A model generated the notes under the pieces. The model was not told the origin of the DNA. It saw only the letters and a program-made list of their open reading frames with translations, and made no database searches. A stretch of DNA of 64,000 nucleotides. Origin: Octopus vulgaris. Its lineage: Eukaryota. The stretch lies in contig OX597827.1 of assembly GCA_951406725.2 (NCBI GenBank), positions 33,976,001-34,040,000 on the forward strand, written 5' to 3'. Positions 1-64,000 of the stretch are shown here, one piece after another (position 1 is the stretch's first letter; every line of letters begins with the position of its first letter). The position numbers and the translations under genes were made by a program.

Positions 1-235
1 GAAGCAGTGAATACCAAAAAATCAACAGCAGTGTGAAACATCCAAATATTACCTTCCATGATTGGAATCAATGGTTTTGTGAAAATCTATGTTCTTGGAG
101 TCTGAACTGCTGTGGTTATTCTCATAAGTATGGCCGGTGTCAGTTACTTGTCATGAATTATTGTTACAAATCCACAAAAGTCCTCCTCTCCGATGGAAGC
201 TTTATTGATCTAAGTACACCCATAAAATGTAAGCG
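1..235 (+). CDS. Internal exon (5' end outside window) encoding PAN/apple-like Cys domain, copy B1
   Basis: Frame reads ..SSEYQKINSSVKHPNITFHDWNQWFCENLCSWSLNCCGYSHKYGRCQLL.. with C-x3-C-x5-C..Y..C spacing. Near-identical to 5547-5781. Two candidate donors: T|GTAAG after 228 and CG|GTTAGT after 235. Confidence 0.7.
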
Positions 236-345
236 GTTAGTTTTACGTTAAAATGTATTTGTTTTTTTTAAAACATTTTATAAGAAATGTTAGTGTAATA
301 CTTATGACCCTGTTCAGTGTATTTGTGACTGTTGATAGAGAACAG

Positions 346-416
346 AGGAAGTTATTCTCAAGCAAGAGACTTGATCACAGTGCTTGCAACTCCCACTAAT
401 GTAACCCAAGGATCAG
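346..416 (+). CDS. Putative short linker exon (GSYSQARDLITVLATPTNVTQGS)
   Basis: Acceptor AACAG|A and donor CAG|GTAAAA. Phase 2-1 fits the donor at 235 and the acceptor at 4881. Duplicated at 5892-5962. Confidence 0.45.
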
Positions 417-588
417 GTAAAAGTGTAAAACTTAGTGTTGGATTGTCTATCAACCACCAAGAGAATGTTCTCTTCGACAGACTTCCACACATATTTTCTT
501 ACCTAGCAGTTTCCTCCTGCACGAGATTTCGGGCTGGGATATGCGTATGTGAGACTTTGTGTGCGTGCGTGCGCGCGCGCGCGCGTGT

Positions 589-631
<43 letters not shown>

Positions 632-767
632 TGTGTGTGTGCGTGTGTGTGTATGTATAATACAAGTGAGAAGAAGAATGAATTTTTATTAGTTACAATT
701 GTTTCGATACCACTTCGCTTCGAACGCCATTGCACGCAAATTGGACGTAACATGTCTGGTTGGTTAA

Positions 768-1345
768 GGCAGTGAGCTGGCAGAAACGTTAGCACGCCGG
801 GCGAAATGCGTAGCCGTATTTCGTCTGCTGTTACGTTCTGAGTTCAAATTCCGCCGAGGTCGACTTTGCCATTCATACTTTCCGGGTCGATTAAATAAGT
901 ACTAGTTACGCACTGGGGTCGATATAATCGACTTAATCTGTTTGTCTATCCTTGTTTGTCCTCTCTGTGTATAGCCCCTTGTGGGTAGTAAAGAAATAGA
1001 TGTTTCGTCTGTCGTTATGTTCTGAGTTCATCCTTTCATCCTTTCGGGGTCGATAAATTAAGTTCAAGTTACGCACTGTGGTCGATGTAATCGACTTAAT
1101 CCGTTTGTCTGTCCTTGTTTGTCCCCTTGTGGTTAATAAAAAAAATAAGAACCGTTAGCATACCGGGCGAAATGCTTAACGGCATTTCGTTTGTCGTTAA
1201 GTTCTGATAAAAATCCCCCGGGGTCGACTTTGCCTTTAACCCTTTCGGGGTTGATAAATTAAGTACCAGTTGTGTACTGGAGTCGATCTAATCGACTGGT
1301 CCCCTACCTCAATATTTCGGGCCTTGTGCCTAGAGCAGAAAAGAA
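768..1345 (+). mobile_element. Trimeric tRNA-derived SINE
   Basis: Head GGCAGTGAGCTGGCAGAAACGTTAGCA with B-box-like GAGTTCAAATTCC and three tandem body units. Flanked by ATGT(C/G)TGGTTGGTT at 752-765 and 1347-1360. Confidence 0.85.
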
Positions 1346-1976
1346 TATGTGTGGTTGGTTGCATGGAGTAACACTTGATGAGACCAGCATCATGTTCTGC
1401 GTTCTTATATTGTACGATGTACATATGTTCTATGTTCCTTATATAGTGGGGTACCTGATGATAAGTATGTAATTATAATAAAAATCATGTATAAACTGAA
1501 ATAAAAACAAGACACCAATAGTGATGATAGAAGCAAGAAAATAAAACGAGTAAACAGAAGAACAGCACAACTCCAATGAATTATAAACTAGCACCGATAG
1601 AAGAGTCGTCTTAGTGATACCAGTGCCACAGAAAGTATATTGGCAGTATACAGTTTGGAGTGAATGACAAATATAAATAGTGGCAGTCCACGATGAGAAA
1701 ATAATAATGACACTAACGACAATTATTGGATGGAGAAGGGAAAGACAATGGAAGAGTGGTGGAGAGAGAATATCCAGAAAAACATCAAAACATTTACCAG
1801 TAACCTTCGGCGCTGGCAGCGGAATGTGACGGTGAAAACAGATTTCACAGAAATAAGTGGGTTAAAAATAAATGAATTAAACTAAAATAAAGTTAAATTA
1901 GAAAATGGTAAATTAGAATAAGTTTAAATTAAAGTGAAAATTAAATATTAGTATGTATAAATATTAAACGGACAAA

Positions 1977-2505
1977 CATTAGGTTGTTTCGAAAATAATG
2001 GCCGCTTTAAGAGTTGTGTTTTAAAACGCAATTTTATCATAGTTTTTAAATTGTATTTTAGGTTAATTTCAACATAATTAATAATTGATGTATGCTCCTT
2101 AATAATTTTCTACTTATTTCGGACATAAAACTTTCTTGAAGCATAGGCGCCCATAATTATGAACATGAAAAAAAAGACCTTTGCTTACTTTTTTCTTGCA
2201 TGAGTTCAAGCTTGGACACAATGCCTCCCAAACTGCTGTCACTATCAACAGAGCATGGGAAGAGGGGTCCACAAGTACGAAGGTGGTTTCAGAAATTCCG
2301 TAGTGAGGATGAGGGCCTTGAAGATCAAGAAGGTAGAGGACGGTCATGCAGTCTTGACAATGAACAAAACCCACGTCAGAGAGTCAGAGAAATGTCCCAG
2401 GCACATGATGTCGGTATTGCAACGGTCTTATGCAATCTGCAGAAGACTGGTAAGGCGAAAAACTCAATAAATGGGTACCGCATGAGCTCAGTGAAAATAA
2501 AAAAA
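1977..2505 (+). mobile_element. Mariner transposase N-terminal remnant
   Basis: Frameshifted FLHEFKLGHNASQTAVTINRAW..VRRWFQKFRSEDEGLEDQEGRGR, the Mos1-type HTH region. Confidence 0.8.
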
Positions 2506-2649
2506 TAAGAATATAAAAATTCTTTGGGCTTATGGAAGGCGTTCGTGTGGTGCTCATACGATGGCAAAGAGGTGGCGATTCGTTGCAGTTACACGATACG
2601 AATGCAAAAAAACAATGTTGTCAGACAGCTGCTACAAACGGACCAGCGG

Positions 2650-3341
2650 AAAGGCAGGTTAGGTATCTGGGTATCTTGGTGGATTCCTCCTTTTCGCCTT
2701 CGGCCCAGTGCGTCCATGCTGCCAACAAAGCGCGCGGAATTCTGTTTTTGATTCGACGGTCATTCGGAATGCTCACAGCAGCCATATTCCTACCACTCTA
2801 CGTCACGCTGGTGAGACCCATATTGGAGTATGGGATTCAAGCCTCTTCTCCTTATCTCCTCAAAGACATACAGCATCTCGAAAGAGTCCAGAGGCTGGCT
2901 ACCCGCATGGTTCATGGTCTCAAAAATTTGTCCTACGAAGAAAGGCTGAGGACGCTCGACCTTTATTCTCTTGAAAAACGCCGCCGCCGTGGTGATCTCA
3001 TTCTCGCCCACAACATCATAAACGGGAAGTGTAACCTCTCGAAAGAGCTGTTCTTCACTCCTGCTCCGGAGCGTCGGCTGCGGGGTCATTCCGAAAAGCT
3101 CTACCTGCGACGATTTCATCTCAATCGAAGGAGAGGAGCTTTCTCCGTCCGGCTTGCGGATCCGTGGAACAAGCTGCCAGACGAGATGGTGAAGATGCCG
3201 ACGACCGCTTTGTTCAAAGCCTCCCTGGACCTCAAGTGGCCTGAACTCTTTACATGAACACCACCCTGTACTTAACTCCATGTCCCCCTACATGGCCTTG
3301 CTATTTGCTTTTGAGCCAAATTAACTAACTAACTAACTAAC
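2650..3341 (+). mobile_element. CR1-clade LINE 3' fragment (ORF2 C-terminus, 3'UTR, (TAAC)n tail)
   Basis: YLGILVD..LYVTLVRPILEYG..LERVQRLATRMV..SYEERLRTLDLYSLEKRRRRGDLI..WNKLP. Ends in (TAAC)n at about 3322-3341. Confidence 0.92.
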
Positions 3342-3768
3342 ATATTTGAGGACGTTTCTGCTGCCTTCGATTACCTCAAGTATTTTTATTCATAACATTA
3401 AAGTGACCAATTCAACGGAAAGGATACCAATTTACAAGACACATGGCGGCTACATCTTGCATGAACCCCCTTGACGGCAATATTCAACTGCTGACCATTA
3501 ACCTCCTTCAACTGGGAGCAATCTATTGCTCAAAATCTTCCCTCAGAGGAAACGCTGAAATTGTTCAACTCATTCTCTTCCTATACGTTTATCTGTGTGC
3601 TTCATTCTATGGCTTCATTCGCAAGTGTATGGTTCTGATCTGCACTGGGCTGAAGAGTAAGGTGTTGAAATCAGAAGAGCATTGCGTGAACGCGGTAGCC
3701 GAGGTTGGGCTCAAAAATTTTCTCAAGTGTAAGGCCTCATCTTTCCGCAGTTGAATGGTAATTTATTA

Positions 3769-3799
3769 AGACCCATGCAACGCCGGGAACTACTGCTAG
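3769..3799 (+). mobile_element. Helitron 3' terminus
   Basis: GACCCATGCAACGCCGGG hairpin followed by CTAG|T. Same motif as the Helitron end at 28598-28626. Confidence 0.65.
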
Positions 3800-4880
3800 T
3801 CACTCTATAAAATAGTTTGACACTCTCCAGCATGGCTGGTAAAGACATTTCAAATGAGCAAAGTTCTGAAAACCTAAATGAACTCATTTAAACATTAAGA
3901 TCAAAGTACTAATTAGATATAACTGAATACCTATGATCTTCTGATATCAAAATATAAATTTTTTTCACGGCATGGATACAATATCCCAGATTCTACAGCA
4001 AACGTAAAATCAATGCCAAACAATTCTTGGCTATCCCAACATATTTCTAGAATATATGAAGGACTACATTAATAAATGAGTCTTTCCCGATTTTTTCTGC
4101 TCTGCAGGAATAATTTGAAGTAGATATTCGCTTTTGATAGCACAATATTATACTATTATGTGGTAGTTCGATCATGAAATTTGACGATGGTGAAGGAAGA
4201 TGACAGTCGAACAGAAGATTATTTCCATAGTGAGGAACAGCTGCTCTGACATATAACTCACTAGCTTTTATACAATCTGTCCAGTGGCAAATCAAAACAA
4301 ATGAGTTTGTCTGAAAATGAAGGAACTTACAAAAATGGATACAGTAATCACCATGTCCCACAATATTTTCAAACTTGATGTTTGTCCTGGCTACAAAATG
4401 TAACATCTAAGACAACATGATAGTTAAGTTACTACTTGCATCAGTTACACACATTGACCCGCTGCCACCAAATTGGAAGATTTGGAAATGAAGATTATCA
4501 TTTTTTCCTGGCATCTTTTGAATGAAATGTGAACGTGCCACTAAATATACACACGGTGCATGTGTATATATCATTGGATGGCCATAGATTCCTTTGAGTT
4601 CATTCGTATTTTGACGGGTTTGGTTTTTAACCCTGTGTGGTGCCCAAAATCACACTTTTAATGAAGTAAGTTTGAATTAAAATGGTCTTGTAAATTAGTC
4701 GTTGACGATTTGGCAACACAAGATGTTGCACTAAGTTATATGTTATTGGAAACATTCACAAATGACTTATGATATATTTAAATACAGATAAAAAGGAAAG
4801 AGTAGTATTTTTGTGCTTCTTTCCCTGCATATTTTTGTCAAAGCAACTCAATATTAATACCATTTTATTTTGTTTTATAG

Positions 4881-5129
4881 GGATTGGAACCTATAAAATA
4901 TTTCTAAATAAAAATATAACTGGACTAAAACACGTACAAAAAGTGAAACGGTTATCGGAATGCGTGAGCGCGTGTGGAAACACGAGAGACTGTACCTGCT
5001 TATATTACCAACAGTTTAATTCTTCATGCAGTTTTTTCGATTCATATGACTGTGATAGAATTTTAAATTCTAAATTACCGGAAACAAATGATACCACTAC
5101 CGTACTGATGGTTCGTCAAGATGGGAAAG
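4881..5129 (+). CDS. Phase 1-1 exon encoding PAN/apple-like domain A
   Basis: Acceptor TTTTGTTTTATAG| and donor AAG|GTAAGT, 249 nt. Reads ..LSECVSACGNTRDCTCLYYQQFNSSCSFF.. with several N-glycosylation sequons. Confidence 0.8.
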
Positions 5130-5534
5130 GTAAGTGAATAGCTTATTTATTCATGTGATTCTTCGTTAACTAATTAAGAAGTTCTGGGTTTACAAGTGAG
5201 AAAGATTGGCTGTTGGCAAACTGTTGATAAGTCGAGACAGCACTCAAATTTCAAGTTGTATGAAAATTATTTTCAACATCACCTTTGTCTTTTGTACGTT
5301 GGGAATCGCATGAGTATCAAAAAGTTGTATAATATATTTCTTTTACTTTCTTTCTACTTCTTCCTTTCGCCCTTTCTTCTTTCTTTTTTCTGTCTTCATT
5401 TCTTTTTTCTCTTTTCCCACATTCTTCTTTTCTAATATATTATTTCTTGTTCTTTCTTTCTTTCTTCCTTTTCTTTCTCCCTTTCTTTTCGTTTGCCTGA
5501 TGGCCCTTATTCTGTTTTCTAATATTTATTGTAG

Positions 5535-5781
5535 GCAAAATAAAGAGAAGCAGTGAATACCAAAAAATCAACAGCAGCGTGAAACATCCAAATATTACCT
5601 TCGGTGATTTGAATCAATGGTTTTGTGAAAATCTATGTTCTTGGAGTCTGAACTGCTGTGGTTATTCTCATAAGTATGGCCGGTGTCAGTTACTTGTCAT
5701 GAATTATTGTTACAAATCCACAAAAGTCCTCCTCTCTGATGGAAGCTTTATTGATCTAAGTACACCCATAAAATGTAAGCG
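5535..5781 (+). CDS. Exon encoding PAN/apple-like domain, copy B2
   Basis: Acceptor TTATTGTAG| after a long pyrimidine tract, in frame with the 4881-5129 exon. Donor after 5774 or 5781. Confidence 0.75.
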
Positions 5782-5891
5782 GTTAGTTTTATGTTAAATT
5801 GTATTTGTTTTTTTTTAAACATTTTATAAGAAATGTTAGCGTAATACTTATGACCCTGTTCAGTGTACTTGTGACTGTTGATAGAGAACAG

Positions 5892-5962
5892 AGGAAGTTA
5901 TTCTCAAGCAAGAGACTTGGTCACAGTGCTTGCAACTCCCACTAATGTAACCCAAGGACCAA
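5892..5962 (+). CDS. Putative linker exon, copy 2
   Basis: Paralog of 346-416. The donor CAA|GTGAAA is weaker, but the frame joins the 14076 exon. Confidence 0.4.
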
Positions 5963-6113
5963 GTGAAAGTGTAAAACTTAGTGATGGATTGTCTATCAAC
6001 CACCAAGAGAATGTTCTCTTCGACAGACTTCCACACATATTTTCTTACCTAGCAGTTTCCTCCTGCACGAGATTTGCGGCTAGGATATGTGTATGCGAGA
6101 CTTTGTGTGCGTG

Positions 6114-6197
<84 letters not shown>

Positions 6198-6317
6198 AAT
6201 AATACATGTGAGAAGAAGAATGAATTTAGCACAAATTTATTAGTTACAGTTGTTTCGATACAACTTCGCTTCGAAAGCCGTTGCACGCAAATTGGACGTA
6301 ACACGTCTGGTTGGTTA

Positions 6318-6875
6318 AGGCGGCGAGCTGGCAGAAACGTTAGCACGCCGGGCGAAATGCGTAGCCGTATTTCGTCTGCTGTTACGTTCTGAGTTCAAAT
6401 TCCACCGTGGTCGACTTTGCCATTCATCCTTTCGGGGTCGATAAATTAAGTACTAGTTACGCACTGGGGTCGATATATTGTGGGTAGTAAAGAAATAGAT
6501 GTTTCATCTGCCGCTACCTTCTGAGTTCAAATTCCACCGGAGTCAACTTTGCCTTTTAATCTTTCGTGGTCGATAAATTAAGTACCAGTTACGCACTGGG
6601 GTCGATATATTCAACTTAATCCGTTTGTCTGTCCTTGTGTGTCCCCTCTGTGTTTAGCCCCTTTTGGGTAATAAAAAAATAAGAAACGTTAGCACACCCA
6701 AAATGTTTAGCAGTATTTCCACCGTCATTACGTTCTGAGTTCAAATTCCGCCGGAGTCGACTTTGCCTTTCATCCTTGCGGGTCGATAAATTAAGTATCA
6801 CTTATGTACTGGAGTCGATCTAATCGACTGGTCCCTACCTCAAAATTTCAGGCCTTGTGCCTAGGGCAGAAAAGA
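6318..6875 (+). mobile_element. Trimeric tRNA-derived SINE (duplicate of 768-1345)
   Basis: Same head and body units at the same relative position. The right TSD is missing. Confidence 0.85.
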
Positions 6876-8531
6876 CATTTTTCCTTCCAAATTTCGATGT
6901 GTTTTTGATTCTGCTGTGTGTGTTTGTGACGGCGTTGGTGATTGCGATGTTTGTAGCGTTGGTGTTGTCATCAGTGTGTCTGTGTTTGTTTTCTTTGGAT
7001 TTCTCCCATTTTTCTGTCTCTTTCTTGTGTGTGTTTTTTCGCCTTTTGGGCTCCCCCACCTCATCATCACTTGGATGCGTCCGTGACTTGTATGTTTTCT
7101 TCTGGTATTGTTTATTCTGGTTCTCTTGTAGTAGTTGTTGTTGTTGCTCCTGCTACAGTAGCTTCTGCCTCTGTTGCTGGTTCTACTCCCACTGCCACCT
7201 TTACTGTAACGCCAGCCTGTTTTATCTTCTGGGTCCCATTTCTGCTTCTGTTCCCCTGCCTTTCTGTTGTTGTTTTTTGTTGTTGTTGTTGTTGCCGTTG
7301 TTCTTGTTTTTGTCGACGCATGGGTTGTGATACTTTCGTTTTGACATTTCTTTCTCTCTTTTTGTTCTGGTTCTGTGGGCAGTAAAACCTAAGTGGCCCG
7401 TTGAACCACAATCGTGACACCTCGGTCTTCTGCCTTCCACGTTCACCCTTAGTTCTGCTCCATTCGAGAGGGAAATCAGGTCTGAGACTTTCTCTAACTG
7501 CTCTGGCTTCACATGGAGATGAACCTCCAAGGTAGTCCCAACCCAATTCTCCCTCCTCGACCTTCAACATCAAGGAGATTCTCTCCGCCGTCCGTACGAA
7601 TACAGGCGAGAATCCACCATAAATCCAGCCCTGGTGAGACTCCAGGTACCGTAGTTCGTACCACCCTTCTTCCCATGTACGTTGGGAAGAAGACGATTTC
7701 CTCGGTGCGACGCGTGGTCACCGAGCTCTGTATTGCATGCTTCCCAGTCTTAAAAAGGACCCCTACTCCGCCGTACTGCATCGCTCTCGTAATATGGTGG
7801 ATATCCTTTTATATCTCTTTCAAGGATTTTTTCACCTGGTCGCGTTAAGCATTTTCGAGTTTCGTTGTTTTTATGTTCACGCATATGTAACCAAATGTCC
7901 GTTTGGCTGTTGCTTCAAGCATGTCGCTTAGAGGCGTCAATTCTGCCCTCCTTCTATTCATTTTCATATATTTTTCTGCCTTATTTAGTTTTCTACTTTT
8001 CTCTCTATTGTGGAGTTAACCAATTCTTTAGCTGTCGCGCAGAAGTTTCTTTGCCGCCGCTAACTCCTTTTTTTTTTGTTTGGCTCTACGCTGCAGTTGC
8101 TTTCAATGTTATTTTGCGTGCTGCTCCAATTTCTACGTTACTCCTTCCTTTCGCTTTCTTTCTGCTTTTCCCCCTCTTTCTTCTTTTCTTGACTCGTCAC
8201 TTCTTTTTTTTCCTTCTTTTCTTCCTACTGTCTCCTGCCAGTCATGGGGGGGGGGGGGGGAGTCCTCGGGCAATCTGCCGTATCACCTTCCTTCTTCACT
8301 CCCGCTTTTCATCACCATCTTCAATGTTTGCTTTCTTCGAAGCAAATTTTCGAAGAAATTTGAAAACAAAAAAAAGGTTTGTATCACCTCAAAAGTGGGG
8401 CTTTGATTAACAAACGTCAGCCCCAAAGAAGGCTTGCAAAACAATTTAACTAACAAAATACAGTATAGAGCATTTTAAAACAAGTGAATTAAACATAAAC
8501 TTACAACGCTCCAAAAACACACATCCAGTTA

Positions 8532-8533
<2 letters not shown>
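6876..8533 (-). mobile_element. Tx1/L1-like LINE 5' part (5'UTR + decayed ORF1 with zinc knuckle)
   Basis: ISLSNGAELRVNVEGRRPRCHDCGSTGH matches ISLPDGTKLHVAVKGWSPRCYLCGDKN of the 48.6-54.2 kb element. Similar 5'UTR (AAATTTTCGAA..CCTCAAAAG). Confidence 0.7.

Positions 8534-8608
<75 letters not shown>
8534..8608. repeat. (TAA)n microsatellite
   Basis: Direct reading. Confidence 0.98.
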
Positions 8609-8609
<1 letters not shown>

Positions 8610-8659
8610 GATAATAATGATCTTCTCGATGTTCTAGTTTCTCATGGATTAATATTTCC

Positions 8660-9934
8660 AAGATGATCCCACACCAGTCCTCCCTCCTGCTCCTTTTTAT
8701 CTCTAAGAGTGGCTATGAGTTCTGCACTGTACAGGCAACAATCCTCTAGACACTTACGCTCGGTAGCACGCCATTTACTCTAATTCTGGTCGTTCTCATT
8801 GAGAGGTAGGTAGGATACAGGACCCACTCCTGAATCCACCGGGCTGACACTGCGTGTCTTCGTGTGAGGTCCTCACTTTTAAAGAGGACTTTAATGCTAG
8901 AAAACTGTCTCCCTCACTATATATAAGCCACACCATTAAAATTTCTCTGAGACCTTCTCCAAATGACTGATAGAGGCTATTTCAGCTCTCCTACTTTTTC
9001 GTGATACGCATCTGAAATATACTGACTTCTCTTTTGCTTCTATTATTTTGAGAGGTACGAGCCCTGCAGCCTTACCCCGCTCAAATTTAATGACGCCATT
9101 CGCTTTCAAGAGTTCACGAGTTTTGCTATCGAGTGGGATGGCAAACATTTCTCTCTCTGTGTTCGCTACATCAGCAAGCCTTTTATTTTTGTTATTGTTT
9201 TTGTTGCCGTCGACGTTGCTGTTGTTGTTGCAGTTAGTGGTAGTGGTAGAGTTATGACCACTTCTACCGTCGCCCTTCTCACCACCACCCTCACCGCTAT
9301 TTTCTTTCTCTCTGCCTTCAATGTTAGCATTATTTCTTATCCGCTAAAATCCGCTGCATTATTAACGTAAACGCTAGCTCTGCTACTACTGTCTCTGCAA
9401 CCGATGCTGCTGCTGTTGCTGTTTCTCGCGTTGTTATTGTTATCACTGCTACTACAGCTGCTGCCGCCGCCGTCACCGCTGTCATCGCTGCTGCTGCTGC
9501 CACTGCTACCGCTACTGTTGTCGAGTTTGTCACTGCTGTTACTACGAAATGGACTTAGTACTTTTTCACCCTCTCTTTTCTCCTCACCCTCTCCTGTATT
9601 GTTGCTAGTAACGGAGAGAAGGGGAGAGAAATCTTCAACAGTCACTAGAGCTGTGGGAGAGGCAGATTTTCTCCTTAACTCTTTTAAGATGCACCTCCGC
9701 AATCTTGTTGAATAGTTTGTGATTAAACGTCCACCGAACTTATTTTATGGGCTGAATATGGCACAGCGAGAGGCCAAACAAACAGAAAAACCAGTGACAG
9801 GTACCTGGTGTTTCTATTAACAACTTGAAATAAAATGTAAAACGAAACAACCGCACCAAACTGGTGTAAACAAATGTTTTAAAAATGAACATACTTGGAG
9901 CGTTCGAAGACACGTCCGATGTACCTAGCAGCAA

Positions 9935-9935
<1 letters not shown>
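8660..9935 (-). mobile_element. Probable retroelement 5'UTR/ORF1 remnant, unclassified
   Basis: Decayed minus-strand reading frames with Ser/Asn low complexity, between two (TAA)n arrays. No diagnostic motif recognised. Confidence 0.3.
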
Positions 9936-9936
<1 letters not shown>

Positions 9937-10012
<76 letters not shown>

Positions 10013-10105
10013 CAACAACAACATGATCTTCCAACCTCTTGTCTCTTGAGGTCTCTGGGTGAGACTTGGAGCCAACTTGTACAAATATAAAGCAAAAGTC
10101 AGACA
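9937..10105 (+). mobile_element. (TAA)n/(CAA)n array followed by R4/Dong 3'UTR fragment
   Basis: 10020-10105 matches the 3'UTR at 47120-47210 (TTGTCTCTTGAGGTCTCTGGGTGAGACTTGGA..AAAAGTCA). Confidence 0.75.
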
Positions 10106-10119
10106 TAGAATAATAATAA

Positions 10120-10678
10120 TAAATGCCCTGATGCAGTTCCAGGCAGCGGCTCTCATGGCTTCTGATCTTAACTGATTGGAAGTGTTATCATGTACATCGT
10201 TTTGTCTTGGTATAAAAGATGGGCCACAGCAAATATTCTGCTCAATACCACAGATTTACTTGTCAGTTGTTTGACCTTAACCAGTTGACCATGTCCTTTA
10301 GTGGTTGACGATATGTGCATTTCTGATCAGAAGCAGAAGTAGTGGGGGAGCATCATAGCCATGTGTTGAGAAGGATTCTTTGAGGTTTGGATAATTCACC
10401 TTTGGAAACATGGGTGGTTCGTTTAACATCCTTAAACAATCCTTATTCAGGGACCTTTTGAGCGGGATGGGCTACTCGACTAGAAGAAAATTCTAATTGG
10501 GCCCCACCTGCAAGGTCATGTGCTGTTTATCTTGATATAAGATCACCATGTTGCGCACATATGGTTGTGATGCTTATGTCTGGTGTACCCTTATCAGACG
10601 GGTAGTCATGATGGGTATACAGGGCTTCGCATAGTTTACCCCAGTGTCACTTTGATGGCATGCACTGCTCTCTCACTC

Positions 10679-10680
<2 letters not shown>
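10120..10680. mobile_element. ~560-bp non-coding interspersed repeat flanked by (TAA)n
   Basis: Further copies at 36955-37440 (same orientation) and 55692-56010 (reverse). Fragment at 54213-54253. Confidence 0.85.
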
Positions 10681-10727
<47 letters not shown>

Positions 10728-10729
10728 TT

Positions 10730-10846
10730 TTCTACTAAACACACAAAACCTGGTGAGAGGGGATTAGTCGATTACATCGACCCCAGTGTGTCATTGGTAC
10801 GTAATTTATCGACCCCGAAAGGATGAAAGGCAAAGTCGACCTCGGC
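10730..10846 (-). mobile_element. SINE 3' fragment
   Basis: Reverse complement of the CCTTTCATCCTTTCGGGGTCGATAAATT SINE body. Confidence 0.8.
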
Positions 10847-10849
10847 AAA

Positions 10850-12605
10850 GAAAAAGAAATAAATAACCTTGGTGCTGAAAGAAGAATATCAGAAGATATA
10901 AGCTCCCCGAACAGTGTAGTGTCAATACTTGACAGGAAAAGAAAAGGAGAATTCAAGAATTATCACAAGTTTGAGACAGTTTAGAAGTAGTATTGTGTTG
11001 ATATAAAAGGATCGAATATCGTATTGAAGAATTAAAGCAGCACAAACTTGCCAAGAAAGCAAAGCTAAATTGGTTGAACGGATTAAACAATACCGGAAAA
11101 ACCGATTGTTTAGAATCGATCAAAAAAGATTTTATCAAGAAATTGATGGTGATACAGAATGCAAAAGTTTAATCCTTGATGCTGAAGAAAGTAAACAGTT
11201 TTGGTGTAAGATATTGAAGAAGCATGAAGAGCACAATTCTGGAGCTGAATGGTTCTGTAGCCTGAAGCAAATAGCTTCTTAACCCCAGCAGGGAGGTTTT
11301 CATTTTAACTAAGAAATATGAGCAAAAAGATGAGCAACTAGAAAGCAACAGGACCTGATGGTGTACAGGGTTGTTGTGGGTGCCATAAATTGATTGCAGA
11401 GAAATTTAATGCATTGGCTAAAAGAAGAGATCCCGAAGTGATTGACCAAAGAATGAACAGTGTTGTGCTTGAAGGGTGTATTGAAAGGAAATGCTGCCGA
11501 CAATTACAGTCCAATTTCTTGCCTTCTATTAATGTAGAATTTATTGTCAGGAGGGATTGCAGGAGAAATCTACACATTTATATAATTTACATTATTTACA
11601 TTTGACGGATATTTGTCCTCATCTTGTTTGTTGTTAACACAACGTTTCGGCTGATACACCCTCCAGCCTTCATCATGTGTCTTGGGAGAAATTTCGAATC
11701 TGGGTTCTCATTCCTATGTAAATAATGTACATAATTCCTCATATTTTAAAATATAGAACTGTATTATCTAATCGGTACGGAGCCAACATTAGACTTCAGT
11801 GGAGACATATAGAGAAATTCCATCAAAAACTACTTCGTCTTTCAAATCATCTAACTTTCTTGTGTAGATGTAGAGACTTAATACCTTAGGAATGAGAACC
11901 GAGGTTCGAAATTTTCCCAAGGCACTTGGTGAAGGCTGGAGGGTATATCAGCCGAAACGTTATGTTAATAACAAACAAGATGAGGACAAATATCCGTCAA
12001 ATGTAAACAATGTAAATAATGTACATAATTCCTCATCTCTTAAATATAGAATTGTAAAATCTACACATCTTTTGATGATAACATCTTAATGATGGAACAA
12101 AAGGGTTGCAAGAGGAGATGCAGAGGTACCAAAGACCAATTATTGATAGACAAAATGGTAATGCAAGATTGTAAGCGAAGGAGGACAAATTTGAGAATGG
12201 CCTGGATTGATTGCTGCAAAGCTTACAATGTAATTATATGTTCATGCTTTGATTTGTTTGGAATTGCAAGGAATGTAACATATTTTCTGGAAAAGTATGG
12301 TGTGATGGAAAACTGAGTTGACATCTTACGGACAAAGCTTGGACACCCTGGGCATCAGGAGAGGGATTTTCCAAGGAGAGAACTTATCTCCAATGCGTTT
12401 TGCTCTTTGTATGATTCCCCTGACCTTTGGGCTGAGGAAAAGGAATTTCGGATATCAGTTAAAGGGAAAATCTCAAAGAATCAACAAGCTCCTCTTCATG
12501 GATGATTTGAAACTGTATGGCGAGGAGGAGGTACAAGTGAGTGCTTTAGTGATCACAGCCCACTGTTTCAGTGCTGACATAAAGATGGAATTCAGATTCA
12601 GATTC
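10850..12605 (+). mobile_element. R4/Dong-clade LINE reverse transcriptase remnant, interrupted at 11578-12056
   Basis: [68 protein letters not shown], with stops and frameshifts. Confidence 0.85.
11578..12056. mobile_element. Small Penelope-like insert with inverted pseudo-LTR segments and a 12-bp TSD
   Basis: TSD AAATCTACACAT at 11566-11577 and 12057-12068. 11580-11718 is the reverse complement of 11887-12020. The middle reads LLRLSNHLTFLCRCRDLIP, like a PLE N-terminus. Confidence 0.75.
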
Positions 12606-13047
12606 TTTTTCGTTCCCTACCTCTACTCTAGTTGTTAAGAATACGACTCTCTCCCGTAATTCTTTCTTCCTTCTTATATTCTTATCTATTCATTTCTCTC
12701 TTTATCTACTTCCCCTTACCCGTATAATTCTCAAAATTCATTTATATTACAAGATCCTTTTGAATGAACAACACATGGAATAAATATCTGCATTTGAAAT
12801 AACAACATATGAATTCTTATCGGACTTAACACATCATGGACAAGAAGATTCTTTACCCATTCTACACAACACATTTCTTGGATAACAGAACAGTATCTTT
12901 AACATCCAACATGTATTTTTATTTTCATACTTTCCTTTTATACTTTCTGTGTTATATCTAATTTCTTGTACATCTTTCCCTCTCCAGAATAACTTCTTAT
13001 AAATAAATGATCTCTACTATTACCTTCTATTGAAGCTCTTTTAACTC

Positions 13048-13095
13048 GTCTCTGATGATGGAATATCATTTATTTCCCCGAAACAACTGTAAGAC
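13048..13095 (+). ncRNA. Minimal type I hammerhead ribozyme motif in a PLE-like 3' fragment (~12640-13155)
   Basis: gtct-CTGATGA-tggaa..ttcccc-GAAAC-aact-GTA-agac. Stem I is gtct/agac. Confidence 0.65.
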
Positions 13096-13153
13096 AACCT
13101 TTCTATTTATAAATGTCCTAGGAATATCAAATTGCCCTGGCCTTACCTTATTT

Positions 13154-13193
<40 letters not shown>

Positions 13194-13293
13194 TATGTAT
13201 ATACATTACATATACATATATATATGTGTGTGTATATATATATGTATACATATATATGCACATACACGCGCACACTCACATGTTTATATGTAC

Positions 13294-13337
<44 letters not shown>

Positions 13338-13404
13338 TTATGTATAAGTATGTATGTGTCTATCTTTTTCTTCTCTTTCCATATGTATATAATATACATC
13401 TCTT

Positions 13405-13439
<35 letters not shown>

Positions 13440-13468
13440 ATCTATCTATCTATCTATCTCTATATATA

Positions 13469-13872
13469 GGCTCAAAGATAGTTGTGTGGTAAGAAACTTG
13501 CTTCTTAACCATGTGACTCCGGGTTCAGTTCTGCGTGTCACCTTGGGCAAATGCCCTCGACGATAGCCTCCGTCTCTGCAAAGTCTTCTACGTAGATTTG
13601 GGAGAAAGAAACTGAAAGAAGTCCGTTGCAAATACTTACACACACACACACACGCACACATATATGTGTGTGTGTCTTTGTCTCCACCACAGTTTAACAA
13701 CCGGTGTTCGAGTGTTTTTGTTCCCGTAACTTAGCAAAGAGACCGATAGAATAAGTACTAGGCTTAAAAAGAACTGGGATTAATCCATTCGACTAAAACT
13801 TCTTCAAGGCTGTGCCTCAGCATGGCCACAGACTAATGGATGAAACAAGTAGAAAGGTATAAAAACGTCAAA

Positions 13873-13875
<3 letters not shown>
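13469..13875 (+). mobile_element. tRNA-derived SINE, family 2 (diverged)
   Basis: GTGTGGTAAG..CCGGGTTCAGT..CACCTTGGGCAA..GAAACTGAAAGAAG..GAAACAAGTA. Same family as 16505-16898. Confidence 0.8.
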
Positions 13876-13937
<62 letters not shown>

Positions 13938-13943
13938 TATACA

Positions 13944-13990
<47 letters not shown>

Positions 13991-14075
13991 GTCTGTTCGT
14001 TTTCCCTCCTTCAATTTTAAGCTGTTTTTAGAGTTTGTATGTCTAACTAGGTTTGCCTGTTTTCTTCATTTGAAG

Positions 14076-14569
14076 GGTTATTCGCTGTACCTGATAATGG
14101 TGTGACATCTTCTGGTGATTTACCTGGAACCAAGGAAATAATAAGTACCAATAGCGTAACTGAAATACACACTAAACCACAAACCAGTTCTACAAGAGGA
14201 ACCAGTGACAAAATTAAAACCACTGCAATAACACCAGCTTCTTTAGTGACGTCCACAGCACCCATGTGCTCTTGTGCTTGTGAACATGCGACACAACAGC
14301 CTCCCACCAAGAAGGAGTTGGAAATTCTTAAGGATAACTTAAAAAAAGAGCTTGCCGTGGATAAAAAGAAACTGTCCAAAACAATTCGAGCCAAAACTAG
14401 TGCCCCTGACGAACGACGATCGGCTCAAGGTATAGGATTTATTGGTGTGATATTCCTATCTGCTGTACCTATCTTCATTATTATTATAGACTTCCCTCAA
14501 CTCTGTGCAGGCATGAAAACTTTTTGCAGGAATGTTTCTAGCTTGTGTTCCAACAGAACACCACATTAG
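14076..14569 (+). CDS. Terminal exon: Ser/Thr stalk, CSCAC motif, predicted helix, TM helix, short Cys-containing tail
   Basis: Acceptor TTTTCTTCATTTGAAG|, phase 1. Reads ..[64 protein letters not shown].. and stops at TAG 14567-14569. Confidence 0.85.
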
Positions 14570-14584
14570 ACTTGCAATGAGGAA

Positions 14585-14628
<44 letters not shown>

Positions 14629-14901
14629 CACACACACGCACACACATGCACACACACGCACGCACATAGACACACAAACACACAATCTGTATATATATAT
14701 ATATATAAAAGAGAGATTATGTCTGTTTGTGTGCTGTTCTTTTGTTTGTCCACCAAAATGAAAGTAAATAGTTCAAGGGAAGCTATTATGTATGTGTATC
14801 TATTTATTATTATATTATATTATATTATTATATATATTATTTGTTCGTTCACGTCTAGGCTACGAAAGATCTTTGGTCGTAATTATTCTTAACAGTATGT
14901 A

Positions 14902-14985
14902 ATTCCTGACGAAGAATCTAATTTCATGAAGAGTTTTTCGTTTTTGTCTTTGGAATTAATTAGACGCCGAAACAATTTGTAGAAT
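14902..14985 (+). ncRNA. Type I hammerhead ribozyme motif with long stem II
   Basis: attc-CTGACGA-agaaTCTAATT..AATTAGAcgcc-GAAAC-aattt-GTA-gaat. Stem I is attc/gaat. Confidence 0.6.
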
Positions 14986-15185
14986 GTATATTGGTTCTGT
15001 ACCATCTTGGATTATGAATTGAATTAAAGTTCGTCTACACTTACAATTTTTCCTTTCCTTATACTTCATTTACTGTTTTTGCAAATACTGAATATATATA
15101 TTTTTATATATATTCTTTACTTGGTCTGTACCGGCGGAGTTGGATGTTTGACATCCCTCTGAAGGATTTCGGTCCTCACCTCTTT

Positions 15186-15227
<42 letters not shown>

Positions 15228-15594
15228 TATATATGAGAGAGAGAGATTCAGTCCGTTTGTGTGTTTGTTCGTTTGTTTGTCCACCAAAATGAAAGTAAAT
15301 GATTCAAGGGAGCTATTATTATTATGCTCCTTTTATATCTCTTATTATGCTATTTCCTAATTTTTCTCAACAAGAATTATGCAATTCTCCTAGGGCATAC
15401 GGCCTATTCAAAAGAAACTGTGATAAATGGGTCTTTCACTTCCCCTGTGGTCTTCTCAGTGCCATCACACAGTCACCTGAATTCCGTAAAGCTATTCTTC
15501 TATATGATACACCCATTTTTCTAGCTTCTCGGCCCGAAAAACTGTAAAAGTAATGATCCGATTAACAACGAGTATTACTACTAGTATATACATA

Positions 15595-16146
15595 TCTATT
15601 ATATAAAATCCGTTCTGTCTGTCTGTGTGTGTATCTTCTAGGATCTCGGGCATTTTCCATCGGATTGAGCTCAAATTTGATATGTAGATACCGACTGTAT
15701 TAGGGCGTGTATAAGTCTTGAAAAAATTACAAAAATCGATTCCAGGTGAGAATGCGATCGATAAAGCCGTGGAAACGTGCATTTGTACGCGCAAGTATAT
15801 CAGTTGTTACGATCGATAGTACGCGTACGCGAGAAAAATGCACGTGCAGTTTGCGCAAAAAAAGCCGACTGGCTTGAAAGAATGCCACATAATGCCGTAT
15901 ATTTAAGAGACCAAAAAAGTAAGATGCAAAAGAGATATTCTCTTCAAACTTGGCATGAAGGAAGGAAAGACTATTTGGTTTCTCGAGAATTTTTTTTTTG
16001 CTTTAACTTCGTTTAACAAAACCAAAAATGTTATTGAAATAAAGGCGTGCTTAATTACTTTTTAATGAAAAGAAAATACTGATTTCTTTTTATTCAGCAG
16101 ATATGATTCAGCACCGTCCATTGGATGGAGGGCGGCGTTTTGCTCG
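15595..16146 (+). mobile_element. Non-autonomous Helitron-like element
   Basis: 5' A|TCTATTATATAAAA..CTGTCTGTCTG. 3' CCGTCC..GGGCGG hairpin, then a variant end CTCG|T. Confidence 0.5.
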
Positions 16147-16166
16147 TACATATATATATATAAAAG

Positions 16167-16418
16167 ATAGAAAAGAGTGAAAAAACTACAGAAGGCTTGT
16201 TTTATAAGGTTAAAGAATATATTTAAGTCGTTATGTTAGAAAAATGTTAGAAAATTTTGTGTATAGTAACATTTGAAAAGTTTACACGAAACCGGTTATT
16301 TCTCCAAAAACTATGTTACTATACACAAAATTTTCTGACATTTTTCTAACATAACGACTTAAATATATTCTTTAACCTTATAAAACAAGCCTTCTGTAGT
16401 TTTTTCACTCTTTTCTAT
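16167..16418. repeat. Near-perfect inverted repeat, 106-bp arms, 40-bp spacer
   Basis: 16167-16272 versus 16313-16418, one mismatch seen. Confidence 0.95.
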
Positions 16419-16458
16419 TCTTATACATCCAACAACGTGCTTTCACACACCAATTTTC

Positions 16459-16504
<46 letters not shown>

Positions 16505-16898
16505 CTCTTTTACTCTTTTACTTGTTTCAGTCATTTGACTAAGGCCATGCTAGAGCACCGCCTTTAGTCGAGCAAATCGACCCCGGGACTTATTCTTTGT
16601 AAGCCCAGTACTTATTCTATCGGTCTCTTTTGCCGAACCGCTAAGTAACGGGGACGTAAACACACCAGTATCGGTTGTCAAGCAATGCTAGGGGAACAAA
16701 CACAGACACACAAACACACACACACATACACATATATATACATATATACGACAGGCTTCTTTCAGTTTCCGTCTACCAAATCCACTCACAAGGCTTTGGT
16801 CGGCCCGAGGTTATAGTAGAAGACACTTGCCCAAGGTGCCACGCAGTGGGACTGAACCCGGAACCATGTGGTTGGTAAACAAGCTACTTACCACACAG
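16505..16898 (-). mobile_element. tRNA-derived SINE, family 2
   Basis: Reverse complement reads CTGTGTGGTAAGTAGC..GGGTTCAGTCCCACTGCG..GAAACAAGTAAAAGAGTAAAAGAG. Confidence 0.9.
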
Positions 16899-17243
16899 TT
16901 ATATAATTGTAGAGATAAATGTCAGTGCCCTCTTGGTAATAAATTTTTAACTTGAAATATTGTTTATAAATATAATATTCATACTAACCTGAAATCATTT
17001 ACCCTTTTTTGGACTAAGAATAAAATAAAATTACTATCTGCTTTCATAGCAAGTTAATGAAGGTGCTTTAACCCGTCTATCTCCGACTTTTAGTTCATGT
17101 AATAGAAAAACCGCAGTATTTATGGGATGGCCCAATACTTTTCTCACTTATTCGATCACATAATATCGAACGGTAAATATTAAATGTTAAATATCTATTA
17201 CTAAGTATATTCATTTTAATACTCTGTTTATAATTGTTATATT

Positions 17244-17334
<91 letters not shown>

Positions 17335-18022
17335 TATGTATTCATGTACGTATGCATGTGTGTGTAGGCATGTAGATATAAATGTAGGTATAACTAATAT
17401 AAATAAATGATAAATAGTTGTCTTTGGTCTACTATAAATCCGCTACGTAAATGCCTACAGGTATTAAAGCATTCTTCAGTGCGAATTGTCTGTAAAAACC
17501 TATATTACTTTCTTTTATCTAAATGTTTGTGGCTCTAAATTACGTTTCAATCCTCTTATTGCTATGTACTATTTTTATTAGTCAGTTTCCTAACACGTCC
17601 ACTTTGTTATATATCAGTAGCTTTGTATATAGCTTCACTTGCTTGGGAATCAACTGATTACTCAAGAAATCGTTGTTCAACTGCTTTAAATATTGCCTGA
17701 TAAGCGTGAAATTTGCATAACGTATGACTTAATACAAAATATTGTATTGCACTTACATTAAATAAATAAAGATTCTAATCGGACAATTGTCGCAAAATAT
17801 AAACCCATTCGTTTGTTTGTTTATTAATATTTTGCGTAACACCTGGGCTTCTCCTATTCATTAAGTTGCAAGTAAACAATTGGAATTGCAAATCACTGAA
17901 CGATAGTGTTTAGTTTTCATCGTTGCTTCCTACGTTGCTCTGCATGATTCTCTTTAGCCAATCAGTGGCCTACTACAAGTTGATGTGCCTCGATACTCTA
18001 TGATTCATATATAACTGATACG

Positions 18023-18510
18023 TATTAGAGTCGGCTGAAAAGTTCGTAGGCTGACCAAATTATCCACTTGGAATGTGACCCAATGAGATTTATTTTTCAA
18101 CATAGCTCCTTTTGCGATCCACACACCTCTTCCATCAGTGCTGCAATACTTGGATCCCATTGGTGAAGAAGCTTTCATCCTATTGGTAAACAAAATGCAT
18201 CGACAGCATATATGACATCATCATCATTGGAATTCTGGTTCCCAGCGAAGTGTCTTTTATGTTGGGGAACAGATGATAATCAGATGGAGACAGATGATAG
18301 TCAGATTGAGCCAAGTCCAAATCCACAATCACACAGCAGGCATTGACACCAAGGACTTGTGTACTAGAGCATTGCCCTGATGAAACAAGACTCCTTTCGT
18401 CAGTTTTCCTAGGCGTTTGGTCTTAATTGCCTTTTGTAACGGCCTCAGCAAGTTGACACAGTACTCTGCATTGATAGTGTGGCCTTTTCCATGATAGTCA
18501 ATAAGCACAT
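18023..18510 (-). mobile_element. Mariner C-terminal remnant
   Basis: Minus strand PSDYHLFPNIK..FFTNGIQVLQH.WKRCVDRKRSYVEK, with a TIR-like end. Confidence 0.75.
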
Positions 18511-18872
18511 CCGGTCGTCGTTAATATAAGGGACCTCTGCACAGGTTCTTTTCTCAGACTTTCACGCAGCTTACTCCTGTGTTTAGTTGTTGATGGCACT
18601 CGTAAATATGCACAGCTAAGCTAAGAATTTCTCTCATTTTTAATCACTTCATTAAGGCGGTGTTCCAGAATGGCTACAGTGCTATCATTAAATGGATGTG
18701 AGTACGCGCACACATACGCACGCACACACACGCACGCACGCACACACACACACATAGGCGCGTGTGTATGTATGTGTGTGTGTGTGTGTGTGTGTATGTG
18801 TGTGTGTGTGTGTGTGAGTTTGTGTGTGAGCTGATGTGTGATTCATCTTGTTTCAATATTGTACCAGACAGA

Positions 18873-19085
18873 AGGCGATGAGCTGGCAGAGACGTTAGCA
18901 TGCCGGGCGAAATGCTTAATGGTATTTCGTCTGCCATTATGTTCTGAGTTCAAATTCCGCCGAGGTCGACTTTGCCTTTCATCCTCGGGGTCGATAAATT
19001 AAGTACCCGTTGCGTACTGGGACCGATCTAATAGTCTGGTCACCTCTCAAAATCTTTTGGGCTTTGTGCCTCGAGTAGAAGAGAA
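18873..19085 (+). mobile_element. tRNA-derived SINE, family 1 monomer
   Basis: Same head and body as 768-1345. Confidence 0.9.
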
Positions 19086-19162
19086 CATACTATCAGACGG
19101 CAGTCTTCAGTATTATTCCCAAAGGTACCATTACCACAATATTTTATATCAATGCTGAATAC

Positions 19163-19229
<67 letters not shown>

Positions 19230-19232
19230 GTA

Positions 19233-19270
<38 letters not shown>

Positions 19271-19450
19271 CGTGTGTGTGTACCTCATGAAACACGTGTC
19301 GCCAAGGAATAAAACAGTAAGTATTTAAAATAAAAATAAAATTTCTTTTTATTTGGTGAGAAGTAGGGGCATACTATCTCTAAATTAAAATATATTTCTT
19401 CATTGAGAATAATTTGAACCTCTGTTATGCCGGAATTGTTATTCCCTAAA

Positions 19451-19634
<184 letters not shown>

Positions 19635-19812
19635 GTGCATATGTATATACAATATGCATATATATCCGTATGCATGTATAAATTCCATACATTCACAACA
19701 CATCATATACAAGTATTATTTTCATTTACGCAAATTTACGCCTGTAAACTACCAGCAAAATATGAAGAATCAGTATTAGAAATCTTTTTGGGAAACCTCG
19801 TTTAAAATTTAG

Positions 19813-20366
19813 CTGGGGCTAATGCAGTTTTGCACCTCTCCTTGAAAAATGCATTTCTTTTGAAAAAAATGTTTCGGGTTCCTACGTTTTAGATGTTGGA
19901 GATAGATAGATAAATAAATATATAAATGAAAAAGTTAAAAATTTTAAATTGTGGGAGGGGTGAAATTTGATCCCTTTATTAAACTTTATAACATTAATTA
20001 TTAAACATTAATGTTTGTTTCTCATAGAATGGTGTATATTTAATTTACATTAAATTATTATTTACGATTATTTAAGGTAAGCACAAGTAAAACGCTAATT
20101 ATTTTCAATGTAATGTTTTTGTCTGTATTGAATTTCGATTTGCATATGTTCGTCAATTCGCTACGATCCCTTTAAAATAGATAAAAATCAAAAATTTAAA
20201 TTATGAGGGAGGAAGGGAGGGAAGAGGTGTGTGTGTTTGGGGGGGTTATATAAAAAGTTTTTTGCATATTCATAATCTCCGATATCTAAAACGTAGAAAA
20301 CCGAAAATACTTTTTTTTCAAAAAATGTATTTTTTAAGGAGAGGTACGAAACTGCATCAGGTACAG
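19813..20366. mobile_element. MITE with ~90-bp imperfect TIRs
   Basis: ATGCAGTTTTGCACCTCTCCTTGAAAAAT..CTACGTTTTAGAT mirrored by ATCTAAAACGTAG..ATTTTTTAAGGAGAGGTACGAAACTGCAT. Confidence 0.8.
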
Positions 20367-20919
20367 GACATCACCAACGAGTGAAAAATACGTAAACACA
20401 TAATGAGAGACAAGTACGGGACAAAATACCAAAAAAGTCTAACCCCTCCTTAGTTGTCGACTGTTAATTACTCCCTATTTCGAGTTTTCAATGACAAGAT
20501 AGGAAACTTTCATAAAACAGCATCATCCACAAATTTTAAAAATATAAAATTTGTGGAGTTTTAGTGCTTCAAACGAGCAAATTAACGACAGAGTGGACGT
20601 ACAGAGTCGACGAAGACAAACATTAAGAGCCGTTAGGCCAAGACGCATTGTAATGGGTAATGCCTGGGAGAAATTTTGAAAGGATATTAGAATAAATTGA
20701 AGAGAAGAAAATAGTAGAAGAGAAAAAAATGCGAAAAATGCCGGGAGGCGAGAAAAATGAAGTCCAGCTAAATGGACGTCACGTCTAGAAAAGGTGAAGG
20801 TGGGAGAAATGGTCTGTAGTCACGAGGGAGCAAACAGGTAGGTGGCAACGGGGCACAAGAGAGAGGATGAGGGGAAAAACAAAGGGAATGAGTAGAAGGG
20901 AGAAGGAACGAAAAATATT

Positions 20920-20990
<71 letters not shown>

Positions 20991-20996
20991 TGTATG

Positions 20997-21112
<116 letters not shown>

Positions 21113-21119
21113 GTTGATG

Positions 21120-22390
21120 AATTGTCAACAGAAACAGAGGAGAGATTCCTAACAGCTAACTAAATATGCAACCATTATTTTAATATAAAAGGTGGTTAGA
21201 TTCACCAAAGTACAAAAGTTTGACAAATATAACACAGAAGCAGTCACTCGAAGAAGAACATCAAAGATAAATTCAGGTAAAATTGAATTTAAAGACTGTC
21301 GCTTTCTGAATCGTAATTTTGAGATCTGAGTTGCAGGAAGTAAAATTTTATTTTAAAAGATACAGAAATACAAAAATATCAGAGTCAAGAGCGAAGTCAG
21401 AGTGATATCATCATAGAAAATTGGTGAATATATTTTGATCGTAAAATAAAGGCCGACACGGTTGAGTGAACATGTTTAGTTACAATAAAGGTAGTCTAAA
21501 TTTAATCTGCCAGGTGGAGAGTGGACAGGAGTCATTTGTATGTAGTCCAGTGGTTAAAGTTTAGCTACTAAAGTTTAGGTTGTTAGCTGTGTCGGTTCCT
21601 AATGTTAAGTGGTAGAACGGGTTTTGTATGTGAATATTATTTGTGTATGTACTCTGTTAAAGGTTGTTAAGTTTTGGTTTGCACTTTTGTATGAAAGTGT
21701 TTTCTTTGTTTATCCTTACTTCATCTGTGATATTCATAGGTAGAGTGGTAGGATCTGGAATTTGGGGGATTTAGTTTTTGCACATATGTCTATGTTCCCA
21801 CTAAGTGGAATCTGTCTAGTACTGGGATCTTGTATTTGTTGTCGGTGAATGGTCAGTTTATTTCTTAGAGTAAACTGTGTTTGACCTATGTAATCTTCAT
21901 AAATCTGTGACATAGCCTATATTAAATTCCTTGAAGAACATGTAAAATTATTTTTTACGGTAAAAAGTTGTCCTGAGTTGAATTTGTATGTTGTATCTTC
22001 GATAAGGTTGATGCAAGTCCCGCAATTGAGCCAGCCACACGTTTTGACTATTGGTGTGAGAATTGTGGAAGGTAATTTAGCGCTAGAGAGGAATTTTTGA
22101 AGGACTGTGATTGTCATTTGTGTATTTCGAATGCTTGTTTCATTCTTGGGTCTTGTCTTAGTTGTGAGGTTTTCTAGTGGATGATATTGTGAACATCTGT
22201 GTTTCTTGGGTTGAGTGTTGTAATTAAGGGTAGAGTATTGGATGTATGTGGAGTGTTTTTTCATTCATCGTAGTTCTTGGATATTTATTGCTTTGGCACA
22301 TTCTATTGCGTTATTTATTAACATGAATGGATATTGTAATTTAAATAGTATTTGTTTTAGTTCCTGGAGTCTTTTATTATTCACTCAACC
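21120..22390 (-). mobile_element. Penelope-like element remnant (Neptune-type Cys linker + GIY-YIG)
   Basis: TCGWLNCGTCINL..FTCSSRNLI followed by a decayed IGQT motif and a C-terminal PKLN. Confidence 0.7.
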
Positions 22391-23718
22391 ACGTTGGCCT
22401 TTATTTTACGCGCAAAATATACTCTCACGTGACTCTAACACACGGACGTAGCAGGAGACATTCAAAAGATTCTAAACTTACGTGTTCATTCTCTACAAAC
22501 ACTTGACAGAAAACATTCAGAACATTGGTTGTTTGGTGCTGTCACTAGACATGTTCAGTCAACCGACGCCAAATATTGTTACTTGATACTAAAACACGGA
22601 CGTAATGGGGAAATCTACAAAAATTTCTAAGACCAGTCAAGTGGCTATCCTCAACCAATCAAGTCATGAACTCCCTATAAAAATAGGGCAAGCTTCAAAC
22701 ATTAGTCAGAAGCAAGGCAGCTGTGACATAAGCCATTTATTTCTATTTAAACTTTTTGAAAATCAGTGTAAACTGTGAAACTGGTTAAATCTTTAAATAT
22801 TATAATACAAAAATATTTCAATTAATCTCAGTGCATTTTCAACTTCTATTTTTCCCATATTTCTACTCGTGTCCAATAAATTTATTTTGTTTTTTGTCTG
22901 TCTGTTTCTCTCTCTCTCTGTCTCTCTCTGTATATGTAGACACACATACACTCATATATATGAGTGTATGTGTAATGCATATATGTATGTATGTATACAT
23001 ATATATATATATAAAAGTAAATAAATGGTACAACGAGGCACCGATATTTACTGGAAAGTAGCAATCGTAATAAATACGACGCTATTGTATAGCTTCACTG
23101 CGTATATACTAGCAAAGACGCGTGTGTGCAAAACAAACATGAAAAAAAATTGTCTTACCTCTAGGAAGAACATCTGATAAATGGAAAACCTAGAATCGGA
23201 TAATGCAGGACCGGTTTCTGACTCTTCAAATACGTTTGACAACGTAGATTTGATTAGACTTAATCAGCTGCATTTACCTAGACAAAATTTCAAATGTTGC
23301 CACATCTATGCCAGTACACTCGTCTGAACGCCAAAACGTTAACAGAACGATAACAGTGAAGAAGTTTCAATGAAAATAATAATGCAATTCGAATGTATTA
23401 CTTTCCAGTAAAAGATAGCCTGTAAGGGTAAATTATACATATAAAAGTAAATAAATGGTACAACTAGGCGCCGATATTTACTGGAAAATATACCTGTCAT
23501 AATTCCAAACAGGAATTCTCCGCATGAGAAGGAGACGTAATTTCAAAAACCAAGAATTTTTCGAAGTTCAAGTGTAATTAAAAAGACAAGCGTATAACCT
23601 TAAGATAATCGGTCGTTCGTAACTATGTGTTTCTGCATAAATAGGCGTGATATTATATATATATATATATGTATGTGCGTGTTTGTGTGTGTGCATGTGT
23701 GTGTGCATGTGTGTGTGT

Positions 23719-23757
<39 letters not shown>

Positions 23758-23892
23758 AGTGAGTGTGTTATGTGTTGCACTTTTCCCTTTGCTACTGGTG
23801 ACAAGGTTGGATAGCGGTCATAATGATCACGTCTATTTATGCAGAAACACATGGTTACGAACGAAGATTGGTATTATTATGGTACTATAAAA

Positions 23893-24105
23893 GGCGGCGA
23901 GCTGGCAGAATCGTTAATACGTCGGGCAAAATGCTTTGGGGAACTTCGCCTGTCTTTATGTTCTGAATTCAAATCTGCTGAGGTCGACTTTGCCTTTCAT
24001 TGCTTTCGGGGTCAATAAAATAAGTACCAGTTGAACAACGGAGTCGATGTGATCGACTTAGCCCCACCCTCGGACTTTCTGGCCTTGTGCCAAAATTTGA
24101 AACCT
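23893..24105 (+). mobile_element. tRNA-derived SINE, family 1 monomer
   Basis: GGCGGCGAGCTGGCAGAATCGTTA head and conserved body. Confidence 0.88.
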
Positions 24106-24603
24106 TTATTATGATGCAATATATAATGAATACCTGCTGGAATTTTAATATCAGACTTTCAATTGAGCAGTAGGGTAATAAATGACATGGTCTTCATAAT
24201 TTTTGCATATAAAGTTGTTCGATTTTACATTTTATGAATTAATTTTATTCCTAATAATGTTAATAATCTCGAAAATGCTATTGATTTTTGGTGGTGTTTA
24301 TGAAAATCCAGTACCTTATAAATATAACATATTGGTGAAAACAGTTGCGTATCTTCATTGAAAGTAAATGATACTAAATATGGTTTGACGTGATCATCAA
24401 CTCAAATATTAGATTAACTTCGAAATAAGGGCTCCTGCATCTTTGACCTCGTACAGTCCCTATTGACTGACTTTTCTAAACTTGAAATAAAGTTATTTTA
24501 TAGGTCCTGACAAATTAAACTGCTGCATTAATTCAAAATGAATAGTTCCCGGGAAACATACTGCAAGGGAGTAAAATAAAATGTGTTTATATATACGTTT
24601 ATG

Positions 24604-24716
<113 letters not shown>

Positions 24717-25518
24717 GTGTATGTGTGTGTGTGTGTGTGTATATATATACATATATTTAATAATAGTATGACAACAAAAGAATGAATGAGACCTCGATAT
24801 TATGTAAAATAGAGGAATTTATCTATAAATGTAATATGTGACAATTGGTTGTCATAATAAAACTCAGAGTTTCGGATGCCGGGGCTGAAGTCTGCTCCGG
24901 CATCTCATATTGGTGCTGACTAATGCCCTCAGTCACTTTAGTGACGTATGTATATATGTGTGTACGTGTGTGTGTATGTATCGTGTATGTATGCATGTAT
25001 GTATGCATATATATATATATATTTATATACACATATGTATATACATATATTTATGTATGTATTTATATATATATATATACATACATACATACATACATAC
25101 ATACATGTCTATAGATCGTTGAGATGGTGCGTTGGCTGAACTGTTAATGCATATACGCATGTTTGTGCATCTATTCATATAAGCATTTCAGATGGACACT
25201 TTTCGAAATGTCTTACAAATCTTCACTGTGTCACTAATTGATTGTGTTCGGAGAATCCGTATCAGTTTCTAGGCTTTTATGAGAATTTGTAGGTACATAA
25301 CCTAATGCACGTATGACGAAAGGTACAAATGAGAATAAATAATCCGGGTACAAGAGTTGTAAGTTCCACGTTAATTCACCATAAATCTTCTCTTTTTCCT
25401 GGACTTCGTATGTATGTATGTATGTATGTATGTATGTATGTATGTATGTATGTATGTATGTATGTATGTAGGTATGTATGTATGCATGTATTTATGTATG
25501 TATGTACGTCAGTTTGAA

Positions 25519-25850
25519 GGCGCAAGCTCGGTAGTTAGAGCGTCGAGCTTACGATCGTGTGGTTGTGAGTTCGAATCCCAGACCGGGCTGCGTGTTGTGT
25601 TCTTGAGCAAGACACTTTATTTCACGTTGCTTCAGTTCACTCAGCTGTAGAAATGAGTTGCGACGTCACAGGTGCCAAGCTGTATCTGCTGTTGCCTTTC
25701 CTTTGGATAACACTGGTGGCGTAGAGAGGGAAGGCCGGTATGCATGGGAGACTGCTGGTCTTCCATAAACAACCTTGCCCGGACTTGTGCCTAGGAGGGT
25801 AACTTTCTAGGTGCAATCCCACGGTCAGTCATGACCGAAAGGTGTCTCAG
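25519..25850 (+). mobile_element. tRNA-derived SINE, family 3
   Basis: A-box-like GGTAGTTAGAG, B-box GAGTTCGAATCCC, then GTGTTCTTGAGCAAGACACTTTA. Related copies at 56355-56625 (+) and 62185-62500 (-). Confidence 0.85.
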
Positions 25851-26217
25851 CATCTACGTATGTGAGTTATGTGGATGTATGTGATTTATTTGGATGTACT
25901 TGGTATTACTATGCATTAAACAAGAGGAAACGTACAAGATTTGCTGAGTAAAGAATTATTATGGCAATTGTAGGGTACAATATTTTACAGTGACCAGTGG
26001 CTTTAATCCTCGGACTAGGAAAAAGTTTTGATAAAAGCATGTTCTATTCTTGGTTGATTGATCACCTGCAGATGATTTGGTGGCGTGCATAAAATAGTTG
26101 ATGTGGTGGTGGTGGTGGTGGTGGTGGTGGAGTTGTTTTTTAATGATAGTTCTTGGTTTTTATCTGTGAATGTATGGTTGTGTAAGTAGATACTCTCACG
26201 TGATGAAGCAGTAGTAG

Positions 26218-26255
<38 letters not shown>

Positions 26256-26467
26256 GTAGTAGTAGTAGTAGTAGTAGCTACAACAGAAAACAGAATTAAA
26301 TGATATAACATAAGAATCATTCGTTTCAAGCGGCGTTATAAATTAACGCGTGAGATTATCTTTACTCTGAAAGAGTATCTTGGTTTGGAGGCTATTGTTT
26401 AGAGAAGTGAAGCAAACATATATTTATTAAGAGAGTGTTTATGTATGGAGAGAGGGAAGGGAGGGAA

Positions 26468-26503
<36 letters not shown>

Positions 26504-26674
26504 GGGAGGGGGATAAAGAGAGAAAGAAAGAGACAGAGAGAGTGCGGACATAGCTTGTTTCAAATGTACACTTTAGAAATCTAAGAACACACGCACGTAG
26601 ATATATACATTATTCATTAGTTTACTGCTTACACGTGTGTGTGTGTGTATATTATATATATATAACTATATATA

Positions 26675-28626
26675 TCTCTTATTATAAAAGGCAGATTTTA
26701 TCTGCCTCCCTTTGTCTCTTATAGAAATCTACAATATAGGATTTCTTCAATTACAATTTACCTAGCATTTTTAAGAGTAGAATAAATCGGGTCGTGCCAG
26801 GTTCAGTTTTTAAAATTTCAACCCCAATTAAGCAAAATTTAGAGAAAACTCACATTGTGGTGTGTAAGTCAAGGGCTTTTCTTAGTGTGGGCTACAGCAC
26901 ACGCACACGCACACACACAAAAACGGAGCGATCTGCTTCACTGATGCTATCACCCTAATTTCTCCTCCTTTCTCTTTGCAAACGTGCAACGATTAAAATG
27001 AAAGTATTTATATAAAACGAGAGAAGTGTACCTTAAACCACTACTCCAAAAAAAACAACACAGCAAACAGAAACAAATAAATACATAACGATTTACTAAA
27101 AACACAATATCTTCAATTAGAGTTTACCTAAGATTTTTCAAAGTACTTCCATTCGGTCATGGCATACAAAATTTCTTTCAATTTCACCCCCATTTCAGAA
27201 AAAATTCGAGAAAACTCAATGTTTTACCATTTCACTCTGCATATTACTCCCACTTCCTCTTTACACACATAGACACGCAAATATATAAATAAAATTGTAA
27301 GCTAACGTGTGTGTGTGTGTGTGTGTGTGTGCGTGTGTGAGTGTGTGGGTGTGTGTGTTCGTGTGTGTGTGTGTGAGGGTGCGTGTGTGTCTGTGTGTGT
27401 GCGTGCGTGTGTGTGAGTGTGTGACAGGGATGAGCAAGTCAAACTGGTCATCCTTTTTGCTAGATCACCTAACATCTAAAGTTATCTCTAAGTAGCAGTC
27501 GCCCAAAAGTGTATATAGACACACACATGTATGTATAATGTGTGTGTATATATTTCCATAGAGGTAACCATTCACTCCATACAAAGTTATTTAGGACGAA
27601 TTGGACGAATATAAGATCTAAAGTATATCCAAGTAGCAGAAAGATCGCCCAAAAGTGTATATAGATATTTAAATGTATTTATATATTCATCTATACACAC
27701 ATGTATGTATAATGTGTGTGTATATATTTCCATAGAGGTAACCATTCACTCCGCACAAAGTTTTTTAAAACGGACGAAAATCTTTATATATAAAAGAAAG
27801 GTTGTGTGTCTGTCTACTCCGATTTGGATTCCTAACTACTCCCACATTTTGCGATGCAGTTTAACCAAAACCGAGTATCTTATAGTCGTGATTCATATCG
27901 AGCCCTTCTGGGTATTAGCGCGCGTCTACGATGAGTCTACGATTTTACAAATAATTTACCATCATTTTCTCCCATTTTAATGCATATTTTTTTAAATAAA
28001 GGAAGTAACTCTCAAACTTCACACCAATATGCGTGCTCATATGCGACGTAATATCACATCAGCAGCATTTCCTCACACCATCCTTGCACTTGGCGAAGGC
28101 AAAATACCAGGGGATGAAAATGGTAATATTGCCATCGATTCCATTTGTACCATTGTTAAGACGCCTTCTGATCTCAGAGATGCAGTGTTCCAAGATCTAC
28201 AAGCTAATTATCAGAATATGGATTGGATTGGCCAAAAGGCTATACTGGCCCCGAGGAATAAAACTGTTCACCATATTAATGATGAAATGCTAAAACTCAT
28301 TCCTGGGGAAGTCTATGTATATCAGTTTATCGATACAACTCCTGACCCAGAGGACGTCATCAACTATCCAATAGAGGTACTCAATTCCTTTGAGCACCCC
28401 GGACTAACACCAGACATTCTCAAACTTAAAGTTGGTGCCCCTATAATGCTCATCAGAAATTTGGTTCCCCCAAAACAATGCAATGGCACACGTTTGATCG
28501 TTAAGTCCTTATCTCCCACCGTAAACTTATATCAATATTTGCCTGAATAATCATCATAATTCAGTGCAATCATTAACAGTACTTTCAAGCAATTCAGCCC
28601 CGAGCAACGCCGGGCAATTCTGCTAG
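26675..28626 (+). mobile_element. Composite Helitron with Pif1 helicase fragment
   Basis: 5' A|TC ends at 26675 and 27781. 28029-28520 reads AILAPRNK..LKLKVGAPIMLIRNL..CNGTRLIV. 3' CCCCGAGCAACGCCGGG hairpin + CTAG|T. Confidence 0.88.
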
Positions 28627-29000
28627 TATATATATAAATGCAAATTGTATGTAGATATTAAGTAGTTCATGCGCATGAATAATTGAAAATAACAATTTTA
28701 GGTTGAGGAATACATTTCGATGCATATATTTATATATATTTATTTGATAATTTATATAATGCATATGTGTGATTATGCAAATACGTGTGAGTGTGTGTAT
28801 GTGTGTGAGTGTGTGTGTGTGTGTGTATGTGCATGTGAATATACATATACATTCATATAGGTGTCTGTATAAATGCGTGTATCCATATATTTATTTATGT
28901 GTGGTTGTGTTTTTGTACCAATCGGCGATTTTCTATGTATATGTACGCATGTGTTTTTTAGACCCCCAAAATGTACTTTTGTTTCGAACATGAACCCTTT

Positions 29001-29050
<50 letters not shown>

Positions 29051-30342
29051 AAATACACACGCACACCCTACTAAAGAACTGTCAACTATTCAACCCAAGG
29101 CATCTCTAGCAAAATAAAACAAACAAATAAATAGGTTAATGTGACAATTAATGGCACCAATTTGAAAGAGAAATACTTGTGATAGTCCTGTTTCTCGACT
29201 AATTACTATTCTAAAAACAAACTGACTTTCATGTTCAAAAATTATATGTGTCGTCTTAACGTAGATGTATGTAGTCAGTAGTGAGTAATGTATGTATAAT
29301 ATATATACATTCATATACACACATACATACATATACAACCACAAACACACACACACACACAGATATAGGTGCGTAAGGTATTTGAGGAATATCTTTTTGA
29401 TGTCATTGCTGTATTTTTTGCTAACTCTTTGTTTCAGAAAATAATAATGCCAGACCCTCAGCTTACTCAAGAAATGAAGATCCTTGCTGTTATTGTGGTT
29501 ATAAAGTCTGAGCATAATGATTTAGAAATATCTCAAGTTTTAAAAGTTTCCTGATCTTTCAACTACAAAGTTTGAAAGAAGTAGGAGACTGAAGATGGAA
29601 ACGTCTCACCAGTATCAAAGCATAAAAAGTATTTTAAACGCTCTGAAATCATTAGAACATCTGAATTTATCCAGCAAGTTCAACAGACCATTGATTACAA
29701 TCTCAGAAAAACCATAAGGTCAATTGCAAAAGATCTCCATGCGTCAGAAGGAACAGTCAGAAATGTTGTGTACGAAGATATCAGATATAAGTCTTATATG
29801 ATGAGGAAAGGTCAATTTGTCCGAAAGAGAAAAAGAAAATTACATCAGATCCAAAAGGCTCTTAAACAAACAGAAAAATCCAGGAGAAGAAGATTTGATT
29901 TTTTTTTTCAAACGAGAAAAACTTCGACAAAGATCAAAAAGTTAACAGAAGAAATGACAGATGGTTAAGTGAAGACCCTTCTGAAGTTCCAAGTGTTATG
30001 CATACAAAGTTTCCTGTTACTGTTATTAAGAGTTGTCAGCAATGAAGGACATATGATACCTCCTTACTTCTCTCCATAAGGCTTTAGAGTTAACTCTGCC
30101 GACTACATTGAGGTCCTGCAAGCAATTGTTAAGCCCTAGATAGACAGTGTATGCAATAGAAGGCCACATGTGTTTCAGTAAGACCCTGCTCTATCACACA
30201 CGACTCTAGTACAGTGGTTCCTAAACCGTGCGCCGCGGCGCACTGGTACGCTGCAAGATGTTATTAGGTGCAAATCGAATAAGTAAGATTATATTTCAAA
30301 ATATGAAATATATAAACCGAAATTCACTAGAAAGTTTATATA

Positions 30343-31575
30343 TCAGGTCATCCCATAAGTTCTGTCCGATTTTACCTTTTCTAAAATTGAATGAAATTTA
30401 ATCGTATTTTAGACTGTCTAATGGAATTAAAAATGCATTTGTGTACATTTAAACTAATTAAATGTTATTTTACAGAATAGTAGGAATAAAATTTCTAACC
30501 TGGAAGTATCCAAAGAGCATTTAAGGCACATAATGCTTTATGAGTACAAAAAAGGAATCTCTGCAGCCGAAGCGACTCGAAACATACACTCAGTTTATGG
30601 GAAAGAATGCTGGAATGAAAGAACTTGCAGAAGATGGTTTGCAAAATTCAGAAGTGGAGATTTTAGACTTGAAGATGAAGATCGAGCAGGACGTCCATTT
30701 GAGTTTGATGATAAGCTCTTTGAGGCATTACTGGAAGAAAATCCTGCATTATCAGTTGAAGAATTGGCAATAAAGCTTAGTTCAAACCATACAACTGTTC
30801 ATCGTCATCTTCAACAACTTGGAATGGTTTCTAAACTTGGAAAATAGGTGCCTCATGAATTGTCCGAATCCAACCGCAAATCCCGGGTTGTCATCTGCTC
30901 TTCTCCCCATTCTCGCGAACTCATTTCACCCTTTTTCGATAGACTTGTGACTGGTAATGAAAAATGGATCTTCTATCGAAATGTTAAACGTCGTAAACAG
31001 TGGCTTGGTAAAAGGGAAAAAGCTCAACCACAACAACCATGGGGAAAAGATTCTTCTCTCTATCTGGTGGGATTGCAAAGGAGTAATTCACTTTGAATTG
31101 TTACCACCTAATGAAACAATCAATGCTCAAGTCTACTATCAGCAATTAGCTTTGAAGAAAAAAAGACCTGCTTTAGTGAATCGAAAAGGAGTGATGCTTC
31201 ATCAGGACAATGTGTGACCCCACACTGCAAAGATCACATCACAGAAAATCGAAGAGCTTGGTTGGGAAAAATTCCTCATCCACTTATTCTCCCGACCTTG
31301 CTCCTTCAGACTATCATTTGTTTCGTAGTTTACCGAATCATTTGGGGGACATAACTTTGGCAAGCCAGGAGGAGGTCGAAACTGACATTTCAGAGTTCTT
31401 CGCTTTGAAATCAAAAGAGTTTTACAGTGATGGGATTAAAAAGCTTGTAAAAAGATGGAAGGAAGTCATAGATAATCAGGGAAAGTACATTGATGATTAA
31501 ATTTCAATTAAATATAACATTTGATCACTTGTTTTCTTTATTGGAAATTCGGACAGAACTTATGGGATGACCTGA
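30343..31575 (+). mobile_element. Full-length defective mariner (Mos1-like DD34D)
   Basis: Perfect 27-bp TIR TCAGGTCATCCCATAAGTTCTGTCCGA with TA TSD. VTGNEKWI, HQDN and YSPDLAPSDYHLF motifs, with stops and frameshifts. Confidence 0.95.
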
Positions 31576-31948
31576 TATAAATGTTAACGTGGCAAAAAAA
31601 CTAAATACTATGTCTAAACTAAGAATGAGAGGTGGTTGTGTCATTCAATTCATTTAGGCTAATTATGGTATGACAGTGTTATTCGATTTTGAATGTGAAA
31701 TTTCATAAGGATAAGAAGTAAATTAGCATCAATCTATCCTCGAAATTGACGTCTTATGGACATATTCAGTACATGACTGTTTCAGTTTATTTTGGTCGTA
31801 GCCTCAGCAGTTTTTATTTCAATAATAAGTGTGGAAAATAAACCATTGAACTCAAATATACGATGTTGAACTAAATCTTTTAATACGTCATCGCGTATTG
31901 CGGCTATATTTCAATTTTTTTTCATTCATGTAGTGAAAAGAATTTTCA

Positions 31949-32956
31949 TCAATATCTATAAAGCTGAAATGCGAAGAAGTTCTTTGATTTCTTGGTTGTT
32001 TGTCTCATTTTGGGATGGGAACGTTTTAAGGGGGTCGGATTAACGCCAAAATTTACAGGGACATGTAAAGAGAGGCGAGGAAGCGACTGGACTAGGTTAG
32101 AAACTCCTATCTCAAAAGCTGTGGTTACTAGGGCAACAAAACCCAGACTTTGACAAGTGTTTGTCGTTTCCCTCTTTTGGATATCACCCTGTCTTCCTCG
32201 ATCTCTCTCTTTCCTTCCTTCTCTCCACTTCCTCTCTATAACGACGTTTGACACCTTCCACTCGCATTCCCTCTCCGCCTTCACCGTCTCTCTGTCACTC
32301 TTTCTTCCACCACCTATCTCACTGTACGTCTGTCTGTATCTATAGAGAGAAAGCGTTGACATCCGAAAAAGTTTAAATATTCCCGCCACAGGTCTTTTAG
32401 AACGGTGAATTATTATCGCCCCCCACCCCGCACAATCATAACAGATATTATTAATCAAATATATTGTGTTAATTTATATATATGTGCATATAAATCAATA
32501 TCTATAAAGCTGAAATGCAAAAACGTTGTTTGATTTCTTGGTTATTTGTCTCATTTTGGGATGGGAACGGTTTAAGGGGCGGCAGATGAGGTCGGATTGG
32601 CGCCAAAATTTACACTGGGGGTAAAATGGGGTGGGCAATGGTGTGAGGAAGGTTGCAAGTCGCTCGGGGCTACCGTTTGATTGCCATGGTGAGGAATATG
32701 GGAAAAATTGAGTTTTATGGGATAGACAGGTTGCGCTGTTTAAATAATGGTAGCTTTTCGTGTTGCTGCAGGGGCTAGAGGCGGTTATCTTTAATTGTGG
32801 GTGTAAAAATTTGGGGGATTTTGGAAAAAGGGTAAAGAAGAGGGCAATAAAAAGAACCAGGCAAAGAAGACGAACAAAAGAAGAAAGGGAAAAGGAGACA
32901 ACACGCACAAAACACCACCACCAAAACCCGAGCGAAGCACGGATCAAAATAGCTAG
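31949..32956 (+). mobile_element. Non-autonomous Helitron with duplicated 5' end
   Basis: A|TCAATATCTATAAAGCTGAAATG at 31949 and 32495. 3' CCGAGCGAAGCACGG hairpin + CTAG|T. Confidence 0.8.
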
Positions 32957-35619
32957 TCTTTCCAATTAATTTTGAAAGACTTCTCAAAAGAATCAGATAA
33001 TATGTGACACGCTGCCACTTTTCGCAGCTCAATGGTCATTTGTTTCAGTTTTAATTTGACTCTGTTAATAATCTGTGCTTTTTGTGCGAGACAATTCATA
33101 TTAAATCCATATTAAAATGGAAAAGTTTATTAAGAGGAAACATAACCGTGACGATTATGAATCTGAAAGTGAACGTTCATCAAAAGCATTTAAGCATAGT
33201 GATAATAATGCGAAAGCTCGACCCAATCGTAAATATTGCAATAGTTAATTAAAGTTTGGGTTTCATTGGACTGACAACGAGGATCAACTAAACACTCACA
33301 TCTTCAATGTATTATTTCTAAAGACTGTTAAAGGATGAATGCTTCTGAAAAGGCTCACGTCGCGTCTCTTGAGAAAGCTGAAATGATTGCACTACTTTAG
33401 CCAAGTCGATTATCTTACCCACTTGTAGAAAGATGATTAAAACCATGTTAGATGATGAAGCCGAGCAAGGAACAAGATTCCGCTCTCCATAGGAGAATTA
33501 TAGACTTATCTGCTGATATAGAGGAAAATGTACAGAACAAACTTCAGAACTCGGAGTGTGCTCTACAGGTTGATGAATAAACTGACATTAGCAACAAAGT
33601 ATAATTACTTACATTTATTCGCTTTATTGATGGTAACCGAATCATAAATTTGTTGCGAAGAAATGCCACTCACTATAAGAGGACAAAATAGTTTTGACAT
33701 TTTATCTGCTTACCTCGAAAAATGGAATTTATCCTGGAATTCTTGTATTGGAATATGTACCAACGGGGCACCATCTATGATAGGCTCTATTAAAGGTTTT
33801 GTATCGCTCATACAACAGCAAAATCCTAAAATTATACGTACTCATTGTTTCCTACGTAAGGAGGTACTAGTTTCAAAAACAATACTTGTTGAGTTAAAGC
33901 AAGTACTAAACCAAGTTGTTGAAATGGTTAATTATATTAAAAGTAGGCTGTTGAAGTGTTGTTTATTTGAACAAATTTGTGTAGATATGGATTCACAGCA
34001 CAAATACTTACTTTTACACACAAAAGTCAGATGACTCTCAAGAGGTAAGGTGCTATGTCTCATACATGAACTCCAGAAGAAATTGCATGCATTTTTAAAA
34101 AGAAGTAAAGTATGAACGCTTCTTGGAATATCTACAATGTGAATTTTTAGTTTCTAAGCTGGAATATTTAGCAGAGATATGTGTACAACTTAATAGCGTC
34201 AACACAATTATGTAAGAAAGAGATGAAAACATTCTCACTTCGACAGATAAGCTGGTTTCATTTAAAAAGAAAATTGTTATTTGGTAAAATGAAGCTGAAG
34301 GTGGTAACTTCGAAATGTTTCCCTTGATACGTAAAAGTTGCATAAAAGAAATGACTCCTATTGTATTTGAACATTCGACAAATCTGGAAGAAAGCATAAA
34401 CTTTTATTTTCCATCATTGAACACAGAAGAGTACGATTGGGTTCGAAATCCCCTCATAAAAATTCCATTTAATATTGGTCTGAAAGTATGTGAAGAAGAG
34501 GAATTGACATCTATATGCAGTGATGGCGGACTTAAAATCAAGTATGTTGAGTTACCTATAGATATATTTTGGAGAATACCTCTCAGTAGCAAAAACAACT
34601 TTATCCGTTTTGATGCAGTTTTCCTCATCGTGTTTATGTGAGTTGGAATTTTCAATCTTCAATAACATCAAATCCAAAAAAAAAAAAAAAGAAAAAAGAG
34701 AGAGGCTCCGTTGCATCGAAGAAGAAATGAGAGTTTATCTTTCTCAAGCACGCCCTAATATTGAAAACCTTTCCAAAAAACATCAAGCGCATGTTTCTCA
34801 TTGGTAACTTTGCTTCAAATAAAGTGTAACTTCGTGCACTTTTTCTGTATTTCTAATTACCTATATATTACTTTATACTTTATGCTTTCGTAATATGTAT
34901 AAAACCCCTTTTGAATAAATTTTAGAATTTATGTACAAAGTGCGCCAAAATATTTTGACTACTTGTAAGGTGCGCCGTGAGTAACAAAAGTTTGGAAACC
35001 ACTGCTCTAGTAACACAGGAATGGATGGCTGAAAATTTTCCCGATAACATAACCCCTAACATTTGGCGTCCTAATTCCCCAGATCTCAATCCATTGGACT
35101 ATTACATGTAGAACTTTGCTGAGAGAGAGGTCAATGAACATGCCCATAACACCAAAGACTCTTTGAAAGCCGCCATAGTCAGAGTAATGTCCAAAATGAA
35201 CCAGGGCCACTTGATTCAAGCATTTAGATTTCGTATAGAAGCGGTTATTAAAGCTGAAGGTGGCTTTATTAAGTAACATTATAGAAAAGGTTTATTTTTA
35301 TCCTCTTAGAATTTTTTGATCAATAAAGTTATTATCTGTTATTATATAAACATAAACCTGTCCTCAAATATCATACGCACCCTGTACACACACACACACA
35401 TACACACATACACGCACACACACACATATATATGTACATACATACATATATATATACTGACGCACGCACACACATACAAATACACACATATGCACACATA
35501 CATACATACATACATACATACATACATACACACATGTATCTGCTCATTTCTTCTAGCAACAATAATACTGAATCCCTGAGCTGGCATAAATTATTTAAGG
35601 ATCAAGCTCGTTCTCACTG

Positions 35620-36480
35620 TACGTGGAATGACCAATAAGTATCCAAAATGTTGCCATAGTATTGAAGCTAAGGCATGCAGAGTGAAGCTGCTTGGCACAG
35701 ATTAACCTTGAACAGCTGTGCATGCGCACTAAGTTTTAACATTCTAGCTCACTTCCGCTATTTACAGCAGTGCTTGGAAGGAAAGTGCGTAGCGTGTGAT
35801 CGTCGCATTGACCATGACAGAGAAAGTTGAGCAGAGAATTTGCACCAAATTTTGCTAAAAGTTTGGTGATACCTGCTCAGAGGCTTACACAAAAAGTTTT
35901 CAGCAATTTCGACAAAATCAAGGAGATCCTGTGCAACTGAAACCCGAATGTCTTTTTGGTCAGCTGAAGCAGTTTTGGTACAAACTTGGCAGACACGCGT
36001 CTCATACCCAAATCTTCAGTGATAATGGACTGAACTGAACCGTAAGTAATCTGCACATCCTCTGATAACTCACGGATGGTGATTCGACGATTTCCCCTCA
36101 CAGCTGCACGTACATCTGCGATGTTTTTCTCAGTTCTGCTGGTAATGTAACTCCCAGAACGTTCGTCACTACCGACATTTTTCGGCCATTTTGGAAACGT
36201 CTGAACCACTTGTACACTCGTGTGCAGCTCATACACTCCTCTCCATGCACTTTCTGCAACTTTGTATAGTCCTCTGTGCAGGTATCGCCATGACAACTTT
36301 CTCTGTTATGGTCAATGCGACGATCACATGCTATTTAAATAGCGAATGCGAGTTAGAGCGTTAAAACTTTGTGCGCATGCATAGCAGTGTTCAAGGTTCA
36401 TCTTTGTCAAGCGGTTTCACTCTCCGTACTTTAGCTTTGTTACTATGGCAACAGTCCGGATACTTATTGATCAGACCCAG
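35620..36480. mobile_element. Two mariner 5' ends in inverted orientation
   Basis: Left arm (+): TIR, 5'UTR, MTEKVEQRICTKFC. Right arm (-): same 5'UTR, then ..ITIRELSEDV..LGMRRVSAKFVPKLL. Confidence 0.8.
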
Positions 36481-36864
36481 TGCAACCCTTGCTTACACTG
36501 GGCGGAAACTGAAGGAGGCCCGTTGCATATGTGTGTGTGTGTGTGTGTGTGTGTGCGTTTGTTTGTGCTTCTGTTACACACACACACTGCTAACAGTTGC
36601 TGGTTTGCTTATGTCCCCGTAACTTAGCGGCTCAGCAAAAGAGACCTTTAGAATTAGTAACAGACTTTAACAAACAGATAAGTAGAAGGGTCGATTTGTT
36701 CGAAAAAGGCTGTGCCTCAGAAGTTTTAGAGTTTCCTTGCACAGACAATCAAGTTGATTATACCACGAGAAGCACGGAATCCTTGAAAAGTAGGCTTCAT
36801 GTTCATCCACAGCTGAGCAAGATGAATTACTCGACGAGCTAACGATTCTACCTGCTTGCCGCCT

Positions 36865-36938
<74 letters not shown>

Positions 36939-36954
36939 ATAATAATAATAATAA

Positions 36955-37440
36955 GTACCAGGCAGTGGTTCTCGTGGCTTCTGATCTTAACTGATTGGAA
37001 GTGTTATCATGTACATTGTTTTGTCTTGGTATAAAAGATGGGCTACAGCAAATATTCTGCTCAATACCACAGATTTGCTTGTTGGTTCTTTGACCTTAAC
37101 CAGTTGAGCATGTCCCTTAGTGGCTGACGATATGTGCATCCCTGATCACGAGCAGAAGTAGTGGGGGAGCATCATAGCCATGTGTTGAGAGGGATTCTTT
37201 GAGGTTTGAATAATTCACCTCCGGAAACATGGGTGTTTCGTTCACATCCTTAAACAATCGTTATTCAGGGACCTTTCGAGCGTGATGGGTTACTCGACCA
37301 GAAGACAATTCTAACTGGGCCCCACCTGCAAGGTCATGTGCTGTTTATTTTGATATGAGATCATCATGTCGCACACATACAGTTGTGATGCATGTGCCTA
37401 GTGTATCCTTCTCAGACGGGTGTACTGGGCTTCGTATACG
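36955..37440. mobile_element. Copy of the ~560-bp (TAA)n-associated repeat
   Basis: Colinear with 10135-10635, next to (TAC)n(TAA)n. Confidence 0.85.
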
Positions 37441-38035
37441 CCACTTTTCCTTCTTTATAATTCGAACTAAATATGTTCATCATGTCTCACGTTTGCATTT
37501 GTTCACAATTCGGGGAAATTAGATCACCCGAAGGTTCCAGGTTCAACCCTCACTCAATGTAGCATTTGGAAAACAGCAGAACACTTAAGAGTCATGACCT
37601 AGGTAGGATTAACTCTCTTAGACTGTCAAAATCTAGAGGGCTAAAATGCTTGCTTGACGGGAGTTTCTCTTCTGAAGATTTGTACTATTGTGGCATGCCA
37701 CGAAGAAAGTTTCCACTTACTAACAAAGCATAGCATAGCAAAAATAAATACTGTTATAAGAAACTCCAATTAAGACTGTTTTCTACATTTGGTCTTTCAA
37801 GATGCCCGTATTTTGATTTTTAGGTAATTTGAATTCAGCTTTTTAGGACTGGTTTTATGACTGGCACCGTCTACAGATAGTTCCCGCAAAAGCAATCCCT
37901 CTCTTCGTCTGCTTGTCTTCGGTATGGTGAGTAACACAGATATTAATGTTATTTCTCGAGTTGTTAATAACTAAGCTTCATTTTCTTACCAACTACCTAA
38001 ATTATAGCTAATTATATTTATACATACATACGTTA

Positions 38036-38198
<163 letters not shown>

Positions 38199-38208
38199 AA
38201 ATGTATAT

Positions 38209-38260
<52 letters not shown>

Positions 38261-38315
38261 GAGAGAGATACGACAGAGGTAGAGAGAGGGAGAGTCTCAG
38301 AAACACACATATATT

Positions 38316-39182
38316 CAGGGTGTTCGGGTTAAATTTGACAGATTGCATAAAAGGAAAAGTAAGCAACAATATCCCATCCAAAAATAAAAATATTTTAAAA
38401 TATCAAAACATATCAACTAGATTACTGGCCGGGAGATGACAGTTTACTCAAAGTAGCAGCCCTCAACTTCCACCTCGGCCTCAACATGGTACATATTTTC
38501 GCGCATATTTTCCTCACTGTGTCCCGGAAAACATTTTGAAACACTTGCTTAATCTTGACCACTAGCTTGGTTTTAGAGTTGCAGGCAGAGCGGTTAGTGT
38601 CTTTCTCAACCGCGCCTCACAAATGGTAATCAAAGGGATTACAATCGGCGAATTAGGAGGGCAGAAATTGGTGCAGATGAAGTCTTAGAAATTTTTCCAA
38701 TAATCACTTCTGAATCTTTCCGGAGGTGTGGCATAGAGCCGAATTATGTTGCCACACACATCATTCCAGCAGCAACCCTCTTCAACAATGGATTGACCAT
38801 AGTCTCTAGCAGCTTCCCATAATCGTCTGATTGAGCTTATGACCCTGTTCAAGGGTATGGGGATGAACTTCGTCGTGTGGACGCGGTCAGAACGCCTGCT
38901 ACACTGCTCACTGCTGGCCACAACTTCGTAGTCTCCGTTGCAGCTGATCACGTTACGTCTTACAGCCTTTACAGAGAATTTAGCAGCAGTCATGATGTCG
39001 GCATTTTGATATCCGGCGCAAATCATCATGACACAGATAACTTTTCTAATATTCAGATGGCTTCAAGTAGCTACAGTCTTAATCATTATTCTTTCCAGCG
39101 TCGTTCACTATTCCCCAATGCTTCAAGTTATTCCTAAAAACGGAGACGTAAAAATATCATTAAATTTAACCCGAACACCTTG
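38316..39182 (-). mobile_element. Internally deleted maT/Tc1-like element
   Basis: TIRs CAGGGTGTTCGGGTTAAATTT and AAATTTAACCCGAACACCTTG, with a decayed transposase on the minus strand. A same-family end lies at 46296-46525. Confidence 0.8.
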
Positions 39183-39269
39183 TAATGGCAGCTACAAGAA
39201 GTTGTTCCTCAAGCGATCAAGAACACTTCTATTGTCCATCTGTACTGAGAAAGGTTAACAGGCAGTCTT

Positions 39270-40420
39270 GTGGCGACCACCGATGAATTTCTTTCCTTGT
39301 CATCGCTGGCAAGATACTCGCAAGAGCTCACCTTATTCGCTTCACTCAGCATAGGGAAGAAGGGAATCTGATAGAGAGTCAGTGTGGCTACTGAGAGAGC
39401 AGTGGGACAGTCGACTTTATCTTTGTTGCACATCAACTTCAGGAAAATGCCAGGAACAGAACAGGGACCTATATATGTTTGCAGACTTAATCAAGGCCTT
39501 TAACACCGTCAGACATGAGAAGTTGGGTAAGTTTGGTTGCCCGGATAAATTCATCAGCATGGTGAGACAGTTTCACGACGGCATGCTCGCTTGAGTACTA
39601 GACATTGGAGATATTTCCGATTCATTCCCATTCCGATTCATTCCCGTCAAGCAGGGTTGTGTACTCACACCTACGCTGTTCAACACGATAATCTCAATCA
39701 TGCTGTCGGATGCCTTCTGCAACAAAAACGAATCTAACATTAAGATCAGATTCAGGACTGTAGTATGTGGAGGCTACAGGTCAAGACTAAGGGGGAACTT
39801 CCTATTTGTGCGACTTCCTTTTTGCAGATGACTGCCCACTCAATACCACCACAGAGAAACATGTGCAACGAAGAATGAATTGCTTTTCCGTTGTCCGAAA
39901 CAACTTTGGCCTCACAATCAGTACTCAGAAGATAGAGGTCATGCACCAACCCGCTCCACAGAAGCCGGATGTGGAAGCAACTATCACTATTGAATGGGAA
40001 ATCCTCGGCAGCACACACAGCAGATCTGTGAGGCTGGCTACCAAGTTGAAAGTGTATCAAGCAGCTGTATCGCCTACGCTACGGTGCGCCTGCGACACGG
40101 TTTACGAACGCCACGTCACAAAGCTTCACCATGAACTACCTGAGAAAGCTGTTGAAAATCACCTGGTAAAACAAAATCCTTGACACAAAGGTCCTCTCTC
40201 GAACTGATCTGTCAAGTGTTTACACACTGCTGAGAAGAGGTGAAAGTAAGGTGGGCAGGTCACCTTGTTCGAAAACCTGACAAGCGACTCCCCAAGAGAC
40301 TGTTTTACAGAGAAAAACGGAAGGCTAGTCCACGCAAGGTGGACAGAAGAAGCGCTCTAGGGACACACACAAAAGCTCACTGAAGAGCTTTGAGATCAAC
40401 CTTGACACCTCTGCTCCAAG
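39270..40420 (+). mobile_element. RTE-clade LINE RT remnant
   Basis: KCQEQNRDLY.FADLIKAFNTV..KFGCPDKFISMVRQFHDGM..VKQGCVLTPTLF..DFLFADDC..FGLTISTQK. Confidence 0.9.
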
Positions 40421-40504
40421 ATTCATTGTTCCAAAAATTAACTGTTTCACATTCTTCTGAAAATTTACAAATTATTTTATATAAACATACATACACATAT
40501 ATAT

Positions 40505-41125
40505 ACATGCTAGGGTAAACGGCAGTCGAAACAGCTGTCAAGCTTCTAACAGCTTACAAGGACGCTGCCATAAACAAATCACAAATTTACGAGTGGTTTT
40601 CACGCTTTAGGAAGAATAACTTGTCACTTGAAGACCAACCTCGTTCAGGGCGTTCGTCGACCTCTTAAACGAATGAAAACATGAACTGAAGCGAACGAAA
40701 ATTCATGAACTGAACTTGTAGGACCATCACCGAACAATTGACAAACTTGTTGATATGGCTAGTGTGTCCCGGAGCTCCAGCCAACGAATTTTGAGCCAGG
40801 AATTGAGAATGAAAAGAGCTGAGACAAAATTTGTACCTCGCTTACTCACGGAAGATCAAAAGCAGTTACGACTGAATGTGTGTCGTGAACTGAAAGAATC
40901 GTTGGAATTTGAACAGGGCCTCTTTTCGAAGGTCATCACTAGCGACGAAAGCTGGTACTACGGTATTTGCAGGTGTCAAAGAGATGAAGAAAAAACGACG
41001 GAGGCGTTAAAAGGCATCACTTTGCAAAAATTCCAGCACTGTTTCAAATAGTGGGAAACGCATCTGGACCGATACATTACTCCAAATGGAGAATACTTTG
41101 AAGGCGATAAGAGTGTAAATTTGTC
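40505..41125 (+). mobile_element. Internally deleted mariner
   Basis: IYEWFSRF..EDQPRSGRSST..KFVPRLLT..VITSDESWYY, then a jump to ..NGEYFEGDK. Confidence 0.85.
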
Positions 41126-41330
41126 ATCCCAGTTACTTATTACAGCCTTGTACTCGACTGACACTAAAGTATATGTATATGGAGTCCAACACCAGGTTAT
41201 TAGCCTCGCAATATCTAAGCGAAATAGGGATGTGTGTGTGCTTGTGTGTGTGCATATACACATGATATACAAATGTATATACATGCATATCTGTATTCCC
41301 TATATTCATATAGATATACTTCCATGTTTA

Positions 41331-42615
41331 TGAGGGGTGTATGAAAAGTTTTGAGCCTAACCTAGAAACAGGGCTGCTAGGTAACTGAAACAATTTTTGC
41401 TGGTAAGCACAGTCTTTTCGGAGTATTGTTGCTCATTTTCATGATTTTGAAATTTTTTATGTTACAGATTTTTGAATAAACAAGTGTCGAGGTTACAAGG
41501 AAAATGAAGAAAACTGAGTATCGTGCTGTCAAATGAGTATCTTCATTTGAAAGGCAAGACTCCATCAGAAATACATGAAGATACAGTGAGAACCTTAACA
41601 GACAATGCTCCTTCATATGCAACAGTCAAACGCTGGGTAAATGAATTCCAGCGTCGCAGGGAGAGTGTGAAAGATGATCACACACGAGGGAGGCCTCCAG
41701 CTGCAACCACCGAGGACAACATTGACCTTGCTCTTGGTATGGTAATGCAAGATCATCGAATATCAATCATGTCGCCAGATAGCTGATAGACTGGGAATAT
41801 CAAATGAAAGAGCAGACAACATTATGACAAAAGAACTTGGGTTCTCAAAGGTTTCTGCAAGGTGGATCCCTCGCCTTTTGATCCTGAACAGAAACGCACA
41901 AGGTGCACTTGTTCACAAGCAAACTGGGACTGTTTGAAGCCGATGAAGAGAATTTACTTGCTCGTTTTATTACTATGGACGAAAGTGGGGTTCATCACTA
42001 CCAGCCTGAAACCAAAGAACAATCAAAGCAGTGGAAGCACGCATGTTCTCCTACTCTAAAGAAGGCCAGGTCATTTCCTTCAGATGACAAGGTCATGGCG
42101 TCAGTTTTTTTGGATTCTCAAGGTATCTTACTGATCGATAACCTTGAAAAGGGTCACACCGTGACAGGAATATTATTCTCAGCTACTGTAATGTCTCCAG
42201 GAAGCAATCAAAGAAAAAAGGCCAGGAATGCTCACCAGAGGAGTCCTTTTTCATCACGACAATGCTCCAGCCCACACCTCAGTGGTTGCCATGGCAACAA
42301 TTCGTGATTGTGGATACGAACTTATTCTCCATCTGCTTTATTCGCCAGACTTAGCCCTCTCTGACTTTCAGCTATTCCCAAATATGAAAAAAGCTTGGTT
42401 GCCATTTTGCCACTAACAATGACGTCATAGACACTGTAGGAAGTTCCTTAGAGTCTCAAACAAAAGAGTTCCTCTATGCCGCGATAATGGCACTTCAGCA
42501 CCGCTGGAGAAAGTGTTCAGCCATCAAAGAGGACTATGTTGAAAAATAAATCATCAGATGTCTTGTACTATGTTTTAAAGTTTTTTGAGGCTCAAGATTT
42601 TTCAGATACCCCTCA
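41331..42615 (+). mobile_element. Full-length defective mariner
   Basis: TIRs TGAGGGGTGTATGAAAAG..GAGCCT and AGGCTC..TTTTCAGATACCCCTCA, TA TSD. ITMDESGVHHY, HHDNAPAH and YSPDLALSDFQLFP motifs. Confidence 0.93.
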
Positions 42616-42790
42616 TATTTATCTGTACGTATAAATGTGTATGTTTATGCGAGTGCGTATGTCTCAATGTATATTCATGAGAATCACATGTTTGAGAATC
42701 ACGTGTTTGAGAATTTGAGACTGACCGAGATAATAAAAGTACATGTTATGTGCGCGCACGCACGCACACACACACATACGCAAATACGCT

Positions 42791-42840
<50 letters not shown>

Positions 42841-42952
42841 TATATAACTGCATGTCTTCTCTCGACTTTTCAAACGTGTATAAGTAGTCAATAACTCAAA
42901 ACTCTAAACACTTGTTAAGAATCCGTAAGTCTTGTTTTCTTTTACCTCTTTA

Positions 42953-43150
42953 TACATACATACATACATACATACATACATACATACATACATACATACA
43001 TACATACATACATACATACATACATACATACATACATACATACATACATACATACATACATACATACATACATGCATACATACATACATACATGCATACA
43101 TACATACATGCATGTATGCATACATACATATATACACACATACATACATA
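42953..43150. repeat. (TACA)n microsatellite
   Basis: Direct reading. Confidence 0.98.
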
Positions 43151-43389
43151 ATTTCATTACATACATCACTGGATTTAGACAAAGTTCTGGTTTAAGCATC
43201 CCATATAACACTTACATAATTTTTTTAATTTTTGGAATATTTTTTGTTTTGGTTTTTGTATAATCATATGAATTTCCATGTGTAGAATACAAACTGGTAA
43301 AAGTTTTATGAAAATTCAAAAAAAAATAAAAAAAGGTACGAGGGTTATATGAGGTACTGAAATTAGAATTCCTCCAGGATTTAATTTCG

Positions 43390-45960
43390 AGCTACTATTA
43401 ATTTCAGCCTCTGATAATATTATCAGAGAAATTGATAGCATTATGCATGCGAGGAAATCACTTCTTTTTTTCGAGGATTCCACCTGGATTAAGAAGAGTG
43501 ATGATTCTCTTTTCGATGTACCGATGGGGGCATACGACGGGGCTGAGTTATGTATGCTCATAGGAGCCTGTATTCTTCATAATCTAAAAATAGAATTCCC
43601 ATTTATAGATGCAGTTTTATATAGGGATGACGACCTTATAGCCACGCATAATCTAAACGGCCATGAATCAGATAGACTTAGGAAGGACCTTATTGCTTTC
43701 TTTCAAAGGATGGGCTTACGGGTTACAATAGATGCTAACCTGAATAGTGTAAATTTTTTAGACGTAAATTTTAATGTAAGGTCGGATAGATTTAAACCTT
43801 TCCGTAAGCCCAATGAAAAGCTATCGTATATTAGCAAAGATTCGAACCATCCACCAGTTATCCTTAGGAACTTAGTCAGCAATGTAGGTAGAAGAATATC
43901 TTCAATTTCTTCGGACGAGGCAGCGTTCCATAATGCTGCACCTTATTACGATAGCGCATTAAAGAATAGTGGATTCTCTGAGAAGATCCAATACAGCCAG
44001 CTTAATGCTGATAATAATGCTGCACGAAGAACTAGGACCAGGAAAGTTTTGTGGTTCAACCCGGCTTTCAATTTGGCCGTAAAGACTAATATAGGTAAGG
44101 AATTTTTGAGATTAGTCTCTAAGCATTTTAAGCAGGGCCATAAATTCTATAGGATATTTAATAGAAGAACCCTGAAGGTTAACTATTCTTGTTGCAGAAA
44201 TTTCGCCTCTTACATTAGCCATCATAATAGGAATCTGATTGAGATTAAACATGGTGCCGAGCCCATTAAGAAATGCAATTTCAAAAATGAAAACTCCTGT
44301 CCGTTAGAAGGGAAATGTCTAGTAAAAGGAGTAGTTTATAGAGCCAAGGTACAAATAGAAGGCTCATCGGAATACAAGACATATACAGGGGCTTCAGAAA
44401 ATTCGTTTAAAACACGATTTTATTCGCATAAAAATTCATTTAGATACCCAGAGAATAGGAAGAGGACCAGCCTAGCAAAATATGTCTGGGAACTAAAAGA
44501 AAAGGAAACCCCACCTTTCAACGTGACATGGAGCATTCTGGACAGAGCGGCACCATACAGGCATTGAGCACACAGGAATAATTTTAAATGCAATCTTTGC
44601 CTATTAGAGAAACTGTTTATTTTATTCAAAGACAATAATTCTTTGAATCAAAGAAGTGAGCTGATGAACTTATGTAGACACGCAACCAAATTTAAAATGT
44701 CAAATATAAATATACCATATGGATATGGTATATATTTTGTATTTTGATTTTTGAAATTTTGATTTTGACTCTTGGACTAGTACGTAAACGCGACGATGGA
44801 TTTGTTTCGCGCTATGCAGATTTCATTCCGTATAGCAAAGTCTCATGCATATATTTTGTTTATTTTACTTATATTTCTACATATACCTTAGGAAAAACCT
44901 TCGGCTTTGTTTATTTCATGTTATTGTACTGTATAGGATTACTTTGATTTTTAATTTATAGATGATCCAAAATAGGGTGTTATATTTTATATGTCTTTCG
45001 TATATTTTTCATTATTGCACTCACCATTTTTTTAAAAAAGCAATGTTGTCAAAAATTAGAATTTTGATGTAAATATGTGTATAGCAATGGATATGTATTT
45101 GTAAGCATGCGTCTCTGTGTATGTGTAAGTGAGCGTATGCTTGTGCTTAAGCACACACATACACGTCTGTATGTGTATATATCCATTTGAACTTGTGTGT
45201 TTGTATACTTGTCTCTATATATATGTCAATAACGTGGTTACACAGCTTGTATACATAATTTTTCCTATTTCGTTTTTTCCCCACCCCTCCTTTTTCTTTT
45301 TTCCTTCCCCCTTCTTCGTTCCTTTTTCTCTCTCTTCCTTTCTTTCGTTTTTTTTTCTCTAACTGATACTGGTGCATACAACTTTACGTCCCCCTCACTT
45401 ACTTGTCTTAAGCTTTGCTCCGTAAATAAGGAACGCTACATTAGCATCGATGATTTTAACTTGCGTGCGAGATAGATTGCGTATATATATGCATGCATGC
45501 ATTTGTGTGTATATTTTATATTTATATTTATACGTCTGTATATGTATGGCGTTTGCACGCATCCTTCTGTGTATGTTGATATATATATATGTACACTTTA
45601 ATATGAATATGTGTTGCAGTGTAATATTTATAATGCATTTTAATTTCTATGTATTAATTATATTTCCTTCATTAACGTCAATATGTATTTTATTCAATGT
45701 AAGGTTTTTCCTCGAATTTTATAATTTTTATAATTTTTTTATATATATACATATATATTTTTGAGCTCATTTTTTGTTTATCGCTCGAAGATTGACCGTT
45801 ATTTCTAAAGGGCCAATCAAACAAGTCCATTTTTTAAAGGTGTAGCGTTTGTAAGAGTCTGGATTGAATTGATATATCGGTTCCATTCTAACAAAAACTG
45901 TCTGATGAACGGCAACGAGAAACTCAGAGTAACAGATTTTGTTGAATTTTCTGCTGCTTT
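43390..45960 (+). mobile_element. Penelope-like element, 5'-truncated (RT + C-terminal GIY-YIG + long 3' region)
   Basis: FDVPMGAYDGAE, LYRDD, FLDV, SNHPP, WFNP, CPLEGKCL, GVVY..YTGASE..FKTRF..H, CNLCLLEK and LNQRSEL..CRH. Confidence 0.92.
45898..45935 (+). ncRNA. Minimal type I hammerhead ribozyme motif at the PLE 3' end
   Basis: ctgt-CTGATGA-acggcaacga-GAAAC-tcaga-GTA-acag. Confidence 0.7.
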
Positions 45961-46038
45961 AAATAAAGCATATTACTCTACCACTGGTATTTGAGTACTC
46001 TTTTTTTCCACCTTGTTTCACATTTATGCGTTTACTCC

Positions 46039-46082
<44 letters not shown>

Positions 46083-46669
46083 ATGTATGTATATATAGAT
46101 TTCTCTCCCCGTTTTTTCGTTCTCTCTCCATTTTTCCCTCTCGTCCCTTCCTGTCGAAGAGCGTTGGCTCGAAACATCAAAGACTTTTCCATTCTTCCCA
46201 AGCGTCAAACTAATACACCTACTTGTTGTTCCCTCGTCCGTCATCGTCTTTTGTTTTCTGCAAATTTGAACTATATATATTCGATGTGTGTGTGTGGTGT
46301 TCGGGTTAAATTTGACAGTTTGCATAAAAGGAAAAGAAAACATCTTATTCAAAAGTAAAAGTATTTTAATTTATCAAAAAATATCAACTAGATTATGGCT
46401 GGGAGATAACAGCTTTCCCCATGCCTCAACACGGCTCCAGAACTTGGTGCATCCATTCTTCATTGTGTTCCTGGGAAAATCTTCGAACATCTCTTTGATC
46501 TTGGCCACCTGTTCCAACATGTATTAATGTTTTTTTATATTTTTCTCCCCATAAATTCATTTAATGGAATGATGATGCATCCAAGGGTGATCAATTGTTG
46601 AGATTTAAGTAAAAAAACTTTTTGTACTTTAAATTCTTACACCCAATGTGCGCGCGTGTGTGTGTGTAA

Positions 46670-47212
46670 GAACTTCACCATTCAAACTGACAGGAAGATA
46701 GATGCAAATAGACCAGACATCATATTGAAAGTCTTCTGAAAAAGTCATGCCGCTTCATTGATATGACTGTCCCAATCGATATAAACGTATCTGTCAAGAC
46801 CTACCAAAAACTGAGCAAATATAAAGATCTGGAAATAGAAATCAGCAAAATGTGGAACTTGAAGACTAAAACAATACCTGTTGTCACAGGTGCCATATGA
46901 ATGATAGCAAAAGGGGCTGATTACTACCTAGCTCAGATACCAGGAAACCCCAAAATAGCAGAAATTCAAAAGATAGTGCTCATGGGAACTGCCCATATCC
47001 TACGCAAAATACTTTCTATGTAAACTTAAGGTTTAAAACAAACACATAATTTTCTTATGGTTTCTTAAACATTCTCTAGAACAACAAAACCAAATATATG
47101 GCACCCTAGGTATAACGCCAGCATGAACTTCCAACTTGTTGTCTCTTGAGGTCTCTGGGTGAGACTTGGAATCAACTTGTACAAATGTAAAACAAAAGTC
47201 AAACATAAGATA
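46670..47212 (+). mobile_element. R4/Dong LINE 3' end (restriction-like endonuclease + 3'UTR) ending in (TAA)n
   Basis: [62 protein letters not shown]. Confidence 0.9.
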
Positions 47213-47244
47213 TAATAATAATAATAACAACAACAACAACATCG

Positions 47245-47386
47245 AAAAATACCTTAGGAACGAGAACCCAGGTTCGAAATTTCCCCATCAGCTGAAACGT
47301 TGTGTTAACAACAAACAAGATGAGGACAAACATCCGTCAAATGTAAATAATGTACAAAATTCCTCATCTCTTAAATATAGAACTGT
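47245..47386 (+). mobile_element. Deleted copy of the PLE pseudo-LTR seen at 11881-12056
   Basis: Colinear sequence, with the hammerhead 5' half deleted. Confidence 0.8.
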
Positions 47387-47399
47387 AGGAACTTTGGGC

Positions 47400-47940
47400 T
47401 TGGGCACAAACAAGAACACCCTTCCTGATCAAATCTACCTTCTACGTTTTACCTTCATCAGCCAATTTAGTCCGGTGGAACATACAAACAACTGATGAAT
47501 GTAGATGCGGAGAGAAAGCGACGGTGAGAATGTTCTGTCAAACTTCAGGCGTCACAATCAAGTCCTCGGTGTCATAAGCGCAGCACTCGAGGAGAAGATC
47601 GAGGGATATAATAGGGGAGAGTACCCAAAAGTGGAAAAGCGCGGAAGGATATACTTCCGTTCGTTGATACTGCATCGAAGAAACCAAAGAACAAAAGAAA
47701 AGAGGAGAAAAAGATGCACTCAACACCAGAGCTGAAGACACCACCAAAAGGGGGGAGCGCCTGGTCGAAAACGGAAGGGGAGTAGGGGCCGAAACCGGAC
47801 GTGGTTCCTGCTGATGATGTCTTTAGCCAATGAATCCTATAAAGGAGCTGTTGAGGTAGCGAACCACGAAACGTGGTAGGAATTCCTCAGACTCTCCAAT
47901 ACCTGTGTAATCGATACGGGTTAAGTCTAATTTGAGCAGC
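47400..47940 (+). mobile_element. Hero/R2-like LINE C-terminal remnant
   Basis: CGE..RRHNQVLGVISAALEEKI resembles the RHNQVL motif that follows the CCHC finger. Confidence 0.5.
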
Positions 47941-48476
47941 CCCAAATATTTATGGCGGGCGATGAAAATATTTTAAACGAAAGAAATGATTTTTTGTTTT
48001 TTGTATTTTTACACAATCGTACAAATTCGCCAAAAAAATTTCTAAAAATACCAAAAAGTGAAGAAGTTATGACCGCTTACATGGCCTGCGTTGATATAAT
48101 AGCAGTGTGCATGAGCGAATATTTTTAACTTGTTGAATTTGGACTTTAAGGATTTCAAAGATTATTTTGAAATTATAATCAAATGATAGATTCGGACTGT
48201 CCGTATTTTAAAACTATGATTATGAAAAAGATTTTTTTTTAAATTCGAGAAAGAGTAGAAATTTTAGGATTTATGGGGTGGAGGTGGGAGTGGGAGGTTT
48301 CAAAAATTAAAAATAAAATTCCTATTTTTGTATTATATCATGAATTCCCATGTGTGAAACACAAATTCGCAAAACTTTTCTGGAAATTCCAAAAGATAAA
48401 AAAAAAGTTATGAGGGGTTACCTGGAGTTCTTAAATCAGAACTCAGCATGCTAACGATTCTGCCAGCTTAACGCCT

Positions 48477-48556
<80 letters not shown>

Positions 48557-48571
48557 ATAATAATAATAATA

Positions 48572-51500
48572 ATTCTATTATTGGTCACAAGGGCTTACAT
48601 AAAACAACATGAAATGACAAGACAGTACGATACAACGGGTTTTAAAAACGTGTAAACAAAAATAACAATTACAATTAAACAAATAAAACTCCCAATAGGG
48701 GGGAAGTTCTTTAAGGCTACTGGTTGGAAAAGACCCCCACAAAACCACGGTTGGCCTGACCAACAGAGTAAGAGCCTTCTCATTTTTTTTCTTTTTCACA
48801 GGCGCATATTCAAGATAGATCCTTTCACACTAACTATTTTCCAACATTCACTCACCTTTCAACAAACTTCCTAGGAGATAACACTTCCCTCTCCAACCTC
48901 ACTTTCCTTTTGAAGCAAAACTTGAAAAAGTTGATGAGGGCTTGGCCAAAGAGGAAAGTATATGTCTTCGCCCACTTTCAAGTGTGTCCACCAACAACCT
49001 TTTTCGCTACAGTAACCAGACAAATGAAAATTGCCAGTCCCTCCCAGCTGAAGGAGGGTGGCGGGTCAATCCTCACTATAGATTCAGTCGATAGCTGGAT
49101 CCGATTCAGTCTATCGCTGGATCCGTCCTACACGTGACAGCAGGTGTTCGACATAAACCCTCAGGTCAGCAATGTTCGGACACTGGAAGAGTGCGTGCAG
49201 AACAGTTTGGGCGCTCTGCGCGCACCTCGGAGAGACTCGGCTGACGACACTTCCGTGCCTGTAAAGCTTATCTCGAGCAGATAGCCCCCCCCCCTTCCGG
49301 TAGCCCTGCCAGAAGTTATCCATAGGCACCTGCCCCTAGTAAGCTAATCATCGTTGACGCCCAGAGTTTCCTCAAGAACGGCGTCGCACTTTCACTCCAT
49401 TAGCCCTCGATAGAACACTAGAGTGGTACTACCACCGACTGCATTACCTGACCTGCAGATAACTGCGAGCGCTTGACGACACTCGAGGTGCCAAGTTCCC
49501 CGCCTAGGTCTGTGCATAATACAGTATTGTAGCTCTGGCAAAGAGACGAGCTGTGAGAGAACCAGTCTAAGGAGCGGCGACCACACATGTTCACCGTCAA
49601 GGAAACGCTGGAGATACTGCAGACTGAGCTCATACCTGCGCATCAGTAACCACAGCATGCCCAAGCTCTCGTTGAGCGGCTGTTGACTGCAGATGGAGCG
49701 TCTGACCAGCGGAAGGTACCCTTCCACAGAAAGTAGAAGAGTAAGCACACCAGCTTCGGCAGCCAACAAATGGGGCAAGGGACGACGATGCGATGTACAC
49801 ATTCGCCACCTCATCTCAGCCTTTCAGGACAGCTTCCTCTCTGCCCATTTCTGGGCTAGATTGGCCACCCTGCTCGTAACTTCGTCCAGCTTTTCTCCAT
49901 CTGGAGGTCCGGACCTAACCAGACCCCGAGCAATTTAACCGGGCCGTCTGTCCAGCGTCCCACGACGCTGTTGGACGTCTTGGACATGCCTCTCCAGGTT
50001 CCGAGCTGCAAGCCCACTGATTTTTCCGCGTTAATCTTTGCTCCAGACACCGTTTCATATTCTTTTTGTGTCGCGCTTATCAGGTTTATGTTCCTGTGGC
50101 TCGACACTATGACGATGACATCGTCGACATAAACCTTCACGGTTCTCCTACATCCTAAATCTTGCGGGACGCCCCTCAACACTTCCAGTTTCCAAGAGTC
50201 AGTATGTACAGAAGAGACGAGAGTGGACACCTTGACGGATCGAACGCAAGATGCTGAAAGGTTCTGACAGCTGACCATTCTCCTGTACTACCGAGCAGAT
50301 GCCGCTATAGAAAGTAGCGATCCAACTACAGAAAACTGGACCGAAACCGGCCGCTGTGAGAACAGTCGCTAAATATTGGTGGTCGACTCTATCGAAGGCT
50401 GTAAGTTGATCTAAATTGATTAGAGCCCCGCCCATGCCAGCTTCGTTTCCCACCTTCTCTATGATGTAGCGCAGGAGGTGAAGGTTGTCGTGGATAGTCC
50501 TTCTTGGTATGGCGCATGTTTGCGCATCGCCAATCAGCTTCTCCACGACAAGCGCCAACCTCTTGTCTAACAAATGGGTCAAAATCTTCAACTCTGCATC
50601 GAGCAGAGTGATGAGCCTGAAATTTTCTATAACTTCCTCCTTGCTTGAGATCTTTCTCAGCAGTGCCACCACCTCTCGACAAACAAAAGTTGGAATTATC
50701 CCATTCTGTTACAAGTTGCGCTAAGAGGCTCGCAAACAAGTCTGGCATAGAACAATAAAGTTCACAGTGTAGGCCATCCAAACCCGGCGATCTGCCTCTC
50801 GTGCAGCTCTTCATCGAATCCCGTACTTCCGCGGCTGTTATCGGTCTTTCACAACACTCTGCCTCACCCGCCGTGAGTTGCAGTAGGCCGTCCAGGTAGA
50901 CACCGAAATCTGCCTTGCTATCCGTCCTACCACGTGTCCCAAACAGTCGAGCAGAGTGCTGCTGGAAATCCGCACACATCTGCCTCGGCTCAAGCATTAC
51001 GCGCCCATTTTGGTCTGCCAAAGAATGAATGGTGGCTTTGTTTCCACGTTTGTCTCCACCATTTTGGCCCATCCAGTGGTTTTCGTTCTCTCCCTGCTTA
51101 GAGTACGTTCTTTAGCTCTGACATCACAACCTAAGTGTTTGACGTCAAAGTATTGATCGAGGACCAATCTCGCCGCCAACACGTCAATTGCGATGCCTTT
51201 TCTGAGTGCCTCATCTAACTAAATCTTCCTTTAACCTATTTCTTGTTATCGATAAGGCCGTATTAAACCTAATGGATTCTACTCTAATTGCCCTTTTAAG
51301 AGCAAACCACATGTTGTTGTTGACGACTACCCCCGTCAATGCCCACTTAATTAATACGCTAATCTGGTCTCTGTAAGCCTGGCACGCCGGGAGCGACGTG
51401 TCCAGCTGCCACTATCTGGGGCCCTGTCTACGAAGTCTATTTAAATTGACCTTACAGATCACAAATTTGTGTAGATGACCCGATGCGGTTTGTCCAAGTC

Positions 51501-52750
51501 CACATTGGCACATTCGGGTAATCTAATCGGTACCTTCCAGACAGTTGAAAACGCCTGAGCATTTTGTGAGGCTTTTGCACCCGCCTCTCCTATCAGATAG
51601 CCAAACGTCCATTAAAGACAACTGTTCCAATCCCCTACTAACACTATAGTTGTTCGAGACGTTCCCAGGAAAGCTTCCAGACGCCTGAAATAATCTGACC
51701 GCCTTGCTCTTGTCGGAGCATAAGTAACCACCAGTCTGAAGGCTCCATCGTTACTGCTGCTCACATCCAGGACCACCAAAGAACCTTCCGGATCCAAGAA
51801 GATTACCTTTATTTTCAGATCCAGGCATTTCCGGAATAACACCGCAGTACCACCACCGACACAAATATAGGTAGATCTCGTAACCACCGAAAAGGGGCTT
51901 GAAGGCCTGCAGGCCGGAAAGTCTGGATTACGCTAATGGCTGCTACATCTACACCATGTGACCTTAGGCCGTTTAAAAGGTGTCCTTATTTCCAAGGCGA
52001 CCCGAGGCCACAGGCGTTCAAACAATCCACTGTGAGCACGGCCATGCTGAAAAAGTTATACTAGAAGAGAGCGCTACTTACCGCTGTTTTCTGGTGGTGT
52101 TGTCTCTTTGTTTTTGAATAGGTATTTCCACGAGCAGATTTTTGAAAAATCTTTTGGAAATGTTTTTCTGAAACTGCCCAACAGCTTCGGGGTAATTTGA
52201 TTTTATTGTATTGTATGTGTGTTGTGATATTTTAAAAATGTGTATGTGTGGTGGTGGTGTGTTGCTTGTCGGGAAAACATATTTTATTGTGATGTCTGTG
52301 TGATCTCTTCAATGGTTCATGAGTTCGATGTTATTTGTGTTTATGGCTATCAGGTTGGTAATGTTTGTGAAATCTGTTGGTGTTGGGATTTGAGTTCTTG
52401 TCTGTGTTTGTGGATGAGGCTGGTGAATATGGTGTTGGTATTGTTGCTGTGTGTTGTGGTTGTGCGTTGCTGCTGTTGGTAAGTTCAGCTTCTTTAAGCC
52501 TTCCCCTTCTTTCTTTTATTAGTTCTGCAGTTTTCTTCGCTTTTGCTGGGGACTGTATGGAATTCCTCCTTTTCGACCTCAGTGCTTAAAAGGTTTGAGT
52601 TTTCCTGGTCGAGAAGAGGAATGTCTTGAGGGTCACTGCTTGATGTTACACTTGGTGGAACTGCATCTGCCAGTGCTGCTGCTGCTGGTACTGCGGCTGA
52701 TGTTGAGGTTGCATTGTCATCTGTTGCTGCTGCTGCTATTGGTGGTGCAG

Positions 52751-52784
<34 letters not shown>

Positions 52785-54210
52785 GATGGCGTTGACGGTG
52801 AAAGTGATGTTATTGTTGTTGGTTGTGTGTGTGTGTTGCTGCTGTAGGGAAGTTCAGCTTGTTTGCGCCTCCACTTTTTCTAATACTTCTTCAGTTCAGT
52901 TTTTCTCTCTTTTTTTTTGGTGAGGGGGGCACTGTGTGCTACCCTCCCCACTCTCGACCAGTCCGAGTTGGTTGGGTCGGGAAGGTAATGTTTTGTGGGT
53001 CCTGGACTTGTTGTGGAAGTTCATTTGTTACTGGTATTTCTATTGGTGGTGGTGGTAGTAGTCCCATGGATGCCGAGGCTTTTGGTATTGAAGCCTCAAT
53101 GGTGGTGGTGGTGGTGGTGGTGGTACCAGTGCTGCCCTTGGTGGATCGATCGCTGGTCCCTGCTACTGCTGCACCTGCTGTTGGTGCGTGGAGGTGGCAC
53201 TGACACTGGTGTTGGTAGTAGTGCTGGCCGTTCATCTCTTCTCCTTCTGGGGCAAGAGACCTTGAAGTTGTTCTTGTCACCACAGAGGTAACATCTCGGA
53301 CTCCAGCCCTTTACGGCCACGTGTAGTTTTGTGCCGTCCGGCAGACTGATCGAATAGGCCATGAGCTCAATGCTCTCTTGTTTCAATTGGATTAAAAGCT
53401 CCATTCCCTGACCCGACCAAATTTGTTGGTGCAACTTGTGCACCTCCAGTTTTGTGGCGGTGTCCTTTATATCTATGAGGACTGCCTCCACCAGCCAGTA
53501 TATATTTATTTCTGGGGGCACCTCCCCAATTTTTATTTTTTGTTACGCGCCGAACAAGTTACGTCTTGATCTTTTAGTGGCACTGTTGAAGGGTGTCTTG
53601 CTTCTTGCTCTGTTGTGAAACGCACCTACACAGTGCCGAAACGTTTCCCTCTCGTTACGTGCGTTTTTACATTCCGTTCTGACTTAAGTATTAGTTCAAG
53701 TTGCTCTTGTGTTGCTTGTTCTATTCTTTTTTGTGTGTGTCTATTCTTTTTTGTTTGTTTGTGTCTCTAATTATATCATTTGATGTATTTATCGCTATAT
53801 TGTTCCTGTTTTTCCACTGCTACATTGTTTCCATTGTAACATTTAGGTTTTCCTTAATTTGCCTCGCTGCCGAGGTGGAACCGTTGACATGGCTTCTTGC
53901 TGCTGTTGTTCATGTGGTGGTGGCAATGTCAATGTAATTCTCTTCTGATTTCTTTCTTCTTTCCCCTCTTCCTCCTTCTCTCGTGCAGGAACAGTAGTGG
54001 TGGTGAGGGCGGGGAAGTCTTTGTCGAACTGGCTGTTCAACATCCGGATCTCACTCCCTCGCTCAGTCACCATTGTCTTTTTTTCTTTTTTTTTCTTCTA
54101 AAATTTTCGAAAAAAATGCGCGTGTTCAGCCCTCAAAAGGGACACTTTTCCGACAAAAACAGAAACACTAATACAACCCTGCAAAACACCTGAAAAATAG
54201 CTTCAAAAAA
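48572..54210 (-). mobile_element. Near full-length decayed Tx1/L1-clade LINE (ORF1 zinc knuckle; ORF2 APE endonuclease, RT, CCHC)
   Basis: EN: LNACGL..GGGTAVLF..YAP..VGDWN. RT: RSPGLDGL, NFRLITLLDAELKIL, AFDRVDH, IRQG, YVDD. C-terminus: PRC..TVLHALFQCP. Confidence 0.92.
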
Positions 54211-54666
54211 TCTGGCTATGATGCCCCCCCACTACTTCTGCTTGTGATCAGAGTATTTTAAATTTCCTTTAAAATAACTTGGAAAACTTACATATCAGTT
54301 TTCTCTGGCCGAACACACAAACGATCATCTTTAAAAACTTTAATATCCACAACTTTTTGTAAATATTTATCCTTTTCTTTCTCCCTGAATATTCGGTAAT
54401 GTAAACATCCTTTTTATTGCAAACGATCATCTTTAGAAATTTTGAAATTTTAATATCTATAATTTTCTGTGAAAATTTAATCCTTCTTTTCTCCCTGACT
54501 ACTCGAATATGTAAACATACCTTTTATTGCAACAACACTATTAAACATACGATAAAACTTAAGGAAATTAACAACTGCCAATATATACAAACTGCGCAAT
54601 TACGAAAACTGTAAACCACAGCAAAGCCCATAAAAAGAAAAGAAAAAGTCAACGATGTCAATATCA

Positions 54667-54734
<68 letters not shown>

Positions 54735-55392
54735 TGTTAAAAATTTTCTATCAGTAATTAAAACAGAACAAGGTGAGTTGGTTCTTTGCAAGGCCAAGAT
54801 CAGCGATCTCATTGATCGCTAGTAGTAGTAAACACATTTGACCTCTGCTGATCGCTTCTTGTGTTTCCTGATGCACAGGAATGCGAAGCCCCATTGTTGA
54901 TCTCCTTTTCATCCTCTGCCGAACCTATTTACAGACTTGTAGAATTTGGTCTATTCACTAAGCTGCTTCTCTTTCTCCTACTACCCACTCTAACCCTCAC
55001 ATATTTATGATTTTCTCAAGTACAAAACAAAAGTCGAAACTAAACAACTTTTAAGAATACTATACAGTAGTAGGAGCAAAGATGGCAGGCTTAAAAAAAT
55101 AACGGTTATACTGTCACCATAGTTACTAAGGTTAACCACAGCGATACAAATCAAGGCATTATTAGAGGTAACTAACGATAAACAAAGCTGTAATGGCAAG
55201 GTTAAAGTAACTGTAATGGTATTAATGGCGGAGTTGTGGTAGAGACAACGACCGTCTCTACACCTACGCTATCATTCACTGGCACAAACTCTTCTCTGAA
55301 TACGAATCTGGGTGGTTAGTTGAACGGGAACTGCCACAATTCGAGCCCAAGTTCACCACCACACCCACCACTGAAGGAAAAATATAAAAGGA

Positions 55393-55502
55393 TCAAATGA
55401 ACCCGAGAAGAGTACGCCTATTACTATGCATTAGGTAGGCCAACTGAAGAGATGACCTACCTAATGCATAGTAATAGGCGTGCTCTTCTTGGGTTCATTT
55501 GA
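55393..55502. repeat. Hairpin, 47-bp arms, 16-nt loop
   Basis: TCAAATGAACCC..CATTAGGTAGG versus CCTACCTAATG..GGGTTCATTTGA, two mismatches seen. Confidence 0.95.
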
Positions 55503-55659
55503 CTGCATGACCGCAGTCAAAAGACTGAAACAAGTAAAAGAATTAAAAAATACAATCATACACCCACACACATAATATACATATATCAACAGGCATGTGT
55601 ATATATATTTTTTAATATTATTATTAATCGCACTCTGTATATATATAATCATCATCATC

Positions 55660-55691
<32 letters not shown>

Positions 55692-55692
<1 letters not shown>

Positions 55693-56010
55693 GAGTGAGA
55701 GAGCAGTGCATGCCATCAAGTGACACTGGGGTAAAATATACGAAGCCTAGTATACCCATCATGACTACCCGTCTGATAAGAGTACACTAGGCACATGCAT
55801 CACAACCATATGTGCGCGACATGGTGATCTCATATCAAGATAAACAGCACATAACTGGTGAGGCCCAGTTAGAATTTTCTTCCGGTCGAGTAGCCCATCC
55901 CACTCAAAAGGTCTCTGAATAAGGATTGTTTAAGAATGTTGAACGAAACACCCATGTTTCCAGAGGTGAATTATTCAAACCCCAAAGAATCCCTCTTAAC
56001 ATAGGCTACT
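55692..56010. mobile_element. Partial reverse copy of the ~560-bp (TAA)n-associated repeat
   Basis: Reverse complement of about 10360-10680, starting right after (ATT)n. Confidence 0.85.
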
Positions 56011-56281
56011 CACTGACGAACCTTGCCTGGGCAAACATATTCTGTATGTTTTGCTAGAAAGAGGTAGAAACTGATCAGTCTGGGATACATCTATAATGGT
56101 AAATATTTTTGATTTTCATTCCTTTGATGAATTTATCCCTCTTTGTGTTTCTAGCACTTGCTTCCTTATTTGGGAGCCTTTATTATATTTATATACGAAA
56201 AATATATTGTCTAATGAGTAATTCGTCTTTTGTGCTAGGCCACTGGTAATAATAACTTATGTTATTACCCTTTTTAATTAT

Positions 56282-56341
<60 letters not shown>

Positions 56342-56634
56342 GATGAGCTTCTTTCAGCTCATGATAGTAAATTCGCGAGCTCAATTCTCGGCGATGCGTT
56401 GTGTCCTTGAGCAAGACACCTTATTTCACGTTGCTCCAGTTCACTCAGCAGGCGAAAATGAGTAGTGACTGTATTTCAAAGGGCCGGCCTTGTCACACTC
56501 TGTGTCACGCTGAATCTCCTTGTGTCTCCGGAGTGCTCAGTCACATGCACATTAATTTCAGGAGTAGGCTGCTCCATTGATCGGATCAACTGGAACCCAC
56601 GTCGTTGTAACCGACGGAGAGCCAGATGTAGCTA

Positions 56635-56679
<45 letters not shown>

Positions 56680-56902
56680 ACTCTTTTACTCTTTTACTTG
56701 TTTCAGTCATTTTGACTGTGGCCATGCTGGAGCACTGCCTTTAGTCAAGCAAATCGACCCTGGGACTTATTCTTTGTAAGCCCAGTACTTATTCTATCGA
56801 TCTATTTTGCCGAACCGCTAAGTGATGGGGACGTAAACACACCAGCATCGGTTGTCAAGCAATGCTAGAGGGACAAACACAGACGCACAAATGTGTACAT
56901 AC

Positions 56903-56984
<82 letters not shown>

Positions 56985-57140
56985 GGCTTCTTTCAGTTTC
57001 CGTCTACCAAATCCACTCACAAGGCTTTGGTCGGCCCGAGGCTATAGCAGAAGACACTTGCCCAAGATGCCATGCAGTGGGACTGAACCCGGAACCATGT
57101 GGCTGGTTAGCAAGCTACTTACCACACAGCCACTCCTGCA
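56680..57140 (-). mobile_element. tRNA-derived SINE, family 2
   Basis: Colinear with 16505-16898. Confidence 0.9.
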
Positions 57141-58189
57141 CCTATACTTACCACATATATATATATATATATTACATACATACACACATACACACATATG
57201 CATGTGTGTGTATGTGTGTGTGTGTGTGTAATATTATATCATATTATAGTGTGTGTTTATAAAAAAGAATTACGTGTTTAAGAATTCGAAATTGGCCGAG
57301 GTGTCAGTTCCCTCCTGATAATAACACCCACACACGCATGCGCGCACGCTCGCATACGTACTTGTATATAAAAGCACAATTCTTCTCTCGTATAACTGGA
57401 CAAACACGTATAATTGGACAATAACTTCAAGCTATAAAACCTTTTTAAGAACCTGTAAGTCTTGTTTTCTTTAATCTCCTCATACATACATGTATTACAT
57501 ATTTACGTTAATGTATATATATATAAGCCAACTTTTAGAATAGCTGTCCCCCATAAGTTCCAATTTTTCCCTTTTTGTTTGTTTGTTTGTTTACATAACG
57601 CATCTTTAAAGAATGGGAAGAAACATTTTCTAAAAACACAATTCTTTTTCATTCATAACATTTAAACGTTTACTCCATCCCCTCCTCATGCCTTAACAAC
57701 AGTTACCAGCATTAAATTTTTTCCCCTCATGTTATAGTATTTCATATTCTGAAACGTGTATTCTGCACTTTTAGGGCCAAAAAAAAAAATCATGTTTTAA
57801 ATGTCGCCTCTTATCATCATGCCTTTTAAATGTCGCCCTTATCATCATGCCTTTGATACAACAACCATCACTAAAAAGATTTTTTAAAAATTTTCCTTAT
57901 TTTTCGACATTTTAAAAAAATATTCTGAAAACTTGTTATTCACGTTAAAAATTCTTACTCCTCTCCCTTTTCAATGTATTTTTCACGATTGAAATGAATT
58001 TTTCTGTTTCGGTTTCGTTATTTTTTTTTATATTGTAAATGAAACCTTTTTGTTTTTCTTTACGACATAAAAATTAAATTAAGAGAAGACAAGAATATAT
58101 TAACACCTATCCTGTTTATAAGAACATAATTCATATAAAATTTAAATTTATTTTTCTCATCTCCCACACAAGACAAATAGAAAAAAATG

Positions 58190-58900
58190 AACGGATATTT
58201 TCGGTTGCTGTCCTGTCACAACCTCACATAATTTTGAAATGTGTATTTTTCTGAACCATTTCAACCTAAATAGAAGTATGATCGCAGCCAACTCGCTTAA
58301 CCTTTCGAATATGATGGAGAAATCGGTAATGGAGGGGCATGTTATCCCTAAAAGAAAATTATGAACAAAAACGATACGATATGAACAAGCAGATGCTTTG
58401 CAGAGAAATTTAGTCAGTGCTCCCGAAAAGGATGCAATGTATGCGTGTCTGTCAGAAAAGATACATGGGTAGGAGGTGGTACCTTTCCTCTTAGGATTGT
58501 TTTTTTTCCTTTCCTCATGGGCCAAGGAATTAACTTCAGTTTGGTTTTGTGTTGAAGAACTGAGGGTGAGCCACTGCACAACTGTTGATTACAACAGTTA
58601 AGCTCTCGAAATATGTGCAGAGGATCTGTTCCGCAATCCAGTTCAAATGGGCGGTTCTTGAGATAAACGAAACAGTATTCTCAGCACGTAAATACAACCA
58701 AAGAATAGTGTGCTTGCTACCTGAACAGTGGGCTTTCGGAGTGCGTTGCGAAACCAGACATGTTTTTCTTTGGTGGTATCATGTCGAAATAGTAACACAC
58801 CAGAAGAATGCATACGTCAGTTGGCTTTTTCAGGAACCACAATTTTCAGTGGCTCGCGGAGGGCCTACACGCACATTCCTGAAATTGATGGTTTTATGTA
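58190..58900 (+). mobile_element. Merlin (ISXO2/IS1595-like) transposase remnant
   Basis: LEINETVFSARKYN..EQWAFG..CETRHVFL..PGTTIFSGSRRAY resembles the VEIDES..RKYNRG..QWVFGG..PGTTI.SD.WRAY pattern. Confidence 0.7.
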
Positions 58901-59051
58901 GTGCAGGAATTACGAAAACTGTAATTTGTTTGAGGAGAAACTCCTACTTCTTATTTCAAACTTTGACATCCGTCAAATTAAATATTTTAAGAGGAATAAT
59001 GGGAAAAGTCTCAAAATTATTAGTTTGAGAAACATAATACGTACTTTAATT

Positions 59052-61760
59052 ATTTCTTTATAAACAACAAGAGTCACACACAAAACAAAGGACAGCATGC
59101 GATTTGCATGTGAACAATTAACAAAATTCTAAACAAGGAAAATTTCCAATTAGGGGAAAACACCATTTCTGAGTGACAGTACCATGCTCGTCACTCTTCC
59201 CATTTCTTGTCAGCCTGGAGATCTGAACCAGACCCCAAGTAATTTAACCTGCCCGTCCTTCAAATGCCCCACTATGCTGTTGGACGGCAAGGACCTGTCT
59301 CTCCACCTGGCAAGCTGGCCTACCGACTTCTGGTAAATTTTTGCTCTTGTCAACACCTCGTAGTTACTCAGAGTAGTGCCAATCACTTCGATGTATTTCG
59401 TGTCTGAGACTGTCACGGTGACGTCATCCCTTTATACAAACACGGATCTTCGGCATCCTAGGTTGCATGAGATGCACCTCGAAACCTCCAACTTTAACAG
59501 AAGTGGTTCCAGAGTCAGTATTTACAAAAGTAGAGTGAGGGTACAGCCTTGACTGACCGAGCACATGATACTAAACGTTTCTGACATTTAGATTCTACCA
59601 CCAAGCAAATGTCTCTGTACATTGCAGCGATCAAGCCTTCTGAAGATGGGTTTCAGCTCAACCACCTTAAGGATAGCTCCCAAATATTGATGGTCGACCC
59701 TATCAAACGCTTTCGACTGATTTAAACTGATCAGATATCCATCCCTGCCAAGTGCTTTACTTACCCTTTCTATGATGTATCGCGTGAGGTGGAGGTTTTT
59801 GTGGATAGATCTGCTTGGTATCACGCATGTCTTTTTGCAGAACAGACAATTCTATCGTTCTTCTACCAGTCACAGATATCTGTCAAGAAAGTCTCCGAAT
59901 AAGCCTGGTGATAAAGATCGTAGGGCAGACCATCCAGTCCTGGCGACTTCATTGCGCAGCCCGTTATCGCTTCCCGTATTTCGTCAGCTGTTATCGTCTT
60001 TTTCGCGGAACTCGCATCCTGAGCGGAGAGCCCCGGCAAGCCATCGTAATAAACGTTAAGTTCACATCTCTAGCTCACCACCAGCTTCAAACAGTTGAGC
60101 GATAGGTACTAAAAATTTATCCACATTTGCTTGGGATAGTGTAGCAAGCGCCGCTCACGATCCGTCAATGTGGTTTTGTTGCCGCGGTGCGCGTCTTGTC
60201 ACATGGACCCACTGAAAGGCTTTCGTTCCCTCATGTTTTAGAGCATGCGCCTTCGCTTCGACAAACAGCCTTCATGCTTAGAGTTGAAGAGTCGGTTTAG
60301 AGCAAATATTGTCGCCAACACGTCAGTTAAAATGTCTTTTCTAGGTGTCTCTTCTACGTTATTAAATAACACCCTCTACTCAAGAATTCTTAACCACTAT
60401 TTCCTTACCAAGCATTATCGATTCTAATCTAATAACTCTTTTCTGGGCTAATACCCATCAGTGGTTGATGATTAACCCATTAATTACTTTTTCGACTAGT
60501 TTTCTAATCTGAGTTCTGTAAAATTGGCGTATCGGGAAAGGCACTTTCAGTTTCTAGTAACCGAGTCCCTGTGTATACAACCTATCTAGGTCGACCGTAT
60601 ATCCGTACAGATCACAAACTTGTGGTGTGTATAGCTGATGACTTTGAATTGTGGACAACTTATGCTACTCCTATCTAATGGCCAACAGAATACACTATCT
60701 AGATAGGATTTGGATGACCCAGTGCTATTTGCCCTTGTCTTCATGGGTGCATTCTGGAAATCCAGTCGGTACTTACTAGTCAGTTGGAAAATTGTGGTTC
60801 CTGGAAGAACCGACTGACATATACATTCCTCTAGTGTGTCGTTATTCCGACATGCGCCTCATAAAGAAAATCATGTCTGGTCTCGCGACGCACTTTTCTG
60901 AAAACCCAATGCTCAGGTAGCAAGCTGTAGAAAACGATTGAGCAGTTTTACACTAACCATCTCCTATCGGCTGTTCCAACACAATCCAGATGTGCATCTG
61001 AAATGTCGTTCCCACGAACACTATGAACGCCATCAAACGACCGAAGAAATTCGTCTGCCCCGCCCCAATTTGGACATACGCAGCGACTGGTGTAAAAGCA
61101 CCACCTTCGCTAACTTTTGCGCCAAGGACCAACAGCTTATTGCCTTGGAAGATTGACCGTCTTTCTAGGACCAGGCTTTTCCGAAACAGTAGCGTCACTT
61201 CGAGTATGAGACGCGAAGATCTCAAAATCGTTCAAATTGGGTGCTGATGTGCATGTCGGAAATACAGGTCTCGCTGACAGCTATCACATCCAAATCTGAT
61301 AATATGAGGTCATTGAGCAGGTGACCCCGCTTCCAGTGTGACTCAAAGCCACGCTCATTTATGGTATCCACTCTTAAGATCGCCATATTGTTTGGAAAGA
61401 AGGCAAAAATACAAGAGGTAACCTATCTTAAAGGTTTTCTGGTAAGCAGAAAATGTGTTTGCTAAATTTCATTTCTTATACGGGGTTTCTTTGGGAAACC
61501 TTGCAAAAACCCTTGTGAGGCCATGAAGTTTGGATTCCTAGCGTCATGTCAGAAGCTCTCATTTCCCTGTAACAACTAATTGGTGCTCATTTTTCCACTG
61601 TTGGACTTTGCCTCGTAATCAATGTATTTTGCAACTCCCTTTCTGCGGGTAAAATGCTGTTTTCATTAGCATTGCTGCTCTTTATGTTGTTTTTCTTAAT
61701 GATAACGATGATATTGTTCTGTCTCTGCTCTCTAATGAAGCTGGTTGTAGAGTGAGGCCT
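59052..61760 (-). mobile_element. Heavily decayed Tx1/L1-like LINE
   Basis: IPSRSIHKNLHLTRYIIERV..SLNQSKAFDRVDHQYL and DGQVKLLGVWF match the 48.6-54.2 kb element. EN start near 61386. Confidence 0.85.
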
Positions 61761-61920
61761 TTACGTTACCTCCTCATTTAAGCAATTTGTGGGCGTTAAC
61801 ACCATCATAATTTCGAACGGAAAATAAAGAGACAATTGCAAAATAAATATTAGTACAATTGTGCTCACTTCATCCAGTGATGCAGGAGTGCTTAATTAAC
61901 TAATGTGTAAATCAATTTCC

Positions 61921-62140
61921 GGATCTTTTCACTTTGACCGGCAGATTTTTAAAATAATTTCTATGTAACTAAAAATTTTAAACTTCGTATACTGGTAGAA
62001 TGTGTTTATAAAACATCTTTTTCTCTTGGCTTTCTTGAGAAAATTCTGTAGGTTGTAACATATTTGTTGTTTAATTTCTTGCATTTCGGGAAATTTCAGC
62101 CAATCAATGACGTCTATTGAGGTGAAAACAATTTCTGCCG
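61921..62140 (+). mobile_element. Single arm related to the foldback element at 63396-64000
   Basis: GGATCTTTTCACTTTGACCGGCAGATTT..CCAATCAATGACGT shared. Confidence 0.8.
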
Positions 62141-62563
62141 TAACGATTCTGCCAGCTCGAGAGAAACGACATCGAAGACCTAACTGGCACTCCGTCGGTT
62201 ACGACAGCAAAGGTTCCAGTTGATCCGATCAACAGAACCACCTCTTTGTTAAATTAAGTTGTAAGTCACTGAGCACTCTACAGACATGTGTACCCTGAAC
62301 GCAGTTCTCAGGGATAGTCAGCGCGACCCAGGATGTGACAGGGTTGACTCTTTGAATTACATGTACAATCCATTTTCACCTGCTGAGTGAACCGGAGCAG
62401 CTTGAAATAAAATGCCTTGCTCAAGGATAAAACACACCGCCAGGAATCGAATTCACGACCTTACGATCTAGATCCGAACACCCTAACTACTAAGCCACAT
62501 GCATTTACTATCAAATATATCGTAAACCTAAATAGCTTATTTATAGAATACTTCGATCTTTAA

Positions 62564-63075
62564 CCCTAGAAAACATTTTAAACAGTTATATAAACACATG
62601 AATGTGACCAGACTGGTCCAACTCAAATTTTCATAAAAAAATATATACAAAACATAAAAAAATTAATTTACATTGTTCAAACACAAAATTGTCTCATCTC
62701 TTTGGCTTTCATTTGCAAAAATATGTTACTTTTGACGACTAATTCAACTCGTTTTCTTTTTACCTGAAGGATAAACCCCGAAAAATTCTGGTGAGTAACT
62801 TGTTTTTTCCTTCTTTTGGATACTGAAATTATTTCTTCAGGTTCTTCAAGTTTTTCAGCCAGCATTTTAAGAAATTCGCGTCTAGATTGAAATTTGCTCT
62901 GTTGTTTCAATTTTGGGTGCTTTCCAATATATAGCTAAAGAAACAAAAACAAAAAAAACACTGTATGCTGCTATATCAATGAGGTTGAAAAACACAGCCA
63001 TTGACCATCTTCGTGTGGCTCGTTTCACCGAATAGTATCTAATCAGCTTGTCAAGTATGTTAACTCCTCCTTTTC
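62564..63075 (-). mobile_element. piggyBac transposase C-terminal remnant with terminus
   Basis: Minus strand KGGVNILDKLIRYYSVKRATRRWSMAVFFNLIDIAAY. Ends at TTAA|CCCT (62560-62567). Confidence 0.8.
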
Positions 63076-63395
63076 ATTCAGGTGGACTGGATTATATCCA
63101 ATGCTTCAAAAGAATTCATATTTTTTCAATTTCAGAGTTATCAAAAATATTTCGGTATATAAATAGGGTAGGGGAACACCTAGATTTTAGAAGTCCTCGA
63201 ACTCGAGAACATGCTTCTTGATATGAATTTATTCTTTTTATCTACAGACTAAAACATATTATTGACAGGACCAGAGCGGTCCAGTCTGTTCCCATTGAAC
63301 TTTAAAGCTCAAACACAAAACGAAAAATCAATGTACAATGATTTAAATTAAACAACTTTTTTATATTAGAAAAATATGGCTTCAACACAAAGGAG

Positions 63396-64000
63396 GGATC
63401 TTTACCTTTTGACCGGCAGATTTAGAAAATAATCTTTTGTAACTAAACACTTTTAAACTTCGGACACTGGGAGAATTTGTCATATAAAACATCTTTTACT
63501 CTTAGCATTTTTGAGAAAAACTTATATTTACGAAGTTATTTCACGTTTAAGTTCTCGTATTTCGATAATTTCAACCAATCAATGACGTGTATTCAGCTGA
63601 ATAAAATTACTGCCGTTGTTTCTCAACAAGTACTTCCAGCGGTGTATTTTTCGTTTGTCGCTGTTATTTACGACATCGTTCGTGCGTTTGTATTGGTTTT
63701 AAGGTTTTAGGGTTAGGGTTCGGTTTTAGGGTTGGGTTTAGGGTTAAGATTTTAGGGTTAGGGTTATGGTTAAGGTTTTAAGGCTAGGGTTAGGGTTTTA
63801 GGGTTAGGGTTGTCATAAATAACAGCAACAAACGAAATATACACCGCCAGAAGTTCTTGTTGACAAACAACAGCAGTAATTTTATTCAACTGAATACACG
63901 TCATTGATTGGTTGAAATTACCGAAATACGAGAACTTAAACGTGAAATAACTTCGTAAATATAAGTTTTTCTCAAAAATGCTAAGAGTAAAAGATGTTTT
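63396..64000. mobile_element. Foldback/MITE with long inverted arms around degenerate (TTAGGG)n
   Basis: 63487-63676 is the reverse complement of 63811-64000, and the right arm runs off the window. Core 63698-63810 consists of GGGTTA/GGTTTTA repeats. Confidence 0.88.

What the first reader, a model, noticed from the sequence alone, without database searches (positions are those of the whole stretch)
14264..14495. Unnamed juxtamembrane module CxCxC..L.VDKK.LS..R.KTSA.D.R.SA..IG..G + TM ending in D
Seen: a Cys cluster, a charged helix, a basic/Ser motif and a hydrophobic helix closed by Asp, all in one phase-1 exon. From memory, not a search, this pattern recurs at the C-terminus of many uncharacterised mollusc proteins with different ectodomains. 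I know no name or function for it. Inference: a shuffled oligomerisation, shedding or anchoring module that may define a variable-ectodomain receptor family. This is the best candidate for an undescribed system here.
Basis: partly seen in the sequence, partly recalled or inferred. Interest (0 to 1): 0.75.

Follow-up and report, generated by a model that had tools for sequence, protein, structure and literature searches.

The report
Unnamed mollusc membrane-anchor protein module
This octopus gene ends in a roughly 90-residue membrane-anchoring segment that matched no catalogued family, yet is reused across clams, snails and cephalopods under at least a dozen different sugar- or protein-binding heads, pointing to a large overlooked family of mollusc cell-surface proteins.

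Summary
Confirmed. 14076-14569 is the last, phase-1 exon of an octopus gene (PAN/Apple repeats, mucin stalk, module); one contig shows the splice. The module hits 683 clusters at 50% identity. All 32 hits with a named organism are molluscs (bivalves, gastropods, cephalopods). It follows 12 kinds of ectodomain, has no Pfam family and no fold match, and nine literature searches found no description. Among 126 non-redundant members the TM-closing Asp is invariant and Gly, Arg, Asp and three Ser are 94-99% kept; those from Arg51 onward line one face of the membrane helix (p=0.0024). Glycosylation sites place the basic motif outside the cell. Tails are short and lack ITAMs. In 29 further genomic loci the module is again one exon, mostly with a phase-1 acceptor. 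Corrections: the Cys cluster is dispensable (69 of 93), and furin, SEA and GPS cleavage motifs are absent, so shedding is unlikely. Best reading: a shuffled membrane assembly cassette that oligomerises its carriers (0.45), or docks them on one conserved partner (0.3). Function is inferred, not shown; range outside molluscs is open.

The parts
1..228 (+). 3' part of a PAN-B exon copy (cut by the window edge)
   Evidence: tblastn of P0003; 94% DNA duplicate of 5547-6477; donor GT after 228 read from the sequence
4881..5129 (+). PAN-A exon, phase 1-1, 83 codons
   Evidence: AG/GT boundaries; Pfam PAN_3 E=5.9e-4, PAN_1 E=2.9e-3, both under the curated cut-off
5535..5774 (+). PAN-B exon, phase 1-1, 80 codons
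   Evidence: AG/GT boundaries; no Pfam hit; the O. bimaculoides relative P0006, which holds only this unit, is named 'Apple domain-containing' by UniRef
14076..14569 (+). terminal phase-1 exon: stalk, module, TM, tail, stop
   Evidence: splice joint in contig of run X2; identical in protein to the end of O. sinensis LOC118765931
14102..14263 (+). mucin-like stalk, 41% Ser+Thr over 54 residues
14267..14281 (+). CxCxC cluster (dispensable; three Cys is the mode)
14306..14353 (+). amphipathic heptad helix ending in conserved Leu30
   Evidence: AlphaFold helix 16-30 in two models; hydrophobic moment above shuffles in 94% of 126 members
14357..14425 (+). core motif V-x-K-x-x-L-S-x-x-x-R-x-K-T-S-A-x-D-x-R-x-S-A (short helix 38-45 and loop)
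   Evidence: conservation table
14432..14488 (+). transmembrane helix with G58, G61 on the conserved face
14489..14491 (+). invariant Asp76 at the inner membrane boundary
   Evidence: 126 of 126
14492..14566 (+). short amphipathic cytoplasmic tail

Best explanation
The module is a membrane assembly cassette of a mollusc-wide family of type I surface glycoproteins. One terminal phase-1 exon supplies stalk, module, membrane helix and tail, so any phase 1-1 binding domain (C-type lectin, FcGBP-type, Sushi, PAN, Ig, EGF, SRCR and others) can be joined to it. Shown: the exon, its splice, the family, the variety of heads, the outside-in orientation (by glycosylation sites) and a conserved helix face. 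Inferred: chains pack together, with themselves or with paralogues, through the face R51-A/S54-G58-G61-L65-I72-D76 and the heptad helix; where present the three cysteines cross-link chains; the cluster raises the avidity of the heads held out on the mucin stalk, at an epithelial or haemocyte surface.
For: Conserved TM positions recur at 100 degrees (p=0.0024 by permutation) and include two small-residue positions typical of helix-helix packing; helix 16-30 is amphipathic with L/I/V at heptad spacing; both AlphaFold models give confident helices but low pTM (0.41, 0.38), i.e. no compact single-chain fold; exactly three Cys in 62 of 93 members, an odd number that leaves one free for another chain; 147 of 287 Asn on the N-side lie in N-x-S/T against 23 of 140 in tails (p=1.6e-12); 12 ectodomain types in 39 of 77 proteins scanned; phase-1 acceptor best in 20 of 27 loci against 36% in control frames (p=5e-5; 8 of 10 after grouping near-copies, p=0.005).
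Against: Near-invariance of polar residues across hundreds of distant paralogues is more than self-assembly usually demands and fits a fixed partner equally well. The Cys cluster is missing in 24 of 93 members, including whole subfamilies. No convincing long-range covariation was found (137 sequences, shallow). The module tree is poorly resolved: labels need 17 changes (minimum 8, shuffled 22.1) but strongly supported branches force no more than one origin per head type, so repeated shuffling is not proven. No tissue or ligand data.
Confidence: 0.45

Rival explanations
1. The module docks every family member onto one conserved membrane partner (signalling adaptor, co-receptor, channel or transporter), in the way basigin-type or adaptor-coupled receptors do; the heads sense, the partner signals.
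For: D76 126 of 126, G58 125, R51 124, D49 120, charged residues at both membrane boundaries on one face; short tails with no ITAM in 131 and ITIM-like in 7; coil and Cys cluster vary more than the membrane-proximal core.
Against: No Lys/Arg inside the TM core in any of 137, unlike classical adaptor-coupled receptors (recalled). No candidate partner was identified.
Confidence: 0.3
2. The module is a processing site: the ectodomain is released by a protease at the basic motif, or by self-cleavage using Ser46.
For: Position 46 is Ser in 121 and Cys in 5 of 126, never Ala, Gly or Thr, the pattern of a nucleophile; the Cys forms sit in separate parts of the tree. The segment is basic and membrane-proximal.
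Against: Furin motif 4 of 137, minimal RxxR 13, S1P-like 27, SEA 0, GPS 3, S74-type 0, GDPH 0 (motifs recalled). The best-kept residues extend through the TM to the inner boundary, which a cut site would not need. In the 11 metagenome-locus rows of the wider 137 set one Thr does occur at this position.
Confidence: 0.12
3. The module is a sorting or lipid-binding anchor that targets the proteins to apical microvilli or secretory granules, the basic helix and tail helix lying on the two membrane faces.
For: Net positive charge on both sides of the TM (+3.5 and +2.3); amphipathic tail helix in 87% of 100; Cys within 15 residues after the TM in 47 of 131; mucin stalks and FcGBP/lectin heads suit mucosal surfaces (inference).
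Against: Lipid binding does not explain position-exact Gly, Ser and Asp; KKxx-type signals are not enriched (4 against 2.9 shuffled).
Confidence: 0.1

Closest known systems
ZP-module proteins (PAN-mucin-ZP, EGF-ZP, SRCR-CUB-ZP; recalled)
   Same: A constant membrane-proximal module under many shuffled extracellular domains, including PAN plus mucin stalk, followed by TM and short tail
   Different: About 60 residues and helical, not a 260-residue beta module; no furin site; conservation runs through the TM
SEA and GAIN/GPS juxtamembrane autoproteolytic modules (recalled)
   Same: Sit between a mucin stalk and the membrane under varied heads; have a conserved Ser/Thr/Cys
   Different: Their cleavage motifs are absent and the predicted structure is helical
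Collectin / scavenger receptor A / CD8-type neck and hinge oligomerisers (recalled)
   Same: Cys cluster plus heptad helix next to a stalk, clustering lectin-type heads
   Different: No collagen seen in the module; no sequence or fold match; invariant polar residues at both membrane boundaries
Adaptor-coupled immunoreceptors and basigin-type ancillary subunits (recalled)
   Same: Variable ectodomain, short tail, one conserved TM face, an Arg at the outer boundary
   Different: No charged residue in the TM core; invariant Asp at the inner boundary; no known mollusc adaptor tested
Biomphalaria PTC1/GRC, PTC2 and LG5R single-pass gene clusters (PMC7494358, PMC13712769; passages read)
   Same: Clustered mollusc single-pass proteins with variable heads and small cytosolic parts
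   Different: Described as FN3/disordered, Ig-like or EGF/fucolectin types; the passages read mention no such module

Membership tests
Any Pfam-A family | Module scores above a curated cut-off | tested here: not met
   P0002 best E=0.033, 14 bits against cut-off 25; among 99 aligned members no family is matched by more than 6, and module-region hits are weak; the three ESM Atlas clusters shown (scores 0.92-0.94) carry no common Pfam 38.1 family, named clusters gave no usable hit
ZP-module proteins | ZP domain followed by a furin site R-x-K/R-R (recalled) | tested here: not met
   furin motif 4 of 137; no ZP hit in 77 long members
SEA domain | G-S-V-V-V type cleavage motif (recalled) | tested here: not met
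   0 of 137
GAIN/GPS | H-L-T/S cleavage motif (recalled) | tested here: not met
   3 of 137
Peptidase S74 / MYRF self-cleaving chaperone | S-D-x-R-x-K motif (recalled) | tested here: not met
   0 of 137; only D-x-R is shared
Adaptor-coupled immunoreceptors | Lys/Arg within the TM core (recalled) | tested here: not met
   0 of 137
Adaptor-coupled immunoreceptors | Short tail without its own ITAM | tested here: met
   median 21 residues, ITAM 0 of 131
Adaptor-coupled immunoreceptors | Binding to a signalling adaptor | not testable with these tools
   no candidate partner known
Coiled-coil neck oligomerisers | Amphipathic heptad helix | tested here: met
   moment 0.47 against 0.28 shuffled, 126 members; helix 16-30
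Coiled-coil neck oligomerisers | Defined oligomer with interchain disulfides | not testable with these tools
   needs biochemistry
Any solved fold | Structural match above background | tested here: inconclusive
   best Z 5.2 (single long helices) and 2.9 (outer part alone); models are extended helices
Class 1-1 exon-shuffled mosaic proteins (recalled concept) | Domains on phase 1-1 exons; module not split by introns | tested here: met
   window exons; coil-to-TM uninterrupted in 28 of 29 loci; phase-1 acceptor 20 of 27
Biomphalaria PTC1/PTC2 genes | Carry this module | tested here: inconclusive
   four short motif strings absent from the 4 text supplements of PMC7494358; the protein sequences themselves were not available

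The most novel reading that the evidence does not exclude
Molluscs have a plug-in receptor platform: hundreds of paralogues with freely exchanged sensing heads all dock, through one invariant membrane-boundary motif, on a single conserved signalling partner (or assemble with each other in mixed combinations), an independently evolved counterpart of vertebrate adaptor-coupled receptor families that has gone unnoticed because the shared part has no database family.
Probability: 0.25. Interest if true: 0.85.

Novelty: new variant of a known kind. Interest (0 to 1): 0.62.

Why it matters
It unites many proteins now labelled 'uncharacterized', 'mucin-like', 'C-type lectin' or 'netrin receptor-like' into one family across three mollusc classes, and gives a searchable signature for it. 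Bivalve lectin reviews note unexplained lineage-specific domain combinations (PMC10140915, passages); a shared shuffled anchor explains how some arise. If one partner or one assembly rule serves the whole family, a single mutation series (R51, G58, D76) becomes a handle on a large part of the surface proteome of oysters, mussels, scallops, snails and cephalopods.

Tried and rejected
Homo-oligomer prediction with 3 copies gave 'no answer' (score 0.02, alignment not used, outside the calibration): no evidence either way, and a dimer or tetramer was not tried. Foldseek PDB 0 matches, viral library none at E<=0.001, wide structural searches only generic helices. Profile against PDB sequences: best E=0.18 (GRP94) and 0.85 (5-HT1D third loop/TM6), treated as chance. 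NCBIfam: nothing specific. Word-index homolog searches were insensitive (5, 2 and 12 hits) and cannot bound the taxonomic range; only the best 150 of 683 hits were listed. No whole genome is held, so copy number in this octopus was not counted. Viral contigs: no relative. No RNA holder listed on record; run kinds are guesses. A first acceptor test over whole ORFs did not discriminate (15 of 28 against 52% background); the reported test was chosen afterwards, limited to the first 90 bases, with a hand-made score, dropping L017 (open end) and L021 (no candidate); most loci come from two contig series. The phase printed for the window used a wrong anchor and is disregarded. Covariation gave mostly local pairs. 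A cytoplasmic (phosphorylation-site) reading of the basic motif was rejected on glycosylation-site enrichment and extracellular heads. Literature: searches found no description; subscription papers are not covered, and CgCLec-HTM/TM1 and ScCTL-1 sequences could not be checked. Earlier-findings look-ups returned nothing.

Full report
Observation. The window is repeat-rich octopus DNA; the protein at 14264-14566 is identical to the end of Octopus sinensis LOC118765931. The exon runs 14076-14569, behind a polypyrimidine-AG acceptor, and encodes a 41% Ser/Thr stalk, CxCxC, a charged helix, the basic/Ser motif, a 19-residue hydrophobic helix, Asp and a 25-residue tail. Upstream lie symmetric phase 1-1 exons at 4881-5129 (weak PAN hits) and 5535-5774, with an earlier copy of the latter ending at 228. 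A contig of run X2 joins the end of that exon (either copy) to 14076; the three runs guessed to be RNA have no cover in the intron while the fourth does.

Family. phmmer against 1.84 billion representatives found 683 clusters at E<=0.001, of which 150 were listed. All 32 hits for which a source gave an organism are molluscs: oysters, mussels, scallops, Mactra, Solemya; Patella, Haliotis, Littorina, Batillaria, Nucella, Aplysia; Octopus and cuttlefish (7 of 10 had no organism). The ESM Atlas clusters shown are unnamed, commonest phylum Mollusca. Because the query was octopus and only top hits were seen, non-mollusc members are not excluded. Of 77 longer proteins scanned (chosen from 152 by length), 39 have a Pfam hit in front of the module: C-type lectin 18, IgGFc-binding 10, Sushi 3, PAN 3, EGF 2, ephrin-receptor-like 2, Ig 2, PLAT 2, SRCR, TSP1, WSC and Methyltransf_FA 1 each, plus one weak DUF hit (some under the curated cut-off). 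A crude signal-peptide test was positive in 21 of 64 long proteins, six of them near-copies from one Mytilus cluster, and many models look 5'-incomplete.

What is conserved. In 126 members under 70% identity that were not selected by a pattern: D76 126, G58 125, R51 124, S46 121 (plus 5 Cys), D49 120, S38 118, S53 118, L30 117, R42 115, G61 110. From R51 to D76 conservation has helical periodicity (p=0.0024) and falls on one face: R51, A/S54, G58, G61, L65, I72, D76. The helix before the core and the tail helix are amphipathic. Asn on the N-side lies in N-x-S/T in 147 of 287 cases against 23 of 140 in tails, so the basic motif is outside the cell. A three-Cys cluster is present in 69 of 93 with enough sequence, and exactly three Cys in 62: common, not defining. 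Tails have a median of 21 residues, no ITAM in 131.

Exon structure elsewhere. A degenerate DNA pattern, which would catch about 31 of 126 known members, matched 29 metagenome contigs of host-like DNA, all true members; 19 come from one contig series, which hints at tens of copies per genome, though alleles and several individuals may inflate this. Coil to TM is uninterrupted in 28 of 29. The best acceptor near the 5' end of the frame is phase 1 in 20 of 27 against 36% in control frames (a post hoc test, see Tried and rejected). Upstream frames in these loci look by eye like lectin, PAN and Sushi exons. This fits a terminal cassette open to phase 1-1 modules. The module tree clusters head types only weakly (17 changes, minimum 8, shuffled 22.1) but is too poorly resolved to count shuffling events.

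Structure. AlphaFold gives helices 16-30, 38-45 and 52-96 with pLDDT 85 but pTM 0.41; the outer part alone gives the same two helices, pTM 0.38. No structural or sequence match above background.

Mechanism. Shown are the anatomy, orientation and conserved face. I infer that the face packs against another helix. The simplest partner is another copy or paralogue, helped by the heptad helix and, where present, an odd number of cysteines; this would cluster weakly binding heads on a stalk (0.45). The near-invariance of polar residues across very distant paralogues, with signal-less tails, keeps a single conserved partner a close rival (0.3); the two are not exclusive. Processing is less likely (0.12): known cleavage motifs are absent, although the Ser/Cys-only position 46 is unexplained. 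A sorting or lipid-binding role (0.1) does not account for exact Gly and Asp positions.

Comparison. It works like the constant membrane-proximal modules of mosaic surface proteins (ZP, SEA, GAIN, lectin necks, adaptor-docking helices; all recalled) but fails the membership tests of each that could be tested. Papers: passages only of PMC13712769, PMC7494358 (4 text supplements searched), PMC13027682, PMC10140915 and PMC12842671; none of the passages describes the module. Others were seen as search listings. Nine searches found no description, but subscription journals, figures and most supplements were not visible, and PANTHER/CDD/SMART were not searched.

Verdict. A real, apparently unnamed domain defining a large mollusc surface-protein family; new variant of a known kind; interest 0.62, limited by the lack of any functional evidence.

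Noticed in passing
window 1-926 and 5547-6477: The PAN-B exon and its flanking intron are duplicated at 94% identity, a recent internal expansion of the ectodomain.
   Followed up: partly
window 14429/14430: A cryptic GT just before the TM is used by gene model P0004, which drops the TM and fuses two tandem paralogues; P0008 and P0051 show the same kind of fusion. Laid contigs showed no joint there, but none bridges the site by 31 bases on both sides, so a secreted isoform is neither shown nor excluded.
   Followed up: partly
P0005, P0124: Octopus has an adjacent-numbered paralogue (LOC118765932, module 85% identical) and a much more distant member in O. vulgaris.
   Followed up: partly
window 14399-14401: Ser46 changes only to Cys (5 of 126) in the protein set; unexplained.
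   Followed up: partly
P0171: A member of a module cluster is named 'homoserine kinase' by its source, probably a misannotation.
   Followed up: no
L021: Stop directly before the core and Val in place of the invariant Asp: probably a pseudogene copy.
   Followed up: no
L001, L004 and relatives: Two expanded subfamilies lack CxCxC and have Val/Thr-rich repetitive stalks with many N-x-T sites.
   Followed up: no
module profile vs PDB: Chance-level likeness to the GRP94 lid region (E=0.18) and to the 5-HT1D third loop/TM6 junction (E=0.85).
   Followed up: no
window 2517-3254, 27996-28547, 30458-31497, 41508-42413, 43353-44564: Open frames that look like reverse-transcriptase, helicase and mariner-type transposase remnants (labels recalled, not searched).
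   Followed up: no
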